This document shows, in pieces, positions 1 through 64,000 of a DNA stretch of 64,000 nucleotides; the stretch's first letter is position 1; each line of letters opens with the position of its first letter. Under the pieces are notes generated by a model that worked only from the letters and a program-made list of their open reading frames with translations, searched no databases and was not told the origin of the DNA. Made by a program: the position numbers and the translations under genes. This DNA comes from a virus, in IMG/VR virus record IMGVR_UViG_3300023179_000033, positions 54,246 through 118,245 of that record. The stretch is one strand, 5' to 3'.

Positions 1-1686
1 TTAGCAAGTTATGGCGCGCATTACTTGGATAGAATCATTCAAGAAGAAAAACCAGATGTTTATATTGCAGTTCAAGATATTTGGGGAATTGATTTTGCTA
101 TTGATAAAAAGTGGTTTAATAAAATTTCATCTGTGCTTTGGACTACTTTAGATTCACTTCCAATTTTACCTACAGCAGTAGAAAAAGCTCCAAAAATTAA
201 AAATTATTGGATTTGGAGTGATTTCGCTACGCAAGCATTACATAAATTAGGACATAATCATGTTGAAACTATGCATGGTCCAATTGAGGCATCTAGTTTT
301 TTTAGACTAGAAAATTCAGAAAGAGATAATCTTAGAAAAAAATTTAATATTCCTTTAGATGCATTTATCGTTGGATTTGTATTTAGAAATCAATTAAGAA
401 AAAGTGTTCCAAACCTGCTTGAAGGATATGCTCTTTGGAAGAGATCAAATCCACAAATTAAAAATACATTTTTATTATTACATACTCATTGGAGTGAAGG
501 ATGGAATATCCATAAATTAGCTAAAGAATATGATATTGATCTAAGAGAAATTTTAACTACATATATATGTAAAAATTGTGGAAATTATGAAATTAAACCT
601 TTTCATGGACAAGATGTAGATTGTAGATTCTGTGGCAGTCAAAAGAGTCAATTAACAACAAATGTAGGAATTGGAGTTACTGAAGAACAATTAAATGAAG
701 TTTATAATTTAATGGATGTTTATTGTCATCCATTTACAAGTGGTGGACAAGAAATACCAATTCAAGAAGCAAAACTAACTGAATTAATCACCCTAGTAAC
801 GAATTATAGTTGTGGAGAAGAAATGTGTACCGAAGGAGCAGGAACTCTTGAATTAGAATGGAGCGAATATAGAGAACATGGCACAGAATTTATTAAGGCT
901 TCTACAAAACCAAACTCTATAGCAAAACAATTAAATAAAGTTTATAATTTACCAATACAAAAAAGAAGAGATATGGGCAAACAAGCAAGAGAGTGGACGA
1001 TAGAAAATTTCTCTGTAGAAAAAGTAGGTCAAAAAATTAGCGAGTTTATTGATAATTGCCCATTTACAGACTATGACTTTTCTTTGCAAGAAGAAGAAAA
1101 GAATCCATTTTGTCAAATCCCAGAGATTAAAAATGATGCAGAATGGCTAACATTTATGTATCATAATATTCTTAGGATGAAAGATGTAGATAATAATGAC
1201 GATGGACACAAATACTGGATGAATGAAATTTCAAAAGGTGCAAAACGTCAGGATATTGAAAATTACTTTAGACAAGTTGCTACTCAAGAGAATCAAAAAA
1301 ATAAAAAAATTGATTTTGTAGACCTACTTGATAAAGATGACGAAGGCAAAAGAATTTTATATGTTATGCCAGAGAGCATTGGAGATATTTATATCTCAAC
1401 TGCACTTTTTGAGAATATTAAAAAACAATATCCTAACCATAATTTATATGTTGCAACAAAACCAGAATACTTTGAAATTTTGCAAGGAAATCCATATATA
1501 CATAAACTATTACAATATATGCCACAGATGGATCAATTACTTTGGCTTGAAGGAGTAGGTGATCATAAAGGCTATTTTGAAGTAGCGTTTCTTCCACACG
1601 CAGGAACGCAAAGATTTCTTGATTATTTACATAATGGTAAAACTAATATACAATTTGATATAAAGGATCAACATGCATTTAATTGA
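1..1686 (+). CDS. Glycosyltransferase (GT4-like, with Cys4 insert) fused to the N-terminal half of a GT9-like domain; 5'-truncated by the window
   Basis: Frame is open from base 1. GT-B motifs RNQLRKSVPNLLEGY and LNEVYNLMDVYCHPFTSGGQEIPIQEAKL. Insert CKNC..CRFC. C-terminal ESIGDIYISTALFENIKKQYP..ILQGNPYI resembles a GT9 N-domain. Confidence 0.8.
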   Translation, partial: LASYGAHYLDRIIQEEKPDVYIAVQDIWGIDFAIDKKWFNKISSVLWTTLDSLPILPTAVEKAPKIKNYWIWSDFATQALHKLGHNHVETMHGPIEASSFFRLENSERDNLRKKFNIPLDAFIVGFVFRNQLRKSVPNLLEGYALWKRSNPQIKNTFLLLHTHWSEGWNIHKLAKEYDIDLREILTTYICKNCGNYEIKPFHGQDVDCRFCGSQKSQLTTNVGIGVTEEQLNEVYNLMDVYCHPFTSGGQEIPIQEAKLTELITLVTNYSCGEEMCTEGAGTLELEWSEYREHGTEFIKASTKPNSIAKQLNKVYNLPIQKRRDMGKQAREWTIENFSVEKVGQKISEFIDNCPFTDYDFSLQEEEKNPFCQIPEIKNDAEWLTFMYHNILRMKDVDNNDDGHKYWMNEISKGAKRQDIENYFRQVATQENQKNKKIDFVDLLDKDDEGKRILYVMPESIGDIYISTALFENIKKQYPNHNLYVATKPEYFEILQGNPYIHKLLQYMPQMDQLLWLEGVGDHKGYFEVAFLPHAGTQRFLDYLHNGKTNIQFDIKDQHAFN

Positions 1687-2815
1687 AAGATATGCAGCTT
1701 CTTGCGGCGTTAAGATAGGTAAACCATATATCTATGATACTTATTTCCCCTTAACTGCAGAAAAATATATATCATTTCAACCATTTAGTAAGTATCCATC
1801 AAAGAATTATGATTATTGGGATGAAGTTATTGCTATTCTTCATCCATTTTTACAAAAAGAAAATATCCAACTTGTTCAGATTGGCGCAAAAGATGATAAA
1901 GCAATTAATAACACAATTAATCTATGCGGTCAAACAAAAATTTCTCAAGCTGCTTATATAATAAAAAATGGATTAATGCACCTTGGCGCGGATAGTTTTG
2001 CTTCTCATATTGCTTCTGGATATGGCAAAAAAATTGTAGCATTATATTCAAATAATAATATTAATAATGTAAAACCATACTGGACAAAACCAGAAGATAT
2101 GATCTTACTAGAACCAAAATTAAATAAAAAGCCCCAATATTCAGTAAATGAAATACCTAAAAGTATTAATAATATTAAACCCGAAGCAATTGCTGAAGCT
2201 ATTCTTAAATTACTTAATATTAAATATGAAAATCTTCCAGAAACAAAATATATTGGACCAGAATATATAAATAAAACATTTGAAATAATTCCAGATAAAC
2301 CTTTAAATATATCTCAAATACCTATAGATCCAATTGTAGTACGAATGGATTACTTCTTTAATGAGCAAGTATTAGAATTTTATCTTCAACATAAAAAATG
2401 CATTATATTCACAAACAAACCAATAAATGAACAATTATTGAAAAAATACAAAACAAATATACCTCAATTAGTTTATATTATTGAAAAAGACAATGATCCA
2501 TCATTCGCTAAAACGTTAAAAAATAATACAATAAACGCTGGATTTATATCTTATTTACCAGAACAGGAGCTTAATCTATTTAAATTAAATTATATGGATT
2601 ATGGATTAATTGCCAGAAGAGATTATCCTACAGATAAAATTAATTTTAATGATAAAACTTATTATAAATCATCAAGAATAATACTATCTTCTGAAGGTCA
2701 ATTTAATACTAAATATCAATGGGTTACAAAAGATCTTTCTAATAAGTATAAAAATGAAGAACTCTTAAACCAAGAACTACATAATTTCTACATATTTTCA
2801 CTTGACCAGAAATAA
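1673..2815 (+). CDS. GT9 (heptosyltransferase-like) C-terminal-domain protein
   Basis: SKNYDYW..LVQIG..INLCGQTKISQAAYII..HLGADSFASHIASGYGKKIVALYS matches the GT9 donor-binding domain pattern. Confidence 0.7.
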   Translation: MHLIERYAASCGVKIGKPYIYDTYFPLTAEKYISFQPFSKYPSKNYDYWDEVIAILHPFLQKENIQLVQIGAKDDKAINNTINLCGQTKISQAAYIIKNGLMHLGADSFASHIASGYGKKIVALYSNNNINNVKPYWTKPEDMILLEPKLNKKPQYSVNEIPKSINNIKPEAIAEAILKLLNIKYENLPETKYIGPEYINKTFEIIPDKPLNISQIPIDPIVVRMDYFFNEQVLEFYLQHKKCIIFTNKPINEQLLKKYKTNIPQLVYIIEKDNDPSFAKTLKNNTINAGFISYLPEQELNLFKLNYMDYGLIARRDYPTDKINFNDKTYYKSSRIILSSEGQFNTKYQWVTKDLSNKYKNEELLNQELHNFYIFSLDQK

Positions 2816-2837
2816 AAACTATAGTAAGATTTATAAA
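2802..2837 (+). promoter_or_regulatory. sigma70-type promoter, probably leaderless
   Basis: TTGACC-N17-TAAGAT, then 7 nt to the ATG at 2838. Confidence 0.6.
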
Positions 2838-3650
2838 ATGAGTTTAAAATTAAAACAAAATCAAGAAACAATTTCTATTGGAAGCTCTGAATTAGTAGAA
2901 AATCCAAGTATATTTTCAGGAATCCCAGTTGAAGAACAAAAGCAAGATTTGCAAGTTCCACCAAATATCATCACAAGAAACCAATATGGTCTTTTAGAAA
3001 ATGCAAGTATTAAATATATATATAATGATGATGGAACAATCAATTGGCGTAAAATGGTAAAGACGGAGTATCTTGTGCCTAATCGTCAAAAGACACAAGA
3101 AATAGATGTTTCTAAATTAGAAGATAAAGATTTATTAATCCTCTTGGGCGGAATCAAAGAATTAGCTCAAATTCGTGGATATACAACTGTAGAATATAAA
3201 GTAGTTGCCGCCACAGAAAATTATTTCGCTACAAGCTGTAGGATAACTTGGATTCCTAACTATGAAACAAATGGCAAGGAAATTGTATTTGAATCTCTTG
3301 CAGATGCCACAACAAATAATACTAAATCTTTTGCTCGATTCTTTCTTGCTGCGATAGCAGAAAATAGAGCATTTGTTCGTTGTGTTCGTAATTTCTTAAA
3401 AATTAATATTGTATCTCAAGAAGAGCTTGGTGATGCTAAATTGCTTGATGAGGCAGTTTCATCTCAAGAAAATCCCACTTCACCACATGCATTACTTGAA
3501 AAAGTCATGAAAGATAAGGGAATTACTTTTGAAATTTTAAAGAAAAAATTAATAAAAGAAAAAATTGATAATGCTGAAAATATTAATGCTGTAACCGATA
3601 TACCTAAAAGTAAAATATTTGAATTAATAGAAAGAATTAAAAAGATTTAA
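2838..3650 (+). CDS. Putative single-strand annealing protein (Rad52/Sak/Redbeta-like)
   Basis: Motif ADATTNN..FLAAIAENRAFVRCVRNFLKINIVSQEEL resembles the SSAP 'AMAETRA.RA.R...EEL' core. Start moved to ATG 2838 on promoter position. Confidence 0.5.
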   Translation: MSLKLKQNQETISIGSSELVENPSIFSGIPVEEQKQDLQVPPNIITRNQYGLLENASIKYIYNDDGTINWRKMVKTEYLVPNRQKTQEIDVSKLEDKDLLILLGGIKELAQIRGYTTVEYKVVAATENYFATSCRITWIPNYETNGKEIVFESLADATTNNTKSFARFFLAAIAENRAFVRCVRNFLKINIVSQEELGDAKLLDEAVSSQENPTSPHALLEKVMKDKGITFEILKKKLIKEKIDNAENINAVTDIPKSKIFELIERIKKI

Positions 3651-3652
3651 TA

Positions 3653-4426
3653 TTAAGCTAATGGTTTCTTAGAGTTAGGTTGCCAATTTAGAAATATAGA
3701 TAGATTACCATTCTTGTTATCTAAAGCTTGTACTGCGACAAAATCTGCGGGGACATCATATCCAGCAAATTTTATCTTCGCAGTTCCATTAAAATTTATC
3801 CCATTTTCTCCTACTCTTGAATCTAAATTTCCTAAACCTTCCCAAGTTGCACGAATATAGTTCCCACCAAATGTTAAGTTAGGCCAAACAGTTAAAGTAT
3901 TTGGGTCAAGATATGAAAGGCCTAAACCAAAAGCTACACTAAAAGATCTTGAAAATTCTAAATTGTAATCGTAAAAATTAGTAGGATATTCTTGTCCGGG
4001 ACAAATTACTTGTTTTTCTGTTGCACCGCCCGGATCAATTCCATCATTCTGTATTTTATAAATACTTGTACCATTTGCTTCTAGATCAGGATATAAAGGT
4101 AATGAATTTAAAATAGTATCTTCATACGCGGGCGAAGATACTACAACATCTGTTGATAATGGAGTAGTTGTTGTATCATTATTTGGACAAGCTTCATTCT
4201 CAAAAGTTGTCCATTCACCAACTTCAGTTACATTTAAAGTCCAATTTGTTGCTATATTTTTTAAAAAATAAAACTTATTTAAAGGCATTGAAAATGATTT
4301 CCTTGCGCTCCAATAGATATTTAAATTTTCATCTGTTATACCTTGTATCTTTTCACTATCAGGTATAGCGTCTGGAATTGGACCTAAACGAAAGAAACCA
4401 AAAGGAGAATAAATTATATTACTCAT
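3653..4426 (-). CDS. Hypothetical virion/tail-tip protein
   Basis: 257-aa ORF, last gene of the tightly packed tail operon. Confidence 0.6.
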   Translation of the reverse strand: MSNIIYSPFGFFRLGPIPDAIPDSEKIQGITDENLNIYWSARKSFSMPLNKFYFLKNIATNWTLNVTEVGEWTTFENEACPNNDTTTTPLSTDVVVSSPAYEDTILNSLPLYPDLEANGTSIYKIQNDGIDPGGATEKQVICPGQEYPTNFYDYNLEFSRSFSVAFGLGLSYLDPNTLTVWPNLTFGGNYIRATWEGLGNLDSRVGENGINFNGTAKIKFAGYDVPADFVAVQALDNKNGNLSIFLNWQPNSKKPLA

Positions 4427-4878
4427 ACATACATGCGTCCAACATCTATTGCCTGAAACCCTACAGACGCCCCTCCTAATATTGTCATTAAATGATAAAC
4501 AATATTATTAGATGTAGTAAAATATGTTATTCCATTTATTGTAGTAATATAAAAACCTCCAATAAATATTATTTTTGTTAGAAGTTTATACCGATTATCA
4601 ATGATAGATATTTCATCTGAAGGTAATGAGGTTGAAACTTTTATCTCTGCGCTTATAATCGTTACATTTTTAGCCACATTGCATTCTAAGTAAACATTAT
4701 TTAAAATATCTTTTGTATAAGATAAATTTTTACCAATATTTTTTATATTCACTGGTGTTCCTGTATATGAATCATATAGAATAGACGAAGGTTCTATGCT
4801 GATCCCTTGGCCATTATAAAAAATTTTAAATGGATGCGTATTGGTTAAATTTTCAAATGATGGATATAAAGTACTCAT
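4423..4878 (-). CDS. Hypothetical tail-associated protein, paralog of 4881-5402
   Basis: ATGA overlap with the next gene. Shares VYLEC......I.SA.IK.S..LPS with its neighbour. Confidence 0.6.
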   Translation of the reverse strand: MSTLYPSFENLTNTHPFKIFYNGQGISIEPSSILYDSYTGTPVNIKNIGKNLSYTKDILNNVYLECNVAKNVTIISAEIKVSTSLPSDEISIIDNRYKLLTKIIFIGGFYITTINGITYFTTSNNIVYHLMTILGGASVGFQAIDVGRMYV

Positions 4879-4880
4879 AT

Positions 4881-5402
4881 TTATTCAATTGTACTCGTAA
4901 TTCCAAGATATACAATTGGTGAACCATTTGCGAGTGCAAAAAAAGTCCTAATAATTGAATATCCTGTACCTATAAATGTATAATTAGTTATACTGCAATC
5001 CTTATTAGATACATCTTCAATAAATGGTCTGGACATAGATTTTCTTCCTCCTTGTCCAATCAAAGCTAATAAAGCTCTGACTTTAGATTGAGTAAATCCT
5101 TCCGCTCCATCAGATCCCTCTATACTAGGTAAAAAAACAGAAGATCCTTTTATAGATGCACTCGTTATTTGAAAAGATTGATTAATATCACACTCTAAAT
5201 AAACATAAAATTTAGAATCAACACTATTTAAATTTGCATTAATTTTTTGACTTTTATTTGCATCTGTTATATTCGTAATATGTTTTCTTTGAACAGAATC
5301 ATAAATAATACAATTATCAACATAGAAATAAAAATCATTTCCTTTTTTAGAAATATCTACAAGATATAATTGATTTGGTTGTTTTTCAAAAATATTTGTC
5401 AT
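4881..5402 (-). CDS. Hypothetical tail-associated protein
   Basis: 173-aa ORF in the operon; YVYLECDINQSFQITSASIKGSSVFLPS. Confidence 0.6.
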   Translation of the reverse strand: MTNIFEKQPNQLYLVDISKKGNDFYFYVDNCIIYDSVQRKHITNITDANKSQKINANLNSVDSKFYVYLECDINQSFQITSASIKGSSVFLPSIEGSDGAEGFTQSKVRALLALIGQGGRKSMSRPFIEDVSNKDCSITNYTFIGTGYSIIRTFFALANGSPIVYLGITSTIE

Positions 5403-5403
5403 T

Positions 5404-5940
5404 TTATATTACAGGATAATCTATACCAAAAAATTTATTTGATAAAATACTTAAATTATTAGTCCTAACTAATTGTATAACTTTAGATCTTCCAGCAAAA
5501 GGTAATATGGCAAAAACTCGTCTTAATTTCGTTGTAGAATAATAACGAAAATTTTTGTACGCTTGATTCTTAGCATAAACTTTTACGAGCATGTCTGACT
5601 CAAAATTAGTTATTGTATCTATATTATCAATGACTTGAAATTGACCCTTTGTAATTTTATATTTTATCGTACTATTTGAATCCTCTTCTGAAGCCACTGT
5701 CAGAAGCAAAATAAGATACATGTCTTTATTATTAAAAGAAAAATTTGTCCAAGTATCAAAAGATGGGGTAAAACTATTAAAAGATGATCCATATGAATCT
5801 GTTATTGATCCTCCAGATTTTATTTTATATTGAAAAGATTTTTCATTTGAATTACTTGGATCTTTTCTCATTTCTACTTTAAATCCAGATTCATATAAAT
5901 CTGGAAATGCATCAAAATCTTTAGCAAATGAATTACTCAT
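5404..5940 (-). CDS. Hypothetical tail-associated protein
   Basis: 178-aa ORF with 1-4 nt spacing to its neighbours. Confidence 0.6.
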   Translation of the reverse strand: MSNSFAKDFDAFPDLYESGFKVEMRKDPSNSNEKSFQYKIKSGGSITDSYGSSFNSFTPSFDTWTNFSFNNKDMYLILLLTVASEEDSNSTIKYKITKGQFQVIDNIDTITNFESDMLVKVYAKNQAYKNFRYYSTTKLRRVFAILPFAGRSKVIQLVRTNNLSILSNKFFGIDYPVI

Positions 5941-5944
5941 AAGA

Positions 5945-8176
5945 TTATACTCCTGTTATATAGGTTGTATATGTAGTATTACCTGTTCCAGATAATGTAA
6001 GTTTTCCAATCATACCACTATAATCCAAGAAAGACTGATAATTAAAACGAATATTAAATAATGTTCCAGTATCATACATAAAAGAGCCAGAATATCCAGT
6101 TATTGCTTTATTATAATATAATCCTGTATATGCTACATCATTTATTCCTGTATCAAAAACTCCAGTAAATATATTAAATGAACCGCTAAATGATTTTTCG
6201 TAGATTGGAACATTTGGAATAAAACCAGTTACTAAAATATCTCCAGTAGTAAAATTATAAATACCAGTTGCATATTTTAATGGTTGACCAAATTCAGTTA
6301 CGCCTAGATTACCAGTTACATTTTGATAATTTCCGCTAGTTATAAATATTAATTGATTAATTAATATCGTTCCATCTGAATCAATTTGATTTATATCGCC
6401 GCTTTGTAGACCTGTATATAAACCACTAATTATTTTTGAACCAGTAATATTTATTCCTGTAACATTAAAAATTCCATTACTAGAAAATAACTTTCCTGTA
6501 GACAAAATACCAGTTAATTGCGTAGCTGTTCCTTGATCTATTTGAATTTGCCCAGTAAATAATCCTGTCCATGAAAATGGATCTCCACTAATACTTGTTG
6601 AAGCGTAAGCTAGTCCACTTAAATATCCATTCCCAATTACTAGCGATTGACTTTGATATTCTGTTGAGTCTATGTATCCAGTTAAATCACCAGTAAATAC
6701 CCCTGTGACATTCCATCTGCCGCTTTGTCTAACTAAAGTTTCCGCACCAGTTATTATACCACTTCCTGTTATTAATATAAAACTCGCATTACCATTATAT
6801 TCTGAAAAATATGCTATCGTAGGATATCCAGTTGGCAATAATACATCACCAGTAATTAATCTATAATTTAAATCTTCTCTTAGATATCCACTCATAAATC
6901 CAGTTATAGATTCAACAAGATAAAATGGATTATCAGGAGGATTAACGTTCATTGTAGCACCATCTCTATAGAATACAAATCCTGTACCAGTAAGATATCC
7001 TGTCCACCAAGAAGTATTAAAACCAGTTGCTTGAGATGCACCTTCGCCAGTAAACCTTTGAGTATAGAAAAAATATCCTGTTGCAAATCCAGTTATAAAT
7101 CCACTTGCTGTATATGTTAGATCTGGATAATTAAATATTCCTGTTGCTGTCACATTTCTTACACCAGTAACTAATACTGTATCTGTATACAAATTATTTC
7201 TAAAGTTATAACCAGATATAAGAGCTAAACCTGTAAAATTGAAATCTCTACTACCCAAATCTGCTTCTGTAATTCTTCCTGTACCAAGAAGATTATAACC
7301 ATATCCAGTTCCAGTTAAAAGACCAAGGGTATCTCCAGTTGCACCAGAAAAATATTGAAATTTAATTTCAAGAGGTAAATTATTATATCCTGTTAATACT
7401 ATCTCTCCAGAAGTTACCTGTTTAGAATAAGTAAGATTCATATAACCTTCATTTAAAACTTCTCTCTGTCCGCTAAGTAAAAGACCATCTGGATTAGTAA
7501 ATAGAGTAACAATATCCTCAATGTTATATAATCCTGTTATATTAATAATTTGATTTATTTTACCAAAATTTGTAAATAAATTTAAAGTCAAATTATAACC
7601 ACCAACATCATTGACTGTGTTTAGAACAATCTGACCACTTTTTAATCCACTAACAATACTATTTATTCCATTAATACTAAATTGACCAGTTGGAGTTAAA
7701 CTACCAGAAAATATTTTAAATGCAAGATTAGTTTGATTATTTAAAATAAAACCCGTATAAAGTTTTCCAGCTTTGAAATTCTCTGGTAATACAAAATTAT
7801 AAATAGCAGGATTTGCACTATTTATTTTTAAATCTGTGTTTAAAATACAATTTGAAGCATTATAAAAGAAGTTATCAACTTTAAAATTATTTTTAATTCC
7901 ATTAAAACAAAGAGGTATATTATTGATATAATAAGAATAATTAGCATTCTCTAAATCGCCAGAAATTTTAAAATTTGTATTAGCTAAATAAGAATGCACG
8001 TATCTATTTTCAAAATCAAAAACTTTTCCGCTTTGAAATGTGAATTGAATTTTATTTCCTTCTCCAGAAAAACCAAATGCACCAGAACCTGTTACATTAT
8101 TAATAGATAAATTTAAGTCAAAACTTAAACCAGTTTGTTCAAAAATAGATCTATAACTATAGCCAGAGATTAACAT
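5945..8176 (-). CDS. Thr-Gly-rich tail/fibre protein
   Basis: 743 aa with more than 40 TG dipeptides by eye; lies downstream of the tape measure. Confidence 0.6.
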   Translation of the reverse strand: MLISGYSYRSIFEQTGLSFDLNLSINNVTGSGAFGFSGEGNKIQFTFQSGKVFDFENRYVHSYLANTNFKISGDLENANYSYYINNIPLCFNGIKNNFKVDNFFYNASNCILNTDLKINSANPAIYNFVLPENFKAGKLYTGFILNNQTNLAFKIFSGSLTPTGQFSINGINSIVSGLKSGQIVLNTVNDVGGYNLTLNLFTNFGKINQIINITGLYNIEDIVTLFTNPDGLLLSGQREVLNEGYMNLTYSKQVTSGEIVLTGYNNLPLEIKFQYFSGATGDTLGLLTGTGYGYNLLGTGRITEADLGSRDFNFTGLALISGYNFRNNLYTDTVLVTGVRNVTATGIFNYPDLTYTASGFITGFATGYFFYTQRFTGEGASQATGFNTSWWTGYLTGTGFVFYRDGATMNVNPPDNPFYLVESITGFMSGYLREDLNYRLITGDVLLPTGYPTIAYFSEYNGNASFILITGSGIITGAETLVRQSGRWNVTGVFTGDLTGYIDSTEYQSQSLVIGNGYLSGLAYASTSISGDPFSWTGLFTGQIQIDQGTATQLTGILSTGKLFSSNGIFNVTGINITGSKIISGLYTGLQSGDINQIDSDGTILINQLIFITSGNYQNVTGNLGVTEFGQPLKYATGIYNFTTGDILVTGFIPNVPIYEKSFSGSFNIFTGVFDTGINDVAYTGLYYNKAITGYSGSFMYDTGTLFNIRFNYQSFLDYSGMIGKLTLSGTGNTTYTTYITGV

Positions 8177-8177
8177 A

Positions 8178-10703
8178 TTATGTTGGTCGGTAAGTATTTA
8201 ATTTTATTGTTGGTTGTATTTTTTGGGCAATCGCTTCTCTTTTTGGTAATACTTTTGGTCTATTCGCAAAACTTATTTGAGAGGTCGCTCCGTTTTCATT
8301 TAAATTTATACTAAATGAAGTTAATCCTTTATCAGGGCTAATATAATCTACAAGATCTCCAAAATTTAATCCAATAATTGAAAGAGATAAATTTTTTCTT
8401 GGCGAAGTAACAGAATTTACAATTTTTTTACTAAGATCTGCGTGATATTGGGCAGGAGTAACAGTTTTGAAATTTTTTGTGGCGCCATCTGGCACAAACA
8501 TATTTATTATAGTAGATCCATCCACAGGATCAAGATCATTTGTTATATCAGATTCTGCAACATGTAATGATAATGTATTATCATCAATGTCATTTATATT
8601 TCCAAAAACTAATTTTTGTCCCGGTACAGTAAATTTTACAGAGCTAGAGACTGTTTCATAACCATAATATGGCGTTTCCGCAGGTGCAATAAGATTAATA
8701 GATCTTTCTCCATTGTAAATTAACGATACAGTTCTAGCGGTTGGACTGTTTAATCCAACAAATGGAGTATTCTGATCTGGACATTTTCCACAAACTTGCT
8801 GTAATAAATCTGCTTCACAAACAGTAATACATTCACTACTTTTTTCACTATTTTCTTGTCCCTTTACTACTTCTTTTGTATTTTTCATTGTAGTTGTAGT
8901 AACTTGCATAATCTTGTTAAGAACACCTTTGGGAGGTAGAAATACAAATACAACTTTTCTTTGACCATCTTGTACATTTGAATCTTTTAGATTATTTATT
9001 AAAGTTATAACCTTATTTGCTTGTTCGGCTAACTTAGTATCTCCAACGCATTCTGCGGTATTTTTTGCTCCATCAAGTCTTACGTAACCAAGTCCATCTA
9101 AGTCTTGAATTGCTTCTTTATATTTTAAAAAAGGATCATCTTTGTTATCATCTAACATTGCTTTATCATATTCATCTTGCGTTGTTCCATACGCTGTACT
9201 TCTTGAAAATAAATAAAATGTAGGAATATTCCATTCTATCCCGCTATTTTCTGGTATAGGTCCTTCTATAACTTTGGCAAATGGAAGATCATATTTATTC
9301 TTATTTGTATAAATTTCTGAAGTTGGATTAATAGTAGTTTTTCTTTCTGCAAATAAACTTGTACTACAAGAACGACTATCTATGGAAGGCGCATTAGCAC
9401 CTTCATAATATTTTCCAATCATATCTGCGATAGCCGCTTCCCAGTCTTGATAAAGTTTTAATTTATCTGGATCATATAATGCTACAAAAACTTGCGCTCC
9501 ATTATACTTAGCAATAAAATCTGTAATCGCTGGATTATTATAACCATAATCATATATTTTTGTCCAAAAATTATCATTTACTTGGCCTTTTTCAATCGTT
9601 TCAAAAGAACTAAGCGCAGTATAACCAAGTGGCTCATAATCATTATTCATGATAGCGTAAACATTTCTTGCAGCAGGACTATATTTTCCAAGAATTGCTC
9701 TTGTAACATCATAGTTTGAAACTTTAAGTTTCTCAGGTTTAATACAATTAAACGTTCTTGTGTTCGTGACCGAAGAACTTGAGCTTTTTGTGCGAAATGG
9801 TTTTAAATAACGAGAAATATGTTTTTGCGTTGATGTACCTTCTAAAGATTCACTTTCATTAAAAGATTCTATAGCTAAAGTATTTTCATTTGTGGCATTT
9901 ACATTTAAAGAGCTATTTGTATCTATTATTGATTTAATTTGACTAATAAAATCAACTTCTATTTTTAAATCAATTCCTTTAATGGAATTTGTTCTAAAAT
10001 CCCAGTAGAAAGTATATCCAAAATCTGCGCACCAATTAGATAAAACCTCTCTTAAGGTACCTACGTATGATTGAAAATAATTAGGATTAACGTCTACAAA
10101 ATTAGATATATTTATACCAGATTTAGATATTGCATCTAATAATTGAGTAAAATTATACGCTACATCTGGTATATCGCATTGGCCTTGCACAAATTGTTCT
10201 TGTCCCAAAATTATACTTCCACCCTTTTTTAAATCTACATCAATAATTAATCCGCTTGAAATTGATCTAGTTGTTGAACCAGTTACATCTATAATTTGAG
10301 ATCCATCACAAGACAAACATTTTGCGGGAACAGAAAATTGTACAGTTCCTGCTTCTGGCGCGCCACCATGCCTATTAATTAATCCAACAAAAATTTTATC
10401 TAATATAAATGAACCATCTAAGAAATTTAAAGTAGCTACTTTTTGACCTACGCTTTTACTGATTTCATATCCATATAGATACATCTTAGATAAAGTTAAA
10501 TTTCCAACTTTAATCTCATATGAATTTAAAAGAGAATTAGGAAAAGAAGTAAAATCTGAACTATCTTTTTTTACTATATTTAGAGTTAATTTTGTTGGGC
10601 TTTCAGAGAAACCTAACTGTAAATTTGAACCATAAATATATGAATCAAAAATTTCTCCAGAATTTCCATTAACTACAATCTCTTCAATTTTTCTATAAGC
10701 CAT
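8178..10703 (-). CDS. Tail tip/hub-like structural protein
   Basis: 841 aa. GTLREVLSNWCADFGYTFYWD resembles hub/Tal-type segments. SD AGGAG and GTGTAA upstream. Confidence 0.5.
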   Translation of the reverse strand: MAYRKIEEIVVNGNSGEIFDSYIYGSNLQLGFSESPTKLTLNIVKKDSSDFTSFPNSLLNSYEIKVGNLTLSKMYLYGYEISKSVGQKVATLNFLDGSFILDKIFVGLINRHGGAPEAGTVQFSVPAKCLSCDGSQIIDVTGSTTRSISSGLIIDVDLKKGGSIILGQEQFVQGQCDIPDVAYNFTQLLDAISKSGINISNFVDVNPNYFQSYVGTLREVLSNWCADFGYTFYWDFRTNSIKGIDLKIEVDFISQIKSIIDTNSSLNVNATNENTLAIESFNESESLEGTSTQKHISRYLKPFRTKSSSSSVTNTRTFNCIKPEKLKVSNYDVTRAILGKYSPAARNVYAIMNNDYEPLGYTALSSFETIEKGQVNDNFWTKIYDYGYNNPAITDFIAKYNGAQVFVALYDPDKLKLYQDWEAAIADMIGKYYEGANAPSIDSRSCSTSLFAERKTTINPTSEIYTNKNKYDLPFAKVIEGPIPENSGIEWNIPTFYLFSRSTAYGTTQDEYDKAMLDDNKDDPFLKYKEAIQDLDGLGYVRLDGAKNTAECVGDTKLAEQANKVITLINNLKDSNVQDGQRKVVFVFLPPKGVLNKIMQVTTTTMKNTKEVVKGQENSEKSSECITVCEADLLQQVCGKCPDQNTPFVGLNSPTARTVSLIYNGERSINLIAPAETPYYGYETVSSSVKFTVPGQKLVFGNINDIDDNTLSLHVAESDITNDLDPVDGSTIINMFVPDGATKNFKTVTPAQYHADLSKKIVNSVTSPRKNLSLSIIGLNFGDLVDYISPDKGLTSFSINLNENGATSQISFANRPKVLPKREAIAQKIQPTIKLNTYRPT

Positions 10704-10748
10704 AAAAGCCTAACTCCTTATACCTATTAAAATTACACATATTTTATA

Positions 10749-12497
10749 TTATAACAAATTAAATGAAGTCTCTTCATTATTATAATAATTATATGTTTTT
10801 TGGGCTGGATAGAACAAAGAATTTAATAAACTCTGACAGCTAACTTTAATATAATCCTGACTATTAATCTGAAGTATGCCATTAAAATATACTTGCTCTT
10901 CTGTTAAAGGTATTAAATTACCAGTTAATTGACTAAAATCTCCTGTATATATTCTATATATATTATTTGTTCTTGCTGTAGCTAAAACTTTACCTGTGGC
11001 AAGTAAATTGCCAGAAAATCTTATATTTGATCCATTAATTGAATAATTTAGACCAGATATTAATTTTTGACCATTTAAATACATCGAATTATTTATGCTA
11101 TTATTTAATGTATAATTTACTCCTGTGCCAGTATATTGAATTATTTGAGGGGTTCTAGTTATATCAAAATAAACAATATTATCATTAAATTCATCAAAGA
11201 ATAAATCACTATCTACATATCTATTTCCAGAAAGACTATAATTTCCACTAACTACATTTCCACCTACATTTACTCCAGATATTTGTAATACTCCATTACT
11301 AAATAAATTAATGCTTTGCCCAGTTGACTGTAAACCTAATACAAATTGTTGAAGTACATCATCGTATTGATTTACTTCTCTATAGTTATTTAAAAATCCT
11401 GTATAAGTATTAATTTCAACAAAATCATTTGAATCAATTTTATATAAAAGCTTTAATCTATTATTACTAAAATTTTGTAATCTAGAAAAATCATAATTAA
11501 TTGTTTCTGGAATAGAGATCTGTATCCTTTTTGCGCCAGTAACAGAGCCAGTTATAAATTTAATTACTTTTTCATAAATTAATCCTGTAACGCCAGACAA
11601 ACCACAAATTTGTATAGACCCTCCAGCTTTTGTTGGTATACTTCCCAAAACATAACTTTGATAACCCGTGATTCCTGTTCCAACTACCGCATTATCATAA
11701 AGAACACCAGATGAAATTTTATTATAACCACTAATAATAGTTTGAGTTGATGCAGGCGTTATATTATTGCAGAATATTCCACCGGCTAGATTATTTCTTT
11801 GAGAATATCCAATATAACCGCTAAGATAAATAAAATCATCCATGTAACCTTTAAATCCAGTATAATTGACATTATCATTGTATGTATTACCTAAAAAGTA
11901 AATATTTGAATTAGAATAAGTTGGCAATTGAAATATCTCAAAAGTATTTTCAGAATTTGCAAAATCATGTACAGAGAATTCAAAACTATTTAGAATTTTA
12001 GAAAGAGATATACATGTATTATTTTTACCTTCATAACTTGAAGTATATGTATTTTTACCAGATATATCGTTATATTCAATAAAAAATTTATTAGCACCAT
12101 TAAAACCAAAACAGAAACCAGATGAATCACTAATGTTTGTTTGGTTTGATATTAATATTGTAGATTTTGTACGATCAATTTCGCAACCAGTATTCTTGTA
12201 AGTTAAAAACATTGTCCATTCTGGTTCATTAAGATAATCGCTTACTCTAAGAATTGAGTCACCAGAAAAGAATCCAGATCCAGCATAATCGTTAAATCCT
12301 CCAGAATTTAAACCTACAATAAAACCCGGATTATACTGACTATAAACACAACCACCGCTATATTGTATTCCTGAGTTATATAACTCATTGATAACTACAG
12401 CATCACCAGAAATTTTACTAAAATCATAATATATTTTCCAATTACCAGTATTAATTGAATTAAGTGTTAATATTCTTTTAAAATCTGATATATTCAT
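10749..12497 (-). CDS. Tail protein with N-terminal LamG/concanavalin-like domain
   Basis: WTMFLTY..IYFLGN..FKGYMDDFIYLS is LamG-like; repeated 'YLNGQKLISGLNY' beta modules. Confidence 0.55.
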   Translation of the reverse strand: MNISDFKRILTLNSINTGNWKIYYDFSKISGDAVVINELYNSGIQYSGGCVYSQYNPGFIVGLNSGGFNDYAGSGFFSGDSILRVSDYLNEPEWTMFLTYKNTGCEIDRTKSTILISNQTNISDSSGFCFGFNGANKFFIEYNDISGKNTYTSSYEGKNNTCISLSKILNSFEFSVHDFANSENTFEIFQLPTYSNSNIYFLGNTYNDNVNYTGFKGYMDDFIYLSGYIGYSQRNNLAGGIFCNNITPASTQTIISGYNKISSGVLYDNAVVGTGITGYQSYVLGSIPTKAGGSIQICGLSGVTGLIYEKVIKFITGSVTGAKRIQISIPETINYDFSRLQNFSNNRLKLLYKIDSNDFVEINTYTGFLNNYREVNQYDDVLQQFVLGLQSTGQSINLFSNGVLQISGVNVGGNVVSGNYSLSGNRYVDSDLFFDEFNDNIVYFDITRTPQIIQYTGTGVNYTLNNSINNSMYLNGQKLISGLNYSINGSNIRFSGNLLATGKVLATARTNNIYRIYTGDFSQLTGNLIPLTEEQVYFNGILQINSQDYIKVSCQSLLNSLFYPAQKTYNYYNNEETSFNLL

Positions 12498-12498
12498 A

Positions 12499-14193
12499 TT
12501 AATCTAAAATTATAATTTTTGCTGGCATAAAGACAGGATCTGTGTCTTCTGCAGAATTTCGTTTTGAATATTGAACAGAAGAAGATACATTTCTTGTAGC
12601 ATATCCATTTGATTGATCAAAATTTGTTGATTCATTCTGTATATAATAAGTTGAATTTGGTGCGTAAATATTTTTTAATCCAGTTAGTATGCTATATTGA
12701 TCAATTTTTGCTTGATCTGTATCCGCACTTGCTATAAATTCAGTTGAAGCGTTCATATTAAATTTAGCTAGTTTTTTAGCTTCGCCTAACTCATATATAA
12801 TATAAAACCCATTTATATTATAAGTTGGTCTTGGACGAAATAAATCAATTTTTGGTTCAAAAGTTAAATTAAATGTACTAGATCTTATAATTGAACTAAC
12901 ATTTGGAGGTAAATCTTTATCATCAAAAGTTGCAGAAAGAGTAATCTCTCCTTTCTCTGGATTTTTTACAACATTCAAGCTTCTATATTTTGGATTTAAA
13001 GAAATATTTGAACCAATATTCATTGTTCCTTTTAATTTAGTATATATAGAATTTGCTTGAAGATATAAATAATCTTCAACTGATCCGTAATCAGCCATAA
13101 TATTTTGAACAAATTCTAGTACTTTTTCATATTTTCTTTTTAAATTGCCTCTAGTAATTATTGGCCCAGATATATTTATAGAAGTTAAGGAAGTGATTTC
13201 ATCTTTATTTATATCTACATTATAATCAAAATATACATCTCCATAATCACTTGTTATAATATTATTATCAAATGATGCATTAAAATTAATAGAATTTGCC
13301 GCTTGATTTTCATTAAAAGATAAAGATAAAGGTATAGGATTAATCTGGGCACCAAATGCTGCTTGACATATTCCAGAAAAATTTAAACCGCTAGCATAAT
13401 ATCTAACTCCAGTAAATGCTGCTCGTTTTGCACCTTGTACGCTTCCTTGGATTGATACTGTATCAAAATCTGTGTTTATACTTCTTGATATAGTGTTTGT
13501 GTATCTTGTAAAATAAACAGGATTTACATATGAGTCATTTGATATATCTACAATATAATTTTCTTGAATATTATAAGTGCCATTTAAACGATTTATATTT
13601 TCTACGTAAGATCTTAATAAAGGAGTATAATTTGAATTATTTATATTTATTGGTAATATATTTGGATCGTATCCTGTGAGACTATATACATAGTTTCTTG
13701 CATTTTCTATTGCAGAATTTGTAGAAGTATTGATTCCTCTGGCAGAAACATTATGACTAATTGCAACTGATTGATCTTCATTCTCAGTAAAAGTATATTC
13801 ATTAACTGGATCTAATACGCCGTAAACTCCAGAAAATAAATCTCTTTCATAACAATCTAACTCTATTGTATATCCCAACATTTTGACATATCTAGATTGT
13901 TCAAAATTAATATTCCTAATAATACAAGCGTCTGCTTCAAATAAAGTCTTACTATCTTCAATAATAGATAATTTTTTAAAATCTCTTGAGAATCCAGAGA
14001 TTAAATTGTTTTGTCCACTAATCAAAGATGCAAAATTATCTGGACATCCTCCTGCTCCAGTTAATTGACCCTCTAAAGTTATTTTAGTTATTTGTCCCCA
14101 ACGATCTCCATAATTTATAATTTCTTGATTTTTAGACACCAAAGGTATTGGGTCTTTAAAAGTGAAATTATCATATGTTATTTGTATACTCAT
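12499..14193 (-). CDS. Tail structural protein (distal tail/baseplate region)
   Basis: 564 aa, beta-rich; similar in size and pattern to 14190-15881. Confidence 0.5.
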   Translation of the reverse strand: MSIQITYDNFTFKDPIPLVSKNQEIINYGDRWGQITKITLEGQLTGAGGCPDNFASLISGQNNLISGFSRDFKKLSIIEDSKTLFEADACIIRNINFEQSRYVKMLGYTIELDCYERDLFSGVYGVLDPVNEYTFTENEDQSVAISHNVSARGINTSTNSAIENARNYVYSLTGYDPNILPININNSNYTPLLRSYVENINRLNGTYNIQENYIVDISNDSYVNPVYFTRYTNTISRSINTDFDTVSIQGSVQGAKRAAFTGVRYYASGLNFSGICQAAFGAQINPIPLSLSFNENQAANSINFNASFDNNIITSDYGDVYFDYNVDINKDEITSLTSINISGPIITRGNLKRKYEKVLEFVQNIMADYGSVEDYLYLQANSIYTKLKGTMNIGSNISLNPKYRSLNVVKNPEKGEITLSATFDDKDLPPNVSSIIRSSTFNLTFEPKIDLFRPRPTYNINGFYIIYELGEAKKLAKFNMNASTEFIASADTDQAKIDQYSILTGLKNIYAPNSTYYIQNESTNFDQSNGYATRNVSSSVQYSKRNSAEDTDPVFMPAKIIILD

Positions 14194-15881
14194 ACAGTTT
14201 TTACATCTTGATTAAATTTTTCAATGAAAGATGTATAATCAATTCCGACATTAAAACTTAAATTTAAATCAGAATTAAAATTATAATCACATTTTGTTAT
14301 ATACGCTTCTTGAACTGGTAAATTAGGAAAGTCCACGGCAAGTTCATTAACAGCTTTAGCTTTGAGAGCATCAAGAATATCATTGGTAAGTGGATTTGTC
14401 GTAAAGATGTTTCCGTTTGGTCTTGCAACAACACATTCTAAATTAAGATCTCTTTTACCAAGTTCTGTTTGTCCACCAGCAAAACTAAAAACAGTTTTAT
14501 TAGGTATAATATATTCATTATATTTATGAATTGGAGATGTATCACTTTTTCTTATAGACATTTTTTTAATGCCTGTGATATTTGTATTATAGATAAAATC
14601 ATCATTAAATTTTATAGAATAATTTATTGTTTGTCCATTATTTGGGAAAGACATAGTTTTTTCTATTAAATAAAGAGGATTATTGCTTCCAACTTCACCA
14701 TAAAATGTATATATTTTTCCACTTGCACTATTAAATATTCCAGTTAAATCACTAAATTTACTATAATTAGTTGCAAAATTTTTATCTTTATTTCCATAAT
14801 ATCTTATAGATCCATTTTCTTGCACATCTACTATATTAAGATTACTTTTATTTAAAGTAAGCGTTGCTTCTCTTGTATAACCACTTATAGTAAATATAGG
14901 GTTATTTGTATATCTGACAGAGTATTCAGCAGTACCATTAAAAGTATTAAAATTTCTTGATGTTTCTATACCTGTTGAGAAAAGCGGGTAATAACTTCCA
15001 AGATTTGATATAACACCATATGTATTTATTAATCCAGTACATCTTGAATAACTTTTTGCTAATTCTGTTTCAACCGCACCAGAAGCAATAAAAAATCTTG
15101 GTTCTTTCAAGCCTTTGATACTACCTTCTTCAGTTACTTCTATATTTCCATCATTGCCAAGATTTAAACTCTGCGTTAATGTTAGTGTATAATCACCAGA
15201 ATAATTATTAAAAAGATTAAAATTCTTTGTGAATGAACAATCATTAGTTATTAAATTATAATTTTCTGTGAAATATTTTTTACCAGTCTTATTATAAAAT
15301 CCAGAATATTTTGAATCAATAAAACCTAAATTTGGTAATGCGGCAAATATACCTGAAGCGAGATTTTTAGCTAATTGTATAGGAGATGCATATCCACTTG
15401 TTTTTCTATATCTTATATTTAGATTGTGAGAATAATTGTAACTATCATCATCATTTATATTAAAAGCAAAATTTTCGTCAAAAGCTTCGAGTAAACTTGT
15501 TGTTCCACTAAGTGAACCACTAATACCCGTATATAAATTTCCTGTTAAATTGTAAAGATCATTACTGCCACTAGTTAAAACGTTAAAACTAATTGTGTAG
15601 CTATCAAGTCTTACAGGATTATTTTGATCAAATGATATAGATGTAATTCTTGCTGGACCAAGATTAAGACCATTTACAATAATATCTTCTCTTTCATTAA
15701 GAGATCTAACTAAACCACTCTCTAAAGCTATATTACCAGAAACACCTTGAGCATTAGTTTGTTGTAGAAAAAAACCTTCTACAGTATAATTTTTTATGCT
15801 ATTTAAACGAAATGCATCGCTTAAAAATACATTTTGATGATTATAGGTAAGTAATCTTGCGCCAGTTATTATATAACTCAT
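14190..15881 (-). CDS. Tail structural protein immediately downstream of the tape measure
   Basis: 563 aa, beta-rich, in the position typical of a distal tail protein. Confidence 0.5.
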   Translation of the reverse strand: MSYIITGARLLTYNHQNVFLSDAFRLNSIKNYTVEGFFLQQTNAQGVSGNIALESGLVRSLNEREDIIVNGLNLGPARITSISFDQNNPVRLDSYTISFNVLTSGSNDLYNLTGNLYTGISGSLSGTTSLLEAFDENFAFNINDDDSYNYSHNLNIRYRKTSGYASPIQLAKNLASGIFAALPNLGFIDSKYSGFYNKTGKKYFTENYNLITNDCSFTKNFNLFNNYSGDYTLTLTQSLNLGNDGNIEVTEEGSIKGLKEPRFFIASGAVETELAKSYSRCTGLINTYGVISNLGSYYPLFSTGIETSRNFNTFNGTAEYSVRYTNNPIFTISGYTREATLTLNKSNLNIVDVQENGSIRYYGNKDKNFATNYSKFSDLTGIFNSASGKIYTFYGEVGSNNPLYLIEKTMSFPNNGQTINYSIKFNDDFIYNTNITGIKKMSIRKSDTSPIHKYNEYIIPNKTVFSFAGGQTELGKRDLNLECVVARPNGNIFTTNPLTNDILDALKAKAVNELAVDFPNLPVQEAYITKCDYNFNSDLNLSFNVGIDYTSFIEKFNQDVKTV

Positions 15882-15894
15882 TTTTCATCATCCT

Positions 15895-18800
15895 TTAACC
15901 TTGGGTTGGTGGTCCTTTTAATTTAGCTATAATTCCCGGAGCTAATTGTTCTACTGCGTCTGTAATTGCTTTCATTAATTTTTCACTTAATTCATTATTT
16001 TGTGATTCTACTGCTCCTTTTACATCAACAGATATTGGCGTAAATGTTACGGTTAATTCATTTTTAGATTCTTTTTGAGCTGTAGCTGCCATTTCCATCT
16101 TTTGCGCGAGTTTTTCTGTTGCATCAGCTAATCTTTCTGTTTTTTGTCCTTGACTAGTTTTAGGTGTTTCTCCAGAAGGTTGGCCTTTTGATCTTTCTTC
16201 TGCCGCTTTGACTGGATTTTCTTGTTCTAAAATTCCTTTTGGAGGTTGAGGTTTTCTATCTAATAGAGATTGCACATTTTGGCTTAAAGCCGCTGCTGCT
16301 CTTCCTCTTGGAGATCCCATGCCTCCTCTAACAGATTCTGAGCCTAATAGGAATTTTTCATCTCCAGCATTTACTCCAAGTTTAGACGGAGTTTTGTTTA
16401 CTAAAACTCCGTTTCTGCGAACAGATTCAGCTCCTAATAAAAATTTTTCATCTCCTGCATTTACACCTTTTCCACCCGGTGTACCTCCTAAATCAATTTT
16501 TGAATTCCATTCTTCTGTGCGTCTTTGTTCTTCAGCTTTCCAGTCGGCGGATGTCCATTGTTCTTTTGGTTTATTTAAATGAGGGTATGCTGCATCTCCC
16601 ATAGCTTGTGTTTTTGGTTGTCCTGCGGTAGGAGCCTGTGCCGCTTGTGCAACGGCATTATTGATATTTGGATTTGCAGCAGGTGGCGCAACAACGGTTT
16701 GAGTAGTTTGAGTTGATGGTGAAGGTGTTGTAGCCGGAAGAGCATTTCCCGCAAGTTTTTCTTGTTGCGCTCGTTCAGATTCTCTTTTTATTGGATCATA
16801 ACCATATGCTGTTGAAGCCATATATTTATTAAGATCTTCTTGTGTCTTAAAAAATGTACCTTGATATTGGAAATCAGTTGCCTCACTAGAAACGCCTTGT
16901 ATTTTTCCTATGGCTTCCTGATCTATATTTCTTCCTAAAACTATGCTAGGCGTTTTTGTTTGAGTTGTTACAGCAGTTGCTGCTTGTGTTTTTGGTTGTC
17001 CTGCGGTAGGAGCCTGTGCCGCTTGTGCAACGGCATTATTGATATTTGGATTTGCAGCAGGTGGCGCAACAACGGTTTGAGTAGTTTGAGTTTTAACTGG
17101 TAGTGATTGTAATAATTTTTCTTTATCTTTTTTCTTTTGCTCTTCTTCTTTTTTAATTCTTTCTTCTTTTGCTTTTTTGAGATCTACTTCTGCTTCATTA
17201 TAGTCAGATAGTCTTTTATCATAACGAGCAACGTCTTCTTGAGCTTTTTTATCTCCACCAGCTGCTGCAGTTCTTGCGCCTTCAAGTCCGCCGTAGGTTT
17301 TATCAAATGTTCCTTCCAGCTGTGCCATCTCTCTTGCATTCCATGATTTATGAAACGCCAGTCCTAGTTCACCCTCCGTTTTTGCTTCAGCTTCATCTTT
17401 TCTAGACATAGTTACTCGAGATTCTTTTGCTTCAGCTTTTGTTTTTGTTTCTCTTACTGTTTCTAAATTTTTTTCTTGTTTTTGCATTGCCTCTAATTCT
17501 TGTTTCTTTTCTTCGTATTTTTTTAATTCTTGTTTAGCAGAATCATCTCCACCTGCGGCTAAGGCTTGAGCTTTCTCTACGCTTCCGAATTGATTTTTTA
17601 AGCCTGTTTCTAAATCTGAAAGTTCTTTTTTTAATGTTAGTTGTTTTTGTGCATTCGCAGCAATGTCATTATTTATATTTAATAATTGACTAATTTTTTC
17701 AAATTGTGCGTTTAGATTTAAACCATCTAATGCCGCTTTAAATCCTTGAGTTAATGGATCACTACTCAATTGACTTGTTAATGTTTCCATCATGGATCTC
17801 ATTGCGTCTACATTGTCTGGTAATTTATTTTTCTTTAATGCATTATCATACTGATCTTCTGCAATTTTCTCTGCTTCTGTTGCTCTTTGCTCGTAGACTT
17901 GAGCCATCGCTTCACCTTCTGGGGTGCCAGTAGCTCTTGCAGCAGAAGCAAGATCCAAAGCTTCTTGACGTATAGAGTCTACCATTTGTGGAAGCACAGT
18001 TCCTTTAAGTTTTTCATTTAGTTCTGCGGAACCTGTGCCACCGGTTAATTCTACTGTTGCCATCGCTGCTTGAAGTGTTCCTCTTGCGGCCATTTTTTCC
18101 ATTCCAAATTCTTTACCAGTAGTCATTGCTTTAAGGCCAGCATAAAATTTATCTAATACAGGTTTTTGACTTTCTGGATTTATAAATCCTTCAGTTCCAC
18201 CAAAAGCTTTAAGATTTTGTTGAAGTTCAATTTGTCTGAGTGCGGCTTTGTACTGTGCTTTTTGAACTTCTGTTTGTTTTCGATTCTCTTCTATTAATTC
18301 TTCTTGTTTATTTTTTGAATCTTGTAGAGTTGTTTGAATTTGACTAGTTAAAGTATTCTGTACGCTATCACCTAATTTAAGATTAGCAGCTATTTTTTGT
18401 AAATTAGCATTAACTTGATCAACGCTCTCATTTTGTCCTACAGCTCCGCTTAAATTAACTGATTGTAATTCTTGTATTCTTGCTTGCTGATCAGGAGTAA
18501 CGCCAGCATCGCCTGCGCTTTTTGTTATATTTTGTATCTCATTTTGGATTGCTTGTTGATATGCTTCAACAAGACCTGTTATTCCTTCTTGACCAGCACT
18601 AAACATTTGTCCTTGAAAAGCTTGTTCTGTTTGAGCGGTTTGAATTTGATAATTATATCCTGCCATAGCTTTCTCTGTTAAAAGAGGTTGTTCTGCATTT
18701 AAATTTGCTTGAAATGCTTCAGTAGCAATCGCTGCATTATTTGCTTTTCTAGTAAATGCCATTTTTCTTGCAGCTAAACTTGAACTAATCATTGCTTTTG

Positions 18801-21800
18801 ACATATTTGCTAATTCTTGAGCAAGTCTTGCAGCTTCTTCTCTAGCTTTTCTTTCAATTTCTTCTAATCTTTTCTTTTCCTCCTGATCTTTTTTCATTTT
18901 TTCGCTAAGTTCTTTTACTTTCTTTTGAGTTGCATCTGCTTCAATTCCTAAAATTTTTGTTTGATCTATAAGTAGTTGAATGTTCTCTTTTCCTGCAGCT
19001 CCTTCATTAAATAATATATTTTTAAGTGCTTCAATTTGGCTCGGATCTGCTTTATAATTCTGTAAAGCTTCGATAAATTTAAGTGGATCTGATGTATCTA
19101 CTTTACCAGATTTTAAATCTTTAAGGAACCCTTCATCAAGGCCACCTAATAAATTCATTGCGTAACTTTTTGCTTCTTCTGCGGCTCTTCCTCCACCAGT
19201 TACATCATACTTAGTAAATACTCCTCTTTTTAATTGAGCTTCCTGTGATCGTCCTGTTCCAAGCGCGCTTTTAACAAAAGACATATTTTCTACAAAATCT
19301 GGCAAAACTTTTTCAGCTGCTCTACCTGCTTTATAAAATCCTTCTTGACCAAGAACACCTTCTGCTAATGCTTTGGATAATTGACCCGGAATAGCGTTTA
19401 TCGCAGTAATAATACCGGTCGGATCAAGGTTCATTGCATCTTGTATACCAACCTGAAATTGAGTTGCTGCTTCTTGAAAAAATCCACCTTGAGCTTTTTT
19501 AGCTGCTTCTGCAAATTTTGCGCCACTTTCTTTTCTTTTCGCTGCTTCTCCTTCTTCTTTTAAAATTTTTCCAGATATATCTTGTAATTCTTTTAAAGAA
19601 GCAGCAGAAGCAATCAAAGCTCTATATTTTGGAGGAACTCCCATTAATGAATCACTTAATTCTTTTTGTACTTTGACTATATCTCCTGCTTTAGAAGGAT
19701 CTCCTTCTTCATACAATTGAGATAATTTTTCAAAAGTTGTAGCATATTTTTGCATTGCATCATTTAGTCTAGCAAAACTTTCTGAACTACGTTTACTTTC
19801 TTCGATAATTTTATTTAATGGCGCATCTTTTAACCCTTTTGTTACACCTTCTATTGCTTGAACTGTGCCAACTACTGCGCCAACTATTAATCCTATTTGT
19901 CCCGGTATTATGCTAGAAATTGTAGAAAATGTTGAAGCTCCTTTTAATGCTTCTGAAGCTACCATTCCGAATGCACTTTGACCATCTTTATTAAATTCGT
20001 CTACTACACCAGATAGTGTTGACAATCCAAAAGAAGCAGCTAAACCATTATCTTTTACACCTTTTAATACAGGACCTATATCTTCTAATTCATCACTAAA
20101 AAGTCTTTTAACATCTGGCATTCCTTTTTTAACAAAACTTTTAGCACCTCCAATTGCACCTCTTAATCCTTTAAAATTTGGTATAAATCCACGAGCAAGT
20201 GCTTCTTGCGCTTTTTGCGAATTTTTAATTGCTTGACCCATACCTTCTGGATGATCTCTTTTAACTGCTGCAAAATTTGGTTGAGTATCTTTGTCTCTTA
20301 CATATAAACCAATACCTTCTTGAAAATCAAGAGCAGGATTTCCGCCCATTCTTTTTTCTGTTTCCATTGCATCTTTAATACCTGCAAAATTTGGTATAAA
20401 GCCGCGAGCCATTTTTTTTGCTTTTTGCTTTTGTTTTTCTATTTGACTAACAAAATAACCTGTATTAAAAAATTTACGTTTTAATGAAGCATTTGTACTT
20501 CCTGCGCCAACTGGACTTAATTTTGAATCTATAAATGTTCTAGAAGATAATGCTGCGGCAGCAGAATCTCCAAATATTGCTTTTGTTATTTTTGTATTCT
20601 CGGGTGTTCCAAAAAAATCACTTGGTTGATAATCCCAAGTTCTATTTCCTGACACATCTCCATCTGACTTCTTCTGATCAGCTAATAAAACTTTATTAAT
20701 AGCAGTTGAAATAACTGTTTCAAAAATACGTCCAGCAATTTGTGGATAAGCAGAAGTATCTGACTTCATCATATTCATGATATCGGTATCTTTAGGAAAA
20801 GTTTTTTCTGCTGCTGGACCTATAATTGAATCGGCTATATTTTTAATTGCAGGAGCAAGATTCTTTTCTATTTGTTCATCAAATTTTTTAAAATCTTTAC
20901 CAGATAAAGCATGTGGAACAAAGTTTTGAATTCCATAAAATTTTGTTTTTAATGGGTTTCCTTGTAAATCATTTGGATATTCTATTGTACTTCCACCTTG
21001 TTTTCCTGCAGCGATAATTCCTACTCTTGAAGCATTAATTGCTATAGGTTTTTGCTCTGATAAAGTCTTAGTTTTTTGATATTGTTGCTTCGCAGCTGCA
21101 ATATCTTCTTTTGACATATTTGGATATCTTTGATTTAAGAAATCATCAATATCTCTATATTGTCCTTTTTTTACGGCTTTAAAACCTTCGCTCCCTTTAC
21201 TCTTTGGTCCAGCAAAATTTGGTACAAATCCTAAAAATTGCATTTTTTCAAAAAGTTCTTTTTGTCTTTTGTCTCCTATAGAACCATAAGTTGGGATAAC
21301 CGCAGAATCTCCATTTCTTCCCATTCCAACAATTTCTACTTCTTTATTATTTTTAATAAATTTTTGTCCACCGATTGTTCCCGCTGACATTTGAGCTTTT
21401 GGATTTACTGCGCCCATTCTACGAGCACTAGCCTCCTCTTGATCAAATAGATTTGGAATAAATCCATCAGCCTTACCTTTAGTTTGTAAACGTCCAGATG
21501 TTAATCCAGTTTTTGATATTGAAACTCCAGCAGAAGCAAGTGAAGCTGCAAGACTTTTGGATAGTGTCACTTGCTGTTGCATAGCAAGAGTTTGAGCTTT
21601 GATTGTATTTAAAATTGATTCTTGTAATCCTTTTAATGTGGTTTGTCCACTATTAATTTGAGAAATAATTTCTGGATTTTTTTGTAATATACTAAATATT
21701 TGTTGTTGGATTTGCGCTTGCTCTGCACCTTTTGCATTTAAACCAGTTAAACTTTTTAACGCATCAGCTGTATATACAGTTAGTCTTTGGAAAACACCAA

Positions 21801-23109
21801 ATAATAATTTAGCGCCAAGAAGTAATCCCGGCCCAGATAAAAAGTTACCAATACCTTTTAACAAACCTGCTCCTATTTTTCCTCCAATTCCTTCGCTTTC
21901 ATCTCCTGTAAAATTTTCTAGAATTGAATTTACACCACCTAAAACTTTTTTGATTGCTGGAGCAAGTGTTAGTTCTCCAATTTTTGCACCAGCAGCAGTT
22001 AAATTTGCAATTGTTTCATTCAATAAAGCTGAAAGGGTTGTATTTAATTCTTCATTTCTTCTTACTGCTTCATCTGTTGCACCCGTAGAAATTTTTAAAG
22101 CATTAGAAAAGATAGAATATTCTTTATTTAAATCTCCTAAAGCAGCCTTTAAAATATTGATTTGGAAAACTCCACCGACTTGCTCTGCAATTGCTGCTTT
22201 TTGTACGCCATTTAATGTATCATATTTTTGAGATAAATCACTTAATATTTGAATTAATGGTCGTATATTACCTTCTGTAGTTCTTGTTTGTACTCCTAAT
22301 TGTTCTAGTGCATCTAATGTATCTGTTCTTTGTAATCTTGTAAAAATTGTCTTAAAAGAATTTCCAATAACTGCGCCACCTCTAGCAGTAATTTGTTGAG
22401 CAGATGTTACAATTGCTATAAGCTCATCAAAACTTACACCTGCATCTTCAGCAGAACTTCCTACTCGCTTAACTGCTTCCGCAAGATCTGCTGAACTAAC
22501 AGCAAAACTAGCATCAACTGCAGCTAATTTATTAATAATATCAGTAGAAGTTAAAGCTGCCCTTTGGAAACCATTAAGTGAAGCTGTAATTGCTTCGACT
22601 GAACTAGCGGCATCTAATCCAGAAAGACGAGTTAAAATAAGTGCGTCTTGAGTTCTTTTTAAGGTATCCGCTACACCTAAACCTTGACGCGAAAGTTCTG
22701 TTGCAGCTGTTGCTACTGTAGCAAATGAATTTCCTGTACTCTTTGCAATATCAAATAAACTTTTCCCAAATTGACCAAGGCTTTTATCACCAAGATTTAG
22801 TATAACATTAATATCTTTAAGTGCTTTCTCTACTTCAATCGTAGCTTTAACTGTTTCTCTAAAAGCAGTATTTATTGCATAAATTGCGCCTGCAGATGCT
22901 CCGAATGCCAAAACGCGAGCATTAGATGCTTCTAATGATTTTTCAAATTCACCTAACTGGCCTTTAATTTTACCTAAAGGGGCATCAAATCCTCTGCCTT
23001 TGGTATTTAAATTTAGAGTATATGGCCTTGAGGTTAGGGCTTCAATTTGTTTTTGAGCCTGCCTAATATTCGCTACTACATCTACTTCTAACCTATTACC
23101 TTGTGCCAT
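15895..23109 (-). CDS. Tail tape measure protein
   Basis: 2404 aa, Ala/Gln/Lys-rich and helical. TP901-type core ...FAVSSADLAEAVKRVGSSAEDAGVSFDELIAIV..GGAVIGNSFKTIFTRL. Confidence 0.92.
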   Translation of the reverse strand: MAQGNRLEVDVVANIRQAQKQIEALTSRPYTLNLNTKGRGFDAPLGKIKGQLGEFEKSLEASNARVLAFGASAGAIYAINTAFRETVKATIEVEKALKDINVILNLGDKSLGQFGKSLFDIAKSTGNSFATVATAATELSRQGLGVADTLKRTQDALILTRLSGLDAASSVEAITASLNGFQRAALTSTDIINKLAAVDASFAVSSADLAEAVKRVGSSAEDAGVSFDELIAIVTSAQQITARGGAVIGNSFKTIFTRLQRTDTLDALEQLGVQTRTTEGNIRPLIQILSDLSQKYDTLNGVQKAAIAEQVGGVFQINILKAALGDLNKEYSIFSNALKISTGATDEAVRRNEELNTTLSALLNETIANLTAAGAKIGELTLAPAIKKVLGGVNSILENFTGDESEGIGGKIGAGLLKGIGNFLSGPGLLLGAKLLFGVFQRLTVYTADALKSLTGLNAKGAEQAQIQQQIFSILQKNPEIISQINSGQTTLKGLQESILNTIKAQTLAMQQQVTLSKSLAASLASAGVSISKTGLTSGRLQTKGKADGFIPNLFDQEEASARRMGAVNPKAQMSAGTIGGQKFIKNNKEVEIVGMGRNGDSAVIPTYGSIGDKRQKELFEKMQFLGFVPNFAGPKSKGSEGFKAVKKGQYRDIDDFLNQRYPNMSKEDIAAAKQQYQKTKTLSEQKPIAINASRVGIIAAGKQGGSTIEYPNDLQGNPLKTKFYGIQNFVPHALSGKDFKKFDEQIEKNLAPAIKNIADSIIGPAAEKTFPKDTDIMNMMKSDTSAYPQIAGRIFETVISTAINKVLLADQKKSDGDVSGNRTWDYQPSDFFGTPENTKITKAIFGDSAAAALSSRTFIDSKLSPVGAGSTNASLKRKFFNTGYFVSQIEKQKQKAKKMARGFIPNFAGIKDAMETEKRMGGNPALDFQEGIGLYVRDKDTQPNFAAVKRDHPEGMGQAIKNSQKAQEALARGFIPNFKGLRGAIGGAKSFVKKGMPDVKRLFSDELEDIGPVLKGVKDNGLAASFGLSTLSGVVDEFNKDGQSAFGMVASEALKGASTFSTISSIIPGQIGLIVGAVVGTVQAIEGVTKGLKDAPLNKIIEESKRSSESFARLNDAMQKYATTFEKLSQLYEEGDPSKAGDIVKVQKELSDSLMGVPPKYRALIASAASLKELQDISGKILKEEGEAAKRKESGAKFAEAAKKAQGGFFQEAATQFQVGIQDAMNLDPTGIITAINAIPGQLSKALAEGVLGQEGFYKAGRAAEKVLPDFVENMSFVKSALGTGRSQEAQLKRGVFTKYDVTGGGRAAEEAKSYAMNLLGGLDEGFLKDLKSGKVDTSDPLKFIEALQNYKADPSQIEALKNILFNEGAAGKENIQLLIDQTKILGIEADATQKKVKELSEKMKKDQEEKKRLEEIERKAREEAARLAQELANMSKAMISSSLAARKMAFTRKANNAAIATEAFQANLNAEQPLLTEKAMAGYNYQIQTAQTEQAFQGQMFSAGQEGITGLVEAYQQAIQNEIQNITKSAGDAGVTPDQQARIQELQSVNLSGAVGQNESVDQVNANLQKIAANLKLGDSVQNTLTSQIQTTLQDSKNKQEELIEENRKQTEVQKAQYKAALRQIELQQNLKAFGGTEGFINPESQKPVLDKFYAGLKAMTTGKEFGMEKMAARGTLQAAMATVELTGGTGSAELNEKLKGTVLPQMVDSIRQEALDLASAARATGTPEGEAMAQVYEQRATEAEKIAEDQYDNALKKNKLPDNVDAMRSMMETLTSQLSSDPLTQGFKAALDGLNLNAQFEKISQLLNINNDIAANAQKQLTLKKELSDLETGLKNQFGSVEKAQALAAGGDDSAKQELKKYEEKKQELEAMQKQEKNLETVRETKTKAEAKESRVTMSRKDEAEAKTEGELGLAFHKSWNAREMAQLEGTFDKTYGGLEGARTAAAGGDKKAQEDVARYDKRLSDYNEAEVDLKKAKEERIKKEEEQKKKDKEKLLQSLPVKTQTTQTVVAPPAANPNINNAVAQAAQAPTAGQPKTQAATAVTTQTKTPSIVLGRNIDQEAIGKIQGVSSEATDFQYQGTFFKTQEDLNKYMASTAYGYDPIKRESERAQQEKLAGNALPATTPSPSTQTTQTVVAPPAANPNINNAVAQAAQAPTAGQPKTQAMGDAAYPHLNKPKEQWTSADWKAEEQRRTEEWNSKIDLGGTPGGKGVNAGDEKFLLGAESVRRNGVLVNKTPSKLGVNAGDEKFLLGSESVRGGMGSPRGRAAAALSQNVQSLLDRKPQPPKGILEQENPVKAAEERSKGQPSGETPKTSQGQKTERLADATEKLAQKMEMAATAQKESKNELTVTFTPISVDVKGAVESQNNELSEKLMKAITDAVEQLAPGIIAKLKGPPTQG
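16604..17092. repeat. Perfect 111-bp direct repeat (16604-16714 and 16982-17092) inside the tape measure gene
   Basis: Both copies encode TQTTQTVVAPPAANPNINNAVAQAAQAPTAGQPKTQA and are identical at nucleotide level on manual comparison. Confidence 0.9.
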
Positions 23110-23145
23110 ACTAATAAATATTACACGATATTTATGATATTTTTA

Positions 23146-24147
23146 TCATAATCCATGTAATTTTATTATATCTTGCATGCTTAATTCTCCACCCTTCTTA
23201 TCAGCTTCTTTAGATATATCAATAATCTCGTCTTTTTCATCAAATCTATTAATAAGCTTAATTTCATCTTTAGATGCTCCAACATATGTAGCTCCGTCCA
23301 CATTTTTACTTCTATATTTAACATCTGATGCACTACCAATATTTCTGTTTAAATCATACCAAGCCACAAGATCATCAAGATTTTCATAATACTCTTCTCT
23401 TGGAGAAACGCCTTTTGTTAGTACATTTTTACATGCTATTCCACACGACATTAATTCTTGTTGATAAGTAGATAATTTTACAATAGGTTTACCATAAAAT
23501 TCATAAACATTATTTTCTGTTAAGAAAAATGAATTTAAAAAAAATGGTAACGCAGCAATTTTTTTAATATATTTAACATGAAAGTTATTTGTGATAGCAT
23601 TATATATTAATATATATTTTCCTAGTTCTCTTGCGTCTATTTCCTCAAAAGATTCTTCAGAAAAGAAAGATTCTTCTAAATCTTTATCTTTAAATATAGA
23701 TTTATAAATAATCATTTCATTTGATCTTTTTGAGGCGTATTTTTCTGCTGTTATTCCCAATAATTCATCTTTTTCTATTAATATTGCATCTAATTCTTTT
23801 TCAATGTTTGATATTTGATTTTTAATACTTTTAACTTGGCTAGATATAAAAATCTTTTTTAGTGTTTCGTTTAAATTTGATATTTGTTTTTTATTGAAGG
23901 ATATAGCTTTTTCTTTTTCATAAGACCACATTTCGGCTTCACAAAGCTCTTTTATCTTATCGCTTTCATCAGGCAAACCATTTATCTTTGCCTCGTTAAA
24001 ATACTGGATATATAAATCTTCTATTGAACCTAATTCTAATTCTGTCGGATGTTTGATGTATATTTTTTCTGAAGCTACATAAGAATATCCTAATATAATA
24101 TCTTTATATAGTTTTCTTAAAAATCTATACTCATTATTTGCTGTCAC
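23146..24147 (-). CDS. Hypothetical protein, possible tail assembly chaperone
   Basis: 333 aa, directly upstream of the tape measure. Confidence 0.45.
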   Translation of the reverse strand: MTANNEYRFLRKLYKDIILGYSYVASEKIYIKHPTELELGSIEDLYIQYFNEAKINGLPDESDKIKELCEAEMWSYEKEKAISFNKKQISNLNETLKKIFISSQVKSIKNQISNIEKELDAILIEKDELLGITAEKYASKRSNEMIIYKSIFKDKDLEESFFSEESFEEIDARELGKYILIYNAITNNFHVKYIKKIAALPFFLNSFFLTENNVYEFYGKPIVKLSTYQQELMSCGIACKNVLTKGVSPREEYYENLDDLVAWYDLNRNIGSASDVKYRSKNVDGATYVGASKDEIKLINRFDEKDEIIDISKEADKKGGELSMQDIIKLHGL

Positions 24148-25015
24148 TTACTTCTTCTGTTTTTGCTTCTTCTGCTTTTGGTTCTTCTGTTTTTACTTCT
24201 TGATTTTGTTTATTTTCAGAAGTATTTGGAGTGCTTTCTTTTTTATCATTTTCAGATTTATCTATATTTTCTTGTACAGGAATATAGAACTTTTCGGCTC
24301 TCTCAAAATCTTCTTGACTTGCAATCTTGCCCATGTACCAAAAACTTACAAAATAAGCAAATTTCTTTAATACTTCACTCCAAAATAAAGACTCTTGTTC
24401 TTCTAAAGAGTCATACTCGCTTATTCTCTCTTCATATGTCTTACCGGGAAATAAAGGAGAAGGTTCGTCTTTTCCGTCTAATGTATAAGCTAAATTTAAA
24501 ACCCACCACATGATACATTGATTTCTTGCTCTATTTTCAGCAGTTTGATCAAATAGTGCTATTTGTGAAAACTCTAGGTTTTGTAGTTCTTGTCTTATAT
24601 CCGTTAATTCAACCATTAATTGTGCAATTCTAGAAGTTTTGGCCTCTGGAGAAACGCCCTCTAGATTAAGAGAAACCTTTTGAAATTCGGTTTCTTTAGT
24701 ATAAAGTTCAATATAAAGTTTTGTGTATTTTTCTTTTTCTGGGTCACTCATAGAACCGCCATCATTTTGATATCTTTTTGCAAGAAGCGCTCTAGTTAAA
24801 AGACCAGCTTTAATGCCTTCTGAAAGTTTAACGCCATAAAATAATTCAGCATCATCAAACATTCTTCTTGTTGGTTTTAAAATCTTAAATTTTACAGGTA
24901 CAACTTTTTTTACTTTTTTAGTTGTTTTAACTTCATTACCTTGTTCGTCTTTGGAAGTTTCGACTTGTTCCATTTCTTTTTCATTATTTACTGCAAATTC
25001 ATATAGCCATTTCAT
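24134..25015 (-). CDS. Hypothetical protein, possible tail assembly chaperone
   Basis: 293 aa, acidic tail, between tail tube and tape measure. Confidence 0.45.
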   Translation of the reverse strand: MKWLYEFAVNNEKEMEQVETSKDEQGNEVKTTKKVKKVVPVKFKILKPTRRMFDDAELFYGVKLSEGIKAGLLTRALLAKRYQNDGGSMSDPEKEKYTKLYIELYTKETEFQKVSLNLEGVSPEAKTSRIAQLMVELTDIRQELQNLEFSQIALFDQTAENRARNQCIMWWVLNLAYTLDGKDEPSPLFPGKTYEERISEYDSLEEQESLFWSEVLKKFAYFVSFWYMGKIASQEDFERAEKFYIPVQENIDKSENDKKESTPNTSENKQNQEVKTEEPKAEEAKTEEVSDSK

Positions 25016-25026
25016 ATTTTTACTCC

Positions 25027-25284
25027 TTATAGTAAGTTTTTAGATTTTAGAAAATCTTTGGTTTTGTTAAAATTTTTAACGCCACCAATAGTTTTAATAA
25101 ATTTATTTTGTTTTTCTTTATCCCAACTTTTAATATTTTGTAGGGATTTATTTTCAATAAAAGAGTTAAAATCAAAGTATCTAATCTTAAATTCTTTTTC
25201 TAAAGTTCTTTGTATAGTCTGAAGAGATAATGTGGTTGATAAAACTTCTTCTATAGGATAATTAAATAATACTTTGTTTTTCAT
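25027..25284 (-). CDS. Hypothetical protein
   Basis: 85-aa ORF, ATGA overlap with the upstream gene. Confidence 0.55.
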   Translation of the reverse strand: MKNKVLFNYPIEEVLSTTLSLQTIQRTLEKEFKIRYFDFNSFIENKSLQNIKSWDKEKQNKFIKTIGGVKNFNKTKDFLKSKNLL

Positions 25285-25568
25285 TTTTTTATTTCCATAT
25301 TTAAAAGATCTAGATTTTTGGTTATTTCTCTAACCGTTTCATTACCAAGATCTAATACCTTTTTCCTTAAGTAATTATATTTATTATCATCAAAATAATC
25401 AACATTTTTTAATGTTTCTTGATCTACTTTAGAATTAAGTTTATTGAGCATATTAATGTGCTCTTCTTGAATATCTTCGATTAAATTAAGATATCGTTTA
25501 TACAAAGATGTAATATTTCTATGTATTTGGAATACTAGAAATTCCTTTAATTTAGGATCTGTTTCCAT
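25281..25568 (-). CDS. Hypothetical protein
   Basis: 95-aa ORF preceded by GTGTAA at 25608-25603. Confidence 0.6.
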   Translation of the reverse strand: METDPKLKEFLVFQIHRNITSLYKRYLNLIEDIQEEHINMLNKLNSKVDQETLKNVDYFDDNKYNYLRKKVLDLGNETVREITKNLDLLNMEIKK

Positions 25569-25609
25569 ACGCCTAATAATCCACCTTTTTCCTTAAGTAT
25601 CTTTACACT

Positions 25610-25635
25610 AAAAACCCCGCTTGAGGGCGGGGTTT
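25610..25635 (-). terminator. Rho-independent terminator after the tail tube gene
   Basis: Minus strand AAACCCCGC-cctcaa-GCGGGGTTTTT. Confidence 0.8.
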
Positions 25636-25662
25636 CCAGTTAATATATTTTAAATTTATATA

Positions 25663-26751
25663 TTATGAAGCTTGATTCGATTGTATGAATAAGCCTTTCT
25701 TTGTATCATTTGGACCACCGATTTGAGCGCTAAAGTCCATTGTTACAGATTTATTATCACCGATTGAGGAACTAAATGATTGTGAATCAAGTTTAGCTCC
25801 TTTAAGAGTATATTTTAGTGCATATGGAGTATAACTATTATCGCAATTTGCACTTGGTACGCCAAGATTAAATGTTAGATCATAACTTCTGCTATCATCA
25901 CAAACAATATCAGTAAGAGCGTTTCCTAGATTATCACTTCCACCGATGTCACCGATTACAGCTTCGAAACTAGCTGTAACTGTTACTGGGAATGTAATTT
26001 CTCTAGAAAATGCAAACTTGCTTCCAAGTTGTTGAATTGGGTCTCTTCCAATATCTGCTCCTAATGTGAAGCTTTGAATTTTTAGATCACTTGCATTTAC
26101 GCCAAGACCAGATATGCTTACGCTAATATCGCCGGGACGTAAAGCTGTAAATCCATCACCAGTATTTGGTGTTGGAATGCCGAATGCTGTTGATGTATTT
26201 GCTGTACCAAATTGTGGATTTACGTCTGGTGTGAATCCTGTCATTGCAGGATAGAATTTCATATTTAAGCCTTCAGCATTGACTGTTACTGTTGGAAATC
26301 CTCCTACAGCAGCTTCAAGTTGATATGAAGTTAAACCAGCATTACCAATACCAATAACTCTGCCATTTACTCCGCTTGCGCCAGTTACGCCAACCGTAGT
26401 ATCAACATTAGCATCTGTACCTTCTGGAGAAACGTAAATATAATAATTATTGATATCTTTTCCACCAGAAAGGATACTTGCTAGAGCGCCTTGAGAGGCG
26501 CTTAATGCAAAACCTAAAGCTTGTTCGTTTTGTCCAGAATTTGCATAATAACTAAAATCTAAACTAACTGTTGGTTGTTCTAAAATAACACGATCAATAG
26601 CAGCAAGTTGACCATATTGATTAACGTCTTGTCTTGTAATGTCAAAACCATAATTTGCGGTTTGGACTCGGCTTAATTGTGTTAGACTGTTAGAACCTGT
26701 TGGCCCTATGAAAAGGGCTTCACTTTGATAAATCACTCTTTTTCTTGCCAT
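25663..26751 (-). CDS. Major tail tube protein
   Basis: 362 aa, G/S/T/A-rich beta protein between neck genes and chaperones; strong SD (AGGAG) and its own terminator. Confidence 0.7.
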   Translation of the reverse strand: MARKRVIYQSEALFIGPTGSNSLTQLSRVQTANYGFDITRQDVNQYGQLAAIDRVILEQPTVSLDFSYYANSGQNEQALGFALSASQGALASILSGGKDINNYYIYVSPEGTDANVDTTVGVTGASGVNGRVIGIGNAGLTSYQLEAAVGGFPTVTVNAEGLNMKFYPAMTGFTPDVNPQFGTANTSTAFGIPTPNTGDGFTALRPGDISVSISGLGVNASDLKIQSFTLGADIGRDPIQQLGSKFAFSREITFPVTVTASFEAVIGDIGGSDNLGNALTDIVCDDSRSYDLTFNLGVPSANCDNSYTPYALKYTLKGAKLDSQSFSSSIGDNKSVTMDFSAQIGGPNDTKKGLFIQSNQAS

Positions 26752-26818
26752 AATTTTATTTCTCCTTTAGAAATCTTTTCTATTATTACAGTTATTTTTA
26801 TATCAAGAGAAGTTGTTT

Positions 26819-27658
26819 TTAACACCTTGGATATCTAATATTAGATATCGTAAAATCAACAAACGCAGGAAATACTTGAGTATTCCTTGGGTTAAAATTA
26901 GCAAATATTTTACTAATATTTACTTCCATAATATAAAAAGCGTCATTAGATAGGTCAATACCAGAAGTTAAGCTATTATAGTTAAAATAGCCACTATTTA
27001 ATGCCCCAAAATTGTTAAATGGTGGATTTTTGATTAATGGGACATATCTTCTGGCAGTATCTTTTAATATAGAACAAGCTGCATCTAAATTGAACATATT
27101 ATCAGCTAATACAACCGCCCTAACCTCCATTATTGTATTATCCATACCTCCAAGAGCAAAAGGTTCATTTGTGCCACCATTATTTTTAAGGAATATACAT
27201 GGATAAGTAATAGATTCTATAGCTAGTCCTGTGGCGGTTTGAGTTGTTCTTGGTCTTGTTTTATATTCAGTTTCAAATAATAGCTCTTCTTCTGGCTGAT
27301 TAGTTAAATATATATTAAAATCTTTTACAGCATAATTGCCACTTAATGTATTGCTATTTTGATTAGTTGTAAAATATACTTGTCCTTGATTTGGATTAAT
27401 ACCTGTTAATCCACTTTGACCTACAGTAATAAATGAATTATTAACATAAACTCCAGATAATAATGTAGCGCCACTTATAGAAATATCAGATACTACCTGT
27501 TTGAATGGAAGACCATAACTATAAAATCCACTATAAATACTTGTAATTGGATAAAGTTTACTATTAAAGTTTTTATATGCCTCGCCTTTTGAGAGAAGGA
27601 TATTATCCATCCACATAATCATGCTAGACATTAAAATATTATCTAATTGTACTTTCAT
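26819..27658 (-). CDS. Tail completion/terminator-like protein
   Basis: Position before the tail tube; YPCIFLK..EPFALGG pattern. Confidence 0.45.
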   Translation of the reverse strand: MKVQLDNILMSSMIMWMDNILLSKGEAYKNFNSKLYPITSIYSGFYSYGLPFKQVVSDISISGATLLSGVYVNNSFITVGQSGLTGINPNQGQVYFTTNQNSNTLSGNYAVKDFNIYLTNQPEEELLFETEYKTRPRTTQTATGLAIESITYPCIFLKNNGGTNEPFALGGMDNTIMEVRAVVLADNMFNLDAACSILKDTARRYVPLIKNPPFNNFGALNSGYFNYNSLTSGIDLSNDAFYIMEVNISKIFANFNPRNTQVFPAFVDFTISNIRYPRC

Positions 27659-28224
27659 TTCTTTATACTATTTACAAACATTTTTATCATTTCAGACATA
27701 TATCTTACTCTTTTAAATGATGAACCTCTAACTTTATTTGCTGCTTGGACACCTTCGCCAGAACGACCACCAGCAAATGTTTTATAGATATAATTTCCAA
27801 ATCCAGAAATTCCTCTTTCTATACCAACAACCCAACTTCTACCGCCTTCCCAAGGCATAGGAGTATCTTTCTTAATCGTTTCTATATCTGGATATGTAAT
27901 AATAAATTTTGATCCATTTTTGCTTCTTCTACCTTTTTTAAATGAAAAGCTTTTGTCTAATAGATCGCGCAATTCTTGAATCGGAGCTTGACTTGCATAA
28001 AATCCAATATAACTGAACAAATTACCAATTCCATTTAATGTATTTGAGCTATTAGAAGCTGTTGCACCACCTTCAATTTCTTGAGTAACAGGATGATTCT
28101 CAAAATCTTCCATGAATTTTTCTTTGCTGTCTAAATAGTTTTCTTTTACAACTTCTTCTGCTTTATCTTCAAATGCTGAAGTTTCTTGAACTGCTTTTTG
28201 AACATTAAATAAAACTTTTCCCAT
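27655..28224 (-). CDS. Neck/tail-completion protein
   Basis: 189 aa with basic C-terminus; synteny. Confidence 0.4.
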   Translation of the reverse strand: MGKVLFNVQKAVQETSAFEDKAEEVVKENYLDSKEKFMEDFENHPVTQEIEGGATASNSSNTLNGIGNLFSYIGFYASQAPIQELRDLLDKSFSFKKGRRSKNGSKFIITYPDIETIKKDTPMPWEGGRSWVVGIERGISGFGNYIYKTFAGGRSGEGVQAANKVRGSSFKRVRYMSEMIKMFVNSIKK

Positions 28225-28667
28225 TATCTTGTTTCCCTTAGATAGAAAACATAATAAGTATTTCTTTGATAGTGTTTAACTATGCTAGTGCTAAATACAT
28301 TGAATGTTTTTCCATCAAAAGTTATATTCTCTGTGCGATCTGTATTGATATAATTTGCACAATCTTGTTTAACATAAAGTTCAACTTGTTGGTCTGGGAA
28401 CTTTAATTTAATTTCTGGATTTTCTTCCAAATTTAATTTTTCTGTATATTTTATTACTGCATCAAATGTTTGATATCTTGGAGTATAAGTATAATCTACA
28501 ATATTAGAATTTTCATCATATCCAAACATTTGATTTGTTGTATTTTGAACTATGTTTTTAATTGGCTCTTTGTTAACAACAATAGATTTCTTAAATGTTT
28601 CAAACCATGTATCGGCTGCACTTTCATACCAAGTTTGATCATTGGAAGTTAAGAAACTGCTTGCCAT
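28224..28667 (-). CDS. Head-closure (stopper)-like protein
   Basis: Start ATG 28667. C-terminal ITFDGKTFNV..YYVFYLRE is typical of head-closure beta barrels; synteny. Confidence 0.5.
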   Translation of the reverse strand: MASSFLTSNDQTWYESAADTWFETFKKSIVVNKEPIKNIVQNTTNQMFGYDENSNIVDYTYTPRYQTFDAVIKYTEKLNLEENPEIKLKFPDQQVELYVKQDCANYINTDRTENITFDGKTFNVFSTSIVKHYQRNTYYVFYLRETR

Positions 28668-28671
28668 AAAA

Positions 28672-29220
28672 TTAATTGGCAAATGGATTATTTATATTTC
28701 TTATATAACCATTGCCGTAAGTATAAGGATATCCAAGTGCTTCAACTGTATCATCGCCAGCAACTTGTAATGGACGAGATTCATTAATATTGTAATTTTG
28801 AATTAATTTATCTAATTCAACTACAATTTGTTTTCTTAATTCGCCATATGTTTTAGCGATTTCATTTTTATTAATTTTTCTTGCTGAAAATCCATTTTGA
28901 TTAATTTCTATAAGACCATCAACACTAGCTGCACCAAGAGCATTTCTCATTAAACGTTCATAATAATGAATCGAAAATAACATTTTAAATATACTTTTTT
29001 CAGCAAGTCCTACAGAGTCACCGCTATCTGATGGCGCAACTATTTCAAGATTAGTTTCATCTACATAAAATCGTTTATTAATTACATTATTAAGATCACC
29101 AATATTACTTCTAAGCCAATAAGCTATAGATGAAATACTAAGATCTGCTGGTTCACCCATCTCACGATAAAGTTCATCAGCAATATCAACAATTTTAGCT
29201 GGTGTAGCTGCATCTGCCAT
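28672..29220 (-). CDS. Head-tail adaptor-like protein
   Basis: 182-aa helical protein, first of the neck cluster; GTGTAA 10 nt upstream. Confidence 0.45.
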   Translation of the reverse strand: MADAATPAKIVDIADELYREMGEPADLSISSIAYWLRSNIGDLNNVINKRFYVDETNLEIVAPSDSGDSVGLAEKSIFKMLFSIHYYERLMRNALGAASVDGLIEINQNGFSARKINKNEIAKTYGELRKQIVVELDKLIQNYNINESRPLQVAGDDTVEALGYPYTYGNGYIRNINNPFAN

Positions 29221-29275
29221 ATAATAGATATTACACTATATAATATATATTATAATCAAATTATGAAAGTTATTT

Positions 29276-30139
29276 TTAATTTAATTTAAATAGTTCTAGT
29301 TTAGTCCAAGCGCCATCTGCTGTACCATTTATAACTTGATTTGTGGTATTTGATGTATACGCGGTTACATCAATATAATCGCTTGATCCATTTAAAGTGG
29401 TAATTCCAAAAAGACTTGCTGTAAAATCCATTCCAGAATTTACTGGCATTTGATGAAGACTGAAAGTTGTACCATTTTTTCTTATTTGAATATTAGTTTG
29501 ATCTGTTGGGGCAATAGTGCCTTTGACCCAGTTAACCATTGCGCTTACATAATAATTTCCTTGAACAGTAGGAGTTACTCTATATGTACCTGAGTTATAC
29601 CAATTATTAGGATCGGCTATCCCAGAAAATTGAATAACAGTATCTGCTCCATTAGGAATTGTTTGATCTGTTAGTCTTGCTAATTTTACATAATAATTGC
29701 CTAATGCATTTAAATTACCACTTATCAAAGTGTTTCCACTAACATATAATTTTGTAGTTCCTGTGTTTGGAAGTCCGCCTATTCCTAATGAATTTCCAGT
29801 TAATACAAAATCATTTCTATTATAAGATCCCATAATAACAGTATTATCATCAAAAGCTTCTATAATAGGAAGTCCAGCTATATCGTTAACGCTAAAAAGA
29901 GAGCCAGAAAGATTATCTGTTACAGAGAATAAACGACCATTAGCGCCATCTACAGAAAATCTATCTAATCCAGTAACATTAGATACATAACTAGTCAAAT
30001 TTAATCCACCATAATTATCAAAACTCATTCTATTAGCAAAAGCGCCGCCAGTAAAATTAGTATTAAATGAACTAGCGCCAGCAGTTCCTGTTGTAAATTC
30101 CATTATTCCTGAGTTTGGATTAATTAATATGTTGGGCAT
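29276..30139 (-). CDS. Fibre/appendage protein with C-terminal C1q/TNF-like domain
   Basis: YRVTPTVQGNYYVSAMV..IQIRKNG..LNGSSDYIDV is C1q-like. Confidence 0.6.
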   Translation of the reverse strand: MPNILINPNSGIMEFTTGTAGASSFNTNFTGGAFANRMSFDNYGGLNLTSYVSNVTGLDRFSVDGANGRLFSVTDNLSGSLFSVNDIAGLPIIEAFDDNTVIMGSYNRNDFVLTGNSLGIGGLPNTGTTKLYVSGNTLISGNLNALGNYYVKLARLTDQTIPNGADTVIQFSGIADPNNWYNSGTYRVTPTVQGNYYVSAMVNWVKGTIAPTDQTNIQIRKNGTTFSLHQMPVNSGMDFTASLFGITTLNGSSDYIDVTAYTSNTTNQVINGTADGAWTKLELFKLN

Positions 30140-30153
30140 ATAGATAAATTACA

Positions 30154-30864
30154 CTATGTTAATCTAAACCTTCCTTTTAAAGCATTGTAATTTTGAAGGA
30201 TTTCAACGCTATTTAATGGTCTATTATAAACAGAAGCAGAATAAATTTTTATTCCATTTTGCGTCCAATTATCTCCGTCTGAATTATAACCTAACTCAAT
30301 AAGATTTTTAGTATTAACTCCAAGACTTGAAGCTAAAGATTGAGAAGATCTTAATATTCCATTAACATAAAGTTGAACTAAATTGTTATTTATAACTCCA
30401 GCGATAACATAAAATCTATTAATAAAATTAGCTTTTGGAGTAATAGAATATTGAAGATCAAAGTAGAGATTTCCCGAGTCTTCTGCTCCATAAAATTGAA
30501 TATATGGATTTGCTCCATTTGGATCATAGAAACCAATAATCCATCCAGCGAAATTTATATCCATAGAAGCGATTAATGATCCAAAATTCCCTTGGGTAAG
30601 ATTTGGGCAAAAAGCTGATACAATAATTGTATGTTTATCTGAAATATTAGTATAACTTCTATTAAAATATACTCGGCTACTATTATAAATAGACATTTGA
30701 AATGCTTTATCTGATGAAAGACTTACATTTGTTAATGTACCATTCCCATTTATATTAGTTAAATCTTTACAAGTTGATCCCGAAGTATAACATTTTGGAT
30801 TTGATGGATCTATATGAAAAACTAAACCATTTGTAATTAAATCTGGTCCACCAGCGCAACTCAT
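30154..30864 (-). CDS. LamG/concanavalin A-like protein
   Basis: ITNGLVFHID..LYVNG..VYNRPLNSVEILQNYNALKGRF. Confidence 0.8.
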   Translation of the reverse strand: MSCAGGPDLITNGLVFHIDPSNPKCYTSGSTCKDLTNINGNGTLTNVSLSSDKAFQMSIYNSSRVYFNRSYTNISDKHTIIVSAFCPNLTQGNFGSLIASMDINFAGWIIGFYDPNGANPYIQFYGAEDSGNLYFDLQYSITPKANFINRFYVIAGVINNNLVQLYVNGILRSSQSLASSLGVNTKNLIELGYNSDGDNWTQNGIKIYSASVYNRPLNSVEILQNYNALKGRFRLT

Positions 30865-31517
30865 AAATTAAACCTTCCTTTGAGAGCATTATAATTTTGT
30901 AAAGCCTCAGACGATGATAAGGCTTTATTATAAATTGATACTGCGGCAATATTGCCAGTAAGAAATCTTGCTGTGCCAAGTATACTTGCAATTGTTGCTG
31001 TGCCAGAATCTAATGTGCCAGTACTTGCATGAAGTGAATCAAATGCTCCATTAATATAATAAATTGTATTTGAGCTATTAACCATAACAAGATTATACCA
31101 TTTATTTTGAACAATATATTGAGAAGCATATCTAGCACTACTACCATTCCAACTAAGAAATCTAATAGTTGAAGTTGTAGTTCCATACATAGATATAGAA
31201 GCAATATCAGTTGATGGCGCAAATAATTGTATTTCGCTATTAGCAACTAACGTAGTAATTTGTACCCAAAAACATATTGAAAATGTTGAAGAAAAAGTAG
31301 GTAGACTTAAACTTGCGTAATCATTAGATCCATCGAAAGTTATAATTCCGCTATTTCTAGAATTAAAAGTTGGGCCGCCAGTTAAGGTGGCATTTGCTGT
31401 ATTTTGAGCTAAATTTCTCCATAGAGTTCCAGAACCAGAATAGCTTTTTCTATTTGCAGCGTCTAAATAAACGCTTAATCTATCAGTGACTATTCTTGGA
31501 GAATGATGAAGGCTCAT
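30861..31517 (-). CDS. LamG/concanavalin A-like protein, paralog of 30154-30864
   Basis: IVTDRLSVYLDAAN..FDGSNDY..YINGA..IYNKALSSSEALQNYNALKGRF. Confidence 0.8.
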   Translation of the reverse strand: MSLHHSPRIVTDRLSVYLDAANRKSYSGSGTLWRNLAQNTANATLTGGPTFNSRNSGIITFDGSNDYASLSLPTFSSTFSICFWVQITTLVANSEIQLFAPSTDIASISMYGTTTSTIRFLSWNGSSARYASQYIVQNKWYNLVMVNSSNTIYYINGAFDSLHASTGTLDSGTATIASILGTARFLTGNIAAVSIYNKALSSSEALQNYNALKGRFNL

Positions 31518-31518
31518 T

Positions 31519-32247
31519 TTAGTATATTTTCCATTTGTTATTGAGATAATTTTGTATTTTTAGAATATTAGTTAAAGATGGAATTGTAGAATATACAATA
31601 ATTTCGCCAATAAAACCTTTTAGAAAATAAGTTGCACTATTTTGAAAAATATCTGTATTTTGAAATACATTCGAAACTGTAGAATAAAATGAAGTTGAAT
31701 TTATTTTTGATTCCCAAAAACTAGATCTAGACTCGACGCTATACATAGTTAAATTTGTTAGATTTTGCGATGGATTACTTGTCGTTTTTCTTGTGTTAGT
31801 AAATGTTGCATCATAAATTGTTCCATCTGTCCAAGGTAAATGAGAATTAAAACTAGAAATTGTTCCTAATGGATGACCAGCAAAAGTAGTCGAAGTAGGT
31901 GGATTATTATCTATTTTAAATATACATATTGCAAATGCAGAAGTTACAGCTGAAGTATTTATAGAGCTAAAATATTGAGTTCCATCCATTCTTATTAGAC
32001 TTAATCTATTTTGTCCATTTAATTTTAAAGTAGGTCTTACGCCAGCAGTTGATTGAAAAGCGTGTCTACTGTTTCCACTTTTATCTTCCCATCTGCCAAT
32101 AGCTGTTCCGTCTGCAATAATTCTATTTCCTCCAGTATTATTATCAAACAAAGTAGTTGAGTCATTTGCATCTAACCATAAACTTAATCCACCGATAGTT
32201 TTTGGAAAAATGCTTTTTTCTGGCGTAGTTCCATATATTGTCGCCAT
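31519..32247 (-). CDS. LamG-like lectin-fold virion protein
   Basis: GLSLWLDAND..WEDKSGN..KGFIGEIIVY..IQNYLNNKW. Confidence 0.7.
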   Translation of the reverse strand: MATIYGTTPEKSIFPKTIGGLSLWLDANDSTTLFDNNTGGNRIIADGTAIGRWEDKSGNSRHAFQSTAGVRPTLKLNGQNRLSLIRMDGTQYFSSINTSAVTSAFAICIFKIDNNPPTSTTFAGHPLGTISSFNSHLPWTDGTIYDATFTNTRKTTSNPSQNLTNLTMYSVESRSSFWESKINSTSFYSTVSNVFQNTDIFQNSATYFLKGFIGEIIVYSTIPSLTNILKIQNYLNNKWKIY

Positions 32248-32248
32248 A

Positions 32249-35200
32249 TTAAAACTCCACAGTTAATTTTGGTATATCTTTTCTTTCGCCGTAGATTGTA
32301 TAAAAATAATAGTTTCCATTATTGCCATTGGTGACTATTCTTTGATTATTATAATCAACAACATAAATATTATTCGCGGCGCTAATTGGAGTTAAATTAA
32401 CTGAAATGCTATTTTCATCAACTAAAGCGGACCAATAATCTGGAAGATTGATTATATTATCATTGGTTTTTCCTCGTACAAATACTCCATGCTCTGGACC
32501 TTCTAAACTTCCATATTGGAGTTTTTTGCCAATTATTGTTGGATGATCTATTAAAAATGATTTAGAAGCTGCAGAAAGATGACCAGTAATTGTTGTATTG
32601 CCACTTACTGTTAAATTGCCTACAATGTTTGTATTATCTAAAATATTAACTACACCAGAAGCATTGATATTAATGTTATTACCAGTTAAAGTTAAATCAC
32701 GAAGAATACCAGAATTAGTTTGTTGAGGGCCGATTACTAGACCAGAATTAATCCAACCAACTAGTCCAAATTCACCAGAATTAGTTCCAGTTGTGTTATA
32801 AACTCTGAATTGTTGAGGATTAACTCCATTACGTTGAGCGAAAATTCCCGCGCCATCTCTTGTAATAGATAAATCATAATTAAAATTACTAACATCAGTT
32901 CCCCAACATACAAGCATATTAGATGGCCAACCAAATAAACTATTTACTGATCTCGCTGTAAAAGCTTTACTTGAACTTACATAAACATCATAATCTGTGG
33001 ATGAATTTAATGTATTAAATCCCCATCGAACACTGCTTTTACCTATTTCAAAATTAGTTCTACCGCTTGATTGTATCGCAAAAAGTCTTGAAGCTGTTGC
33101 GGATCCACGATCTATAATGTTTATAGATAATCCAGTATAATTTTCAGAAGCATTATTCCAAGTTCCAGTAATATAAAGAGCAGGATTTGTTCCTGTTGGT
33201 TGAACATTGATTACTACGCCAGAATTGAATGTTTTAGTTCCATTAATTAACTGATTGCCAGTTGTAAATACTATATTACTATCTGTCGAATTTATATAAC
33301 CGCTAAGATTATTAATTTTTGTATCAAGAGTAGAGCCAGTACTAGCAAGATTAGCGGCGGATGCGCTCCAGCCGCTAAGTGAATTTATTTTATTGTCAAG
33401 AGTACTTCCAGTTGATGCAAGATTACTAATGGTTGCGTAGTTAGACGTTAAGGTTCCGCTTAACGATCCTATCTTGCTATCTAACGTACTTCCAGTCGAA
33501 GCAAGATTTAGTGCAGAAGCAGACCAACCGCTAAGTGAGTTTACTTTATTATCTAAAGTAGAACCTGTAGAAAATAAATTTGTTATTGTAGCATAATTAG
33601 ATGTTAAATTTCCACTTAATGAGTTTACTTTATTATCTAATGTTGATCCTGTCAAGGCAAGGTTTGATATAGTAGAGTAAGTGGAAGTCAAATTGCCACT
33701 TAAACTATTAATTTTATTATCTAGTGTTGATCCACTAGTCGCAAGATTAGTTGCAGATGCACTCCATCCACTTAATGAATTAATTTTACTATCTAGTGTA
33801 TTACCAGTCGAGGCTAAATTTAAAGCTGAAGCGGACCAACCACTTAAACTATTAATTTTATTATTTAAATTAGAACCTGTAGATGCAAGATTTATTATTG
33901 TGCTAAATGTATTATTTGCAACTCCACTATAAGCTTGAATATCTTGTACAGAAGCAATATCAGGTAAAGTTGAAAGATCGCTATTTCTTGTACTAATTCC
34001 AAATTTAAATTTATCGGTATGATCAAAACCAATAATTGGACCACTATCATTTAATCCAGTTAATCCACTTCCAGTTACAAAGAAAATTCCACCATCAACT
34101 GCGCCGCCAGTAAGATTCAATAGAATATAAGGGCTTTGAACACTAAAATTATTTGTACTTACAATTGTTTGAGTGCCAGTAACAAAAAGGTTATTAATAT
34201 AAGTATTATCATTAAAAGTTTTGTTTCCAAGTATTGTTTGATTGCCATAAGTTAATACTGTTACGCCACTTAGTGAATTGATTTTATTATCTAAAGTGCT
34301 TCCAGTAGTTATTAAATTATTTGATATTGTAGTATCTTGAGTATTAACATAACCACTTAAAGAGTTTATTCTATTATTTAAAGTATTTCCTGTGTTATAA
34401 AGATTAGTGGATATATTATTATCTTGAGTATTTACATACCCACTCAAATTATCAATCTTTGTATTTAAATTAGAGCCCGTATTAAATAAATTAGTAATTA
34501 ATATGACACCAGTAGATATTAAATTAGTTGCGGAAGCGCTCCAGCCGCTAAGTGAATTAATCTTATTATCTAATGTTGAACCAGTAGTAGCAAGATTTAT
34601 TGAAGATGCTGACCAACCACTTAATGAGTTGATTTTATTATCTAAAATAGATCCTGTATTAAATAAATTAGTAATTAATGTGGCGCCAGTAGATGTTAAA
34701 TTAACTGCTGATGCACTCCAACCGCTGAGAGAATTAATTTTATTATCGAGAGTAGAGCCAGTGGTATATAATTGGGAATCTGTAGCAAATGTTGTATCAA
34801 GATTTCCGCTAAAACCTGTTAACATTGAATATAAATTAGATCCAGTAGATTGTAAATTTACTATTGATGCAGAGTATCCGCTTAAAGAATTAATTTTAGA
34901 ATCTAATGTGCTGCCAGTAGTTGCAAGATTTGTAATCGTTGAATAATTAGCAGTCAAATTTCCGCTAAGTGAATTAATTTTACTATCAAGAGTTGATCCA
35001 GTATTTGCTAGATTAATGGCGGATGCGCTTGAACCACTTAAAGAATTTATCTTATTATCAAGCGTAGAACCAGTAGTATACAATTGAGAATCTGTAGCGT
35101 AATTTGCATCTAAATTGCCACTAAAATTAATTAATAATGTATAAAGATTAGATCCTGTACTTTGTAAATTAGTTGTTAAAGAATTTACTGCTGATTGAAA

Positions 35201-35446
35201 ATATCCACTATTACCAGAAACATAAATTGTATTAACTGATTGATCAGAAGAAATTATAATACCATTCTCACCAGATAATGAAATTGATTCGCCACTTATT
35301 CCATTAATTAATGGAGTAAAACCTCTTGGACCTGCAGGACCTTGAGGACCGGGAACAGAAACATTTGTAGCTAATGCTTGCGTTGGCGATGTTACATCAA
35401 CGCTAATTGGATCTGGCAAAACCACATTAACATTTATGTCTGCCAT
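32249..35446 (-). CDS. Long fibre protein with tandem repeats and C-terminal chaperone-like domain
   Basis: Short collagen stretch PGPQGPAGPRG; many NLASTGSTLDNKINSLSG units; C-terminal KSFLIDHP..LQYGSLEGPE. Confidence 0.75.
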   Translation of the reverse strand: MADINVNVVLPDPISVDVTSPTQALATNVSVPGPQGPAGPRGFTPLINGISGESISLSGENGIIISSDQSVNTIYVSGNSGYFQSAVNSLTTNLQSTGSNLYTLLINFSGNLDANYATDSQLYTTGSTLDNKINSLSGSSASAINLANTGSTLDSKINSLSGNLTANYSTITNLATTGSTLDSKINSLSGYSASIVNLQSTGSNLYSMLTGFSGNLDTTFATDSQLYTTGSTLDNKINSLSGWSASAVNLTSTGATLITNLFNTGSILDNKINSLSGWSASSINLATTGSTLDNKINSLSGWSASATNLISTGVILITNLFNTGSNLNTKIDNLSGYVNTQDNNISTNLYNTGNTLNNRINSLSGYVNTQDTTISNNLITTGSTLDNKINSLSGVTVLTYGNQTILGNKTFNDNTYINNLFVTGTQTIVSTNNFSVQSPYILLNLTGGAVDGGIFFVTGSGLTGLNDSGPIIGFDHTDKFKFGISTRNSDLSTLPDIASVQDIQAYSGVANNTFSTIINLASTGSNLNNKINSLSGWSASALNLASTGNTLDSKINSLSGWSASATNLATSGSTLDNKINSLSGNLTSTYSTISNLALTGSTLDNKVNSLSGNLTSNYATITNLFSTGSTLDNKVNSLSGWSASALNLASTGSTLDSKIGSLSGTLTSNYATISNLASTGSTLDNKINSLSGWSASAANLASTGSTLDTKINNLSGYINSTDSNIVFTTGNQLINGTKTFNSGVVINVQPTGTNPALYITGTWNNASENYTGLSINIIDRGSATASRLFAIQSSGRTNFEIGKSSVRWGFNTLNSSTDYDVYVSSSKAFTARSVNSLFGWPSNMLVCWGTDVSNFNYDLSITRDGAGIFAQRNGVNPQQFRVYNTTGTNSGEFGLVGWINSGLVIGPQQTNSGILRDLTLTGNNININASGVVNILDNTNIVGNLTVSGNTTITGHLSAASKSFLIDHPTIIGKKLQYGSLEGPEHGVFVRGKTNDNIINLPDYWSALVDENSISVNLTPISAANNIYVVDYNNQRIVTNGNNGNYYFYTIYGERKDIPKLTVEF
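33300..35170 (-). repeat. Two arrays of degenerate in-frame tandem repeats in the fibre gene (boundaries approximate)
   Basis: Core L(A/Y)(S/T)TGSTLD(N/S)KINSLSG is joined by short (WSASA) or long (NLTSNYATI) linkers. The arrays are separated by a non-repeat block at about 33900-34260. Confidence 0.85.
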
Positions 35447-35450
35447 AATC

Positions 35451-35795
35451 TTATCTCGTTACTTCTGGTAATATAGAAATTATACCTCTTAATAATTTGA
35501 TACTATTTCCTGTAGGAACTCCAGAAGGAAATCTTTCTACATCATATACAAAATCACCTACTGGAACATCTTGCGAAACATAAGAGTCTATGCTTATAGA
35601 TGATGCGTTTCCGCTATAAACATTTACAGTAGGATTTAAATTTAATAAAATTCCACTTGAACCATAATCAGCGCGAACTTGACCTCTTACATCATAACCA
35701 CTAAAACTTATTGGTGTTCCATTTGAATCAACGACATTTAATGTAAGTTGTATATAGTCGCCTTGATATCCAGTAAAATTATAAAAGGTAGCCAT
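35451..35795 (-). CDS. Small Ig-like/BppU-like virion protein
   Basis: YQGD..DSNGTPISFSGY..RGQVR..GDFVYDVE..LLRGIISILPEVTR. Confidence 0.55.
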   Translation of the reverse strand: MATFYNFTGYQGDYIQLTLNVVDSNGTPISFSGYDVRGQVRADYGSSGILLNLNPTVNVYSGNASSISIDSYVSQDVPVGDFVYDVERFPSGVPTGNSIKLLRGIISILPEVTR

Positions 35796-35845
35796 ATAAT
35801 AAATATTACACAGCTACACTTTTATAGCGAATTAATTTTTAAATT

Positions 35846-36190
35846 TTATCTACCTTCTGAAAGAATATCACGAGCACTTTTTGATACTGGTTTATTGCTT
35901 GAACTATCTGGTCTTACTCTATATTGAGAAGCGTATTTTACAAATTCTTGCTTTAATCTTTTTCTTAATGTTTCACGATCATCAATTGGAATAAGACCAA
36001 TTTTAACTGCGTGAGCTTGTAGATCGCTCTTTGAAAGACCTTTTAAATATTCCTCATATTCAACAGGATCAAGAGTTCCGTACTTCCTCTTGCCATCATC
36101 ACCCCAAATTTGGTCTAGTGTTACTTTACGATTTTCTACCTTGCCATGAGTTTGGCTAAGATTATCTAATGTTGATTTTTTGCGTGGCAT
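35846..36190 (-). CDS. Hypothetical protein downstream of the capsid gene
   Basis: 114 aa; SD AGGAG and GTATAA upstream. Confidence 0.65.
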   Translation of the reverse strand: MPRKKSTLDNLSQTHGKVENRKVTLDQIWGDDGKRKYGTLDPVEYEEYLKGLSKSDLQAHAVKIGLIPIDDRETLRKRLKQEFVKYASQYRVRPDSSSNKPVSKSARDILSEGR

Positions 36191-36245
36191 AATATATATT
36201 ATATCTCCTATTAATAGATTATACTAATTAAATATAAAGATGTCT

Positions 36246-36287
36246 AAAAAAAAGAAAACCCACGGACTATTAATCCGTGGGCTTTCT
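36246..36287 (-). terminator. Rho-independent terminator after the major capsid gene
   Basis: Minus strand AGAAAGCCCACGGA-ttaatag-TCCGTGGGTTTTCTTTTTTTT. Confidence 0.85.
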
Positions 36288-36309
36288 AAATATTTAGTAT
36301 TATCGTTTA

Positions 36310-37383
36310 TTAGCGAAGTACTAAACCATGAACTGCACGAGAATCAACGCAAGCGCGTCCTTCTTCGAGGAATCCATAGAAGCCGATTTTCTCGGAACGA
36401 GCTACGAATTGATCATCTGGAAGAGCGGTGAATGTTCCACCGGATTCTGCTTGGCGAGCTACTGGGCGAACAAATGCATCCTTGGTTAGATCCAAGCCTA
36501 CAAGTATTTCGTCTGAGGCAAGTGTGAATGAACCAGTATAAAATTCTTTGAAGAGAGAGTTATACTTTTGGCCTACACCTAATTCAATTAGATCATGGAT
36601 AGAAACTCCATAAATCTCTTGTGTTCCAGCAGCACGATAGATGTCCTCACGAACACCATCTGGTAGATTTGTCAATACGTTATTTGTTGGTAATGTATTG
36701 GCAGATGTTGTGATGCTAACTGGTTGGTAAGCAAAAGAACGGATATCTTCTTTAACCTCAGGGCTAACAAAAATATCTGTTAGACCGTATGCATCTGTGG
36801 TTGTACCACCAGCATATGATCTGTTAATTCTTTTGACTTGTGTCATTAGTTTATTTAGATTATCTAATGTAAATACGGTGCCTGCACCGGGATTTAATAC
36901 GTTGCCACTTTCAGCAAGTGTTTTTAAAGCTACAGCCCAAGCATTACGTTCTTGTTTGACGAGAACTTCGTTAGCCATACGTTCAACGGCTTTACTAACT
37001 ACGTCGAGACGGCCACGACGAGCATAGCGTTTTAGGAAGCTGACAGCGCTATCTAGACGATAGGTTGCAACTTTCATTTCGGCAAAACCTTCAACTGTTG
37101 AAGTTGGAAGACCACCGGCTACACTTTGTGACCATGTAGTTACATAACCTTCACCACCATCATACCATAGGTCGAGAGGGATAGAAGGACGATCATCCTC
37201 ATCATAAGGAAGATCTGTATAGATAGCAGAGGCTGTTGCGGCTTGTAATAGAACTTTAGCTACGACTGGTCCTAAGAAAGCTGCGAAAGCTTGATTGGCT
37301 TCTGCGGCAACTGCGTTATCGCGGCTACCCATAGCTTTTACAAGCTCGATTTGCTCTGGTGTATTTTTGAGTTTTAATTTCAT
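36310..37383 (-). CDS. Major capsid protein (HK97 fold)
   Basis: 357 aa after protease/scaffold and decoration genes; SD AAGGAG, biased codons and a terminator; C-terminal GFYGFLEEGRACVDSRAV. Confidence 0.8.
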   Translation of the reverse strand: MKLKLKNTPEQIELVKAMGSRDNAVAAEANQAFAAFLGPVVAKVLLQAATASAIYTDLPYDEDDRPSIPLDLWYDGGEGYVTTWSQSVAGGLPTSTVEGFAEMKVATYRLDSAVSFLKRYARRGRLDVVSKAVERMANEVLVKQERNAWAVALKTLAESGNVLNPGAGTVFTLDNLNKLMTQVKRINRSYAGGTTTDAYGLTDIFVSPEVKEDIRSFAYQPVSITTSANTLPTNNVLTNLPDGVREDIYRAAGTQEIYGVSIHDLIELGVGQKYNSLFKEFYTGSFTLASDEILVGLDLTKDAFVRPVARQAESGGTFTALPDDQFVARSEKIGFYGFLEEGRACVDSRAVHGLVLR

Positions 37384-37406
37384 TTTAAAGTTTCTCCTTT
37401 ACGAAA

Positions 37407-37985
37407 TTAGAGCATGATCTTTAGCAATGCTGTATTGGATACTGCATTACCAAGGAATTTGCCGACTGCAACTTCTGTGCCTCTTACAGCGGATACGTTG
37501 GCGAGTTCGCCAGCAGTACCACTAACTACTGCAATTTGACCGGCAGTTGCATTAGCAATTGCGTCGCCACTGTAAAGTACTACGCCACGAGTTAGAACTG
37601 GAACAGCTTGTCCAGAAACAACTACGTTCATTTCAGCAGCTTTGCGTGGGTTGAAAATTAGTTTTTCACCATTTTCGTCTAGTTCACGGACGTCTAGAAG
37701 TGTGAGTCCTAGTACATCGCCAGAAGTAGCGAGGGTGACTTTTGGTCTAACTCCGAATCTTTGAGATTGGGAGAGAGGGAAAGCGGCGCCAACGTTTCCT
37801 AGCAATTCAGTTGGTTGATTTGCACTGGAACTTGTTGGGCCGACTGTGAATCCTTCAGCGGATAGTTTAACAGCAGCACCTCTTGTCAAAATAACAGAAC
37901 TGTTTTCAGCAGCACCGCTATAAGCAAAAAGATTGAGTACTTCATGTTCACTATAATCCCTGAATGGTCTTAATGTATGTGCCAT
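37407..37985 (-). CDS. Capsid decoration/cement protein
   Basis: 192 aa, A/G/V-rich, between scaffold and capsid; SD AAGGAG. Confidence 0.6.
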   Translation of the reverse strand: MAHTLRPFRDYSEHEVLNLFAYSGAAENSSVILTRGAAVKLSAEGFTVGPTSSSANQPTELLGNVGAAFPLSQSQRFGVRPKVTLATSGDVLGLTLLDVRELDENGEKLIFNPRKAAEMNVVVSGQAVPVLTRGVVLYSGDAIANATAGQIAVVSGTAGELANVSAVRGTEVAVGKFLGNAVSNTALLKIML

Positions 37986-38005
37986 ATTAGTTTCTCCTTG
38001 TTTAT

Positions 38006-39586
38006 TTAGTTTATTAATTCAAATCCGTCCAAACCGAAAGCGGCAGCATATTTTTCTTTAATGCTTGGCTGTGCGGCTGGGGCCGAATTTGGAATTTCTG
38101 TAGAAGCTTTTGCGCCATTATCTACAGCTTGCTCAACAACTTCTTGGGTTGTTTCTGCAGCTGGAGCTTCAGATGCTTTTACTTCGGAAGTTTGCATGGC
38201 TTTTTCAGCCATTTCTTTTTCCTTTTGCATCTTTTCGGCCATAGCTTTTTTGTAAGCTTTGCTTTTCTCTTTCATAAGAACAGACATTTTGTTCTTATAA
38301 GCAGAGAAAGTTTCTTCATTTAAATCTTTAATATCAGAAGCAATGACTTTGCGATCTTCATCAGATAGATCGAATTCTTCGTCTAAGGAAGCCATGCGTA
38401 GATTAAATGCTTCTTCTTTGTCTTTGGCTTCTTTTTCTGCTTCGATTGTGGCTAATTTTTCAGTTAATTCAAGAACTTGTTTTTTAACTGCTTCATGCTC
38501 TGCTTCAACAGCAGAGATTTTTTCATTAGCAGCTTTTAATTCATTTTCTTTAGCAGATTTTTCTGCTAAGAAAGTTTCATTAGCTTTTTTGATCTCTTCT
38601 GCAACAAATTCAACGATTGAACTGGCTGTTGCTTCCTTAAGAAGAGAATCAGTAATATCTTCAATTTTGGTTATTTTCATATATATCCTCTCTTTTTTTA
38701 CATTTAATTTTTCCTCTTGGGAAACAGTATTTTCAGAAGCAAGAACTGGCTCTTGGGCTAATTCCGCTACTTTTTCCTCTTGGACCTCTGTTTCTTCAGA
38801 ACTTTTATTGACTTTTAATTCAATTCTAATTGGTTGTTCTGGTGGTGTTGCTACACCTTGAACATCAGCGGCTGGATTTAATGTAAATCCAATACCAAGA
38901 GGTACTACTTTACCCAAAACTTGTCTATATATAAATTTATCATCTCCTAATCTACCATTTCCACCAAATCCTCTTAAATTATCTTTAATTTTCTCTATTT
39001 GAGATGCATCAGAAATTACTGTGCCATTTTCAATATTTTTTTCTGCTGGATCTAATACTACAATATTAAATTCATTAAATCCAAGTTCCCAACTAGCTGA
39101 AATTGTCATATAATTATCGCTTGTTGGATCGTTAGATTCTTCAATTTGATCAGCAAGATCGCGGTCAACTACTTTCCAAATAACGCCTCCAAGAGTAATA
39201 TTAAATGGAGTTTTCATTGATTTTACATCAACTTCTGCAAGACTCTCATTTGTGCCAAATTTACTAAAATTAGATGAGAGAATACATCCAATAACTTGAC
39301 TACGATTATGTTCAATATTAATTGGTTTATTAACAAAAAGTTTAGCTATTCTAGTGGCAGTTTCTCCATCAATTACATCGCCATTTTTATTAACACGATT
39401 TACAACGCAAGCATCAAAAGCTACTGGAAGAAGATCAACATTATCTTCTGTATTAATTTCTGGTAAAAATTTTCTTAATTTATCAAGAGAAGCGACTGAA
39501 AGATATTTATCTTTTTCTTCACTTACTACTGGGCGAATCTTAATATTTGCAAAAGCTGATTCAAATTTAAATTTTTGTTTTTTCAT
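38006..39586 (-). CDS. Prohead protease-scaffold protein
   Basis: N-terminal NKNGD..KPINIEH..SASWE..NPAA protease motifs; C-terminal E/K/A coiled coil. Confidence 0.75.
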   Translation of the reverse strand: MKKQKFKFESAFANIKIRPVVSEEKDKYLSVASLDKLRKFLPEINTEDNVDLLPVAFDACVVNRVNKNGDVIDGETATRIAKLFVNKPINIEHNRSQVIGCILSSNFSKFGTNESLAEVDVKSMKTPFNITLGGVIWKVVDRDLADQIEESNDPTSDNYMTISASWELGFNEFNIVVLDPAEKNIENGTVISDASQIEKIKDNLRGFGGNGRLGDDKFIYRQVLGKVVPLGIGFTLNPAADVQGVATPPEQPIRIELKVNKSSEETEVQEEKVAELAQEPVLASENTVSQEEKLNVKKERIYMKITKIEDITDSLLKEATASSIVEFVAEEIKKANETFLAEKSAKENELKAANEKISAVEAEHEAVKKQVLELTEKLATIEAEKEAKDKEEAFNLRMASLDEEFDLSDEDRKVIASDIKDLNEETFSAYKNKMSVLMKEKSKAYKKAMAEKMQKEKEMAEKAMQTSEVKASEAPAAETTQEVVEQAVDNGAKASTEIPNSAPAAQPSIKEKYAAAFGLDGFELIN

Positions 39587-40170
39587 ATTTCAAATCTTCC
39601 ATAACCAAATATTACACCATCTTCTTCGTCATCGAGATATAATTCGTCTGCGGAGCTAAAATCAAAATCATTTAAATTATATTTTTTAATATCTATATCT
39701 GCTAATTCAAAGTCTTCGTCTGATGGTTCTAACATTGCTTCAACAGTAATTTCTGTTTTAGCTTTAGCAATATCACTATCTGCTTTTCTATAAGCATCTT
39801 TTACTTTTCCGCCTCGCACCATTTTAAGAAACATGTTCACGCGGGCTAATGCCCAAGAAGTTCTTGATTGTCCCGGCCTATGAGAAGAAGAGAATGCGCC
39901 AGCGCCACGGCGAAATACTTTTTTTAATTGACCTAATGTTACTTTTTTGCTATATTTTGAATTATGTTCTTTTACTTTATTTTTTAGAGCTTCAATTACT
40001 TTTTTAGAAAAATCAATAGCTTTATCGCTTTTTGTTCCTGCGCTACCGGGTTTATTACGACTTGATCCTTTGCGTCTTTCAGATGGTTTTGATGGAGTTT
40101 GAGCAGCAGATTTTGGACCTTTTCTTTTGGCATTATTTTCTATGCCATATTTTTCTGGATCGTAAGTCAT
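39583..40170 (-). CDS. Basic head-associated protein (DUF5824-like)
   Basis: LKKVFRRGAGAFSSSHRPG..SWALARVNMF motif; acidic C-terminus. Confidence 0.55.
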   Translation of the reverse strand: MTYDPEKYGIENNAKRKGPKSAAQTPSKPSERRKGSSRNKPGSAGTKSDKAIDFSKKVIEALKNKVKEHNSKYSKKVTLGQLKKVFRRGAGAFSSSHRPGQSRTSWALARVNMFLKMVRGGKVKDAYRKADSDIAKAKTEITVEAMLEPSDEDFELADIDIKKYNLNDFDFSSADELYLDDEEDGVIFGYGRFEI

Positions 40171-40235
40171 ATATCTATTAAATAATATTATTTAATAATA
40201 TTACACATAATTCTATTATTTTTAATTAATTTTAA

Positions 40236-40385
40236 TTATTTATTATATAATTCTTCTGTGGCATCATACGCAGCACCAGAAGTTGGTGTTTCGGGATATT
40301 TTGTTGGTAATTCTCTGCTTGAATAATCAGGCTCTGAACAACCTATTAATAAAAATAAAGGTAATATTAATACTAACTTATTCAT
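40236..40385 (-). CDS. Small lipoprotein (49 aa, absent from the ORF track)
   Basis: MNKLVLILPLFLLIG-CSEPDYSSRELPTKYPETPTSGAAYDATEELYNK; lipobox LIGC; GTGTAA 8 nt upstream. Confidence 0.7.
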   Translation of the reverse strand: MNKLVLILPLFLLIGCSEPDYSSRELPTKYPETPTSGAAYDATEELYNK

Positions 40386-40393
40386 AATAAATA

Positions 40394-41020
40394 TTACACA
40401 TTTAATGATTCTTCAATTATTTTAGCTTCTGCATCTCTACGGCGACTCATTCCTTTTTCTATACTTCCACCAATCCATATTCTTTTCATTGCGCGAATTT
40501 GCTCTCCAATTTGAGATAATGTTTTTTGATCAAAATTTTGTGTTCTAGCCATAATATCTCGAATAGCTTTCATCTCGCGCCTACGATCTCCTTCTAAAGC
40601 TGCACCACGATTAAATACAAGACTAACTAATCCACCTTTAGCATCTTCTGGAAGTTTATCAAAATTAGGAAAAGTTTCGCGGCTAAGATTATAAAATTTA
40701 CTTACAGTTTTATTCATAAATACTTTTACTGCAAGATCCCAAGGTATAGTTATATCTTTTAAACGACGAGCAAGATCTTTTGCATTATATCCTTTTGTTC
40801 CTACAACTTTATATAAACGATCAAAAGTTTCTTTTGGAAGATCTTTCCAATCGTTAGTGAATTCAGTTTTATTCACATATCCAGTATCATAACCTACGCC
40901 AATTGTGACTCCACTTTGCTCTCCGGGCCAAGTTGGATTTTTCAAAAATTTATTATAATAATTTTCACCACCACCGACTTCGAAATCAAATATGAGTTTT
41001 AAAGATTTATCGTTAAGCAT
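40394..41020 (-). CDS. Endolysin (pesticin C-terminal/lysozyme-like muramidase)
   Basis: FEVGG..PTWPGEQSGVTIGVGYDTG..LVSLVFNRG..RRRDAEA. Confidence 0.85.
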   Translation of the reverse strand: MLNDKSLKLIFDFEVGGGENYYNKFLKNPTWPGEQSGVTIGVGYDTGYVNKTEFTNDWKDLPKETFDRLYKVVGTKGYNAKDLARRLKDITIPWDLAVKVFMNKTVSKFYNLSRETFPNFDKLPEDAKGGLVSLVFNRGAALEGDRRREMKAIRDIMARTQNFDQKTLSQIGEQIRAMKRIWIGGSIEKGMSRRRDAEAKIIEESLNV

Positions 41021-41022
41021 TT

Positions 41023-42012
41023 TTATTCAAAATAAATAAAAGGTTTATAAAAATAAATTGAGCCACTATTAGTTGGATTAGGTCCACTACCAACAAAATA
41101 ACTAAGCCATTCTGCAAAAAACATTTGCAAAGAAGCGTATCGTGCTTTTCCATTTGTTTGATCTCCATTAGATGTAGAGAAGGTTGGAATGTCAACTGTA
41201 TCTGAAATTTTATTAAAGATATCACGTTTGGCTATATAATTAAATGGTATAGTTATATTATCCAGATTAGTTAAAAAAATAGAACTTCTTCTTCTTACTT
41301 TAACTTTACTTTGAAGTGGGCCAACCCATTGACACATTGCATTTGATCCTAGGTCTGCGTCAAAATTTACATAATCAGATTGTACATTTTGATTAATTCC
41401 ATATAAAGACTGTAATGCACTCAAAGCAGCAGTACCATTAGATGATTTAATGATGTTTATATTAACATAACTATGATATCCTAAGAGAGGATCAACAAAA
41501 TGTAAACATAATCCACCAAAATTCTCACCTCTGGGAGGATCATCATTTTTCATTAAATATTTTACTCCGTATCTTATTTTTGTTGCCCATGATGGGATTT
41601 CTACTAGTTGTTCTGTTCCATATTTTACCCAAGATTGATTATCTGATGGAGAAAAACTTGTTGTATTTGTTATAGTTTTAAGATAATTCGTGTTATTTAT
41701 TGTTAAACCAAATTTTGATCCTGCACCAAACATTTTTAATAATCTTGGTTGAAGTTCGTGATAAAATGGTAAAATATCATAAGGTGGATTTATGGAATGA
41801 AAAGTTCTATTAGCAAATGTTGTATAAATCCCCTCTGCCATATAAAAAAGTGGTGAATTATGATAATAATTTGTTAATATTCTTGTCTCAGATTCATATG
41901 TATGAGCATAATTATTATCAAAATACTCCCCACCTTGCAGAATTGGATAACTATTATCCGCATCAAATCGCGAATTTAAAATTGCATTTTTATAACCTTT
42001 AATTTGTCCCAT
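41023..42012 (-). CDS. Hypothetical protein within the lysis cassette
   Basis: 329-aa ORF abutting both neighbours. Confidence 0.6.
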   Translation of the reverse strand: MGQIKGYKNAILNSRFDADNSYPILQGGEYFDNNYAHTYESETRILTNYYHNSPLFYMAEGIYTTFANRTFHSINPPYDILPFYHELQPRLLKMFGAGSKFGLTINNTNYLKTITNTTSFSPSDNQSWVKYGTEQLVEIPSWATKIRYGVKYLMKNDDPPRGENFGGLCLHFVDPLLGYHSYVNINIIKSSNGTAALSALQSLYGINQNVQSDYVNFDADLGSNAMCQWVGPLQSKVKVRRRSSIFLTNLDNITIPFNYIAKRDIFNKISDTVDIPTFSTSNGDQTNGKARYASLQMFFAEWLSYFVGSGPNPTNSGSIYFYKPFIYFE

Positions 42013-42429
42013 TTAATTATTTATCCTATCTATTGTTTTATCAATTACACTATCTTGTGGGACTTTTTCTTTTAACCAAGAATTCATTACTCCAAAATAA
42101 ACAAGATGCTCATTATCAATTAAAAAAAGATCATTTCCATAGCGATCTTTGTATGGTTGTATTCCAGCATTCTCGACAAGTTCAATAGCTTTTTCTTTTT
42201 TAAATTTTACTTTATACATTTCAATTAATTTATTGTAGCGATCTTTTGCTTGAGTGGTAATTATTGTTCCATTTTCTAATAAAGCTATAACTCCACCATT
42301 ATCTTGATTATATTGAGATGGTGTTGATGCATCATAAGATGCAGTATCGTCTTGTATTTTATCTGGTGTTACTGTCGCGCAACCAACAAATAGAAGATTA
42401 AGAGCCAATACGCTTGCGAATTTTTTCAA
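42013..42429 (-). CDS. Lipoprotein (possible o-spanin)
   Basis: MKKFASVLALNLLFVG-C lipobox; overlaps the 3' end of 42398-42598. Confidence 0.6.
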   Translation of the reverse strand: MKKFASVLALNLLFVGCATVTPDKIQDDTASYDASTPSQYNQDNGGVIALLENGTIITTQAKDRYNKLIEMYKVKFKKEKAIELVENAGIQPYKDRYGNDLFLIDNEHLVYFGVMNSWLKEKVPQDSVIDKTIDRINN

Positions 42430-42598
42430 GATCTTTCTCCTTAAGCTCTTTCTCTATTTCATTTTGAAATTCAACTTCTTTACGAGCTTGATCGCGATCT
42501 TTCATTTCTTTGGTATTTTTTGCACCAAATACATTATTAATCGCTGAAAATATTCCAGAAATTGCACTAAAAAAAGCTTGTACAATTCCTGTTGGCAT
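42398..42598 (-). CDS. Small membrane/coiled-coil protein (possible i-spanin)
   Basis: Hydrophobic N-terminus followed by a charged helix; overlaps the lipoprotein gene. Confidence 0.5.
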   Translation of the reverse strand: MPTGIVQAFFSAISGIFSAINNVFGAKNTKEMKDRDQARKEVEFQNEIEKELKEKDLEKIRKRIGS

Positions 42599-43057
42599 TT
42601 ATTCTACGTATCCTGCTGTAGCGTCTTTACAACCTGCGGCGATTGCATTAAGAACTTTTACAGCAAGAGCAGCGTCTCCATTTAATTTAGTAAATTGTGC
42701 AGCATAGATATCTTTAACCGCAATAACATATTTTGCCCAATGAGTTTTTTCTACTGGAAGATAGTCTGTAAGGGCTTTTTGAAGTTGGTCTGGAGTTGGA
42801 GTTTGACCAATTGTAAGACTTTCGACTATTGTTGCAATATGATTAATCATCCTAGCTTTTTCTATGCGATCTTCTGGTGAAAGAGCTTGTTCAAGAACAA
42901 CCGTACAAGCAAGAATAACTGCTGGTTTAATATAAGGAAGAGCGTTCTCTACTGCTGTTGTTCCGCCAACTTGATTGTCTCCACCAGTATTTGTCGTAGA
43001 ACAACCTACCATAAAAATACCCATAAGGGCAACTGCGATTAGATTTAGTTTATTCAT
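42599..43057 (-). CDS. Lipoprotein
   Basis: MNKLNLIAVALMGIFMVG-C lipobox. Confidence 0.7.
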   Translation of the reverse strand: MNKLNLIAVALMGIFMVGCSTTNTGGDNQVGGTTAVENALPYIKPAVILACTVVLEQALSPEDRIEKARMINHIATIVESLTIGQTPTPDQLQKALTDYLPVEKTHWAKYVIAVKDIYAAQFTKLNGDAALAVKVLNAIAAGCKDATAGYVE

Positions 43058-43347
43058 ATTCCTTCTCCATTTTGATTTATAACTCTTTTTTTAGCTTCTT
43101 TTGTTTGAGCTATTTTACCGCCCGTTACATTTGCGTCTTTTACTGTAAGAGCAAAAACTATTCCACTTACAACTGCTATAAGTTTAGAAATTCCAAGAAC
43201 ATAAGCTTCAATTTTGTCTGGAAGAAATGCAACAAGTGAATTATCGCTATGAATTGCTACGGCTGTAGCTACTGCAACAACTGTCAATATTCCAGAAGTT
43301 GAAGATCTCCAATTTGGTCCAAATAAATTAGCTAACATATTTTTCAT
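43054..43347 (-). CDS. Putative holin (2 TM)
   Basis: NWRSSTSGIL..two hydrophobic helices..LTVKDANVTGG with a basic tail; first gene of the lysis cassette. Confidence 0.6.
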   Translation of the reverse strand: MKNMLANLFGPNWRSSTSGILTVVAVATAVAIHSDNSLVAFLPDKIEAYVLGISKLIAVVSGIVFALTVKDANVTGGKIAQTKEAKKRVINQNGEGI

Positions 43348-43383
43348 AATATATTACACTATATTATAATAGCATATAAATTA

Positions 43384-44514
43384 TTAATTTTCAAATAAAT
43401 TATATACTTGTTCTATTTTTTGAGCAGACTTTTGCCAAGAATAATTTCTGCATATCTCTAAGCCTTTATTTATCCTCTTTCTTTTATTTTCTTCTGTTAA
43501 ATTAATAAATGCATCTATTGCAGATTCTATAGATTCTTTGGTTATTCCGCAATTTATAGCTACATCTTCTGTTAAAAAATCTCCCATACCATCCACGAAG
43601 CTGCTTAATAATATATTATTACTAGCAAGAGCTTCTAAGGCGACTATCCCAAATGGCTCATGAATACTTGGCATTATTACTGCATCTGCTGAAAATAACA
43701 TATCTATTTTCTCTTGATTATATTTTGGACCAACGTATATAAAATTTTTATCTTTTTCGCTTCTATTTATAACTTTTTGCACCAACTCTGCCGCAGAGCC
43801 TTTATGTCCGCCAATAATAATTAAATCTACATTTGATGGTAATTTTATATCAATAAGTGTTTGTATATTTTTTTGATATTCAAGTCTACCAATATAAATT
43901 ATTTTATATTTATTACCTCCCGGCAATTTGATATCATTTTGTTTTTTCCATAAATTTAAGTCTATGCCATTCTCAATAACAAATGTTTTATTCCAAAAGA
44001 AAGAAGAAGATTTTTTTGCATAATTATTAGAAACTTGAATTATCGCATTAGATTTATGCATTCCTTCTATCTCTATAGCTTTATGAAGTTGATATAATGG
44101 GCTTGCATTTATATCAATATTATAACTTTTAACTAATTCATTAATAGATAATTGAATTGTTGTTATCAATGGAATCTTGTAATAATCAGCAAGAAACATA
44201 GATGGCATAAAAGTGCTCCAATCAAAAGAATGTATAATATCTGGTTTTGGATATTCGAATGATTTCTTGATAAATGAATTTTGATTTAAAAAAGGATAAA
44301 ATAAAGGATCAACTTTTGTTGCGTAAATTTTTAATAAACCTTCTATACTTTTAAATGAATAATTTTTACCAGTAAATTCTCCGCCAAATTCACAATGTCC
44401 AATTATATCAAAATGATATTTATCACTAATATGATTTAAATTATTTCTTAATTGTTCTCCCATTCCACCCATTACATTATGAATAGAATCGGTTAAAAGA
44501 GCTTGTATTCGCAT
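43384..44514 (-). CDS. Glycosyltransferase family 4
   Basis: MGGMGEQ, PDIIHSFDW, IENGID, YIGRLEYQKN, PSIHEPFGIVALEALAS. Confidence 0.9.
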   Translation of the reverse strand: MRIQALLTDSIHNVMGGMGEQLRNNLNHISDKYHFDIIGHCEFGGEFTGKNYSFKSIEGLLKIYATKVDPLFYPFLNQNSFIKKSFEYPKPDIIHSFDWSTFMPSMFLADYYKIPLITTIQLSINELVKSYNIDINASPLYQLHKAIEIEGMHKSNAIIQVSNNYAKKSSSFFWNKTFVIENGIDLNLWKKQNDIKLPGGNKYKIIYIGRLEYQKNIQTLIDIKLPSNVDLIIIGGHKGSAAELVQKVINRSEKDKNFIYVGPKYNQEKIDMLFSADAVIMPSIHEPFGIVALEALASNNILLSSFVDGMGDFLTEDVAINCGITKESIESAIDAFINLTEENKRKRINKGLEICRNYSWQKSAQKIEQVYNLFEN

Positions 44515-44552
44515 CTATTTATACTATAAAAATAAATAAAGAAAATATAAAA

Positions 44553-46229
44553 TTAATAATCAAAAGCAAACATGTCCAAGACAATTCCAGTTGGATTTGC
44601 TCCATTTGGGAATCCTTGAGAAGTAGCAAATCGCATTCCACTTGGACCATGATTTCTAAAAGCCATATTTAACCAGCTATTATTTTGTGCATCTGTTGTT
44701 AGCCATGCAGATTCAAATACAATATGACAACCTGTACTAGTTCCGCCGATGCCTGCTGCGCCGCAAGCATTAAATGGATTACAATTTATATTAGTTCCTT
44801 GAGCAGAGTAGAATCCAACTAAAAATCCTGTAAGATATTGTGCTGCGTTCTGAGCGTAAGTTATCCCAGTCTTGTATGTTGCAGTAGCGAGAGAAATATT
44901 TACAAATGTATTACCAGATACAATATATTCTCCAAAATTACCTCCAAAAGCTTTTGTATTATATGCTTGAGTATAATCTTTAGTTACATATAAAAAATCA
45001 TTGCTAAATTTTGTTGGATCAATTAGAGAAAATGCACCATAGCGATTTCCGATACTACCTCCGCCAATAGCGAAACTACCGCCAAAAGGAGAAAAGTCTA
45101 TACCACAATTATTAGTAATTGTTGTGCTACTATTAAACATGAATTCAGTATGTGTGCCTAATGCAACTGTTGGACTTTGATTAGCGATAGCTAAATTTCT
45201 AGAAGCTATAACTCTTGGTAAGAGCGGTCTAGGAGCAAACCCTGTTGTAGAAAAAAGGACCATTGTTTCATTTGGATTATTTAAAACTCCAAGGTTTCCA
45301 GAATAAACTAGTCTAGAGAAAGGAGCTATTCCAGTTAGAATATTTATTCTACCAGTTTTAATTCCTGCGTCTGAATAAAAACCTAATGGGTTTCGTGAAT
45401 AATGCGCCTCATTAAACATAAAACCACTTACATTCACATGTCCATCAACCTTTAGATTTCCAGATACTTCAATTGGTCTAAAAGCTTCAATTTTTGATGG
45501 GCGAAATATAATAGTATCTTGAAGATTCGTTGGGCTTGGGCTACTTCTAAAGTTTATACCAATTTTTTGAAAACCATCATAAGCAGCATATATAGTTTGA
45601 TCATAATTAGTACCACCTAAACCGAGCCATTGTAATCCTTTTGAATCTTCTAATCCGGTTGGAGTATTAACTTGTGCCCTAGCTAAAACTATTCCAGAAT
45701 TAAAAGTTTTAATTCCACTAATAGTTTGATCTCCAGTATTGTAGACTAAATTAGTCGCATAAATATTTCCTTCTGTCAAAGTTACGTCTGTACCACTTAA
45801 TTGTAAATCATCAATTTGTAATTCAAAATTTGTATTAATTGTAAGTTTTTTAGAAGATCCACCTGTTATATTAACATCATCAAGAAAAATTCCAGTAGAA
45901 TTAAAAGTTTTAATTCCACTAATAGTTTGATTGCCAGTATTGTAAACAAGATTATTTGCATATAATTCTTGAAAATATCCTGTATATCCACTAATATTTC
46001 CAGTTGTAGTTATATCTATTATCTCATTGTATTTAATTGTTCCTGCAACAGTAAGATCTCCAGATACATTTAAATTATTTAAAAAAGTTTTAATTCCACT
46101 TATATTTTGATTTGTTGTAGTTGTGACAAATCCATTAGCTAAAACTCCAGTATCTTGAACTACTTGAGCTACAAAACCGCTAAGATCAGTCTGATTAATT
46201 TGTTTTACTCTAATAAAATTTTCAGCCAT
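44553..46229 (-). CDS. Fibre-like structural protein
   Basis: Three copies of (T)GNQTISGIKTF, a motif shared with fibre 32249-35446. Confidence 0.6.
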   Translation of the reverse strand: MAENFIRVKQINQTDLSGFVAQVVQDTGVLANGFVTTTTNQNISGIKTFLNNLNVSGDLTVAGTIKYNEIIDITTTGNISGYTGYFQELYANNLVYNTGNQTISGIKTFNSTGIFLDDVNITGGSSKKLTINTNFELQIDDLQLSGTDVTLTEGNIYATNLVYNTGDQTISGIKTFNSGIVLARAQVNTPTGLEDSKGLQWLGLGGTNYDQTIYAAYDGFQKIGINFRSSPSPTNLQDTIIFRPSKIEAFRPIEVSGNLKVDGHVNVSGFMFNEAHYSRNPLGFYSDAGIKTGRINILTGIAPFSRLVYSGNLGVLNNPNETMVLFSTTGFAPRPLLPRVIASRNLAIANQSPTVALGTHTEFMFNSSTTITNNCGIDFSPFGGSFAIGGGSIGNRYGAFSLIDPTKFSNDFLYVTKDYTQAYNTKAFGGNFGEYIVSGNTFVNISLATATYKTGITYAQNAAQYLTGFLVGFYSAQGTNINCNPFNACGAAGIGGTSTGCHIVFESAWLTTDAQNNSWLNMAFRNHGPSGMRFATSQGFPNGANPTGIVLDMFAFDY

Positions 46230-48168
46230 TTTTTATATCCTCAGATTTTTTGCTATGATAAAGAATGCTTGCAACATAACTATCTACACTATGCTCTGCC
46301 GCAATACTATCAATCTCATTTATAGTATTTAAATTTTTATCTTTAGGATTAGTTACATATTCTCCAACTACATTTTCCCAATTTTCTGGTGACTCGTTTG
46401 AAGCAATAATTTTAACTATTTCAAAAGCAACATCTTTTTGTTGTTTAGAAAGTTTACGAAGTGAATGTTTTTCTCTAAGACTTGCTTCTACTTTATCTTG
46501 AAGTTTTGAAGCCAAGATGAAATTATTTTTAATTTTTTCTATATCAAAAAATGTGGCTTTGCTTTGTTTTCCACCGCCAACTGGTTTAACATTCTTGGTT
46601 GTTTGAGGTATTCCTGTTGATCCCTCTGGTCTTCCGGGTTCACCCATTTTAGCACCACCAATAAGTGGTTGATAATAACCTTGATCTTTTAATTCTCTAA
46701 GTCTTTGTTGTGATTCAACAGAACTTTCTGGATCTGGTAATTTTCCTGTTTCGATTGCAGCTAAACCTTCTTCTGGAGTTAATATACCAAGTTCTACAAG
46801 TCTTGTGTATATTCTTGAATACTGAATATCATCTTTAAGATCAATATCTTCAAAGTATGGAGTTGGATAATTTTTAAATCCAAGTTCTTTACTAATTCTA
46901 CGAATCTCTGGATATAAGAAATTATTTATAAATGATTCACGAGCCTGTTTTAATCTTTCAATAAATACTTGAACCTTGATACTTTCATTTGCAAACTTTT
47001 CATTACCAATAAGAATATTATTTAAACCAATTTGAATATCACGATCAACAATTTGATATTTTTCTGGACCCATTAAACTTCCAATATTAGGAATAATAAA
47101 TTCTGCTTTAGTTGTATAATCAGCAATAAGAACGCGACCAACGCTTTGATTTGTGAATAGACCTTGCATGGCTTCTAGGTTCTTTTGATTAATACCACCT
47201 TTATCAGGTTCTGTTCCCATTGTTATTAATAATATAATTTGTTGTAATGAACGAGCTACAGCCATATCCATTTTTTTCATTTCTGCTTTCCAGTTAATAT
47301 CTTCTAATACTGGAAAGCCCATAGGAACTGCAAATGGTTCGTAGTCTTGTTTTTTATAAAATACAGCGCAGAGTCTATTGCGGTCTAATGGAAGAGTTAA
47401 AATTCCAACTCTTGTTTTTGTTATAAGCTTTTGGGTTTCTGGAGGTAAACTTTTTAATACTTCTAGATCTTCTTCTGTTTTAGGAGCTTTTAATCTTTCT
47501 AATTCATAATCACTTAAAATTTTATAATATCTTCCTACTGAAAAATTGATTGTGCCACCTATTTGAACATCTGCAGGATTAATAATATTATATCTTGCTG
47601 GCAACATAATATTTGCAGCTTTCGCAGATAATCCAAAAGTTTGAGTAATTTTATTTACGTCTTCTGGTTGAATTTTTGTATCAAAACGATAAATAAATAC
47701 ATTTCCACTTCTATAATATTCACGAAAAAATTGATCAAGTAAATCAAATATATTTATTTTCTTTAACCATGCGGTAAAAAAATCTCTGCTTTTTTGACTT
47801 CCACCTTTAAAATAAATATTACTGCAAGAAAATTCTGTCATTAAATCAATTGTGTTTCTAAATATTGCAAAATTATAGTAACATTTTTGGCAAAGAATGA
47901 CCGCATCGCGGACATTCATATTAGAACTATTTGCTATACCAGTAGAATATCTAAAAGGAATTAATCCATCATCAATATTTTTATATCTGCCAGTCCTAGT
48001 AATATCTGCAGCCGCATTTCTTCTAGTTTGAGTATGAGAAGAATCATTTAAATCTGAACCTGCTACTGCGGCTTGAATTTCGTAATTTGTAGAAGCTTCA
48101 GTAACCATCAAGGGTTGAATTTGGTCATTTTTAATGATTTTTTCTTGTTTTTTAGATTTTTTAGCCAT
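46222..48168 (-). CDS. Portal protein
   Basis: 648 aa directly after TerL; YYNFAIFRNTIDLMTEF..FFREYYRSGNVFIY..LVELGILTPEEG. Confidence 0.8.
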   Translation of the reverse strand: MAKKSKKQEKIIKNDQIQPLMVTEASTNYEIQAAVAGSDLNDSSHTQTRRNAAADITRTGRYKNIDDGLIPFRYSTGIANSSNMNVRDAVILCQKCYYNFAIFRNTIDLMTEFSCSNIYFKGGSQKSRDFFTAWLKKINIFDLLDQFFREYYRSGNVFIYRFDTKIQPEDVNKITQTFGLSAKAANIMLPARYNIINPADVQIGGTINFSVGRYYKILSDYELERLKAPKTEEDLEVLKSLPPETQKLITKTRVGILTLPLDRNRLCAVFYKKQDYEPFAVPMGFPVLEDINWKAEMKKMDMAVARSLQQIILLITMGTEPDKGGINQKNLEAMQGLFTNQSVGRVLIADYTTKAEFIIPNIGSLMGPEKYQIVDRDIQIGLNNILIGNEKFANESIKVQVFIERLKQARESFINNFLYPEIRRISKELGFKNYPTPYFEDIDLKDDIQYSRIYTRLVELGILTPEEGLAAIETGKLPDPESSVESQQRLRELKDQGYYQPLIGGAKMGEPGRPEGSTGIPQTTKNVKPVGGGKQSKATFFDIEKIKNNFILASKLQDKVEASLREKHSLRKLSKQQKDVAFEIVKIIASNESPENWENVVGEYVTNPKDKNLNTINEIDSIAAEHSVDSYVASILYHSKKSEDIKNG

Positions 48169-48189
48169 TTTGTTGTTAAATATTACACA

Positions 48190-50034
48190 TTATCTGATCA
48201 TAATAGGCGAAAAAGTAGGTTGAACTTCGACTATTTGAGTTGTCATTATATCATTATAACACTTTACAGCCCAATTTGCTAACATAAATGCTGAATAATT
48301 ATCTTTTCTGGCTTTATTAGCCGATGCACTTCTTTTTAAATGTTGAGGTAAATCAAAACTTTGTGTTCCTCTACTGGTCGTAGAGTGTTCAATTAATACG
48401 CATTGTTTTTTAGTTTGATATATAAAATCATCTTGATTTTCAATAAAATCTAATATTGTCCAATCTTTTTTATCTTCGGTTTTCATTAATTCTAAAGGGA
48501 TATTTAAAGCTATTGTTTCGTTAAATGATGTTTCGTCTGAGGCTGTGCGACTAGCAAACCATACTTTTTTATAATCAATACATGCTTGAAGGTATTCATT
48601 TGCTTTACGAATAAAATTACTAGTAAAAACTTGATTAAATGCAATTCTTTTGTTTTCTAAATTATATTGATTTTTAACATTTTTAATCATTAAATCATAA
48701 TCTGCGCCTTCAAGGTCAGAATCAAAATCCAATGTTTTAATTTCAATTCTATCTTGTTTAAATAAACTTGATTCATTGCATGCAGACAAGAATGTGTCCG
48801 CTCCTGCATTATCAATAACCATAAAAACAATATTAAAACTTTTCATTATGTAATATAAATAATTAACATGATTTTTTAAATTGCCTAGTCCTGCATAAGT
48901 ATGTACTAATATGCCCTGTTTTTTTTCTTCGTCATACTCCATAACAGCCATAGCAAAATAATCCGCATTTGGACTATCACTCATATTAGGGTCAATTCCA
49001 AGAATATATCTTTTCTTTGGATCACCTCGCATTAATGTATGAGGTCTTTCTCCAGTTTTTAATGTGCATTCTTCCATTTTCTTTGCGTTAAAATAACTAT
49101 CGCTACCATCTGTAAATTGCGCGCAGTATTCTCTTAAGAATCCGCTATGACTTGATCCACCAGCTTGAGCTTCTTCAATAATTGTTTTATCAATCATTTC
49201 TTCTGGTAATGCTTCATAACTCATTTGACTTACAAAATAAGTTGCTTCACCTTTTTCTGGACTATTAATTTTTTCACACCATTCAAGATAAGTTTTATAA
49301 AGATTCTCAAATGTATAACTTGCAGATGAAAGAGCAATCATCTTACTTGTGTTTTCAAAAACCATTCTATCTTTTTCTTGCATTACTCCTTCTGATATTA
49401 ATTTATCTTCAAACTCGCGAATCTCCATTCTCTCTTTCATGTTTTGTGGAGCGACCAAGAATGGCATTAATACATTTTTAATGATCTCTTCTGGCAATAG
49501 AAGAAACTCATCAAGCACAAGAATATTTGCTCGAAAACCTCGAATCTTTTCTCCATTAAGAGGAATTGCTACAATACTTCCATTATTAATTTGCCATTCA
49601 AATTGATCATTTCTTTTTGCTTTTGCTCCAAAGCATTGAGAAAGTAATTCTGCTCCGGGGCTTTGAACAATTTTCTCTAGATTATTAAAAATAAATCTTG
49701 CAGTTCTAAATGTTGGACCAGCTATAAGTATTTTTGTATTAGGTTCAAATATGCATTGAAGAAAACAAAATACCGCAGCCATAAAAGATTTTCCACAACC
49801 ACGACCAAATACGCACATATTAAAATTTCTATTCATCATAGCTTTTAAATGTATCTCTTGATAAGCTGCAAGTTTAACTCCACTAATTAGCTCAACAGTA
49901 AAGCCAATATTTGCTCTTAAAAATTTAGCCAAAGTAATTTTTGCTTCGCGATCATTAAGGAATCCTTTTAATTCAGATAACTCTGCATTAACGTCTTTAA
50001 TCTCTTTTAAATATTTTTCTGGACAAAAAATCAT
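48190..50034 (-). CDS. terL: Terminase large subunit
   Basis: Walker A GRGCGKS, Walker B ILVLDE, motif III ALSSA, nuclease ILGIDP and RKDNYSA. Confidence 0.92.
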   Translation of the reverse strand: MIFCPEKYLKEIKDVNAELSELKGFLNDREAKITLAKFLRANIGFTVELISGVKLAAYQEIHLKAMMNRNFNMCVFGRGCGKSFMAAVFCFLQCIFEPNTKILIAGPTFRTARFIFNNLEKIVQSPGAELLSQCFGAKAKRNDQFEWQINNGSIVAIPLNGEKIRGFRANILVLDEFLLLPEEIIKNVLMPFLVAPQNMKERMEIREFEDKLISEGVMQEKDRMVFENTSKMIALSSASYTFENLYKTYLEWCEKINSPEKGEATYFVSQMSYEALPEEMIDKTIIEEAQAGGSSHSGFLREYCAQFTDGSDSYFNAKKMEECTLKTGERPHTLMRGDPKKRYILGIDPNMSDSPNADYFAMAVMEYDEEKKQGILVHTYAGLGNLKNHVNYLYYIMKSFNIVFMVIDNAGADTFLSACNESSLFKQDRIEIKTLDFDSDLEGADYDLMIKNVKNQYNLENKRIAFNQVFTSNFIRKANEYLQACIDYKKVWFASRTASDETSFNETIALNIPLELMKTEDKKDWTILDFIENQDDFIYQTKKQCVLIEHSTTSRGTQSFDLPQHLKRSASANKARKDNYSAFMLANWAVKCYNDIMTTQIVEVQPTFSPIMIR

Positions 50035-50966
50035 ATAATTTTCATATCATATGCTAATTGTAAATCTATTTTCTTATAAAAACATTTACTAGCAAATATA
50101 GCCTCAATTAATCTTGTCATTTCTTTTCTACCATCAACAAATAAAAATTGTAAATTATCATAGCTTTGTAAAAGTTCTCTTACATTATGGAATATATATT
50201 CTGGAGTTGCTTTTATTTTTTTACTTATATGAGGAAGATATTGAAAACTTAAAGCATTTGCAAGCGTTTCTTCTACCATAACAATAACATATGAATTATT
50301 TTTTCTAGCTTTTTCTATTTCATTTTTAAAACGATCATAATTTTTGACGCTAAGTGTACTTATAAAATCGCTAAGACTTTTTCTTTCTATGAAGCATCCA
50401 CAATTATCATTTGAACAAGCATAATCTCCGAATGGTAAAGTCTTAATTTCAAATGGTATATTAAATTTAAGCCAACTTTGTTCTCTTGTGTCTACATAGA
50501 TTGTATCTTTTTGTGTTAATTTATTTTTAAAATTATCTCCAGTTAGATTAGGATGAACAAATTTATTTTCTAAACCTATAGAAGAACAAGTATCATAATA
50601 ATCTTTAAATATCTTATTATAGAATATAATTGATGGTGCCATTATTGTTCTTAATTCAATTTGAGTTGGTGAATAAATTAAATTTTTACTATCTTTTCTT
50701 TTAATTAATAATTGCTTGCAATATTCTTGGGCTTTATTTATTGGCTGTTCTTTTAGCCATTTTTTCATATTATTCTTGTCATTAAAATCGCTATTAAGAT
50801 ACTGCTCTTTGGTTTTAAAATTTATTAATTCATTTGTAAGTAGATCGCGGCGTTCATAATAAGTTTGATAATATTTTACTTTATTTAAACCATAACCTTT
50901 AAGCGCAAGATGAAGACTCTTTTCATCTTTAAACTCTTTACCATCTATTTTACATATTACGCTCAT
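50031..50966 (-). CDS. ERCC4/XPF-family nuclease
   Basis: IYVDTREQ..TLPFGDY..IERKSLSDFIST..RFKNEIEK. Confidence 0.8.
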   Translation of the reverse strand: MSVICKIDGKEFKDEKSLHLALKGYGLNKVKYYQTYYERRDLLTNELINFKTKEQYLNSDFNDKNNMKKWLKEQPINKAQEYCKQLLIKRKDSKNLIYSPTQIELRTIMAPSIIFYNKIFKDYYDTCSSIGLENKFVHPNLTGDNFKNKLTQKDTIYVDTREQSWLKFNIPFEIKTLPFGDYACSNDNCGCFIERKSLSDFISTLSVKNYDRFKNEIEKARKNNSYVIVMVEETLANALSFQYLPHISKKIKATPEYIFHNVRELLQSYDNLQFLFVDGRKEMTRLIEAIFASKCFYKKIDLQLAYDMKII

Positions 50967-52057
50967 CCATTTAAAATCTCATCTTTAGATATACCTAATA
51001 TTTTGCATTTTAATTCATCCATTGTGGTAAGTCTATCAATTTCTTTTTCTACTACTTGTTTGCGCATCTCTGCCATTCTTAAAAGTTTTGCTCGACTCTC
51101 TTCTTCTTTCCACATTTGCACAAGGTTGATAATTGAGGCTGTTTCTTTTACTTGTTTGCTTAATCTTTCACTTCTTTTTACTTTAAGATCGTTAAGAAGT
51201 TTTTGTTGACGATTAACGCAGTCATTGTATTCTTTTCTGGCCGTATTACTTGCTTCAACTAATGCCATTGGAATTTTTCCATCTGCTTCCATTGAAATAT
51301 CAATTTGATTTTGTAATGCATTAATTGTTTGTTGAATATTTGATGAAATTACTACTTCTGTGGAGAGAACGATATATTGGTCAACTTCTTCCTGAGTTAA
51401 ATCACTTTTATCATATGTATAACGAACAAAACTGCTTTCAAAAAGTTCTCTATCTCTTTCATCATTATATAAATTAATCTGATGAATAAATCTGAAAGTA
51501 TTCATATAACCTATAAGTGAAGAGATATCTTTTTTATGTTTATGAGTTAATTTATTTTTGTCAACTCCATCCATAATATATCTGTTAATCTTTGCTATCA
51601 TCCTATCTTCGCTTTTTGGTGGACGATATTCATCTGTAGAAAGATTTTCATTTTCTTGATTATTATATTTTATATTTGTTGGTAGAGTTTTAATATATTC
51701 AAGAACACTTCTAGTTTCTTGAGATAGATTTGTCAATTCTTCGTTTTTAAATAAAATTTTTGCAATCTCTATGCCTGTCATAGTCGAACAGTTGTTACCA
51801 ATATATTCTTTTTGGTCAAGACTTAAATCTATTAATCCTTTGGCTTGATATTCATGACTTTTTCTTGGTTTAATTTGTCTTGATGCTAAAAATTCTTTAA
51901 CAGCTTTTCCTTCTTTACTTCTTCCATCTAGATCATCTCTATCAAAAGCTATTCTAACTAATTCAACTAGTGAAGGAGGATTATCTGGACGATTATTCCA
52001 TTCGGTTAAAAGTTTTAATTGTTGCGCTTCGGTTAAGATTGGTAAATTTTCACTCAT
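50963..52057 (-). CDS. Hypothetical protein (possible terminase small subunit)
   Basis: 364 aa with HTH-like segments and a C-terminal coiled coil, upstream of TerL. Function inferred from position only. Confidence 0.4.
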   Translation of the reverse strand: MSENLPILTEAQQLKLLTEWNNRPDNPPSLVELVRIAFDRDDLDGRSKEGKAVKEFLASRQIKPRKSHEYQAKGLIDLSLDQKEYIGNNCSTMTGIEIAKILFKNEELTNLSQETRSVLEYIKTLPTNIKYNNQENENLSTDEYRPPKSEDRMIAKINRYIMDGVDKNKLTHKHKKDISSLIGYMNTFRFIHQINLYNDERDRELFESSFVRYTYDKSDLTQEEVDQYIVLSTEVVISSNIQQTINALQNQIDISMEADGKIPMALVEASNTARKEYNDCVNRQQKLLNDLKVKRSERLSKQVKETASIINLVQMWKEEESRAKLLRMAEMRKQVVEKEIDRLTTMDELKCKILGISKDEILNG

Positions 52058-52058
52058 A

Positions 52059-52739
52059 TTAATATAAATCTATATCTCCATTATATAAATGTTTTTTAAC
52101 TTTAAAAATAATAATCTTTTTAATATTTTTGATTTGTTTATATCCAGCTATTCTATTCTTTTCACTAGTTCTATATCCCATAAGTTTCGCAGTTTGTTCT
52201 TCATCTTTACCTTCGATGTAAAGATATTGATAAACTTTCCATTCTATTGGTTTTAAGACTTTTTGCATTTTAATATGAATATTATTCGCTGTTTTCTCTA
52301 AATTAAAATGATCCATTGGCATATCATTAATTTCTTGAGAATGATTTTCAATGCTAAGAGTTAATTTTGTATCATGCGCGTTCTTTTTGCTTTTTTCCCA
52401 ATTTGCATATAGTGGACAAGCATTACATTGATTTGTGTAAATTGCACATCCATCTTCGCCTTCTGCAGCTGCACATTTAAGACATGGACGAGTAAAATTA
52501 CTATAATTATTTCTTATTAAATTTTTAATTTGATTACTAATGATACGATTAACCCAAGGAGCTAATGGTTTCTTGTGGTCATAAAGATGCCATTTCTTAT
52601 GAATATGGATTCTTAATATCTGTGCGACATCATGAAAATCCATCCAATTGATGGCAGTCAAATTCCACTTATTTTTTCTTTTAATTATCTCGGAATCTAT
52701 GACATCAATTAGGCTTTCAAAAGAAGGCTTTTTAGCCAT
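52059..52739 (-). CDS. Phage RNA polymerase sigma factor (sigma70/ECF-like) with Cys-rich insert
   Basis: Region 2-like DVAQILRIHIHKKWHLYD..WVNRIISNQIKNLIR; region 4-like LKPIEWKVY..EGKDEEQTAKLMG; insert PCLKC..C..QCNAC. Confidence 0.7.
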   Translation of the reverse strand: MAKKPSFESLIDVIDSEIIKRKNKWNLTAINWMDFHDVAQILRIHIHKKWHLYDHKKPLAPWVNRIISNQIKNLIRNNYSNFTRPCLKCAAAEGEDGCAIYTNQCNACPLYANWEKSKKNAHDTKLTLSIENHSQEINDMPMDHFNLEKTANNIHIKMQKVLKPIEWKVYQYLYIEGKDEEQTAKLMGYRTSEKNRIAGYKQIKNIKKIIIFKVKKHLYNGDIDLY

Positions 52740-53172
52740 CTCTTGACCCTCTAGATCTTCCTCTTATTGAGCCAGCTTCTTTCTTGAAATCTTCCAAGAA
52801 TTTTTTCCTCTGTTCTGCCATTTGACTTTTTGTTAATTTTTTACTTTCAATTCTTTCTTTTTTTGCGCTAGTTTTTGCGCTTCCAACAATATCGCCAATT
52901 TTAGTTTTTTGTTTTTGAACTTGAAATTGATCTATCTCAACATCTAATCTTCTAATTGACGGAACTTTGTTTACTGTGCTAATATCATCTTCGGGATCAT
53001 CAAAATCATCATCTACTTCAACATCTATTGGTTTAGTTGTTGTTGGTTTTTGATATAAAGATTTATTAACTACTGTATTATCAAAAGATTTGCCACAATT
53101 ACTACAAAATTTAGGTTTAGAAACTGAATAATTTGTAGGACTACCACATTCTGTACAATATATTTTAAGCAT
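52732..53172 (-). CDS. Zinc-ribbon protein
   Basis: YCTECG..KPKFCSNCGKSF. Confidence 0.7.
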   Translation of the reverse strand: MLKIYCTECGSPTNYSVSKPKFCSNCGKSFDNTVVNKSLYQKPTTTKPIDVEVDDDFDDPEDDISTVNKVPSIRRLDVEIDQFQVQKQKTKIGDIVGSAKTSAKKERIESKKLTKSQMAEQRKKFLEDFKKEAGSIRGRSRGSRDG

Positions 53173-53208
53173 AATACTAATTATACTTTAAATTAATTAA
53201 AAATTCAA

Positions 53209-53931
53209 TTATTTTAGTTGCTCAAATTTCTCAATAATATAAGCTAAAATATCATTTCGCATAATATCATCTGTGCCAAATTTAAATGTCATAATACCCT
53301 TATCTAAACTTTTCTTATCATCAAATAAATTATATATCTTTTCAAATCCACTATTTTTAATATCTGATTGACGAATATCTCCTATTAATATTAATTTACT
53401 AAATCTACCCATTCTAGTAGTAATTAATAAAAGATCATGTATGCTTAAGTTTTGAGCTTCGTCGCATATAATATAACTTGCATTAATGCTTAATCCTCGA
53501 AGAAATCCTACAGGTAATCCCTTTACTCTTTCCTCTTTTAATAATCTTTCTACTTGTCCTTTTGGTAATAATTCATGTAATTTATCCATTAATGGTTGTA
53601 AATATGGATCTAATTTACTATGTAGATCACCTTTGAGAAAGCCTAGATTATGAGTAGAACTTTCTACAGGGTTACGAATATAAAATATTTCGCCTATTTT
53701 CTTGCTATTAAGGGCTTGCAAAGCCGCATAAACTGAAAGTAAACTTTTTGCTGTTCCCGCTGGACCTTTACAGAATACTATTTTTGTTTCTTTATCTTGA
53801 AGTAATTGTATAAATTTCTTTTGATTATCTGTCCATTGTAATTCACGAATATCCAAGAAACCTTCAATTTTATCTCTTTGAGGAACAACTGGTGACTTAT
53901 CTTCTAACTTACGCTTATTTTTTTTAGACAT
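53209..53931 (-). CDS. phoH: PhoH-family ATPase
   Basis: GPAGTAKS, LGFLKG, FLRGLS, DEAQN, TRMG, GDIRQSD. Confidence 0.92.
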   Translation of the reverse strand: MSKKNKRKLEDKSPVVPQRDKIEGFLDIRELQWTDNQKKFIQLLQDKETKIVFCKGPAGTAKSLLSVYAALQALNSKKIGEIFYIRNPVESSTHNLGFLKGDLHSKLDPYLQPLMDKLHELLPKGQVERLLKEERVKGLPVGFLRGLSINASYIICDEAQNLSIHDLLLITTRMGRFSKLILIGDIRQSDIKNSGFEKIYNLFDDKKSLDKGIMTFKFGTDDIMRNDILAYIIEKFEQLK

Positions 53932-53949
53932 GCAACTTTACTATTAAAT

Positions 53950-53976
53950 TTACACCATATTTTTAATTTAGTGTAA
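53950..53976. promoter_or_regulatory. Back-to-back GTGTAA putative late promoters
   Basis: TTACAC at 53950-55 faces phoH; GTGTAA at 53971-76 lies 11 nt before GTG 53988. Confidence 0.6.
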
Positions 53977-53987
53977 ATAAATTAACT

Positions 53988-54626
53988 GTGGCATTTCTAA
54001 ACGCTAATATACCTCCAATTGAATGTTATGTAAGAGGAAATTATCTACGAAATCAAAAGGATAGTCATGAAAAATATTTTGCTTGTATTGTTTTTGGCGT
54101 TTCTTCTCTACCAAATAGATCTCCTTTATTTCATTTTATAATGCAAGATGGTGGGCTATGGTGGCGCGCACCAATTAGTGCTTTTTGTACAAAAGAAGGA
54201 GCTCAAGAAGAAGATCTTCATCAATTGGTTCTTTGGGATAGTTTTAGTTATCATATAGCTGTTACTCAATTTTACGCTTTAAAAAGTGCAAAAATTCAAT
54301 ATCTTGATCGCTCTGGAAATAAAAAACTTGGAAGATATCTTTTTACATTAGATTGGGCACATGCAGAATTTAATGAAACTAATTTTGGATATAGTGAAAC
54401 TCCTAATGAACATAAGTGCGGTCATGTTATAGAATTAGATAATGGTAATTACGCTATACAACCTAATAATAGAATAAAAGTTTTTGATGCTAGTTTCGTT
54501 ACAAAACCAAACGAAATTCTCATCGAAAGAAAAGTAAATGATCATCTTTATACTGTCGAAAATAGCCCCAAATGGCATACAGAAGATAGTGATAATTTTG
54601 ATTATAAAATAAAGGAAATAAAATGA
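53988..54626 (+). CDS. Conserved phage hypothetical protein
   Basis: MAFLNANIPP..LWDSFSY..YLFTLDW..EHKCGHVIELDNGNYAIQPNNR, a pattern recalled from aquatic phages. Confidence 0.75.
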   Translation: MAFLNANIPPIECYVRGNYLRNQKDSHEKYFACIVFGVSSLPNRSPLFHFIMQDGGLWWRAPISAFCTKEGAQEEDLHQLVLWDSFSYHIAVTQFYALKSAKIQYLDRSGNKKLGRYLFTLDWAHAEFNETNFGYSETPNEHKCGHVIELDNGNYAIQPNNRIKVFDASFVTKPNEILIERKVNDHLYTVENSPKWHTEDSDNFDYKIKEIK

Positions 54627-54907
54627 AGCAGGAAACATTCAAAATAACAAATAAAAATATATTAGAGGGTGAAAAGGCTAATCCTCAAAATTGCGCTATA
54701 GCAAGAGCTATCAAAAGTAAAATGAAGAAAAAGATTAAAAGTGTATCAGTATTACCAAGTCAAGTTATTCTTGAAATAGATAAAAAAATGTTTATTGCTG
54801 ATATGCCAAATATCGGAACTAATTTTATTAAAAGATTTGATCGTGGGCAAGCTGTTAACAGTTTTCAATTAAATTTAAAGTTTAAAAAAGGCTACGCTTT
54901 AGTTTAA
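54623..54907 (+). CDS. Hypothetical protein
   Basis: 94 aa, ATGA overlap; NCAIARAI motif. Confidence 0.65.
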   Translation: MKQETFKITNKNILEGEKANPQNCAIARAIKSKMKKKIKSVSVLPSQVILEIDKKMFIADMPNIGTNFIKRFDRGQAVNSFQLNLKFKKGYALV

Positions 54908-56020
54908 TCCGATAAAAAATTTCCCACCTGTTGAGCTAATAATTGATTTTAGCTGAGGGTTTGGTTGTTTATCCATGCTTTTTATATAAAGTTTAATATT
55001 TTTTTGTTTTAATATCTTTTCTAAAAGATCTAAGCCCTCATATGATTCTGGATCTTGTAAATCACAAAACCAATAGATAACATCTACATTTTCTCTAGAT
55101 AGATTTTTGAACGCAAATAAAGCGTATGAATCTGTTGTTATTTGACAGCCATGAGCATACATAATCTTTGCATTATCAAAATTTTTATAAATTTCTGTTT
55201 TTAATGAATCTAGATAAGGTTGCATACTTGGTGAATTATCTAGAATAACTCCAAGTCTTTCGGCTTGAATATTATTTCCTAGTATTTTTCCTTCTCTTAA
55301 TCCTTTGCCACCTTTTCCGTTTCCTGCACCGCGACCTGTTAAACCAGATCCTTCGCCATCTAAACCATATCCATCAATACCTGATATCTTACCTTCTGTG
55401 TATAGAATATTTTTGCCAGATTTAATCTTAACTTGTGATTCTTCTGTTTTAAAATCAATTTTCTTCTTAGATAATGAAGAAGTCAAAACTGGAGGTATAC
55501 TTAAAGCAATATTATCTACAGGAACATCTATTTTTTCATTAAATTCATTAATTCCAAACGAAACAGAACTATTAGAATCATTTTCTTGTGAATTTTCAAT
55601 AGATTGAGGTTCTTCGAAAGTAATATCGTCCATTGGCGCTGAATCTGCTATAGCTTTTTCTTCTATATCTTTCTGAGATATCTCTGTATATACCCAATTT
55701 TGATTATTTTTATTTTTTGGAAATACTATATAATTTGCAGAACACACTAATACTATAACATGAATAAAAGTAGCTATTAAGATATATTTATTGAATCTTT
55801 GGCACTTGCGGCTAAAATATAAGGCTTTGGCGCGGACAAATTTCGCTAATTTATTATAAGCATAAGATATACTGTCACTTATAAGATTAGGAGTTTCCTC
55901 TGTAATAGGGATTTTATTGTAATTTTTATTATAGTTTATATCATGTTCTTGATTAGAGAAGGCTTTGTATAGAAAGCTCAAGATATAACCAAATAGAGCT
56001 AAAACAAATATTGTTGCCAT
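54899..56020 (-). CDS. Membrane-anchored protein with Gly-rich linker and vWA-like C-terminal domain
   Basis: Two hydrophobic segments; MIDAS-like LGVILDNSPSM and VIYWFCD; STGGKF end. Confidence 0.6.
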   Translation of the reverse strand: MATIFVLALFGYILSFLYKAFSNQEHDINYNKNYNKIPITEETPNLISDSISYAYNKLAKFVRAKALYFSRKCQRFNKYILIATFIHVIVLVCSANYIVFPKNKNNQNWVYTEISQKDIEEKAIADSAPMDDITFEEPQSIENSQENDSNSSVSFGINEFNEKIDVPVDNIALSIPPVLTSSLSKKKIDFKTEESQVKIKSGKNILYTEGKISGIDGYGLDGEGSGLTGRGAGNGKGGKGLREGKILGNNIQAERLGVILDNSPSMQPYLDSLKTEIYKNFDNAKIMYAHGCQITTDSYALFAFKNLSRENVDVIYWFCDLQDPESYEGLDLLEKILKQKNIKLYIKSMDKQPNPQLKSIISSTGGKFFIGLN

Positions 56021-56309
56021 AGTATATACTTATACTATACCACAGATATATATAAAAAACAACTAAATCAAAAAGGGTTCTTAATAAAAATAGCCCCCCG
56101 GATTTTTTAGCCTTGAAGATATTTTGAATTTAAATTCTTTTATATAGATTTAGAAAAAGGGGGGGGTATAGGTAAGGATATATAGATAAATAGTATTATA
56201 TTATTGGGGAGAATGATGTTAATACCCCCACGATCCTATTATCGGTTTCGGAGGCTCACATTTTTCAAAAATGGGGGGTCATTTTTCCAAATAATTTTTG
56301 TAGGCTTCT

Positions 56310-56336
56310 GTAAGTCTTTGATAATCAATGAAATTT
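56310..56336. repeat. Single 27-bp palindromic site P1
   Basis: GTAAGTCTTTGA-TAA-TCAATGAAATTT. Confidence 0.7.
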
Positions 56337-56352
56337 AAATGCAAAAAATCCC

Positions 56353-56386
56353 TTGCAGAATCCCTAATCTGTGATAGATTAGCTCT
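56353..56386 (+). promoter_or_regulatory. Early leaderless promoter
   Basis: TTGCAG-N16(..TGA)-TAGATT-N6-ATG. Confidence 0.7.
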
Positions 56387-56542
56387 ATGAGAAAGAAATT
56401 AAGCAAATACGAACAACTGATCGCAAACCTCGACAAAGCGGCTCAAGACCTCAAGAATGCATCGGCTCACGCTGTGGCAACCCTTGAAGCTCACGCCAAG
56501 AAGATTGAGGAAATCAACCAGAAGTATGCAGAGACCAAATAA
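56387..56542 (+). CDS. Small coiled-coil protein (51 aa)
   Basis: MRKKLSKYEQLIANLDKAAQDLKNASAHAVATLEAHAKKIEEINQKYAETK, directly after the promoter. Confidence 0.7.
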   Translation: MRKKLSKYEQLIANLDKAAQDLKNASAHAVATLEAHAKKIEEINQKYAETK

Positions 56543-56613
56543 TGAACATCCTTGGCCTCACCATCATCTGCCTCATCATCGGTGTCATCGGTATGGCTAC
56601 CGCTAAAAATTAA
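56542..56613 (+). CDS. 23-aa hydrophobic peptide
   Basis: MNILGLTIICLIIGVIGMATAKN; TAATG coupling to the upstream gene. Confidence 0.5.
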   Translation: MNILGLTIICLIIGVIGMATAKN

Positions 56614-56616
56614 CGC

Positions 56617-56651
56617 TTGACGAAACACCAACCAAAGGACAATATAGACCT
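56617..56651 (+). promoter_or_regulatory. Early leaderless promoter
   Basis: TTGACG-N17-CAATAT-N6-ATG. Confidence 0.6.
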
Positions 56652-56759
56652 ATGAAACAAAACACTAACCTAATCGCTGAACTAATCGGAGCCGTTGGTC
56701 TTATCATCTACGGCTTCTGGATGATTGCAATCCTCGCAAAGAATACTTGCAACCTCTAA
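56652..56759 (+). CDS. 35-aa single-TM peptide
   Basis: MKQNTNLIAELIGAVGLIIYGFWMIAILAKNTCNL. Confidence 0.55.
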   Translation: MKQNTNLIAELIGAVGLIIYGFWMIAILAKNTCNL

Positions 56760-56782
56760 ACCAAAAGGATAATATAGACCAA
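56747..56782 (+). promoter_or_regulatory. Early leaderless promoter
   Basis: TTGCAA-N17-TAATAT-N7-ATG. Confidence 0.65.
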
Positions 56783-57202
56783 ATGAAAAACCAAATCACC
56801 ATCACAACTCAACCCTTCGGCAACACTACCGCTTTCCTCTTGGAAGGCGATAAGAAGCAAATCGAGACATTCCACAACGCTATGTATAACTACTCGGCAA
56901 CCAATGGCGAGTTGCACGATATGGGCAACGGCAAAGCGTTTTACTTCTACGCACAGCCCGAAGCTGTGCTGGAAGCTATGACCAAAGTGGCTCTCTATGC
57001 TCTATGCAATAAGATTAAAGCAAAGGGCTTGAAAGGTGGACTCCTTAACCTTGCAAAGCAAAAGGCACAGGCAAAGTTCGATGCGTTCAAAGAGGGACGC
57101 TTCCTTCGCACAGCTATCAGCACAGACACATTCAACCTCGGAAGCATCACCGCAGAGAAGCCTAGTGACTACTGCGGTGCTATCAGTAGCGGGAGAGACT
57201 AA
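56783..57202 (+). CDS. Hypothetical protein, paralog of 60172-60561
   Basis: Start ATG 56783; shares A(F/Y)LLE.D..F.NA.YN...TN..L.D.G.GKAFYFYA.PE. Confidence 0.75.
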   Translation: MKNQITITTQPFGNTTAFLLEGDKKQIETFHNAMYNYSATNGELHDMGNGKAFYFYAQPEAVLEAMTKVALYALCNKIKAKGLKGGLLNLAKQKAQAKFDAFKEGRFLRTAISTDTFNLGSITAEKPSDYCGAISSGRD

Positions 57203-57579
57203 TGACCGCAGAGATACTTGTCATAGCTTTGACGCTCCTTGGTGAAGCAAGGGGCGAAGGGATAGAAGGTATGGCGGGCGTTGCGTCTGTCATTCAGACA
57301 AGAGCCATCGAGCGAAAGCAAACGCCCACACAAGTCTGCCTTGCACCAAAGCAATTCAGCTTCTGGAATGGCGGAGTGAGTGAAGCACAGAAGCGTAAGT
57401 TGTTGGCTAATCCTCAAGCGAAGAACGCTCTGCATCTTGCAAAACTTGTAGCAGAGAAAAGAATGCCCGATGTTGTAAATGGTGCAAATCACTATCACAC
57501 TTTCCAAGTGTCGCCCAAGTGGTCAAAGGGTAAGCGGATAGTTGCAACAATTCGCAACCACAAGTTTTATCGTTTGTGA
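57202..57579 (+). CDS. Cell wall hydrolase, SleB/Hydrolase_2 family
   Basis: TLLGEARGEG..VASVI..QFSFWN..GANHYH..PKW..IRNHKFY. Confidence 0.88.
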   Translation: MTAEILVIALTLLGEARGEGIEGMAGVASVIQTRAIERKQTPTQVCLAPKQFSFWNGGVSEAQKRKLLANPQAKNALHLAKLVAEKRMPDVVNGANHYHTFQVSPKWSKGKRIVATIRNHKFYRL

Positions 57580-57583
57580 ATCT

Positions 57584-57660
57584 GTAAGTCGTTAAGCATC
57601 AACGAGTTACGACGGGGCGGCGGGCGTTCATCTGTAAGTCGTTGATAATCAACATCCTGA
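57584..57660 (+). repeat. 77-bp paired-palindrome element P2
   Basis: GTAAGTCGTTAA-GCA-TCAACGAGTTAC + 23 bp (gacggggcgGCGGgcgttcatct) + GTAAGTCGTTGA-TAA-TCAACATCCTGA. Confidence 0.85.
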
Positions 57661-57736
57661 TCTTGCAACAAAACCTGAACGAAAGCAAAAGATCCAAACC
57701 GATCTTTGGACAAAACCTGATGGAATGCAAAAGATC
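57659..57736. repeat. Two 36-bp direct repeats, each bounded by GATCTT...AAGATC
   Basis: 57659-57694 and 57701-57736; shared ACAAAACCTGA and GCAAAAGATC. Confidence 0.8.
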
Positions 57737-57812
57737 TAAATCATTCAACATCAATAAGTTACATAAGAAACCCTGCGCGCCTTCTGTAACTCGTTATCAA
57801 TCAATGAAATTT
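57736..57812 (-). repeat. 77-bp paired-palindrome element P3
   Basis: CTAAATCATTCA-ACA-TCAATAAGTTAC + 23 bp (ataagaaaccCTGCgcgccttct) + GTAACTCGTTAT-CAA-TCAATGAAATTT. Confidence 0.8.
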
Positions 57813-57827
57813 AAATGAAAAAATCTC

Positions 57828-57861
57828 TTGCTTTTTTTCTGCGTTGTGATAAATTAAATCT
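57828..57861 (+). promoter_or_regulatory. Early leaderless promoter
   Basis: TTGCTT-N16(..TGA)-TAAATT-N6-ATG. Confidence 0.65.
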
Positions 57862-57987
57862 ATGAAAGATAAAAACACAATCGAAAACAAAATCAAAATC
57901 ATAACCAATACAAATGCAGACCTCCAAGCTTCTATCGAAAGGCTTAAAAAACTTCTGGATGCAATCGTAATTAAGGAGATCAAATAA
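57862..57987 (+). CDS. 41-aa helical peptide
   Basis: MKDKNTIENKIKIITNTNADLQASIERLKKLLDAIVIKEIK; TAATG coupling to the next gene. Confidence 0.6.
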   Translation: MKDKNTIENKIKIITNTNADLQASIERLKKLLDAIVIKEIK

Positions 57988-58169
57988 TGAACTTAAATCA
58001 ATTCGAAGAATTACTGAAAAATCACGACTGGTCTTATGCTATGAGCGATGACTCTTACTACTATCGCAGAGGACAGCAACAATGGTTTGAAATCCGTGAT
58101 GCCATTGAAAAAAATGGTGAAGAGTTTCAGAAACTCTATGACCAATATAATTCCAAGTTTGGTGTTTGA
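57987..58169 (+). CDS. Hypothetical protein (HDW.Y..SDD motif)
   Basis: LKNHDWSYAMSDDSYYYRRG; SD AAGGAG upstream. Confidence 0.75.
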   Translation: MNLNQFEELLKNHDWSYAMSDDSYYYRRGQQQWFEIRDAIEKNGEEFQKLYDQYNSKFGV

Positions 58170-58200
58170 CAAAATCAACAAAAGGAGATAAAGTAAACCT
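58166..58200 (+). promoter_or_regulatory. Early leaderless promoter
   Basis: TTGACA-N17-TAAAGT-N6-ATG. Confidence 0.65.
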
Positions 58201-58317
58201 ATGAGAAACTACAAAAGCGAAGATCGTTTTATGGCGGTCTTTTTAACTGGCGTAATCGTTTACGGATTCGGGATGCTCTACTATGTGTCCTCGATCATCG
58301 GAGGAGTGGTTAAATGA
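58201..58317 (+). CDS. 38-aa single-TM peptide
   Basis: MRNYKSEDRFMAVFLTGVIVYGFGMLYYVSSIIGGVVK; ATGA coupling to the next gene. Confidence 0.6.
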   Translation: MRNYKSEDRFMAVFLTGVIVYGFGMLYYVSSIIGGVVK

Positions 58318-58688
58318 TTCGGGCTATCCTCATCGATCCATTCACCGAAACCGTGTCACAGGTAACTCTGGTGGACACTAAACTAAAAACCATCTACAAC
58401 TTGCTAGGTTGTGACCTCATCACCATCACCTCGGCTTTTGGTGCTGATATGGTTCTTGACGATGAGGGCTTGTTAAAAGATTCAACCTCTCAAAGATACT
58501 TCAAAATTGGAATTGATTCTCAACCTTACGCTGGCAAAGCGTTGTTGGTTGGTTCAGATGTCGAAGGAAACTTTGCATCTCTCGAAAAAAATATCACAAC
58601 TGAAAAAGTTTTTGAGAAAATAATCTTTTTCAAACCTTCAGAAAATCATCTCGAAGAATCCCGAGAAATAAAGTTCATTCCATTCTGA
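58314..58688 (+). CDS. DUF3846-like protein
   Basis: RAILIDP..IYNLLGCDLI..LDDEGLLK..PYAGKALLVG.D.EG. Confidence 0.7.
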   Translation: MIRAILIDPFTETVSQVTLVDTKLKTIYNLLGCDLITITSAFGADMVLDDEGLLKDSTSQRYFKIGIDSQPYAGKALLVGSDVEGNFASLEKNITTEKVFEKIIFFKPSENHLEESREIKFIPF

Positions 58689-58699
58689 ACTCTTCCTTT

Positions 58700-58776
58700 G
58701 TAAGTTGTTTAACATCAACGACTTACAAAAGCGCCCCTGCCGCGCATGCGTAACTCTTTGATACTCAACGCTTTAT
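58700..58776 (-). repeat. 77-bp paired-palindrome element P4
   Basis: GTAAGTTGTTTA-ACA-TCAACGACTTAC + 23 bp (aaaagcgcccCTGCcgcgcatgc) + GTAACTCTTTGA-TAC-TCAACGCTTTAT. Confidence 0.85.
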
Positions 58777-58840
58777 CTCATGATAAAATCTAATAACAAA
58801 ATAAGAAAATCTTCTACCTAAAAAAATCTAAAAAAATCAC

Positions 58841-58874
58841 TTGCAAAAATCCTAAAGTGTGATAGATTATAGGT
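58841..58874 (+). promoter_or_regulatory. Early leaderless promoter
   Basis: TTGCAA-N16(..TGA)-TAGATT-N6-ATG. Confidence 0.7.
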
Positions 58875-59045
58875 ATGAAAGATAAGTTAGAAAAACTAAA
58901 AAACCAAATCGAAAAAACCTCGATTGAACTCTCTGCTCTAGAGAAAAAAATTGAAGAATCTCACAAAGAAATTTTAAAAGCTTTGTCGCAACTCGTTGAT
59001 GGTCAACGAAATTTAAATGGAGAAAATAATTTGACTTTTCGCTGA
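58875..59045 (+). CDS. 56-aa coiled-coil peptide
   Basis: MKDKLEKLKNQIEKTSIELSALEKKIEESHKEILKALSQLVDGQRNLNGENNLTFR. Confidence 0.6.
   Translation: MKDKLEKLKNQIEKTSIELSALEKKIEESHKEILKALSQLVDGQRNLNGENNLTFR
58988..59014. repeat. Single 27-bp palindromic site P5
   Basis: GCAACTCGTTGA-TGG-TCAACGAAATTT, followed by AAATG as in P1 and P3. Confidence 0.7.
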
Positions 59046-59064
59046 AATGTGATAAATTAAAGGT
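59031..59064 (+). promoter_or_regulatory. Early leaderless promoter
   Basis: TTGACT-N16(..TGA)-TAAATT-N6-ATG (ATG of the 14-aa mini-ORF 59065-59109). Confidence 0.7.
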
Positions 59065-59105
59065 ATGAAAGATAAGAAAGAAAACAAGAAAGGTAATAAA
59101 AGAAA

Positions 59106-59375
59106 ATGAGTCATAGAATGATAAATTGGAACTATCAGCGTAGGCTGATGCGTGAAACGATGCGTAAGGCATCAAGCGAAGTAGATGCTTCTAAAGTCTA
59201 CCCGAAAACCGAAACCTTCTTCGGTGATGTTTACTCGTATGAAGGAGTTTTAGTAAAACTCGTTTACAAAACGACAGCAGAAACCGCTGTCGCTGAAATC
59301 CTCGAAGGTGAGGATAAAGGTAAGACCACAACGATCTACCTTAACAAAGCAAAATTCATTGAGAAAAAGTCATAA
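59106..59375 (+). CDS. Hypothetical protein (89 aa)
   Basis: Coupled by ATGA to the upstream mini-ORF; stop TAA lies within P6. Confidence 0.65.
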   Translation: MSHRMINWNYQRRLMRETMRKASSEVDASKVYPKTETFFGDVYSYEGVLVKLVYKTTAETAVAEILEGEDKGKTTTIYLNKAKFIEKKS

Positions 59376-59398
59376 GTCGTTGAGAATCAATGCAAAAT
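59372..59398. repeat. Single 27-bp palindromic site P6
   Basis: ATAAGTCGTTGA-GAA-TCAATGCAAAAT. Confidence 0.65.
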
Positions 59399-59403
59399 AA
59401 AAT

Positions 59404-59437
59404 TTGACAAAATCAAAAAATCTGATAGGATAAAAGT
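59404..59437 (+). promoter_or_regulatory. Early leaderless promoter
   Basis: TTGACA-N16(..TGA)-TAGGAT-N6-ATG. Confidence 0.75.
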
Positions 59438-59728
59438 ATGAAAGATAAGAACAAAGCAATCAAACCCGAAATCGAAACCTTCTACCTCTTGACCAATGAC
59501 AGGACGAAAACCCCTTGGCTTCAACCCGAAGAAATCCTTTATGTGAAAGACGAAAACACCTTCATCAAAATCAGCGTGAGCCAAGGTGCGGGATATTCCT
59601 CTCGCTGGGATTGGGCAACCGAAAACGCTGTGACCATTACGAAACTCGCAACGAATAAGCATCTCTTGGATAAACTCAATCTCTCGGTTGAAATTGGTAG
59701 AGACATCGCCAAGGCAGAAGGAGTTTAA
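59438..59728 (+). CDS. Hypothetical protein (96 aa)
   Basis: ORF begins exactly at the predicted +1. Confidence 0.7.
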   Translation: MKDKNKAIKPEIETFYLLTNDRTKTPWLQPEEILYVKDENTFIKISVSQGAGYSSRWDWATENAVTITKLATNKHLLDKLNLSVEIGRDIAKAEGV

Positions 59729-59729
59729 T

Positions 59730-59924
59730 ATGGACTTAACAAACAGCGTTCAAAGGTTAAAAGAAGAAATCTACTATGGGAGCGAAGCTCTCCAAAGTTT
59801 AAGTCGAGCAATCCAAATTGCTAAAGATAAAAAACTAAATCGAAACTACTCTATCCCTGACCATATGTGGCCTAGCATAGAAGCAGAGATTGAAGAAGAA
59901 GCTAGCGAATTTCAATACGAATGA
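59730..59924 (+). CDS. Hypothetical protein (64 aa, acidic C-terminus)
   Basis: ATG 59730 with SD AAGGAG; MDLTNSVQRL..EAEIEEEASEFQYE. Confidence 0.65.
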   Translation: MDLTNSVQRLKEEIYYGSEALQSLSRAIQIAKDKKLNRNYSIPDHMWPSIEAEIEEEASEFQYE

Positions 59925-60058
59925 AAAAAATCCTTTTCAAAATAAATAAAAAAACTTTTCGACTCGCAATTTCTCACGGCAATAAGAAAAACTTCTTGAC
60001 AGAAAAATTTTTCTACTACATCTCTGCTGGATGCTTGCATTTACGAGACCTGCTGTAA
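59921..60058 (+). CDS. 45-aa basic peptide
   Basis: ATGA coupling; MKKILFKINKKTFRLAISHGNKKNFLTEKFFYYISAGCLHLRDLL; stop TAA lies in the first arm of P7. Confidence 0.5.
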   Translation: MKKILFKINKKTFRLAISHGNKKNFLTEKFFYYISAGCLHLRDLL

Positions 60059-60131
60059 GTAGTTAAACATCAACGACTTACGACGGCGGCGCAGCGCCCC
60101 CCGCGCAAGTGCTTGACCATCAACGGCTTAC
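60055..60131 (+). repeat. 77-bp paired-palindrome element P7
   Basis: GTAAGTAGTTAA-ACA-TCAACGACTTAC + 23 bp (gacggcggcGCAGcgccccccgc) + GCAAGTGCTTGA-CCA-TCAACGGCTTAC. Confidence 0.88.
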
Positions 60132-60137
60132 AAAAAC

Positions 60138-60171
60138 TTGACAAAAATAAAAAATCTGATATCCTTTTTTT
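60138..60171 (+). promoter_or_regulatory. Early leaderless promoter
   Basis: TTGACA-N16(..TGA)-TATCCT-N6-ATG. Confidence 0.7.
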
Positions 60172-60561
60172 ATGCAAAACAAAATAAAAATCTATGCTCA
60201 ACCAAATGGAAGGTACAATGCGTATTTATTAGAGGCTGATTTCATATCTGCTGAAAGATTTTATAATGCTATTTATAATTTTGGTGGAACCAATTACAAA
60301 TTACAAGATCGTGGAAGTGGCAAAGCATTTTACTTTTATGCAGAGCCAGAAAAATTTCGCAGAGCATTATCTTTCGCTCTTTCAAACAATCTTGAATCGT
60401 GTCTTAGCGAAGGCGATTGGAACCTTCACGCCGAAGCCTTGGCAGACCAAATCATTTCAGAAATAAAACCAGCAATCTTCATAAGTGCTTATCATAGAAA
60501 GAGATACTTTTTTGATAAATCTCTTGACGAATCTGAAAAAACTGATAGGATAACAATATGA
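60172..60561 (+). CDS. Hypothetical protein, paralog of 56783-57202
   Basis: AYLLEADF..FYNAIYNFGGTNYKLQDRGSGKAFYFYAEPE. Confidence 0.75.
   Translation: MQNKIKIYAQPNGRYNAYLLEADFISAERFYNAIYNFGGTNYKLQDRGSGKAFYFYAEPEKFRRALSFALSNNLESCLSEGDWNLHAEALADQIISEIKPAIFISAYHRKRYFFDKSLDESEKTDRITI
60524..60557 (+). promoter_or_regulatory. Early leaderless promoter
   Basis: TTGACG-N16(..TGA)-TAGGAT-N6-ATG. Confidence 0.7.
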
Positions 60562-60722
60562 CAAACGAAATCACCTACCTTGCCTCGATTAACTGCGTTG
60601 AAGCCTATGCTGATGCGGAAGCATTCTTCGACTACATTAACTCCGCAGATACCATCAACGAGATGCTCGACAAGATGGCTCCGAGCTACGACGAAACCGA
60701 TACCATCGTGGAGGTCAAATAA
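60558..60722 (+). CDS. 54-aa acidic protein
   Basis: MTNEITYLASINCVEAYADAEAFFDYINSADTINEMLDKMAPSYDETDTIVEVK. Confidence 0.65.
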   Translation: MTNEITYLASINCVEAYADAEAFFDYINSADTINEMLDKMAPSYDETDTIVEVK

Positions 60723-60723
60723 T

Positions 60724-61008
60724 ATGGACTACAAATTCGAACTGCAAAAGTGGATGAGTGAGCATATGCTGACTCCGCTGGATGTGCGCGACATCCTTAA
60801 CGAAATTCGTAAGGAGCGCGAAGACGAGCGCATCCTCGAATCTTCTCAATCTGAATCCGATCTCTCGGATGTGAACGAATCTATGGATGGCGACTTTGAT
60901 TCTGCTATGGCCTCTGCTGGTCACGGAACTGACGAGGATTACAATGGCGGATGTTACCAAATGGAGGATTTTGGTTGGGCTGGTGATCCAGAAATCTGTG
61001 GAGAATAA
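60724..61008 (+). CDS. 94-aa highly acidic protein
   Basis: Start ATG 60724; ..ESMDGDFDSAMASAGHGTDEDY.. Confidence 0.7.
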   Translation: MDYKFELQKWMSEHMLTPLDVRDILNEIRKEREDERILESSQSESDLSDVNESMDGDFDSAMASAGHGTDEDYNGGCYQMEDFGWAGDPEICGE

Positions 61009-61010
61009 TT

Positions 61011-61124
61011 ATGGAAAAATATATGCTTGCAATCGCAGGGCTTGGAATTTTTTTCCTTGCTCTCGCTTCATTAGAAACCTTTGTCAACTTTCTCATCTGG
61101 CTTTGGGAGCGTAAGCGTAAGTAG
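61011..61124 (+). CDS. 37-aa single-TM peptide
   Basis: MEKYMLAIAGLGIFFLALASLETFVNFLIWLWERKRK; SD GGAG; stop TAG lies within P8. Confidence 0.55.
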   Translation: MEKYMLAIAGLGIFFLALASLETFVNFLIWLWERKRK

Positions 61125-61193
61125 TTAAGTATCAACGACTTGCGGCGGCGGGGCAGCGGCCCTTATGTAACTAATTGATAATCAAAGAGTTAC
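61117..61193 (+). repeat. 77-bp paired-palindrome element P8 at a convergent gene junction
   Basis: GTAAGTAGTTAA-GTA-TCAACGACTTGC + 23 bp (ggcggcgggGCAGcggcccttat) + GTAACTAATTGA-TAA-TCAAAGAGTTAC. Confidence 0.88.
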
Positions 61194-61339
61194 ATCAAAG
61201 CTCGCCAACCTTCAAACTCTTCGTCTATTTCTTTTTGTTTTTGGACGAAATTTTTGTTTGTATCGAGTGGAGGATTATCGTTATCGCTCCACGGAAAAAA
61301 GGTTTCAAGATTTTCGTTTAATAGTTTTTCGATGTTCAC
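61190..61339 (-). CDS. 49-aa acidic protein
   Basis: GTG start with SD AAGGAG; MNIEKLLNENLETFFPWSDNDNPPLDTNKNFVQKQKEIDEEFEGWRALM; stop TAA lies in the last arm of P8. Confidence 0.55.
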   Translation of the reverse strand: MNIEKLLNENLETFFPWSDNDNPPLDTNKNFVQKQKEIDEEFEGWRALM

Positions 61340-61412
61340 TTGTTAATCTCCTTTTGAATTAAAAAGACAAACACAATAGCAAAGATTGAAATGATAAGCA
61401 TAAGATGACATC

Positions 61413-62048
61413 TTAATGCTTTTTGTAGTTAATTGCAAACTCATTTTTATGCCAACACGCACGGCACGAACCGCACTTGTTACCTTGTTTAGAAGATGGG
61501 CAATTAAACTCTCCCTTACTGCTCGCACCACTAACACAAAGCCCAAGTCTTTCTGCTAATCCAACAGGTGCGGGGCCGTTCATCATAAGAGCAGATAAAC
61601 GGATGGTAAGATTAAAGGGAACTTCACCGCCCTTTGCTATATACTCTGAAACGAAACTATACTCACGGGTAGGCAACCAAAAAGAAATATGCGGAAGGTT
61701 TTTTGCTACTTGCACAATCTTTTGAAGATGCCAAACGCCTTGCAAATCGCCCGAATCGTGCCAGCGAAAGTGAGGGTTTTTCGTTTTACCGATAAGATAG
61801 GTCATCGCATCTACCCAAAGATTGTGAGTGAGAGAAGCGAAACGCTTTTCCATCGCCGCTTGAACATTAGGGAAAACATAACGCCCCTTGAGAGCATAGC
61901 AAAAAGCACAAATGCTTCCAGCAATACTACGCATTTTCTGCCCGATAATGCAACGCTTGGCGGGCGTTGAATAAGCATATCCGGGCATCTTTGAAGGTTT
62001 TGAGAGTGTGCCAACAATCTCTTCGGCTTGTTTTTTGTTTTTGAACAT
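61413..62048 (-). CDS. Gp88-like phage protein (Cys-rich, radical-SAM-like fold suspected)
   Basis: LSKPSKMPG..C..SICAFCYA.KGRY..FRWHDSGD..WLPTRE..NLTIRLS..CGSCRACW. Confidence 0.75.
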   Translation of the reverse strand: MFKNKKQAEEIVGTLSKPSKMPGYAYSTPAKRCIIGQKMRSIAGSICAFCYALKGRYVFPNVQAAMEKRFASLTHNLWVDAMTYLIGKTKNPHFRWHDSGDLQGVWHLQKIVQVAKNLPHISFWLPTREYSFVSEYIAKGGEVPFNLTIRLSALMMNGPAPVGLAERLGLCVSGASSKGEFNCPSSKQGNKCGSCRACWHKNEFAINYKKH

Positions 62049-62082
62049 AAAATAAATGTATCACTTTTTTTTCTTGTGACAA
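62049..62082 (-). promoter_or_regulatory. Early leaderless promoter
   Basis: TTGTCA-N16(..TGA)-TACATT-N6-ATG. Confidence 0.7.
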
Positions 62083-62097
62083 GTTTTTTTTACAAAA

Positions 62098-62174
62098 ATA
62101 TCTCGTTGAATATCAACAACTTACAGACGGCGGGCAGGTTCGCTTGCGTAAGTGTTTGATGCTTAAGCAGTTAC
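62098..62174 (+). repeat. 77-bp paired-palindrome element P9
   Basis: ATATCTCGTTGA-ATA-TCAACAACTTAC + 23 bp (agacggcggGCAGgttcgcttgc) + GTAAGTGTTTGA-TGC-TTAAGCAGTTAC; the last arm encodes the ArdC end VTA-stop. Confidence 0.85.
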
Positions 62175-63002
62175 GGCTTCTTCTTCTGGAATCTCTTCGG
62201 TTTCTTTTTTGCCAAGAAAAGCGTCAAATCTTTTTTGGGCTTTGCTAGAAGCTGAGATAATAAAATTCATATCCTTCTTTAATACTTGGAGCCAGCTTGA
62301 GAGATAGCTCGCAGAATTGTTGAAACATTTTTCAGAATCAATTCCGCAGAAGTTAAGACAAAGACTCGCAAAAATCTCTGCGGTCAGTTCCTCTTTGCTA
62401 TAATTCTCTGAACCAAATCCGTTTTTAATATCATCATTGGTTACCTTGTGCATAGCGTGGCCAATCTCGTGAAACGCCGTGGAATAATACTCCTCAACGC
62501 TGTTGAAGTTTTCTTTTTCGGGCAAATCAATTTTATGTTCCTGTGGATAATAACAGGCACGGCTTCCACCATACTTAATCTTGATGATGCACTTGTTAAT
62601 CAACTTTTCTGCTTCTTCTACTGGAGAAAATTCCAGCTTCTTAACTTCGGGCTGTTTCCACTTCAGTCCCTCGATATCGCTTAAACCAAAGACTCTGTAA
62701 TAACGCATCATCGGAAAGCTTTTGGTTTCATTGTCTTTTTCAGACTTCAATAGTTTGTAATAAACTACCATATGAGACTTGGCACCAACTTTGATTCTGC
62801 CGCCAAGTTCTTTAATCTGGTTAAAGGTAAAGAAAAAATCATCCGATGAAACCATCCGAAGCAAAAATTGATTGATTCCCCGATAATTCTTTTTGGAAAC
62901 TCCGTTGCAGAGTTCAAAAACTTTCCAAGGTTTCTGCCAAGGGCACACGCCTTTGTTGAGGGCTTCAATGAATTTTTCTGTGATAATCTCGTTTACTTTC
63001 AT
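62163..63002 (-). CDS. ardC: ArdC-family ssDNA-binding antirestriction protein (DUF1738 plus zincin-like domain)
   Basis: PWQKPW..YRGINQFLL..FTFNQIKELGG..RACYYP..YYSTAFHEIGH..YSKEELTAEI..SASYLSSWL. Confidence 0.9.
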   Translation of the reverse strand: MKVNEIITEKFIEALNKGVCPWQKPWKVFELCNGVSKKNYRGINQFLLRMVSSDDFFFTFNQIKELGGRIKVGAKSHMVVYYKLLKSEKDNETKSFPMMRYYRVFGLSDIEGLKWKQPEVKKLEFSPVEEAEKLINKCIIKIKYGGSRACYYPQEHKIDLPEKENFNSVEEYYSTAFHEIGHAMHKVTNDDIKNGFGSENYSKEELTAEIFASLCLNFCGIDSEKCFNNSASYLSSWLQVLKKDMNFIISASSKAQKRFDAFLGKKETEEIPEEEAVTA

Positions 63003-63036
63003 AGGTTAAATATATCAAAATTTTTCTTTTTGTCTA
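63003..63036 (-). promoter_or_regulatory. Early leaderless promoter
   Basis: TAGACA-N16(..TGA)-TATATT-N6-ATG. Confidence 0.7.
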
Positions 63037-63041
63037 CAAAT

Positions 63042-63118
63042 AAATCTTTCTATCTATCAACAACTTACAAACGCAAGGCTGCTCTGCTTGCGTAAGTCTT
63101 TAATAATCAAAGGTTTAG
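63042..63118 (-). repeat. 77-bp paired-palindrome element P10 (first arm degenerate)
   Basis: ..TCAACAACTTAC (63057-68) + 23 bp (aaacgcaaggCTGCtctgcttgc) + GTAAGTCTTTAA-TAA-TCAAAGGTTTAG; overlaps the tRNA-Glu 3' end. Confidence 0.8.
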
Positions 63119-63187
63119 GGCTAAACGGATTCGAACCGATACACCCTCATTGAAAGCGAGGAGTCCTAACCATTAGACGATAGCCCC
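63116..63187 (-). tRNA. tRNA-Glu (TTC)
   Basis: Acceptor GGGGCTA/TAGCCCT, anticodon loop CT-TTC-AA, T-loop TTCGAAT; one T-stem mismatch; CCA not encoded. Confidence 0.88.
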
Positions 63188-63200
63188 AATATGTAGTATT

Positions 63201-63229
63201 ATTATATTAACTATTTATCTATTTATCAA
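63201..63229 (-). promoter_or_regulatory. sigma70 promoter for tRNA-Glu
   Basis: TTGATA-N17-TATAAT. Confidence 0.7.
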
Positions 63230-63271
63230 TTACTATTTGCTATTTTGTGTAATCTAATTTAGAATTTAGAA

Positions 63272-63451
63272 ATGAAACAACTCAGCGGTCTCTTAGAATC
63301 ATCTGCACTCTATAAAGAATTCCTTCGTGAACGAGAAGAAATCTTAAAACATAAATGGATTGAAAGTGAAAAAGCTGGGCGTGATGTTGGCTTTGAATGG
63401 GCTTTGCTTGATTGGAATTTTAATTATAGAAACAACTGGCGTAGTAAATAA
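63272..63451 (+). CDS. DUF4032-like small protein (59 aa, absent from the ORF track)
   Basis: SALYKEFLREREEILKHKWIESEKAGRDVGFEWALLDW; GTGTAA at 63247-52 upstream. Confidence 0.75.
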   Translation: MKQLSGLLESSALYKEFLREREEILKHKWIESEKAGRDVGFEWALLDWNFNYRNNWRSK

Positions 63452-63525
63452 TCGGGCATGCAGGATTTGAACCTGCGACATCTTGCTCCCAAAGCAAGCG
63501 CACTACCAAGCTGTGCTAATGCCCG
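63452..63525 (-). tRNA. tRNA-Pro (TGG)
   Basis: Acceptor CGGGCAT/ATGCCCG, D stem GCAC/GTGC, anticodon stem CTTGC/GCAAG with TT-TGG-GA, T arm GCAGG-TTCAAAT-CCTGC; CCA not encoded. Confidence 0.93.
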
Positions 63526-63532
63526 AAAAGTT

Positions 63533-63664
63533 TAGTTCTTCCGCTCTCTCTATTCTAGAACTAAAGAGAATATATACCCACCTTTAATTGCCTCAGACTC
63601 TGGGCATTGGGGCTTCAAGGGCTCTTATGGAGGAAGTCATCCTCACTCCTTGCGGAAAGAACTA
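63533..63664 (-). ncRNA. Candidate structured non-coding RNA (about 132 nt)
   Basis: 12-bp closing stem TAGTTCT(T)TCCGC/GCGGAAGAACTA encloses three hairpins; the predicted +1 of the upstream promoter coincides with the 5' stem. Confidence 0.6.
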
Positions 63665-63669
63665 TCTAA

Positions 63670-63697
63670 ATCTTATCATAATTTAGTTCTGCGTCAA
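63670..63697 (-). promoter_or_regulatory. sigma70-type promoter for the ncRNA candidate and tRNA-Pro
   Basis: TTGACG-N16(..TGA)-TAAGAT, same architecture as the early promoters. Confidence 0.7.
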
Positions 63698-63699
63698 AT

Positions 63700-63732
63700 A
63701 AAAAAGGCGAGATTTTTTAGGTCTCGCCCTTT
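63700..63732 (-). terminator. Rho-independent terminator
   Basis: Minus strand GGCGAGA-loop-TCTCGCC-TTTTTT. Confidence 0.7.
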
Positions 63733-63752
63733 CTATAAATATCTCTCTGTTG

Positions 63753-63980
63753 TTAAACTGGCGAGAGACCTCCAGCGATTCTATCATAACGGAACTGGCG
63801 ATGGCCGAATCCGTCACGACCAGAGAAGCACCAAGAAATGAAAAGTTTGTTTCCAGCCTTGGAGACATAATGAGTGGTAGGAACGCCAACGATGTAAGTA
63901 TAAGTCTCGGTTCCATTGTAAGGCTTATAGTTGATGATATACCGCTGTCCTAAAATAAAATAGAACAGACCCTTAATCAT
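63753..63980 (-). CDS. Small protein with WYL-like C-terminal motif
   Basis: 75 aa; WCF..HRQFRYDRI; ends just before the terminator. Confidence 0.5.
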   Translation of the reverse strand: MIKGLFYFILGQRYIINYKPYNGTETYTYIVGVPTTHYVSKAGNKLFISWCFSGRDGFGHRQFRYDRIAGGLSPV

Positions 63981-64000
63981 CTCCCACAGGGTGATGTTGT

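Follow-up and report, generated by a model that had tools for sequence, protein, structure and literature searches.

A repeated 77-base unit subdivides the region of early genes in this uncultured freshwater phage. In the window (i.e., the whole 64,000-nt stretch analyzed, positions 54,246 to 118,245 of IMGVR_UViG_3300023179_000033), 17 palindromes are found, which make up seven double units and three singles. Each of the seven double units consists of a 27-bp imperfect palindrome, a G+C-rich spacer of exactly 23 bp and a second 27-bp palindrome. A previous sequence-only reading had placed the double units and singles at these same positions, and all were re-read there. The units, none of which is assigned to a strand, border small, self-promoted early gene cassettes of the ArdC-like, GP88, DUF3846 and cell-wall hydrolase types.

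Unit 1 (57584..57660; core GCGG on the plus strand) lies 5 nt past the stop of the Hydrolase_2 gene and is separated from unit 2 (57736..57812; core CTGC on the plus strand) by a 75-bp, ORF-less module, x (57661..57735). The right palindrome of unit 2 is centered 30 bp upstream of the −35 hexamer TTGCTT. Unit 3 (58700..58776; core CTGC on the plus strand) is found past the stop of the DUF3846 gene. In unit 4 (60055..60131; core GCAG on the plus strand), the first GTAA contains the TAA stop of an upstream ORF, and the right palindrome is centered 20 bp upstream of the −35 hexamer TTGACA at 60138. Unit 5 (61117..61193; core GCAG on the plus strand) is flanked by convergent gene blocks, while unit 6 (62098..62174; core GCAG on the plus strand) contains the stop of an ArdC-like gene and has its left palindrome centered 29 bp upstream of a minus-strand −35 hexamer at 62082, which serves a GP88-family gene. 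Unit 7 (63042..63118; GCAG on the minus strand) has tRNA-Glu on one side and an ArdC-like gene on the other, and its left palindrome is centered 19 bp upstream of a minus-strand −35 hexamer at 63036. The single palindromes, also without strand, are 56310..56336, whose degenerate outer arm continues into AATGAAATTTAAATG and whose center is 30 bp upstream of the −35 hexamer TTGCAG; 58988..59014, centered 30 bp upstream of TTGACT at 59031; and 59372..59398, which contains the stop codon of an 89-aa gene and is centered 19 bp upstream of TTGACA at 59404.

At eight of the 10 sites, the exceptions being 57584 and 61117, a strong sigma70-like promoter of the form TTGNNN-N16-17-TGnTAnnnT follows within 20–80 bp. 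In this phage, the center of the promoter-proximal palindrome is found either 19–20 or 29–30 bp upstream of the −35 hexamer, two positions that are one helical turn apart. Across the family no peak at a fixed palindrome-to-−35 distance is seen.

With at most three mismatches allowed, the full consensus of the sequence-only reading matches four sites, all of which are within the region, and none in 100 shuffles. Of the 18 hits of at least 14 bits to a half-site matrix, which was derived from the very sites that it then scored, 17 are located within a 7.2-kb region of the 118-kb record. When the whole record is scanned for the palindrome, 17 sites score 12–35 and just two other windows reach 10 (10.8 and 12.9), compared to 1–11 windows scoring at least 10 in shuffled genomes. 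The palindrome scan thus bears out the claimed restriction of the element to the early region, and the units and singles are found nowhere else in the 118-kb record.

No base-pair covariation is found among 140 copies from related phages under either a two-hairpin or a long-hairpin model. In the former, 80.6% of the cells are paired, compared to 80.0 ± 0.3 after shuffling (15 of 500 shuffles as high), and in the latter 79.9%, compared to 80.3 (438 of 500). In a column test, observed pairing equals expected pairing for all four schemes, and at variable columns 40–60% of the cells are unpaired under the two-hairpin model. In 314 unique partner palindromes, taken without selection on score, all 12 half-site positions are informative, while the three central positions are not. 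Given that the symmetry stems from the conserved 12-bp half-site and that pairing covariation is absent, the palindromes are double-stranded protein sites. Judged from these sequence features, the 77-bp unit is a module for protein binding to duplex DNA, neither an RNA nor a hairpin structure. Together with the central motif described below, this supports the previous suggestion of a protein-bound architecture whose core is directional and whose DNA is double-stranded.

In the palindrome, two WATCAA-N4-TTR half-sites stand in inverted orientation on either side of a common center. The consensus for IHF is given as WATCAANNNNTTR, with a site size of 34 bp and AA steps 9 bp apart (PMC1874591). 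At the level of sequence the half-site is a match to this consensus, a point that the sequence-only reading missed: of the 17 palindromes in the window, 16 contain a half-site that departs from it at no more than one position, and nine half-sites match exactly. Exact matches number 27 in the window, nine of them inside the 6.8-kb region. Across the family, no more than one mismatch is seen in 654 of 888 half-sites, vs. in 0.24% of background positions. The TT at positions 9–10 and the AA at positions 18–19 form steps 9 bp apart, and T10 and A18 are invariant in the 140 copies. The phage sites thus share with canonical IHF sites, such as lambda H', the WATCAA-N4-TTR sequence and AA/TT steps 9 bp apart near the center, and the closest palindrome pairs in the family are 34 bp apart from center to center (12 pairs exactly 34, none nearer), which equals the canonical site size of ∼34 bp (PMC1874591). 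Canonical sites are described as asymmetric, with an A-tract, optional in the site family, in the 5' half and with N4 free (PMC1874591), whereas the phage unit has no A-tract in the 5' half, where the mirror half-site stands instead, so that both halves carry the consensus; the N4 positions are conserved as S-G-A-S (0.6–1.3 bits each), and the sites are paired at a genome-specific distance. Conservation of S-G-A-S, none of which is needed by E. coli IHF, suggests that a different, more specific protein may be the reader. No HU/IHF gene is found in this record or in its relatives searched (four complete; five in all).

The seven window spacers are strongly diverged in sequence and contain no indels. 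The GCAG previously noted at spacer positions 10–13 is present in six of seven units, with GCGG in 57584, and the two polarity groups were reproduced, GCAG being on the plus strand in 60055, 61117 and 62098 and on the minus strand in 57736, 58700 and 63042. The orientation of the core is independent of gene strand. The geometry, which had been called invariant, is so within this genome, where the central motif is GGCAG with a 23-bp spacer, but not across the family, in which spacer classes of 13–15, 21, 22, 23, 24 and 31 bp are found. Essentially, each genome has one spacer class: at 79 of 93 loci (those with at least three doubles), a single spacing accounts for at least 80% of the doubles, and loci dominated by one spacing include L199 (42 × 15), L191 (58 × 11), L163 (48 × 7) and L202 (49 × 8). 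Both core length and central motif are uniform inside a genome and different between genomes. At the sites orthologous to 60055 and 62098, the spacer is 21 bp in five of six syntenic relatives and 22 bp in the sixth, compared to 23 bp in this phage; one of the six, L084, has TerL and GP88 proteins 97 and 95% identical to those of this phage. These orthologous copies are kept in place across relatives, and their spacer edges can still be aligned, with the center replaced. Variable spacers in relatives, which the sequence-only reading would have held against its proposal, thus do occur (13–31 bp), but within any one genome the length is rigid, and it shifted jointly at orthologous sites, which strengthens rather than weakens the idea of a trans-acting reader. 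Because spacing classes of 42, 48, 50, 51 and 58 have no common helical phase, the conserved function cannot lie in one bend geometry. IHF alone, binding independently, does not explain the rigid, genome-specific spacing.

A scan of genomes from 185,579 species yielded the pattern in just three MAG contigs, all tiny; the element is phage-specific, and a host repeat is ruled out. In phages with terminase proteins of only 41–54% identity to that of this phage, the palindrome remains unchanged. As previously noted for the window, no recombinase gene is found, either in this record or in four complete relatives: Phage_integrase (PF00589), Resolvase (PF00239) and Y1_Tnp (PF01797) are absent from all five records searched (this phage and relatives; four complete). 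No DNA-binding family is found among the genes of the region, and no candidate reader gene was found. A hypervariable zinc-ribbon protein beside the sigma gene shows no sorting by spacing class.

The cores of tyrosine and serine recombinases (dif, lox, att, and res) have two 11–13 bp arms, a crossover region of 6–8 bp (or 2 bp) and a cognate recombinase. The likeness to dif and tyrosine-recombinase sites put forward previously is not supported, nor is such a core in general, given a palindrome center of 3 bp, palindromes 13–31 bp apart and the absence of integrase, resolvase and Y1 transposase genes. An integron attC site was rejected because the long-hairpin model pairs no better than shuffles and an integrase gene is absent. 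An intrinsic terminator (GC stem plus T run) was also rejected, as none is present at the window units and those of relatives are separate, beside the unit. REP, BIME and REPIN elements were rejected for want of covariation, for their near absence from hosts (three small MAG contigs in 185,579 species genomes) and because RAYT (Y1 transposase, PF01797) is found in none of five records.

As the sequence-only reading had supposed, no described element with the same layout was found in the literature searched. The PeSL cassettes of T4-type phages are likewise conserved composite intergenic repeats limited to a plastic early region, have a stop codon on one side and a strong sigma70-like promoter on the other, contain G-run/C-run sequences and flank small orphan genes in cassettes that are gained, lost and reordered between close relatives, but they are defined by a transcription-terminating stem-loop and the promoter itself (PMC2839356). 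In contrast, the conserved part of the phage unit is two IHF-like palindromes around a core of fixed length, with no covariation; judged from sequence, the spacers of this phage have no excess hairpin potential and its units no terminator-like site, and with a 2404-aa tape measure the phage is not T4-type. In the BIME-1/RIP of E. coli, an inverted pair of REPs flanks a linker that contains an IHF site; like the phage unit, this element is a three-part intergenic repeat of palindromes and IHF site at the 3' ends of genes, for which DNA-structuring and topological-insulator roles are proposed (PMC3333891). The order is inverted in the phage unit, in which the IHF-like sites flank the GC part. 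A REP is a GC-rich hairpin that bears a GTAG tag and is cut by a Y1 transposase (PMC3333891), whereas the phage unit shows no pairing covariation, no Y1 gene is present here and the host-genome scan yielded just the three short MAG contigs.

Our preferred, if tentative, explanation is that the units may be nucleoprotein boundary elements, in which IHF-type bends bracket a core read by a genome-specific factor, and which may also be recombination hot spots. Each 27-bp palindrome would be a symmetric form of the site of an IHF-type DNA-bending protein, most likely with one host IHF apiece, and a stiff, G+C-rich core would then lie between two sharp bends. Core length and central motif would be set genome by genome; as they changed together at orthologous sites, something acting in trans on all copies appears to read the whole unit. 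The simplest candidate would be a protein or complex encoded by the phage and extending over the core and the two bends.

The units could instead be sites of cassette exchange, at which an unrecognized phage or host system cuts in or beside the GC core and IHF-type bends are accessory, as in lambda att; we regard this as conceivable but rather unlikely. Cassette order varies among close relatives, and gain, loss or shuffling of cassettes at units is seen in comparison with L039, L188, L161, L084, L163 and L088. Module x and its flanking half-units occupy different places, i.e., after the hydrolase gene in the window, L203 and L163, after the DUF3846 gene in L188 and L084, and inside the 60055 unit in L161, while L188 has a hybrid unit made up of a 58700-type P1 and a 57584-type spacer and P2. 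Exchange would account for these patterns and for orthologous spacers with alignable edges and replaced centers, and since such sites need matching cores, core length and motif would be uniform within a genome and different between lineages, as found. However, integrase, resolvase and Y1 transposase genes are lacking in the five records, and a gap of 13–31 bp between binding sites matches no known recombinase family. The crossover of the sole resolvable hybrid is at the P1/spacer border, away from the core center, and ordinary homologous recombination between the conserved 27-bp arms would give the same products.

It is also unlikely, in our judgment, that the units are an operator array. On this view, a conserved dimer-of-dimers phage regulator other than IHF would occupy the two palindromes and turn all the early cassettes off or on at once, and the half-site would resemble that of IHF only incidentally. 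Conservation of all 12 half-site positions, which exceeds the needs of IHF, the rigid genome-specific spacing, which suits a protein bridging both sites, and the position of the sites next to early promoters in this phage are consistent with such a regulator. That one genome can contain many sites for a regulator has a precedent in the stoperator arrays of Cluster A mycobacteriophages. Like the units, they are many intergenic copies of one protein site with one trans-acting reader, which for the units is presumed. Stoperators are single asymmetric 13–14 bp sites that are oriented with transcription, found genome-wide and bound by the immunity repressor, and none of these traits holds here. Moreover, the region encodes no DNA-binding family, the palindrome is constant despite the terminase divergence, where a co-evolving regulator and site would be expected to drift, and a chance fit of the 13-nt motif to the IHF consensus in register has, by rough estimate, a probability of ∼1 in 10,000.

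A function as RNA, in which the transcribed palindromes or spacer would form terminators, processing sites or 3' stabilizers by folding, as in PeSL and REP, is very improbable. The units lie directly past stop codons, a canonical terminator is absent between the window cassettes, and RNA-library contigs span units, for which DNA carry-over is a possible source. Spacers of the 31-bp class, the only one with a terminator-like GC hairpin, hold GACCCC-N4-GGGGTC with varying loops and fold much better than their shuffled versions (mean z −3.2; 96% of 24 below −1). In contrast, the 15-, 21-, 23- and 24-bp spacer classes show no better folding than shuffled controls (z from −1.24 to +1.04 for the seven in the window), in relatives, canonical terminators with a GC stem and a T run closely precede the unit, core polarity shows no relation to the strand of the genes, and neither hairpin model is supported by covariation, with 40–60% of the cells unpaired at variable columns. 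Least probable of all is an origin of the unit as a selfish miniature mobile element (MITE or REPIN-like) that had multiplied across the early region and whose length would be uniform because its copies are recent, not because of function. Although copies are many per genome, with similar spacers in some (G001–G003), and REPINs are doublets with fixed spacing, the Y1 transposase gene is absent, the host-genome scan gave only the three MAG contigs, the window spacers are strongly diverged yet indel-free, orthologous copies stay in place and the palindrome consensus is conserved in a family with proteins 41–54% identical.

As a nucleoprotein boundary element, the unit probably shapes or insulates early promoters, as suggested by the palindrome centers, which in this phage are at two distances from the −35 hexamer one helical turn apart; being a conserved repeat, the unit would also be a site of cassette swapping between related phages.

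The seven double units that the sequence-only reading had placed at 57584, 57736, 58700, 60055, 61117, 62098 and 63042 and the three single palindromes at 56310, 58988 and 59372 were all recovered at those positions, and each double consists of a 27-bp palindrome (P1), a 23-bp spacer or core and a second 27-bp palindrome (P2). GCAG is found at spacer positions 10-13 in six of the seven units, on the plus strand in 60055, 61117 and 62098 and on the minus strand in 57736, 58700 and 63042, with GCGG in its place in 57584; both claimed polarity groups were thus reproduced. The polarity of A-type and B-type palindromes seen in the window failed as a general rule, 154 of 222 elements being uninformative, and the spacer as a whole is not a symmetric palindrome, its symmetry being limited to columns 35-41. 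The seven spacers have strongly diverged in sequence and yet contain no indel. By a scoring matrix derived from the window sites themselves, no palindrome elsewhere in the record exceeds the chance level, the claim having been made for the window's 56 kb of other genes; the full consensus with three or fewer mismatches is found at four sites and at none in shuffles, and 17 of the 18 strong half-sites of the whole 118 kb fall within the 7.2-kb unit stretch.

The window is the final 64 kb of a linear 118,245-bp IMG/VR record with a CheckV-estimated completeness of 77%, and the phage is a tailed phage with a tape measure protein of 2404 aa, a T4-type terminase, a PhoH protein, an ERCC4 nuclease and its own sigma factor. 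Sequence searches found no close cultured relative, and blastn of the unit region against deposited phages gave no match. Its DNA is contained in freshwater and lake metagenome runs of 12 studies, which show a freshwater origin for the window phage only. The sigma factor gene (52059-52739, minus strand), in which Pfam detects region 2 only, marks a very large uncultured phage clade, to which the carriers of the unit belong; its relatives in IMG/VR number at least 544. The region from 56 to 64 kb is filled with small genes, is closed by tRNA-Glu and tRNA-Pro and has a G+C content of 0.37-0.42 vs about 0.30 across most of the window, which may reflect a different history or different constraints, such as avoidance of AT-binding silencers. 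By family matches its genes include those for a Hydrolase_2 cell-wall hydrolase (57202-57579), a DUF3846 protein (58314-58688), a GP88-family protein (61413-62048) and an ArdC-like anti-restriction protein (62163-63002), a set that we take to resemble the leading-region genes of conjugative elements; DUF932 is present in relatives (locus L008). Rfam detected in the window the two tRNAs, one chance match and nothing else. A relative (L080:3051-3472; G000:C1:17050-17471) encodes a tmRNA with an unusual 24-residue tag, AKTAKYKGHISARVSLVEETASVA, which is odd and uninformative as a clue to the host.

The exact pattern of inner arms and a 23-bp gap was found in 72 stretches on 61 IMG/VR contigs, many of them 100-178 kb long; 28 of these loci have the window's PhoH gene in common and 21 its sigma gene. 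Units of complete relatives are clustered in about 15 kb (17.9-32.2 kb in genome G002 and 17.7-32.3 kb in genome G003). Among genomes of 185,579 species the pattern is limited to three MAG contigs of 1.2-1.8 kb, so the element is not a host repeat; the labels of these contigs are too weak for inferring a host. The pattern is absent from deposited phage genomes, against which blastn with a near-consensus unit returned one chance match (E = 0.07), and a literature search found no published description. A literature match to a 12-mer proved to be a PCR primer, and a paper on the T5 injection stop is, in its available part, unrelated. The element is real, phage-specific and widespread.

The sequence-only reading had also claimed an invariant geometry, which holds for all seven window units; between genomes, however, the spacing differs and is not universal. 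In the first scan 282 of 312 short centre-to-centre distances were 50 bp, an excess biased by the 23-bp gap that the search pattern imposed. A second sampling through the sigma factor, covering the best 80 of at least 544 relatives, showed doubles at 48 bp (16 cases), 49 bp (six) and 50 bp (one case) in the closest relatives, and a variable-gap scan brought further spacing classes. In the 233 loci retrieved, which contain 1,269 palindromes, the most frequent spacings are 42 (46 cases), 48 (87), 49 (15), 50 (294), 51 (22) and 58 bp (65), which have no helical phase in common. Of 93 loci with at least three doubles, 79 have a single spacing in 80% or more of these doubles. The core motif is likewise lineage-specific, being of the GGCAG/GGGAG type in the window phage and its close relatives, GCGCGCCCCGCCGCGC in genomes G001-G003 and GGCCAGGCCCGC in locus L237. 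Other repeats upstream of the sigma gene in three relatives (L103, L096 and L128) are nothing comparable; the contig of L103 has units at another place (L188).

The conserved palindrome positions coincide with the consensus features of binding sites for IHF. In the available part of PMC1874591 the IHF consensus is WATCAANNNNTTR, in which WATCAA begins near the center of a 34-bp site, TTR follows four bases past WATCAA and two AA steps lie 9 bp apart. T10 and A18 are invariant in 140 aligned copies of the unit, and among 314 unselected partner palindromes T9 is kept in at least 90% and A19 in 78%. At one mismatch or fewer, the IHF consensus is matched by a half-site in 16 of 17 window palindromes and by 654 of 888 family half-sites, vs 0.24% of background positions. 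In the window the spacer-side arm fits better than the outer arm (means of 0.8 and 2.1 mismatches, respectively), so that the doubles can be read as two convergent putative IHF sites with AT-rich outer halves. Unlike plain IHF sites, the unit palindromes have no A-tract, and the four positions that are free in a plain site are conserved in them. Since no HU/IHF gene was found in six phage records, four of them complete, the binder, if IHF, would be that of the host. The closest palindrome pairs anywhere are 34 bp apart, center to center, and 12 pairs have exactly this distance; at L168:5222-5375 and L209:9064-9790 they have a 7-bp AT-containing spacer and lie beside 58-bp-spaced units, and such pairs may be tandem units with shared borders.

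Each site in the window has a stop codon on one side and the next promoter on the other, save 61117, which separates convergent genes; several include the stop codon within their (G/A)TAA. The early promoters (56353-56389, 57829-57864, 58841-58877, 59031-59068, 59404-59440 and 60138-60174) have the form TTGNNN-N16-17-(TG)nTAnnnT with the ATG only about 5-7 nt past the -10 element, which suggests leaderless or near-leaderless mRNAs. Several early genes, which start with ATGAAAGATAA, code for short peptides (41-56 aa) that are coiled-coil-like. The center of the promoter-proximal palindrome is 30 bp upstream of the -35 start at 56310, 57786 and 58988, 29 bp at 62098 and 19-20 bp at 59372, 60105 and 63042, two groups that differ by one helical turn; family-wide, the distance to sigma70-like promoters has no general peak, the peak at 45 being the partner palindrome. 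Gene strands around units came from crude ORF calls, in which known window genes were mis-called, and were dropped as noisy. Canonical terminators, a GC stem with a T run, stand directly upstream of a unit in at least three rows of relatives, so the unit itself is not the terminator there. We propose, as the reading with the best support and with slightly less than even confidence, that the units are nucleoprotein boundary elements and recombination hot spots at early cassette borders. Putative IHF-type bends would bracket the GC core, something genome-specific would read its length and motif, and the units would sit at borders of self-promoted early cassettes while doubling as hot spots of recombination.

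Cassettes are shuffled at the units. That the units are recombination sites in their own right is an alternative that we consider doubtful. In locus L039, 57584-58314, with its two units and three small genes, is absent and other sequence stands in place of 59375-59896. The ORF-less stretch 57611-57785, 75 bp with a half-unit on either side, varies in position: in the window, L203 and L163 it comes after the hydrolase gene, in L188 and L084 after the DUF3846 gene, and in L161 it lies within the 60055 unit; L088 and L039 lack it. Its 75 bp (57661-57735), in which two copies of CAAAACCTGAnnGAAnGCAAAAGATC flank a GATC-containing inverted sequence, are conserved in relatives and shift as a module. 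One unit of L188 is a hybrid, with a P1 of the 58700 type and the spacer and P2 of the 57584 type, which places a crossover at the P1/spacer border. The shuffling is like that of PeSL cassettes as described in the available part of PMC2839356. Such mosaicism fits homologous and site-specific exchange alike and does not tell them apart, and no integrase, resolvase or Y1 transposase gene was found in the window record or four complete relatives. Contig joints in public runs, 10 of 15 listed ones ending in a unit, were rejected as evidence of rearrangement, several being relatives' contigs that match another copy.

Over 56-63 kb the window has the same layout as six close relatives, with which it is co-linear (nucleotide identity 66-94%). 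At two orthologous units with well-aligned flanks, 60055 and 62098, the spacer is 23 bp in the window vs 21 bp in L203, L188, L084, L163 and L088 and 22 bp in L094, and other units with alignable orthologues agree; spacer edges are alignable and the center differs. L084 and L085, both of class 48, are nearly identical to the class-50 window phage in TerL (97%), ERCC4 (94%), PhoH (95%), GP88 (95%) and ArdC (98-99%), so that within a short evolutionary span all copies must have changed length in concert. Both this concerted change and the diverged but indel-free spacers point to something that constrains the entire unit in trans. No gene for a trans-acting reader was found. The alternative that the units are sites of a phage regulator we regard as rather unlikely. 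Between the PhoH and sigma genes lies a gene (52732-53172, minus strand) for a 146-aa protein that has a CxxC-x14-CxxC zinc ribbon at its N-terminus, followed by a variable, acidic middle part and a basic tail that is conserved. This protein is hypervariable in relatives (41-52% identity vs about 90% for the flanking PhoH and sigma proteins). It was rejected as the ruler of spacer length because it does not sort by class, the L039 protein (class 50) being 84% identical to that of L088 (class 48).

Action of the units as RNA is very unlikely. In a gap-free alignment of 140 oriented units, a two-hairpin model pairs 80.6% of cells vs 80.0 +/- 0.3 in shuffles, of which 15 in 500 reach the observed value, with 40-60% of cells unpaired in its variable columns, while a single long hairpin scores lower than its shuffles. 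In 222 unique units the observed pairing equals the product of column frequencies under all four schemes; without a pairing excess, the symmetry stems from a conserved half-site, GTAASTCSTTGA. The half-site was also checked free of selection bias by using strong palindromes as anchors only and reading the sequence 50 bp off across the GC-rich stretch: 411 of 440 anchors have such a partner on exactly one side, and among the 314 unique partners each of the 12 half-site positions carries information and none of the three central ones does. Spacers of the 15-, 21-, 23- and 24-bp classes and of the window fold no better than shuffled controls. A genuine hairpin is confined to the 31-bp class (L191, L183 and L216; e.g., L191:219-249), where GACCCC-N4-GGGGTC folds with a mean z of -3.2 around the loop sequences ttcg, tacg, gaag and gtag, and the GTTTTG that follows on the opposite strand makes it resemble a small terminator inserted between the palindromes. 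Cover of the region by RNA-library contigs does not show transcription. That the units are a selfish repeat is highly improbable.

Beyond the boundary-element reading, the units might serve large freshwater phages as sites for a so far undescribed exchange of cassettes, with compatibility groups set by core length and motif, a speculation that we hold improbable. The reader of IHF bend, core and IHF bend would then be a phage factor, or a recombination machine, that evolves fast and has two-fold symmetry; early anti-defense cassettes would pass between co-infecting phages via sites of the same group only; and the system would be integron-like but without a known integrase, all sites of one genome having to change length together.

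The units are located where phages keep their fastest-changing, anti-defense-type early genes. Their combination of a constant protein-binding part with a spacer whose length is rigid inside each genome and reset in all copies at once is unusual, and the spacing pattern offers a direct route to the factor by which the site is read. If IHF binds, lytic phages would have in the units a new means of partitioning early transcription with a host architectural protein; involvement of a recombination system would account for the shuffling of early cassettes without gene breakage.
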